Assembly (NCBI GenBank): GCA_039591655.1
Contig: JBDHDE010000056.1
Location: forward strand, 1 to 18,745
DNA: 18,745 bases
Direction: 5' to 3'
Origin: Gemmatimonadota bacterium
GTDB taxonomy: Bacteria; Gemmatimonadota; Gemmatimonadetes; Gemmatimonadales; GWC2-71-9
Shown here: piece by piece, positions 1 through 18,745 of the stretch
Numbering within the stretch: the first letter of the stretch is position 1
How the letters are laid out: every line of letters starts with the position of its first letter
Position numbers and translations under genes: made by a program
Notes under the pieces: model-generated
Seen by the model: the letters and a program-made list of their open reading frames with translations, nothing else
What the model was told of the DNA's origin: nothing
Database searches by the model: none

Positions 1-127
1 TGTACACTCGCGAAACCCGCAGCCCGCAGTAACGGGCACCACGCAGGCGAGGTACATTCTGCGGAGCCGCGAACCACCTCCAGACACGAGGTGCCGACGA
101 ACAGCGCCAACAACTCGGAGGGCACCA

Positions 128-1081
128 ATGCGCTCGAGTGCCAACACCGTTCACCTGCTCATCGCCGTCGCCCTCGTGACCAATTCGGGCCCACTGCACG
201 CCCAGGGACACCACCCGCAACTGGCCGGCCACGCGTTCGTCTCTTCCACACTCATGCGTGACCCGTTCCTCGATACCCGTCTCAGTAACGTCATTGCGCT
301 CGGTAGCGTCTTCGATTACCAGGTCACCGCGGAGATCGGGGGGGACACGCTGGTTCAGGCCGAAGGCAAGATGACGTGGGTCATGGTGGACTTCGACTAC
401 CTCCAGAACGTCACCGACTGGCTGGCCCTCGGTGCTCAGGTCACCGGTGGCGCCCGGGTCGGCACCAACGCGGCCTCGGCGATCTCCGACGGCGTCTCGG
501 TGATCACGGGTTTTCGCTTGGGAGGCATGGCGAGGCTGGTGCGAACCCGTTCTTTCGCGCTGTCGGCCAACCTGGACCTGGCGCGCAGCAACCTCACGCT
601 GCTGAACATCTCGGACTTCGTCCAGGCGGCCATCGACAGCGCGGAGGCCGGCGGCAGCCTGGACTCACTCTCGATCTCCTCCAAGACCCACTCCCTCCAG
701 GGGCGCGGCGGGTTGCGCGTTGCCTACGTCCCGACTCCACTGGTGGGGATCACCGGTGTAGCCGAGCTCGCGTTGGGTGAGGACCTCATCGGGGTCGAAA
801 AGACCACGGTCGATTTTGACTTGGGCGCCCTGTTGGACCTGAACTTCCGCTCTACGGGAGGGTGGCCCATCGGCCTCACCCTGGGATATCTGTTCAGCAC
901 ATTCTCCGACCGGTCCGAGGTCACGCGGGGCAACACGCAGCGCGCCGTGATCGGGGTGTCGTACGTAGGAAACGAGGACTTTTCGATCGGCGTGGAGCTG
1001 GTGGGCCAGCGGCTTCCGCTTCAGGGTGGGGAGACCGTGAACGCCAGCATCCTCGGAGTGAGGTCGCGGTATTACTTCTGA
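128..1081 (+). CDS. Secreted hypothetical protein, probable outer-membrane beta-barrel
   Basis: GGAGG at 117-121; signal peptide ending LHA-Q; many alternating amphipathic segments; C-terminus ...VRSRYYF fits the terminal-Phe beta-signal. Overlaps the convergent gene by 10 bp. Confidence 0.7.
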   Translation: MRSSANTVHLLIAVALVTNSGPLHAQGHHPQLAGHAFVSSTLMRDPFLDTRLSNVIALGSVFDYQVTAEIGGDTLVQAEGKMTWVMVDFDYLQNVTDWLALGAQVTGGARVGTNAASAISDGVSVITGFRLGGMARLVRTRSFALSANLDLARSNLTLLNISDFVQAAIDSAEAGGSLDSLSISSKTHSLQGRGGLRVAYVPTPLVGITGVAELALGEDLIGVEKTTVDFDLGALLDLNFRSTGGWPIGLTLGYLFSTFSDRSEVTRGNTQRAVIGVSYVGNEDFSIGVELVGQRLPLQGGETVNASILGVRSRYYF

Positions 1082-1971
1082 CCCAGCTTCCCCTTCGACG
1101 TCAGGAACGCCAGCCGTGATCCGACGTCCATGGGCGGGAGGAGCGCCAGGTCCGCATCGATCTCGGCGAGCAGCTTGGGCATCGCCATGCCGCTCACCAC
1201 TTGCTGGCGGTAGTTGACCTTTACCAGGCGCTCGTCCACCACCGAGTTCTCGAAGCACTCGAAGACTGCCCAGAGGTTCTCCCGCATGGTGGATTTCATG
1301 CGTTTGCCCAGCCCGGCGAAATCGACGCGCCCGGTAGAGAACCGGACGCAGTGCCATATACCGGCCGCATAGGCATAGAGATCCATGAAGAGCGCCGGCT
1401 CGGGCTCCATCCCCACATCGCTCACCCGTTTCTTCATGTCCTCCCGGCTTTGCTGGACCACCTGGTCCAGTTTGTCGAGCGCCGGCTGGGCCGCGAGTCC
1501 GGCCAGGCCCGCCCCCTGCGCGATCCCCAAACCCATACGGCCCATCGGCCCATGCCCCGGCAGCTTCTGAGCGAGAAACGATCCCGAGGTCGGTGTCATC
1601 CGCTTGTCCTGCTTGGGGGGCTCCACGATGACGGCCACCACCCGATCGGTCAGGGCGAGCTTCAGACCGCCCGCCTCGGTCTCGACCACCAACTCCGCGT
1701 CATCGAGCTTCACGGCCGTGGCCCAGCTCACGGCCGGCACCGCCGCCAGCACGCTGCCCCGTGCCAGCACCACGCGAAGACCGGCGTTTACCAGCGCCTC
1801 CGCCTTCTGCCGCCCCTCCGCTCCGGCGGGCTCCGCCAGCCAAATCTCAGGCGCGGGAAAGGCGGTCTTGATCCGCGCGTCTGCGGCGGAGCAGCCGAGG
1901 GTCTTCGCCGCGACTTGCGGTTGGACGGCGGTATGCGGCGGGTTGGATACTACGAGGTGGTAGTCGGACAT
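1072..1971 (-). CDS. Hypothetical protein (299 aa)
   Basis: Long ORF with natural composition filling the space; ATG start; TAGCTT -10-like hexamer at 2013-2008. No family confidently recognised. Confidence 0.8.
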   Translation of the reverse strand: MSDYHLVVSNPPHTAVQPQVAAKTLGCSAADARIKTAFPAPEIWLAEPAGAEGRQKAEALVNAGLRVVLARGSVLAAVPAVSWATAVKLDDAELVVETEAGGLKLALTDRVVAVIVEPPKQDKRMTPTSGSFLAQKLPGHGPMGRMGLGIAQGAGLAGLAAQPALDKLDQVVQQSREDMKKRVSDVGMEPEPALFMDLYAYAAGIWHCVRFSTGRVDFAGLGKRMKSTMRENLWAVFECFENSVVDERLVKVNYRQQVVSGMAMPKLLAEIDADLALLPPMDVGSRLAFLTSKGKLGQK

Positions 1972-2171
1972 ACTCGGAGCCCCCAGAGATGGTCGGCGCC
2001 AGAGTCAAAGCTACGCCCTCCAAGGGAAGGGGGGCGTGACACGCCTCACCAGCGCCGGGAAACCGTGCCTTCCGCCCTCTCGCCGCACCCTTGCAACTCT
2101 CCCACCGGGGTGAAGCTTTAGACGGAAGACGCGCACGGTCTGCTCGACCCACGACCTCCCGGAGGTGCGCC

Positions 2172-2924
2172 ATGTCCGGTCGCTTCTTTGTCTTCCTGTT
2201 CGCGCTCAGCCTCACGGTTTCGCTCGTTACCGTCGGATGCGACAGCGGCGGCGGCACCGGTCCGACCATTGTGACGGTGCTGGTCACGCCGGATTCCGCC
2301 GAGGTCCTGGTGGGCGCCACGCAGCAGTACACTGCGCGGGCCCTCAACGCATCGGGCAACCCGATCGGCGGTGTGAGCTTCACCTGGAGCTCGGCGGATG
2401 CGAACGTAGCAACCGTCAACACCACGACCGGGCTCGCTGAGGGCGTATTGGCGGGCGTCACCGATATTCGGGCCACTGCAAGCGGAGTCATCGGCTCCGG
2501 CAGGATCAGCGTCGTTCCCACCGCGAACCCCGACCCGCCGGACGACCAGTTCCTCGACAGCAACGGTGACGGGATCGACGGGGACATAGACAAGGCCATC
2601 TTCGTCGCCACCACAGGCGACGACGCCGATCCCGGCACACGAGCTGCCCCCAAGCGCACCATCGGCGCGGCGATCACCGAGGCGGCCGGCGATGCCCAGA
2701 AGACCGAGGTGTACGTCTCCGCCGGGACCTACATGGAAACGGTGCAGCTCACCGCCGGCGTGAGCGTCTACGGCGGGTACAACGCGGCGGCGGGCTGGGA
2801 GCGCTCCGCCACGAACGTCGCGACGGTGCAGGGCGACACCACCGCGGTGACAGGTGACGGGATCGCACAGCAGACCACCGTGGACCGCCTGACCATCGCA
2901 TCTACCTGGCCAACTCCAGCATGA
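2172..2924 (+). CDS. N-terminal part of a surface lipoprotein: lipobox, Big_2 Ig-like domain, acidic DxNxDG motif, DUF1565-like start of a beta-helix
   Basis: GGAGGT at 2161-2166 before ATG 2172 (the track start at 2091 is too early); hydrophobic signal ending TVG-C; VTPDSAEV...FTWSSADANVATV Big_2 pattern; IFVATTGDDADPGTRAAPKRTIGAAI motif. Confidence 0.8.
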   Translation: MSGRFFVFLFALSLTVSLVTVGCDSGGGTGPTIVTVLVTPDSAEVLVGATQQYTARALNASGNPIGGVSFTWSSADANVATVNTTTGLAEGVLAGVTDIRATASGVIGSGRISVVPTANPDPPDDQFLDSNGDGIDGDIDKAIFVATTGDDADPGTRAAPKRTIGAAITEAAGDAQKTEVYVSAGTYMETVQLTAGVSVYGGYNAAAGWERSATNVATVQGDTTAVTGDGIAQQTTVDRLTIASTWPTPA

Positions 2925-3898
2925 TCACGCTGCGCAACCTGACGGTCACCGCCGGGAACGGTGCGGCGGGGACGGCTGGGAGCGCGGGCCCGGCGGGCAC
3001 CAGCGGCGGGAACGGTGTTCCCGGCGTGGGAACCAGTGGCGGCGCCGGCGGGAGCGGCGGCGCAGCAGCCCTACTGGGGGGGAGCGGGGGGGATGGCGGC
3101 ATCCCCCCCCCGGGGTCGAGTGGAGCCCCCGGAGGGCTGGGTGGAGGCGCGAGCCCCGGCGCCGGAGGCGCAGGCGGCGCCGGCGTTGTGGCGCCCTGCC
3201 CCGGCGGGATCGCCTTCGACGGAGCGCCTGGCGGTAACGGCGGGGCCGGATCAGCCGGTACACCTGGGAGCGGCGGCAACGGCACCGGCCTCGTCGTCAG
3301 CGGCTTCTGGCAGGGGAGCGCCGGGGCCGGCGGAACGGACGGGACCGACGGCAGCGGGGGCGGGGGCGGCGGCGGCGGCGGACTCGGCCCCTACGATCCT
3401 CCGATATTCTGTCCCGACCCGCCCGACGGAGGCGGTGGCGGTGGTGGCGGCGGCGGCGGCGAGGCCGGCCGCGCCGGCGGAGGGGGCGGCGGCGGCGGCG
3501 GCTCGTTCGCGCTGTTCGCGCACAACTCCAGCGTCACCGTCGAACTCAGCACACTGACCGCCGGTGACGGTGGGGCCGGGGGAGCCGGCGCCGACGGTGG
3601 AGTGGGCGGAACAGGCGGACCGGGCGGCGCCGGCGCCTCGGGTCTGTTCCAGCCAACCTCGGGCCAGGGCGGTAACGGCGGCACCGGGGGCACAGGGAGT
3701 GTCGGAGGGAACGGCGGTCCCGGCGGCGGCGCGGGGGGCGGCGTGTCGTATGCCGCCTACGCATCGGGCACCTCGACGGTGACGCTGGATGCGCAGAGCA
3801 ACACCAACCTCACCGCTGGCACCGGCGGCTCCGGAGGTGCGGCGGCGAGCGGCGGGAACGCCGGGCAGCAGGGCCAGAGCGGCCAGAAGAACTTCTAG
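2921..3898 (+). CDS. Gly-rich (PGRS-like) C-terminal part of the same surface protein
   Basis: Long GGxGGxG runs separated by three similar beta-strand units; no signal peptide of its own; frame is open and repeat-like upstream of the ATG (IYLANSS from 2900). Confidence 0.75.
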   Translation: MITLRNLTVTAGNGAAGTAGSAGPAGTSGGNGVPGVGTSGGAGGSGGAAALLGGSGGDGGIPPPGSSGAPGGLGGGASPGAGGAGGAGVVAPCPGGIAFDGAPGGNGGAGSAGTPGSGGNGTGLVVSGFWQGSAGAGGTDGTDGSGGGGGGGGGLGPYDPPIFCPDPPDGGGGGGGGGGGEAGRAGGGGGGGGGSFALFAHNSSVTVELSTLTAGDGGAGGAGADGGVGGTGGPGGAGASGLFQPTSGQGGNGGTGGTGSVGGNGGPGGGAGGGVSYAAYASGTSTVTLDAQSNTNLTAGTGGSGGAAASGGNAGQQGQSGQKNF

Positions 3899-3913
3899 CG
3901 GTCGGCCGACGTG

Positions 3914-3939
3914 CACCCGCCGGCTTACGTCGGCGGGTG
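3914..3939. terminator. GC-rich hairpin after the Gly-rich gene, possible terminator
   Basis: CACCCGCCG (3914-3922) / CGGCGGGTG (3931-3939) perfect 9-bp stem between convergent genes; U-tail weak. Confidence 0.45.
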
Positions 3940-3961
3940 GCCGCTTCACAGATCCAGGCTA

Positions 3962-3987
3962 ATGGGGCGCCGGGCCGGGCGCCCCAT
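3962..3987. terminator. Second hairpin between convergent genes, possible terminator
   Basis: ATGGGGCGCC (3962-3971) / GGCGCCCCAT (3978-3987) perfect 10-bp stem, 6-nt loop; no clear U-tract. Confidence 0.45.
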
Positions 3988-4005
3988 CGCGTTTGGGCGG
4001 CGCTG

Positions 4006-5151
4006 CTACGGCCGCCAGCGCGGTGACCGGACCTCGAGGTCGATCACCGTCGTGCGACCCGAGCCGTCGCGCCTCATAGTGGTCAGCACCGCCGGCGCGT
4101 TGGGCTCCAGCAACGAGACCGTAGCCAGCCACGCGCCGTCCGGCGACCAGACCGGGCACCCGTCGGCGATTCCGTCACCGGTGAGATTGACGTCGCCGCC
4201 GCGCACCATGTCGACCACGTGGATCTCCCCATAGTCGGCGGTGGCGTAACTGAGGTAGGCGATCATGGACCCGTCCGGGGACCACGCCGGGCAGTCCTCT
4301 TCGGCGGAGCCGCCCGAGATGTTCGCGCGCCCGGTCCCGGCGGCATCGGCGACCAGCACGTCCCGACCACCGTCGAACGGAGCCTTCAAGAAGGCGATGC
4401 GTGAGCCGTCGGGAGACCACTCGAGCTCCGTATACTGGGCGTTCTCGTTGGTGAGCTTCACGAGCCCGCTGCCGTCCGAACGCATCACGTAAACGCCGCC
4501 CTCGCCGCCCCGCCGGCTGACGAACGCAATGCGGGAGCCGTCCGGCGACCACCGCGGCCAGAAGTCGGGTGACACATTCCTTGTGAGGTTCACGGCTTCG
4601 CCACCCGCCGCCGGCACGACGTGGATCTCGGAGTTGAGGTTCGCGAACACCCGCACGAACGCGAGAAGCGTGCCGTCCGGTGACCAACGCGGTGCGTACT
4701 CGTCAGCCGAATGGCTCGTGAAGCTCACGATGCCGCCGCTCACCGCGTCCATCACGTAGATGTCCCCGTCGGGCCAGTACCCCTCCTCGAAGGCGATCCG
4801 TGACCCTCCGGGGGACCACACCGGGTTGGTGCCGGCCTCGACGTCGGCCGTGAGGTCGAGCATCCTGCCTGCGGTGTGGACGACGAGGATCGCCGAGTCA
4901 CCTATCGTGACCGCAAGTCCCGAACCTCCGGGGGACCAGGTGAGCTCGTCATACCCGGCGGGGGCGTTCGTCAGATTCGTGAGGCCGGTGCCGTCGGCAT
5001 TGACCAGATAGACGTCGGTCGCGCCCTGGCTGGTACCGATGAACGCCATCTGGCGCTGGCTGAGCGCCGGCCCGACCAGCTCCTCCTCCCCGCATTGCAC
5101 CGTGACCAGACACAGCGCCACCGCGAACAGGACCTTCGAGATCCGGGCCAC
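4006..5151 (-). CDS. TolB-like PD40-repeat beta-propeller lipoprotein
   Basis: Seven WSP(D/G)G repeats plus terminal PRWRP; probable GTG start at 5151 gives signal ARISKVLFAVALCLVTVQ-C. Exact start is uncertain. Confidence 0.88.
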   Translation of the reverse strand: MARISKVLFAVALCLVTVQCGEEELVGPALSQRQMAFIGTSQGATDVYLVNADGTGLTNLTNAPAGYDELTWSPGGSGLAVTIGDSAILVVHTAGRMLDLTADVEAGTNPVWSPGGSRIAFEEGYWPDGDIYVMDAVSGGIVSFTSHSADEYAPRWSPDGTLLAFVRVFANLNSEIHVVPAAGGEAVNLTRNVSPDFWPRWSPDGSRIAFVSRRGGEGGVYVMRSDGSGLVKLTNENAQYTELEWSPDGSRIAFLKAPFDGGRDVLVADAAGTGRANISGGSAEEDCPAWSPDGSMIAYLSYATADYGEIHVVDMVRGGDVNLTGDGIADGCPVWSPDGAWLATVSLLEPNAPAVLTTMRRDGSGRTTVIDLEVRSPRWRP

Positions 5152-5303
5152 GGCTTCGCAAACCACCGCAGGGTGGGGACGGCAATCCATCTGCTGCAAA
5201 CCTCGGTTCCAGCTACGCCTACAGTAGGTGGCCACGGGGGCAACGGCCAGATACGGGCGACGGGGCGTCGTCCACCGCCGGATACCCGTTCGCGGGACCG
5301 TCC

Positions 5304-5312
5304 TGCTAGATT
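5304..5312 (+). promoter_or_regulatory. Extended -10 candidate for the M16 peptidase operon
   Basis: TGC-TAGATT matches TGn-TAnnnT about 110 nt upstream of ATG 5423. Confidence 0.35.
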
Positions 5313-5422
5313 ACCCGCACCGAATACGTGCAGTACGCGGGACGCCCGCCCCGAGTTCCCACCTCCCCTTTAGCGGCCGTCCAAGTCCCGCGCCCAAGAG
5401 ATCACTATGAAGGAGCTCATCA

Positions 5423-6750
<1,328 letters not shown>

Positions 6751-6754
<4 letters not shown>

Positions 6755-8265
6755 CGAAGAAACTGGCGATAATACCGGCAATGGCACTCATCGTAGGAGC
6801 CTGCGAGCCGACCGTGGAAGGAGCAACGACGCTGCGCGAGCCCGACTCGCCGTTCATCGCATTCAACGTCTGGGTGAAGGTGGGGTCCCAGCGCGACCCG
6901 GCGGGCAAGGAGGGCCTCGCTGCGCTCACCGCCAACCTGTTGGCCGACGGCTCCACCACCGAGGACAGCTACGACGCGATCCTGGCCAAGCTGTATCCGA
7001 TGGCTGCCGGGTACGGCCACCAGGTGGACAAGGAGATGACCGTCTTCCGGGGCCGTGTCCACAGGGACAACCTGGAGGAGTACTACACGCTGTTTAGGAA
7101 CGCCCTCCTCTCCCCGGCATTCTCCGAGGAGGACTTCGAGCGGGTGAAGACGCGGACGCTCAACTTCCTCGAGCGCACGCGGCGCTACGGCCGGGATGAG
7201 GAGCTATCGAAGGAACTGCTCTTCTGGATGGCCTACCAGGACACCCCGTACCAGCACCCCGAGGAAGGCTACGTCGAGTCCGTCCGGTCGATCACCCTGG
7301 ATGACGTGAAGGCGTTCTACGCCCAGTACTACCTCAGCAACAACGTCGAGGTCGGGCTCGCCGGCGGCTACCCCAGGGGGTTCGTGCAGCGGGTGCGGCA
7401 GGATCTCGACGCGCTCCCCCAGGGCGAGGTGGTCGAGGCCCCGGCTCCCGAGCCGCAGGCGCCCAACGGCATCAAGATCCTGATCGTGGAGAAAGAGACC
7501 GACGCCACGGCCATTTCATTCGGGTTCCCCACAAGCCTAGTACGCGGACACGAGGACTTCTGGCCCATGGTCGCCATGAACTCCTGGTTCGGCGAGCACC
7601 GCGAGTCGTTCAGCCACATCTACCAGGTGATCCGCGAGACACGCGGCATGAACTACGGCGACTACAGCTACATCGAGGCCTACCCCCGGGGCTACACCAC
7701 CCAGGTCCCGCCCACCAACGTGGCGCGCCGCAGCCAGCTTTTCGAGATCTGGATTCGTCCGATCTCCGAAACGGCGCCCGGGAATCTGCATGACCGTACT
7801 CTGTTCGCGACGCGCGCGGCATGGCGGGAGCTCAAGCGCCTGGTGGACGAAGGGATGACGGAGGAGACCCTGGGCGAGACCCAGCAGTTCCTCGAGAACT
7901 ACGTGCTCAACTGGGGTCAGACGGTCAGTCGCCGGCTGGGATATGCGTTGGACGACCGGTTCTACGGCATGGAGCCGGGTTACCTAGCCGCCATTCGCCC
8001 GGCCATAAGGGATCTCACATTGGAGCAGGTGAACGCGGCAATCCGGCGTCACCTGCAGTACGACAACATGTGGGTGGTGTTCATCACCGAGGACGCCGAG
8101 GGGCTCAAGCGCAAGCTCGTGAGCGGCGTGCCAACGTTCATCACCTACGCTGGAGCCAAGCCGGCCGAGCTCCTGGCGGAAGACGAGCTCATCGCGAGCT
8201 TCCCCCTCCGCGTGGCAGCGGACGACATCACGATCACGGGGATCGACGAGGTGTTCGAACGGTAG
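6751..8265 (+). CDS. M16 family non-catalytic partner subunit, lipoprotein
   Basis: ATGA overlap with upstream gene; GSQRDPAGKEGLAALTANLL lacks HxxEH; IRETRGMNYG Arg/Tyr substrate motif; lipobox VGA-C. Confidence 0.93.
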
Positions 8266-8277
8266 GGTCGGTACTGC

Positions 8278-8305
8278 AGGCGGCGCCCCGTAGGAGGCGC
8301 CGCCT
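8278..8305. terminator. Hairpin between convergent genes, probable bidirectional terminator
   Basis: AGGCGGCGCC (8278-8287) / GGCGCCGCCT (8296-8305) perfect 10-bp stem filling the 45-bp gap. Confidence 0.6.
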
Positions 8306-8310
8306 TGCCG

Positions 8311-8514
8311 CTACTTCGCTTCCGCCGGCTGCGTGAGCCGCTTGAAGATCCAGATCGCTGCCAGCACCAGCAGGACGACGAAAATGATCTTCAGCAGGAA
8401 CAGGACGAAACCGACCGCCGTGCCCAACAGCGGGAGGAGCACGGCTTCCAGCAGCTTCCACAAGACGTAGCCAGCGACACCGGTGGCGGCCACGCCCAGA
8501 ACCGGTCTCAGCAT
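8311..8514 (-). CDS. Small hydrophobic membrane protein (67 aa)
   Basis: GAGGA RBS 7 nt before ATG 8514; MLRPVLGVAATGVAGYVLWKLL...IIFVVLLVLAAIWIFKRL, about 2 TM helices. Confidence 0.8.
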   Translation of the reverse strand: MLRPVLGVAATGVAGYVLWKLLEAVLLPLLGTAVGFVLFLLKIIFVVLLVLAAIWIFKRLTQPAEAK

Positions 8515-8655
8515 GGTGCTTTCCTCGACAGCAAGTGTCCAACACGCTCTACGGAGCCGGGCATCAGGAGGTTTCGGCTGCCGTCTTTGGGCTCCGGCCA
8601 TAGGGATGCAACATGAAACCGTCCGCGCGCCGGTCCGGCGTCTGTCGGCTCGCGC

Positions 8656-9183
8656 CTAGCTGTCCCCTTCCTCGGGATCGTAAGAGAATTTCTGCCCGCC
8701 CACGGAGGCCTCGTACATCAACCCGCCCTTTGCGATCGTGACGATGGCAACGCCGCCGCTGTAGGCGATGTCGCCGGAGGCGCCGGCGGTGAGGGCCACG
8801 GCCGAGGCCTGGGCGCTGAGCTCGAAGTTGCCGCGCTTGAAGTCGTCCAGCGCCGTTTGGTCCTTGAAGAAGACCACCTCGCGGTAGGCCTGGCCGCCCA
8901 GCTGGAAGCCCACTGTCACCTGGGTCAGCTTGGTGCGGCCGACCAACTCACCCTGCTCGTAGACGTAGCCACTGCCGTGCGCCCCGCCGATCCCGATGGC
9001 CCCTTTGCCGACCGTTGGGAAGATCGCGTAGCCGTAGGCGTTCTCGAACCACCATTGAATACTGGGATCGACCTGCACGAAGTCGGCGATCGCCTCCGTG
9101 ACGTCCTCTTGGGCGTGGGCCGCGGCAGACATGCCCACCCCAGCCACTGCGACCAGACTCACGAGCATAATGAAGCGGCGCAT
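8656..9183 (-). CDS. Exported Ysc84/SYLF lipid-binding domain protein
   Basis: GGGGAG RBS before ATG 9183; signal ending AHA-Q; YAIFPTVGKGAIGIGGAHGSG, GFQLGGQ and GGLMYEASVGGQKF motifs. Confidence 0.9.
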   Translation of the reverse strand: MRRFIMLVSLVAVAGVGMSAAAHAQEDVTEAIADFVQVDPSIQWWFENAYGYAIFPTVGKGAIGIGGAHGSGYVYEQGELVGRTKLTQVTVGFQLGGQAYREVVFFKDQTALDDFKRGNFELSAQASAVALTAGASGDIAYSGGVAIVTIAKGGLMYEASVGGQKFSYDPEEGDS

Positions 9184-9289
9184 CTGGGTGCTCTCCCCGT
9201 TTGGCATTCGCCGTGAATCTAACGGGTCCGCGCCCGGGTCGAAGCGCCCCTGGCTGTCCGGCTGTGGTCGTGAAGGGTGGAGGGGCCGC

Positions 9290-9667
9290 TTACCCGGTCT
9301 CCCACCAGGCCACTTCGGCGGTGTGGCCGCAAACGGGGCACCGGGCAAACGTGGGCATGCCGAACAGCCGCACCCGATGGCCCGATATGGGGCAGACGGC
9401 GTAGGTCCGGCCCATGTCGGCCCGGGTGCCGTGGGCCGGGTTGTTCTGCCTCCGGCCGCGACGGACGATGGTGAACAGCTTGGGACGGTCCGTCCGGATC
9501 TCCAGCAAGCGTCGGGGGACCACGGCCTGTCCGCGCTCCACGCCGAGCACCACGTGTTCGGGATCGCCGTCGAACACAACGGGATACCAGGCGCCCTGCC
9601 GCAGCATCGGACTGCTCCGCGGCCGCGCTATCGCCCATGCACGAGCCCAACCCAGGGGTTCTGGCAT
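9290..9667 (-). CDS. Hypothetical protein with C-terminal Zn-ribbon-like motif (125 aa)
   Basis: GGAGGG RBS before ATG 9667; LRQGAWYPV core; YAVCPISGH...CPVCGH. Confidence 0.8.
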   Translation of the reverse strand: MPEPLGWARAWAIARPRSSPMLRQGAWYPVVFDGDPEHVVLGVERGQAVVPRRLLEIRTDRPKLFTIVRRGRRQNNPAHGTRADMGRTYAVCPISGHRVRLFGMPTFARCPVCGHTAEVAWWETG

Positions 9668-9853
9668 CGAGTGTTCCCTCCGCAGGGGGGTACGGGGGTC
9701 GCCAGCCGGCTGCTGGGAAGCCGCGTACAACCTGGCATTCCAACCCGTTCCCCTCCGTGACATGGATTACAGAGTGAGCCCAGGGCGACGCTGGAGACGA
9801 CCCCCCGGGGCCCGCTGAGGACGCACACGCCCGTAACCCCGGGGAGTCCACGC

Positions 9854-9883
9854 TTGCCCGCCGCGAGCGCCGTCCCCTATCCT
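9854..9883 (+). promoter_or_regulatory. Sigma70-like promoter giving a near-leaderless transcript
   Basis: TTGCCC (9854-9859)-18 nt-TATCCT (9878-9883), 9 nt before ATG 9893; no SD. Confidence 0.45.
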
Positions 9884-9892
9884 AGCTCTCCG

Positions 9893-10933
9893 ATGTACGC
9901 CACCTGCCTGTACTGCAATCACCGCCTGGGCGGCAACGAGGTCATCGAGCCCTTTCCGGTGGGCCGGCGCGTGGCGTTCGACGCGGCCAGGGGGCGGCTC
10001 TGGGTGGTGTGCCGCAGCTGCGAGCGGTGGAACCTCACGCCGTTCGAGCAGCGCTGGGAGGCAGTGGAGCACTGCGAGCGCCGCTTCCGGGACGCCCGCA
10101 AGCGGGTAACAAGCGAGAACGTCGGGCTGGCCCGCCTGGATGAGGGCCTGGAGCTCGTCCGCATCGGGGAGCCTTTGCGTCCTGAGTTCGCGTCCTGGCG
10201 CTACGGTGACCAATTCGGCCGGCGGCGCCGCAGGACCGCGCTGGCGGGGGCGGGCGTCGCGGCGGCCGGCGGGCTTGCCGTGGTAGGTGGTGCGGCCCTC
10301 GGCGCCGCCGCTCTGGGAGGGATCGGGCTGTACCAGCTGATCGCCAGGAAGGTCAGGACCGCCTGGGAGCGGCGGCTCGTGGCCCGCGTCCCGACGCACG
10401 AGGGCGAGACCCTCACCGTGCTGGGCGAACACCTGGCTGGCGTGCGGCTCCGCCCGGACTTCGAGAGCGAGGACGGGTGGAGCCTCGAGCTGCCCCACGC
10501 CGAGGGCACCCGCTTCCTGCGGGGGACCCACGCCCTGAATGCCGTCGCGCTGACGAGCCCCAAGGTGAACTGGTCCGGCGCTCCCCCTTTGAGCACCGGC
10601 CAGGCGGTGAAGTTACTGGAACGCTTCGACAACCCCGAGCAGTACCTGCTGGCGGCGGCCCACGTCGCCGAGGGTAAGGGGCCGGGCCACAAGGTGCTGG
10701 CCAAGCTCCCGGCGCGGGTGCGCCTCGCCGTGGAAATGGCGGCCCACGAGGAGAACGAGCGGATCGCCATGGAGGGCGACCTGGTGCTGCTGGAGCTGGA
10801 TTGGAAGGAGGCCGAAGAGATCGCGGCCATCGCCGACAGCCTCCTCATTCCAGCGGAGGTCGAGGAACAGCTCGAGGAGCTGCGGCGCGGAGACAAGCCG
10901 CGCTTCTACCCGCGCCGCTCTCGCCCACAGTGA
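9893..10933 (+). CDS. Hypothetical membrane-anchored protein with N-terminal CxxC...CxxC motif
   Basis: MYATCLYC...LWVVCRSCERWNLTP; poly-Arg then Gly/Ala hydrophobic segment; acidic helical C-terminus (EMAAHEENER...WKEAEEIAAIADSL). Confidence 0.85.
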   Translation: MYATCLYCNHRLGGNEVIEPFPVGRRVAFDAARGRLWVVCRSCERWNLTPFEQRWEAVEHCERRFRDARKRVTSENVGLARLDEGLELVRIGEPLRPEFASWRYGDQFGRRRRRTALAGAGVAAAGGLAVVGGAALGAAALGGIGLYQLIARKVRTAWERRLVARVPTHEGETLTVLGEHLAGVRLRPDFESEDGWSLELPHAEGTRFLRGTHALNAVALTSPKVNWSGAPPLSTGQAVKLLERFDNPEQYLLAAAHVAEGKGPGHKVLAKLPARVRLAVEMAAHEENERIAMEGDLVLLELDWKEAEEIAAIADSLLIPAEVEEQLEELRRGDKPRFYPRRSRPQ

Positions 10934-12198
10934 ACATCACCGTCATCACCGTCGGATCCCGGGGCGACGTCCAGCCCTACGTCGCCCTCGCTGCGGGGCT
11001 CAAGGCCGCCGGGCACGACGTGCAACTGGCCACGCACCGCAACTTCGAGCCGCTCATCCGCGGGCGGGGGCTTGAGTTCGCCCCGGTAGAGGGAAACCCC
11101 CGTGCGGCAGTGGAGTCCGATCTGGGGCAGGAGTGGCTCGCCACCGGCAGCAACGCCCTCGCGTTCGTGCGACACATGGCGAGGATCATGCGACCGATGA
11201 TGGCGCAGGCGGCCCGTGACTGTCTCGACGCGTCCCGGCACGCCGACCTCATCATCTACTCCATGTTGGGATGGCTCGCGGCCCACCACCTCACGGAGCA
11301 CCTGGGTGTCCCCGGCATGGCGGCGTACCTCCAGCCTGCCCATCCCACCAGGGCGTTCCCGCCCATCACCGACGTCTCTCGGATCAGGCTCGGTGGCCGC
11401 TACAACCGCCTGACGTATCTCGTAGGAGAGCAGGTCTTCTGGCTCGTGTTCCGCACGGGGGTGAACGAGGCGCGCCGCGAGGTGCTCGGTCTCCCCCCGC
11501 TCCCGCTGCGCGCGCCGTTTCCGGAGGCCCGCCGCCGGGGCGCGCCCGCCCTCTACGGCTACAGCCCCACGGTACTCCCCAAGCCCTCCGACTGGCCGGA
11601 CTGGGTGCGCGTGACCGGCTACTGGTTCCTGGACCGGACCGCCGACTGGCGCCCCGCGCCCGAGCTGGTCCGCTTCCTCGAGTCCGGCCCGCCCCCGGTG
11701 TACGTCGGATTCGGCAGCATGCACGCCCGGAGCGCTCCCTCTCTCACCGCTACGGTGGTTGAGGCGCTGCGGCGCACGGGCCAACGGGGAATTCTGCTCT
11801 CGGGGTGGGGGGCGCTCACCGACACCGGTCTGCCCGACGGTATCACCGCCGTAGACTCGGTCCCGCACGACTGGCTGTTCCCGCAGACGGCGGCCGTGGT
11901 ACATCACGCCGGCGCCGGCACGACTGGAGCGGGACTCCGAGCGGGCGTCCCCACCGTCGCGATTCCGTTCTTCGCCGACCAGCCGTTCTGGGCGAGACGG
12001 GTGTTCGACCTGGGAGCGGGCCCCAGGCCGATCCCGCTGAAGCGACTCACTGCCGAGCGCCTCGCCGGGGCCGTGCAGATCGCCGTGCAGGACGAGAGCG
12101 TCCGGGCCCGGGCCGCCGAGGTGGGCGAGGCGATTCGGGCCGAGGACGGCGTGGCGCAGGCGGTGGAGGCCGTGGAAGAGCTCAGAGCACGATCGTGA
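10930..12198 (+). CDS. GT1-family UDP-glycosyltransferase, sterol 3-beta-glucosyltransferase-like
   Basis: GTG start overlapping the upstream TGA; GSRGDVQPY, PKPSDW, VTGYWFL, VYVGFGSM, VPHDWLFP, HHAGAGTT and PFFADQPFW motifs. Confidence 0.93.
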   Translation: MNITVITVGSRGDVQPYVALAAGLKAAGHDVQLATHRNFEPLIRGRGLEFAPVEGNPRAAVESDLGQEWLATGSNALAFVRHMARIMRPMMAQAARDCLDASRHADLIIYSMLGWLAAHHLTEHLGVPGMAAYLQPAHPTRAFPPITDVSRIRLGGRYNRLTYLVGEQVFWLVFRTGVNEARREVLGLPPLPLRAPFPEARRRGAPALYGYSPTVLPKPSDWPDWVRVTGYWFLDRTADWRPAPELVRFLESGPPPVYVGFGSMHARSAPSLTATVVEALRRTGQRGILLSGWGALTDTGLPDGITAVDSVPHDWLFPQTAAVVHHAGAGTTGAGLRAGVPTVAIPFFADQPFWARRVFDLGAGPRPIPLKRLTAERLAGAVQIAVQDESVRARAAEVGEAIRAEDGVAQAVEAVEELRARS

Positions 12199-12718
12199 GC
12201 ACGATGACCAGGACGCACACCGGACCGAGCAGCGCCAGCTCGGGCCACAGCCCATCCCATACCTCCTGCACGGACCGGCACGATCCCCAGTCGGTGATCT
12301 GATCGATCAGGGGTCGGCGAGAATACCATCGCTTGCCGTGCAGCGGCCAGAAGATGCCGATGCCGTACCCTCGCGCTCCCAGAGCGGGACCCGTCGTGAA
12401 GACGTCGAGCACGGGGTGGGCCGCGAGCGCGACCACCCAGGCAAGCAGCACCCGCTCGTCCAGCGGTATCCCCAGCTGCCGGACCGCGACCCACCCCACC
12501 AGCGCCAGCACGCCAACGAGCACCAATGAGTGCGAGGCGTTGCGGTGGTAGCGGGGTCCCCTCAACCCGAGCCACTCGAGCACGAGGTCCATGTCGGGCA
12601 GCCCGCTGGCGATGAAGGCGCCCACCCACAGCTCCAGCGAGCGGGGTGCGCCGGTCAGGCGGACCACGATTGCGGCCGACGCGAGACCCACGAGTACGTG
12701 TCCGGCAGGTGAAGCCAC
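12182..12718 (-). CDS. YdjM-like membrane metal-dependent hydrolase
   Basis: (M)ASPAGH, LPDMD, HRNASHSL, HPVLD motifs with TM segments; GTG 12718 preferred over 12724. Confidence 0.88.
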   Translation of the reverse strand: MASPAGHVLVGLASAAIVVRLTGAPRSLELWVGAFIASGLPDMDLVLEWLGLRGPRYHRNASHSLVLVGVLALVGWVAVRQLGIPLDERVLLAWVVALAAHPVLDVFTTGPALGARGYGIGIFWPLHGKRWYSRRPLIDQITDWGSCRSVQEVWDGLWPELALLGPVCVLVIVLTIVL

Positions 12719-12725
12719 GAGCACA

Positions 12726-12731
12726 ACGATA
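12726..12731 (-). promoter_or_regulatory. -10 hexamer for a leaderless transcript
   Basis: TATCGT 7 nt upstream of GTG 12718; no SD present. Confidence 0.4.
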
Positions 12732-12751
12732 CGAAGTGGCGGTGCGGCGGG

Positions 12752-14950
12752 CTACTCCGAGCGGAATGCCTCCGGATGTTCCCTGATGTATCGGAGGCGC
12801 AGCGGCGACAGGGCATCGCTCAACGAGTCGAACTCCTCGTCCAGCTCACCCAACTCCGTCTGCCGAGCCGCTCGCTGAAACGCGTGCCAGTCACCTTTCG
12901 CCCGCAGCTTGGCACGACTCCCGCTCTCTGCGGAATCGACGGCCGCGGCTCGGGCGAACAGCGCGGCGTGCTGGACTGCACCGATGGTCAGGAGGGCCTC
13001 GTGCGTCTCCCCCACGTCCCGCCCCTCGGTATCCCAGAAGTACTGCAGGAAGCCTCCGTTGCTGACGTCGACTTCGAGCTGCCAGGCCGTGTAGACGATG
13101 CGAGCCCCCTCGGGAAGCGCCTGCCGTGTGCGCTCCCAATCGCCGTCGAAGCCTCCGAGGAGCATGAACACTTCCTCGATGACGGCTGCCTCAACCTCGT
13201 CGTCCGCGAGCGCACCGAGGCGCTCCGGAGTGAGCTCCCACGACGTGCGGAGTCCATTACCGCCCCACAACGACGGCACGACCTGCCGCACCACGAGGTA
13301 GCCGTAGCCCGCCACAGGTCCGAGCAGCAGCGCGCCGTATAGTGCCGCCCCTCCCAATGCAACGGCCAGCGTGGGAGGCCGCGCTTCCAGGTGAGTCAGC
13401 ACGCCCTTGGCGAGGAGAAAGCGACGCGCCCGGGAGAGCGAGGCGTAGGCCGCCTCGTTGAGCAGGCGAAACACGGCAACCAGTTTCTCGGTGCGCGCAG
13501 CTTCGGGCGGAACTCGTCCCGCGACGCGGCGCGCCATCTTGCCCCAGCGCCACTTGGCGGGGATCGCGATGGCCGTGAGCGCCGTCAACAAACCGAGGAT
13601 CGGATCCCGCAGGAGCAGCGCCCCGAGCGCAAAGAGCCCGGCACTGAACACGAGGAACAGGGTCTGCGCTTGTGGCAGCCGGCTCAAGAACAGCGTCTCA
13701 ACGATGCGCCCCCCGTCCAGCGGCACGAACGGAAGCAGATTGAAGTAGTTGACGATCAGCGCCAGCACCGCGAGCTCGAGCACCCACGTCGGCCCCTCCG
13801 CCAGCCAGGCCGGCCCGGCGTACAGGTACAGGTAGAGGTACACCAGCCCGAGGACCACACCGGGCAGCGGCCCCATCAGGTAGACGATCACTCGTTGCGC
13901 GGCCGTGGCGTCGTCCTTGCGCCCCACCGCCGCCCCGCCCAGGAACGGCACGAAGAACACGCTCCGATCGCGGTAGCCGAACAGCGTCATCCCCGCGAGA
14001 TGGCCCAGCTCGTGGAACAGCACGACGAGGAACAGGAGGGGTACCATCTCCCACGAGAAGAGCCAGCCGAACACGACCAGGAACCCGCCGGCGCCCAGTA
14101 CGAACGAGATGGCGCGCCCGAGTCCCGACCGGGGACGCCGGCGCTCCGCCGCCTCGAACCGCTCGTAGGCGTATACCTCGGCGGCTACCCGAGCTTCACC
14201 GTTCAGCGCGCTCGCGCGCCGCGGCGTCTCGTGGCCTTCCCTGGCGTCGCCGGTGCGACGAACCCCACCGAGCATCTTCTGCCCGAAGCGCCAGGCCGCC
14301 GGCGACCGCAGCCGCCACTCCTCGCGACCCCGGACGCGACGCAGCGTGCCGATCCGCTCCAGGTGCTCCGGGATCTCCGCCAGCATTGCCTCGTCCCGGG
14401 CAACGAACTCTGCGGGCGTGTAGCGCACAGTCACTTCCGTGACCGGCTTGGACGCGATCGCCCGGCGGTGCGCCTCCCACTGCTCCGTGGGATCGTTGAG
14501 GAAATGATCGTAGCACTCCCATGTGGGCGGCAGCGCCAGCGCCAGGTGCTCGACGCCATCGAACGTGGCCACCACGCTGCCGCTCTCGTACGCCGTGGTG
14601 AACACCACATCGAACACCCGAGGTCCGTTCTCCAGGGCGGATGGGTTGGCCGCCGCGTAGCTGTTCGTCTCCGGATGCACGAACACCAGGTACGGGCGTC
14701 GCCCCTCATGGGTCACCAGCCCATCGGTCCACTGGGCGTGCGAGTACTGGAAGCCCAGCTCTCGCAGCGTTTGCACGATTTCCTCGAAGACCGGGCGCAG
14801 GGGCGCCGGCAGTGTCGTGGGATCAGTCAGCTCCACACGTGGGCGGCGGAACCGGAGCCCCAACACGTGGATCCAGGCGTACGCTCGCGGAAACGCCCAG
14901 AGAACCAGGATGAGACCACCTGCGATGAATAGGACAGCGTCCACGCCCAT
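12752..14950 (-). CDS. Site-2 protease (peptidase M50) with N-terminal soluble domain and C-terminal DUF4375/DMP19-like domain
   Basis: HELGH (~14000-14014), MGPLPG, FNLLPFVPLDGGRI; C-terminal EVDVSNGGFLQYFWD...YIREHPEAF; GAGG RBS. Confidence 0.9.
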   Translation of the reverse strand: MGVDAVLFIAGGLILVLWAFPRAYAWIHVLGLRFRRPRVELTDPTTLPAPLRPVFEEIVQTLRELGFQYSHAQWTDGLVTHEGRRPYLVFVHPETNSYAAANPSALENGPRVFDVVFTTAYESGSVVATFDGVEHLALALPPTWECYDHFLNDPTEQWEAHRRAIASKPVTEVTVRYTPAEFVARDEAMLAEIPEHLERIGTLRRVRGREEWRLRSPAAWRFGQKMLGGVRRTGDAREGHETPRRASALNGEARVAAEVYAYERFEAAERRRPRSGLGRAISFVLGAGGFLVVFGWLFSWEMVPLLFLVVLFHELGHLAGMTLFGYRDRSVFFVPFLGGAAVGRKDDATAAQRVIVYLMGPLPGVVLGLVYLYLYLYAGPAWLAEGPTWVLELAVLALIVNYFNLLPFVPLDGGRIVETLFLSRLPQAQTLFLVFSAGLFALGALLLRDPILGLLTALTAIAIPAKWRWGKMARRVAGRVPPEAARTEKLVAVFRLLNEAAYASLSRARRFLLAKGVLTHLEARPPTLAVALGGAALYGALLLGPVAGYGYLVVRQVVPSLWGGNGLRTSWELTPERLGALADDEVEAAVIEEVFMLLGGFDGDWERTRQALPEGARIVYTAWQLEVDVSNGGFLQYFWDTEGRDVGETHEALLTIGAVQHAALFARAAAVDSAESGSRAKLRAKGDWHAFQRAARQTELGELDEEFDSLSDALSPLRLRYIREHPEAFRSE

Positions 14951-15067
14951 GTCTCGCCTCGCATGCGCCGCCGCAGTCAGCCGGTAGCGGCGCGTATTGA
15001 AGGGAGTAGGGCGTCGGTCAGGGCGGCGCCGTGAGGACGGTCACCGAGCACACAGATGCGGGGCCCG

Positions 15068-15113
15068 AAGACAGAACCGCGCCGTCGGCACCGAACAACC
15101 GACGACGCGGCCC
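15068..15113 (-). terminator. Intrinsic terminator, minus strand
   Basis: Minus strand CCGCGTCGTCGG-loop-CCGACGGCGCGG followed by TTCTGTCTT; the one irregular pair is G-U on minus but A-C on plus. Confidence 0.7.
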
Positions 15114-15185
15114 ATGACCTGCGCAACCTGGAGCGATCGCCGTGCGGCGCTCGATCAGAGGCGCAGATCGCGATTCGGTCCTGGA

Positions 15186-15248
15186 TCAGCTACCGATACG
15201 GCGATCGCTTGCCCATACCAGGTTGCGCTCCGGTTTATTACTGGACAA
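15186..15248 (-). CDS. Candidate small peptide MSSNKPERNLVWASDRRIGS (20 aa)
   Basis: TTG start 7 nt after AGGAGG within AGGAGGTGATCCA; TGA at 15188-15186. Translation unproven. Confidence 0.4.
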   Translation of the reverse strand: MSSNKPERNLVWASDRRIGS

Positions 15249-15296
15249 TGGATCACCTCCTCTCTACGGGTTCACGGATCGGGCGTGGACGCCTAG

Positions 15297-15325
15297 ATAG
15301 TGGTGACTTCCGGTCGTTCGGGCAA
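15297..15325 (-). promoter_or_regulatory. Sigma70-like promoter for the small RNA
   Basis: TTGCCC (15325-15320)-17 nt-CACTAT (15302-15297). Confidence 0.45.
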
Positions 15326-15342
15326 TAGCGCGAGTTTATGCC

Positions 15343-16557
15343 ATGACCCACCCCGACCTCACACCCCGCATCCTCCAGGTGGACGCCGATGCGTTCTACG
15401 TGCAGGTGGCTCGCCTGCGGGACCCGGAGGGAGCCGGGCGGGCCGAGCTCCTGCTGGTGGGCGGCTCGCCCCAGGGCCGGGGGGTGGTCACGTCGGCGTC
15501 GTACGCCGCGCGCAAGCACGGCGCGCGCTCCGGCATGCCAACGGCCCAGGCCCTCCGTCTGTGCCCGGACGCCACGGTCGTAGGCGTGCCGCGGCGGGCC
15601 TGCAGTGACAAGAGCCGGGCCATCGTCGCCGTGCTGGAGCAGTTCACGCCGGTTGTGGAGCCCGCCTCCATCGACGAGATGTACCTCGACCTCACGGGCA
15701 CCGAGGGGCTCTACCGCGGCGAGACCCTGGAGGACACGGCCCGGCGCATCCGCCGCACGGTGCTCCAGCAGACCGAGATCGCCGTTTCCATCGGCGGCGG
15801 CACGACGCGGCTGGTTGCCAAGCTCGCCGCCAAGCGCGCCAAGCCGCACCGCACGCCGGAGGCCGGCGGGGTGGTGGTGGTCCCGCCTGGGAGCGAGGCG
15901 GCATTTCTCCAGGGTTTCGACCTTGCCGACATCCCCGGCGTTGGTCCCCGGTTCCAGGACCGGCTCCGTGCACTCGGTCTCGTCTCGGTGCGCGACGCGC
16001 TGCGCCACGACCTCGCCACGCTGCAGCGCTGGCTCGGTGAGCGCGCCGGGCAGTGGCTCCACCGGCGCATCAGGGGCATCGACTCCTCGCCGGTGGAGCA
16101 CCGTGCCCGCGCCAAGTCCATCAGCCGGGACGAGACGTTCGCTCGCGATCTCGACCGCAACCAAGATCTGACGCGTGAGCTCCTCCGCCTCGCCGACCGG
16201 GCCACCGCCGACCTGCGGCGCCACGGTTGGGCGGCGCGCACCATCACGGTGAGGATCCGGGACCACGACTTCACCACCCGCCAGAAGAGCCTCACCCTCA
16301 AGCAGCCGGTGATCTCGGACCGCGTGGTCGCATCCGTGGCCAAGGCGCTGCTAGAGCGCCTGCGCAAGGCACGGCGGGTGCCGGCCCGGCTCCTCGGCGT
16401 GTCGCTCGCGAGCCTCTGCCTCCAGGACGAGGTCGACCAACTCTCCCTGTTCGAGGAGGTGGAGGGACCGGAGACGGTGCGGGACCGCGCCCTGGCCCGG
16501 GCGATCGATCAGGTGCGGGAGAAGTTCGGGCACGACGCCGTGGGGCGTGGGGCCTGA
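15343..16557 (+). CDS. dinB: DNA polymerase IV (Y family)
   Basis: VDADAFYVQV, GVVTSASYAARKHG, SIDEMYLD, AKLAA, IPGVG, KSISRDETF and C-terminal QLSLF clamp-binding motif. Confidence 0.95.
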   Translation: MTHPDLTPRILQVDADAFYVQVARLRDPEGAGRAELLLVGGSPQGRGVVTSASYAARKHGARSGMPTAQALRLCPDATVVGVPRRACSDKSRAIVAVLEQFTPVVEPASIDEMYLDLTGTEGLYRGETLEDTARRIRRTVLQQTEIAVSIGGGTTRLVAKLAAKRAKPHRTPEAGGVVVVPPGSEAAFLQGFDLADIPGVGPRFQDRLRALGLVSVRDALRHDLATLQRWLGERAGQWLHRRIRGIDSSPVEHRARAKSISRDETFARDLDRNQDLTRELLRLADRATADLRRHGWAARTITVRIRDHDFTTRQKSLTLKQPVISDRVVASVAKALLERLRKARRVPARLLGVSLASLCLQDEVDQLSLFEEVEGPETVRDRALARAIDQVREKFGHDAVGRGA

Positions 16558-16590
16558 GCCGGAACTCCGCAATATAAGTTAAACCATTAT

Positions 16591-16606
16591 TGGCCAACTA
16601 CTTGCA
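16591..16606 (+). promoter_or_regulatory. Sigma54 (-24/-12) promoter candidate upstream of the globin
   Basis: TGGCCAACTACTTGCA has GG-N10-GC spacing with TGGC and TTGCA intact; 3 mismatches to TGGCACG; preceded by an AT-rich tract. Confidence 0.4.
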
Positions 16607-16749
16607 GGGCCGGACCCGGGCTCGCCGGCCGGCCGGCTCCCGCAAGCTCGGGCCGGATCCTCCCGGCTCCCCGCTGGACGCGCCGCCGCATAACCGATAG
16701 CTTTGGTCGGATAATTATCGGGTTTCACCCGGAGCGCCCTAGCCCCCCA

Positions 16750-17178
16750 ATGTCCGCAGAACCCGCAGCCGTCAATCAGCAAGACGCTGACACGGCGAAG
16801 GCCAGCTTTCAGCGCTGCTGCAAGGTCGAGCAGGAGTTCTTCCTGTCCTTCTACCGCAACTTCTTCAAGAACTGCCCGCAGGTCGAGCCGCTGTTCGCCG
16901 ACACCGATTTCCGGCGGCAGCACAAGCTGCTGAAGCACGCCATCGGCCTGCTGCTCATCTTCCCGAACCAACCCACGTCCGAGCCGACCATCCTGACGCG
17001 CGTCGCCGAGCGCCACAGCCATCGGGATCTCGACATAGACCCCTCGCTGTATCCGCCGTTCGTCGACAGCCTAATGCAGACGGTGAGAGAGCACGACCCC
17101 GAGTTCACCCCGGATGTCGAGCGTGCCTGGCGCACGACGATAGCGACCGGTATCGAATACATGCAGTCCAACCACTAG
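16750..17178 (+). CDS. Single-domain 3/3 globin
   Basis: FFLSFYRNFF (B10 Tyr), PQVEPLF (CD1 Phe), RQHKLL (E7 Gln), AERHS (F8 His), IDPSLYPPFVDSL, AW in helix H. Confidence 0.9.
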   Translation: MSAEPAAVNQQDADTAKASFQRCCKVEQEFFLSFYRNFFKNCPQVEPLFADTDFRRQHKLLKHAIGLLLIFPNQPTSEPTILTRVAERHSHRDLDIDPSLYPPFVDSLMQTVREHDPEFTPDVERAWRTTIATGIEYMQSNH

Positions 17179-17240
17179 ACGGCGGGAGCCGTCGCATGCG
17201 CCCTGCAAGCGGTGTCTGATCGAACTGGAGTGGAGCTGGC

Positions 17241-18745
17241 GTGAGCCCGTGCAGCCAGTGCGGCACATCCGTGTCGATTGGGGCGCAGTTCTGCCCCAAC
17301 TGCGGCTCGCGCGTCAGCCCCGACCCGTCGAACGCGCAGACCGAGCGCCTGCGCCGACCCAGCGCGGAGACGGTAGCCCAGGGTGAGCGCAAGCTGATGG
17401 AGGCGCTGCGCCAGGCAACGCTGGGCGAGTACGAGGTCCTGGGCGAGGTGGGCCGCGGTGGCATGGCAGTGGTCTACCTGGCACACGACATAGCGCTGGA
17501 CCGCAAGGTCGCGATCAAGGTGATGTCTCCCGCGCTGACGCTCATGGACCCGGGGATCCAGGAGCGCTTCAAGCGGGAAGCCCGCACGGCCGCATCCCTG
17601 AGCCACCCGCACATCATTCCGGTCTACACGGTCAGAGAGAGCGAGGAGATCGCGTACTTCGTGATGAAGTACGTCGTGGGGCGCTCACTCGAATCGGTGC
17701 TCCAGGAGGTCGGCGCTCTCCCGATCGCAGTGGTCCAGACAGTTCTCCACCACGCCGGCGGCGCGTTGGGACATGCCCACCGGCGGGGCGTGGTCCATCG
17801 CGACGTCAAGCCGGGCAACATCATCCTCGACGAGGACGGATGGGTGGTGGTCACCGACTTCGGCATCGCCAAGGTCGCGGAGGCGGAGGCCCTGACCATG
17901 ACGGGGGGCGTCGTGGGGACGCCCATGTACATGAGTCCGGAGCAGTGCTCGGGCAAGCCCGTGGCCGGTGCGTCGGATCAGTACTCGCTGGGTGTCGTGG
18001 CCTATGAGATGATCAGCGGTCTGCAGCCGTTCCGCAGCGAGACCATGGTCAACCTGATCTACGACCACTGCCACACCGCGCCCGTGCCCCTCCAGCAGGT
18101 CAAGCCCGACTGCCCACCACAGATCGCCGCTGCAGTCATGCGGATGCTGGAGAAGGATCCCGCCAATCGCTGGCCCACGGTGGAGGAGGCCGTGGAGGCG
18201 ATCGGCTTGGTGTCGGACAGCCAGGGCGGCACGGTCCGCACCCAAATGCTCACGCTGGCGCAGGGGAGCCCCGCGCACTCGTTGCTGGAGAAGTTCCGCA
18301 CACCGGCGAGCTCGGTGCGTTCGGCACCCTCGACGCCGGTGACGCCTACACCACCGGCCTCTGAGGGCTCTGCGGGCCTGACTACGCCCCCCTCCAAGCG
18401 GCGCAGAGCCCCGGCCGTCGCGCTCTGGGCCGCGCCGTTCGTGGCGGCGGCCGCCATCGGTACGTGGCTCGTGCTGGGGAATGGAGCGGACGGCGGATCG
18501 GCCGCCGCACCGCCCGGCGACGGCCCGCCCGAAGCCCCGCAGGAGGCCGTCGCAACCGCTCTGCCGATCACCGCCGTCGACGTGACGCCGCCGCATCTCG
18601 CTCTGGTGGCGGGAGAGACCACGACCCTCATCGCCGCCGCCCGTGACCAGAGCGGCGTTGCCGTGGGCGGCGCCGCCGTGACGTGGACAGCCGGGAACCC
18701 GGCGGTGGCAGCGGTCTCACCGACAGGGGAAGTCACCGCCCTGGC
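17241..18745 (+). CDS. Hanks-type Ser/Thr protein kinase: Zn ribbon, kinase, Pro/Ser linker, TM, Big_2 (3' truncated by window)
   Basis: Translated by hand: GGAG then GTG 17241; CSQC...CPNC; GRGGMAVVY, VAIK, HRDVKPGN, DFGIAK, GTPMYMSPEQ; TM VALWAAPFVAAAAIGTWLVLG; VDVTPP...VTWTAGNPAVAAVSPTGEVTAL. No stop before the window end. Confidence 0.95.
   Translation, partial: MSPCSQCGTSVSIGAQFCPNCGSRVSPDPSNAQTERLRRPSAETVAQGERKLMEALRQATLGEYEVLGEVGRGGMAVVYLAHDIALDRKVAIKVMSPALTLMDPGIQERFKREARTAASLSHPHIIPVYTVRESEEIAYFVMKYVVGRSLESVLQEVGALPIAVVQTVLHHAGGALGHAHRRGVVHRDVKPGNIILDEDGWVVVTDFGIAKVAEAEALTMTGGVVGTPMYMSPEQCSGKPVAGASDQYSLGVVAYEMISGLQPFRSETMVNLIYDHCHTAPVPLQQVKPDCPPQIAAAVMRMLEKDPANRWPTVEEAVEAIGLVSDSQGGTVRTQMLTLAQGSPAHSLLEKFRTPASSVRSAPSTPVTPTPPASEGSAGLTTPPSKRRRAPAVALWAAPFVAAAAIGTWLVLGNGADGGSAAAPPGDGPPEAPQEAVATALPITAVDVTPPHLALVAGETTTLIAAARDQSGVAVGGAAVTWTAGNPAVAAVSPTGEVTAL

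Follow-up and report, generated by a model that had tools for sequence, protein, structure and literature searches.

A probable rre-type small mRNA gene with two predicted alternative folds in Gemmatimonadota

The window analyzed here is a stretch of 18,745 nucleotides (contig JBDHDE010000056.1 of assembly GCA_039591655.1; genome G000) from a Gemmatimonadota bacterium. An element on the minus strand was found between the divergent gene dinB (15343, PF00817) and a gene for an M50 peptidase/DMP19 fusion (14950-12752, minus strand), which lies downstream of the element on the same strand. The element has a copy number of one in this genome, which rules out a repeat element. Elsewhere in the window, two overlapping frames on the plus strand (2091-3898) encode a lipoprotein-like protein of 277 aa and a Gly-rich protein of 325 aa, which may be one split surface protein.

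The promoter TTGCCC-17-CACTAT, which an earlier note on this DNA had proposed for the minus strand, was identified at 15325-15297. The predicted −35 box TTGCCC (15320-15325) and the predicted −10 box CACTAT (15297-15302) are separated by a spacer of 17 nt, and the −10 sequence is TACTAT or TACAAT in relatives. The promoter of the element did not pass a strict sigma-70 promoter scan. A promoter-like pattern was found upstream of 27 of 48 dereplicated homologues. Control windows, which are mostly coding, had it in 14 of 1289 cases. Judging from the promoter spacing, transcription would start at about position 15290, resulting in a predicted transcript of about 225 nt (15067-15290) between promoter and terminator. 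Only 18 nt separate the −35 box from the start codon of dinB on the opposite strand, therefore the promoters of the element and of dinB must overlap. Locus L007 is arranged alike.

The earlier note's 13-nt "super-SD" corresponds to the Shine-Dalgarno core AGGAGGTGATCCA at 15261-15249 (minus strand), which forms 13 Watson-Crick pairs with the 16S tail of the family. The extended Shine-Dalgarno sequence (15249-15265, minus strand) reaches 17 pairs including one G·U. The tail was taken from family loci; the 16S rRNA gene of the genome itself is unassembled. Among 30 loci of the family that match the pattern of the 16S tail, one of them supplied by genome G234, 27 have the sequence ...CACCUCCUUUCU. 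The duplex takes in nearly the whole free 16S tail and ranked first in strength among the 41,432 candidate sites of the genome. For the homologues, duplexes of 13 to 19 pairs were determined when wobbles were counted, and at least 16 perfect pairs were present in 6 of 70.

The Shine-Dalgarno sequence is directly followed by the UUG-started frame of 20 codons with a TGA stop (15248-15186, minus strand) that had been reported before. It encodes the peptide MSSNKPERNLVWASDRRIGS, and among homologues the open frame is conserved while the amino acids drift. In the −1 frame an early TAA stop is located at 15238-15240 (minus strand), and it recurs among homologues. Of 48 dereplicated copies from Gemmatimonadota, 40 have a −1-frame stop within 21 nt of the start (14 expected), in 8 position/codon variants, whereas 5 have a +1-frame stop within this distance (11.5 expected). 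For the TTG types the −1 frame opens with an overlapping AUU. The −1-frame stop is absent from the 11-codon genus and is not general in Alphaproteobacteria.

The long hairpin of about 108 nt described in the earlier note was confirmed at 15228-15121, with its perfect stems of 11 bp and 12 bp. The outer stem is formed by 15218-15228 and 15121-15131, the inner stem by 15198-15209 and 15132-15143 (all minus strand). Two further motifs lie within the frame, UGGGCAA (15209-15215), which is a bulge in this fold, and GAUCGCC (15200-15206), an internal anti-Shine-Dalgarno sequence. The 3′ strand of the inner stem is a Shine-Dalgarno mimic and would sequester the latter. The folding energy of the region was calculated as −113.6 kcal/mol (z −3.88), and none of 200 shuffled sequences was equally stable. 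The hairpin is followed by a terminator-like hairpin (15113-15074) with a U-tail (15067-15113 in total, minus strand). The terminator stem suggested previously was thus present, but the U-rich tail that had been thought to fix the strand is weak, and a scan gave one site compared to 0.4 expected. Since the tail is weak, the strand call rests on the promoter, the Shine-Dalgarno sequence and the homologues. The terminator loop (15090-15097, minus strand) keeps UUCGG across close homologues despite the covarying stem.

BLAST searches of relatives resulted in matches in 34 of 101, some of which were weak chance matches; a weak match in G023 was excluded from use. The pattern GGAGGTGATCYANTG was present in 91 of 301 genomes of the phylum, and the reversed control gave 0 matches. 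Of its 93 places 70 were retrieved. Among 83 distinct pattern matches in the loci compared, 70 go on with TC and have frames of 11 to 25 codons, and the other 13, apparently chance or unrelated matches, were dropped. With the best 16S-tail duplex of its genome and a pattern missing from the reversed control, the element is beyond chance. A sequence-only profile of 36 homologues matched 82 of 141 family genomes (67 at E≤1.3e-13), and close homologues were found as a single copy per genome in 67 of the 141. The profile search detected no element in 59 of the 141 family genomes (about 40%), three of which belong to the same genus. These homologues are related, so that their counts are not independent. 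The unpublished genome G132 contributes one 11-codon copy (L047) and one row each to the pattern and profile counts; no conclusion rests on the unpublished genomes G132, G234 and G023.

In a larger genome collection, the binding-site pattern is estimated to occur in about 5100 stretches, based on 2 of 64 parts. The 120 named records comprise 12 from Gemmatimonadota, 101 from Alphaproteobacteria or from Proteobacteria without further specification, and 7 others. When 100 of these 120 were compared with the profile, six full-length matches (54 to 80 bits) were obtained, and the remaining records matched little outside the binding site. Since the full-length matches were all from Gemmatimonadota, the family was placed in this phylum. 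The pattern outside both main groups is represented by L188, L239, L195, L250 and L255, namely two gammaproteobacterial records with frames of 25 to 26 codons, an incomplete Planctomycetaceae record, a Prochlorococcus record and a Streptomyces frame of 51 residues, Cys/Ser-rich and RiPP-precursor-like. Two Azospirillum loci (L228, L253) have the same binding site before frames of 59 to 60 residues with a signal-peptide-like start and no micro-frame. At L086 (G136:C1:392450-393450) a CRISPR-like repeat array was found, one spacer of which contains an extended Shine-Dalgarno sequence followed by GTG. Viral contigs gave 35 pattern matches, none of them like the 20-codon type by translation. Five resemble the alphaproteobacterial rre RNAs discussed below (L142, L144, L161, L165 and L169, with RreB-like and CC2171-like frames), and these are possibly host DNA beside proviruses.

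For the analysis of base pairing, the long hairpin is referred to as the open fold. In 20 close homologues, 15 of 29 pairs of the open fold and terminator showed compensatory changes and 92% of the cells were paired, a result obtained in 0 of 500 shuffles and compared to at most 50% in slid controls. Compensatory changes were identified for 7 of 13 pairs of the outer stem and for 8 of 12 pairs of the terminator. These counts refer to an anchored alignment; RNAalifold, which was run unanchored, missed the inner stem through a register shift. This covariation supports the earlier note's reading of a discrete structured micro-mRNA, as do the conservation of the element and its varied neighbours.

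A second structure, which the earlier note missed, was predicted by folding the growing transcript of the window copy. From +51 to +107, GAUCGCC would pair with GGUGAUC of the Shine-Dalgarno sequence (15257-15251) and UGGGCAA with the region around the start codon, so that the binding site and the start codon are both masked. The cost of opening the binding site in the window copy was up to 11.5 kcal/mol in the nascent RNA and about 4 kcal/mol at full length; the median of 48 homologues shifts less, from 10.9 to about 8.4. At full length the open fold is favoured by 4.5-7 kcal/mol in the window copy and by a median of 3.25 kcal/mol in 36 homologues. The masked pair had a probability above 0.5 in 48 of 63 nascent folds compared to 12 of 63 full-length folds. 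The terminator is kept in both folds, and an antiterminator was not predicted.

The masked register contains 13 of 13 pairs, which was reached at any register by 2 of 5000 shuffles. Its 7-pair helix was intact in 39 of 39 homologues found with the pattern and in 36 of 36 found with the profile and outside the model, a count from which six loci belonging to other types, one duplicate and two loci lacking a match were omitted. Selecting homologues by motif and profile favours intact helices. Changes within the masked helix keep wobble pairing, and Ser2 is changed to Pro in 4 homologues with preservation of the start helix, whereas the two positions that have no partner in the masked fold differ in 14 of 36. 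One core pair of the start helix is broken in L099. No compensatory pair (0) was found for the masked fold, in which both sides are nearly invariant, each being under another constraint. The anti-Shine-Dalgarno duplex alone was no stronger than in shuffled sequences for the window copy (p 0.44), and it exceeded them at p≤0.1 in only half of the loci from Gemmatimonadota (24 of 48) and in 51 of 88 loci from Alphaproteobacteria.

The earlier note did not recognise a known RNA class in the element, a view that is in substance mistaken, since its design is that of the small mRNAs rreB of Bradyrhizobiaceae and rreR of Rhodobacterales (Hahn et al., RNA Biol 14:1353, PMC5711450). In the parts of that paper considered here, these RNAs are described for Alphaproteobacteria only, with a complementarity to 16S rRNA of 16-17 nt, a GTG start and an unknown function; rreB binds to the 30S subunit, is weakly translated and undergoes a decay that depends on the start codon (PMC5711450). 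Like them, the element would be an orphan small transcript which, as read from the sequence, has its own promoter and terminator. Its Shine-Dalgarno sequence is likewise extended through GAUCCA straight to a non-AUG start, followed by a short clade-conserved frame (here 20 codons). Masking of the 3′ part of the Shine-Dalgarno sequence and of the start codon by the RNA itself is predicted as well, here as an alternative or nascent fold with no compensatory changes, and RreB-type loci also have GAUCGCC within the frame.

The element differs from rre in its phylum, its unrelated peptide, its longer hairpin and the separate helix that would mask the start codon. It forms 13 perfect pairs (17 with one G·U) instead of at least 16, and the duplex ends at the base before TTG, so that the first base of the UUG is not paired with the 16S rRNA; in GTG-type homologues of family f6, the start does lie inside the duplex. 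Common descent with the alphaproteobacterial rre is not established, because profile R1 matched alphaproteobacterial loci only over the binding site (at most 29 bits) compared to 54-80 bits for the six Gemmatimonadota records.

The Rfam search suggested in the earlier note gave 0 matches at gathering score. A sub-threshold hit was RF01867 (CC2171, a Caulobacter sRNA), to which the window scored 19.5 bits (E 0.044) over the 5′ motif, compared to a gathering cut-off of 75. The same 5′ motif (extended Shine-Dalgarno sequence, NUG, UC) is found in CC2171, as are a long stem beginning near codon 3 and a terminator, but CC2171 is listed by Rfam as non-coding. None of 41 relatives passed the cut-off (0/41), the best of them reaching 36.5 bits. 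In a test of 18 loci in all, 5 of the 10 alphaproteobacterial rre-type loci reached the CC2171 gathering score, which points to CC2171 as the Rfam model of one rre class. CC2171 has been validated by Northern blot in Methylorubrum (bioRxiv 10.1101/2022.01.24.477521), and one covarying pair was added for it in Rfam 15 (PMC11701678). Since two strict features of rre and the CC2171 cut-off were not reached, the element was filed as an rre variant. By its features it would be a Gemmatimonadota variant that works like rre, not a strict member, and we consider it very probable that it is a real RNA gene of the rre type. The literature searched on CC2171, the motif, rre and Gemmatimonad sRNAs, which covers few subscription papers, contained no report of the element in Gemmatimonadota, and among the matches listed for the motif itself all were apparently 16S primers or unrelated.

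The frame was found to be 11-25 codons long in 48 of 48 dereplicated homologues, with 0.24 expected per sequence. Hahn et al. regarded RreB and RreR as weakly translated mRNAs, and in the same way the peptide of 20 residues could be the functional product of the element. The start, the open frame and the position of the stop are kept, with all three stop codons (TGA, TAG and TAA) in use, most length differences within group A are divisible by three, and an RreB-EGFP fusion is produced (PMC5711450). However, the codon-conservation check proposed before showed an open frame that is kept but amino acids that drift. For the 20-codon set (31 sequences) pN/pS was 0.99 (bootstrap 0.71-1.43 on 14 of them), a value near 1 that could also come from RNA structure fixing synonymous sites, compared to 0.27 for 20 codons of the adjacent protease gene (19 sequences). 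The values were 0.61-0.93 for the 14-, 21- and 11-codon classes of Gemmatimonadota, and 1.27, 0.78 and 0.89 for the RreB, RreR and CC2171 types, respectively. The peptides range between 11 and 25 residues and are unrelated in sequence between clades. In contrast, the degenerate codons of the conserved residues A13-R16 are nearly invariant. The reading frame of GAUCGC differs in the 11- and 14-codon classes. It also differs in L034 and L103, in which loss of 1 nt has put the conserved motif into another frame but left the RNA motif in place. Protein-level selection on the peptide was looked for in codon use and pN/pS and was not seen, and a functional peptide is therefore regarded as unlikely. 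Kept frames, a pN/pS of about 1, nearly invariant codons and a motif that occurs in more than one reading frame together suggest that translation is maintained although its product drifts.

Based on these results, a free-standing mini-mRNA of the rre type is proposed, which would dock on the 30S subunit and in which translation of the short frame acts as a fold switch and not as a source of peptide. We give this model an even chance. Points against it are the lack of compensatory changes in the masked fold, an open stem that begins anywhere between +7 and +25 and a GGGC of the bulge whose bases are all without a partner in no more than 33 of 67 open folds. The RNA would dock through its 13-17-pair duplex with the 16S tail. 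During synthesis, GAUCGCC and UGGGCAA within the frame are predicted by folding to cover the Shine-Dalgarno sequence and the start codon, until the completed 3′ arm captures GAUCGCC and the binding site opens. By analogy with the rreB experiments, the open form would hold the 30S subunit tightly and initiate rarely. An elongating ribosome would melt the 5′ arm of the hairpin. The stop codon is located 18 nt past GAUCGC in 53 of 67 homologues, a distance that we take to match roughly how far a terminating ribosome extends in the 5′ direction, given its footprint size. At the stop codon, 18 nt beyond GAUCGCC, the 5′ arm would thus be clear of the ribosome and could refold onto the binding site, whereby the RNA would shut itself, be released and be degraded. 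The abundance of the RNA, or the extent to which ribosomes occupy it, would then be a measure of the frequency with which initiation complexes go on to elongation.

Alternatively, the RNA could serve in storage or hibernation, holding spare 30S subunits or shielding the 16S tail under stress, for which a duplex with nearly the whole free tail would be suited. A UUG start combined with a long duplex favours holding over elongation. The same has been described for a GUG start with a long duplex, and rreB co-sediments with the 30S subunit (PMC5711450). Against this, rreB is far scarcer than ribosomes and its overexpression had no growth effect (PMC5711450). Furthermore, HPF/RaiA-family genes were found in 135 of 141 family genomes including that of the window (G234 and G132 being one row each in this count), and for that reason the element does not replace HPF in its family. 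Storage is accordingly judged improbable.

The invariant stretches of the element might also indicate a trans-acting RNA or a protein-binding scaffold, in which translation would expose or conceal an active surface formed by the bulge, the 3′ arm or the conserved loops. The invariant bulge, the leader GCCC (15281-15284, minus strand) and the conserved terminator loop are more than one hairpin needs. In the 20-codon class the GCCC hardly varies, whereas the 11-codon class has mostly lost it along with the GGGC of the bulge. A pseudoknot between the two is possible, but flank covariation for it was absent (19 of 36 paired compared to 17.9 in shuffled sequences, p 0.39). Self-pairing accounts for the invariant stretches and the apical regions differ widely among clades, both of which make a trans-acting role a quite unlikely explanation.

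Leader-peptide attenuators of the trpL type contain a short frame that overlaps alternative helices, and the passage of the ribosome decides on the fold. The element resembles them in that its frame overlaps alternative helices between which a ribosome would choose, so that it could attenuate read-through into the M50 peptidase/DMP19 fusion gene (14950-12752); its frame overlaps the hairpin preceding the terminator, the U-tail is weak and the downstream gene is on the same strand. On the other hand, it has neither a regulatory codon run nor a fixed downstream operon, and mutually exclusive terminator and antiterminator structures before a conserved operon were not found, the terminator being present in both predicted folds. 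The downstream genes are unrelated across genera: 24 of 63 called proteins were scanned, comprising 7 CAAX proteases, 5 DsbA-like proteins whose genes are convergent, 2 DapF and 10 other or unassigned proteins. Upstream, kdtA is often the divergent gene, and dinB recurs in one congener. Attenuation is thus very unlikely. A type I toxin mRNA silenced by its own fold, for which a small frame with a sequestered ribosome-binding site as in the element is typical, hardly comes into consideration, since the peptide is hydrophilic, as the earlier note had rightly objected, and drifts (pN/pS 0.99) instead of being hydrophobic and under protein-level selection, the chromosomal copy is single and a scan saw no antisense promoter.

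The switch model may extend beyond Gemmatimonadota. The function of the rre class has been elusive, and its experimental account in the literature searched is that of Hahn et al. (PMC5711450). Two testable points are offered by the homologues: the peptide is apparently unselected although translation is kept, and the frame contains a strand able to mask the binding site of the RNA itself. An elusive function is thereby given a specific switch model, which is open to tests in cultured Alphaproteobacteria. Generalized, rre RNAs would be single-use, translation-gated switches acting on the ribosome, in which the finished RNA clamps the 16S tail of a 30S subunit, a rare translation event frees an internal anti-Shine-Dalgarno strand that detaches the RNA from the tail and locks it, and the peptide is a by-product. 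This generalization is tentative and rather doubtful at present. If true, it would mean that a dedicated RNA gauge or timer for translation initiation is carried by thousands of species from two or more phyla.
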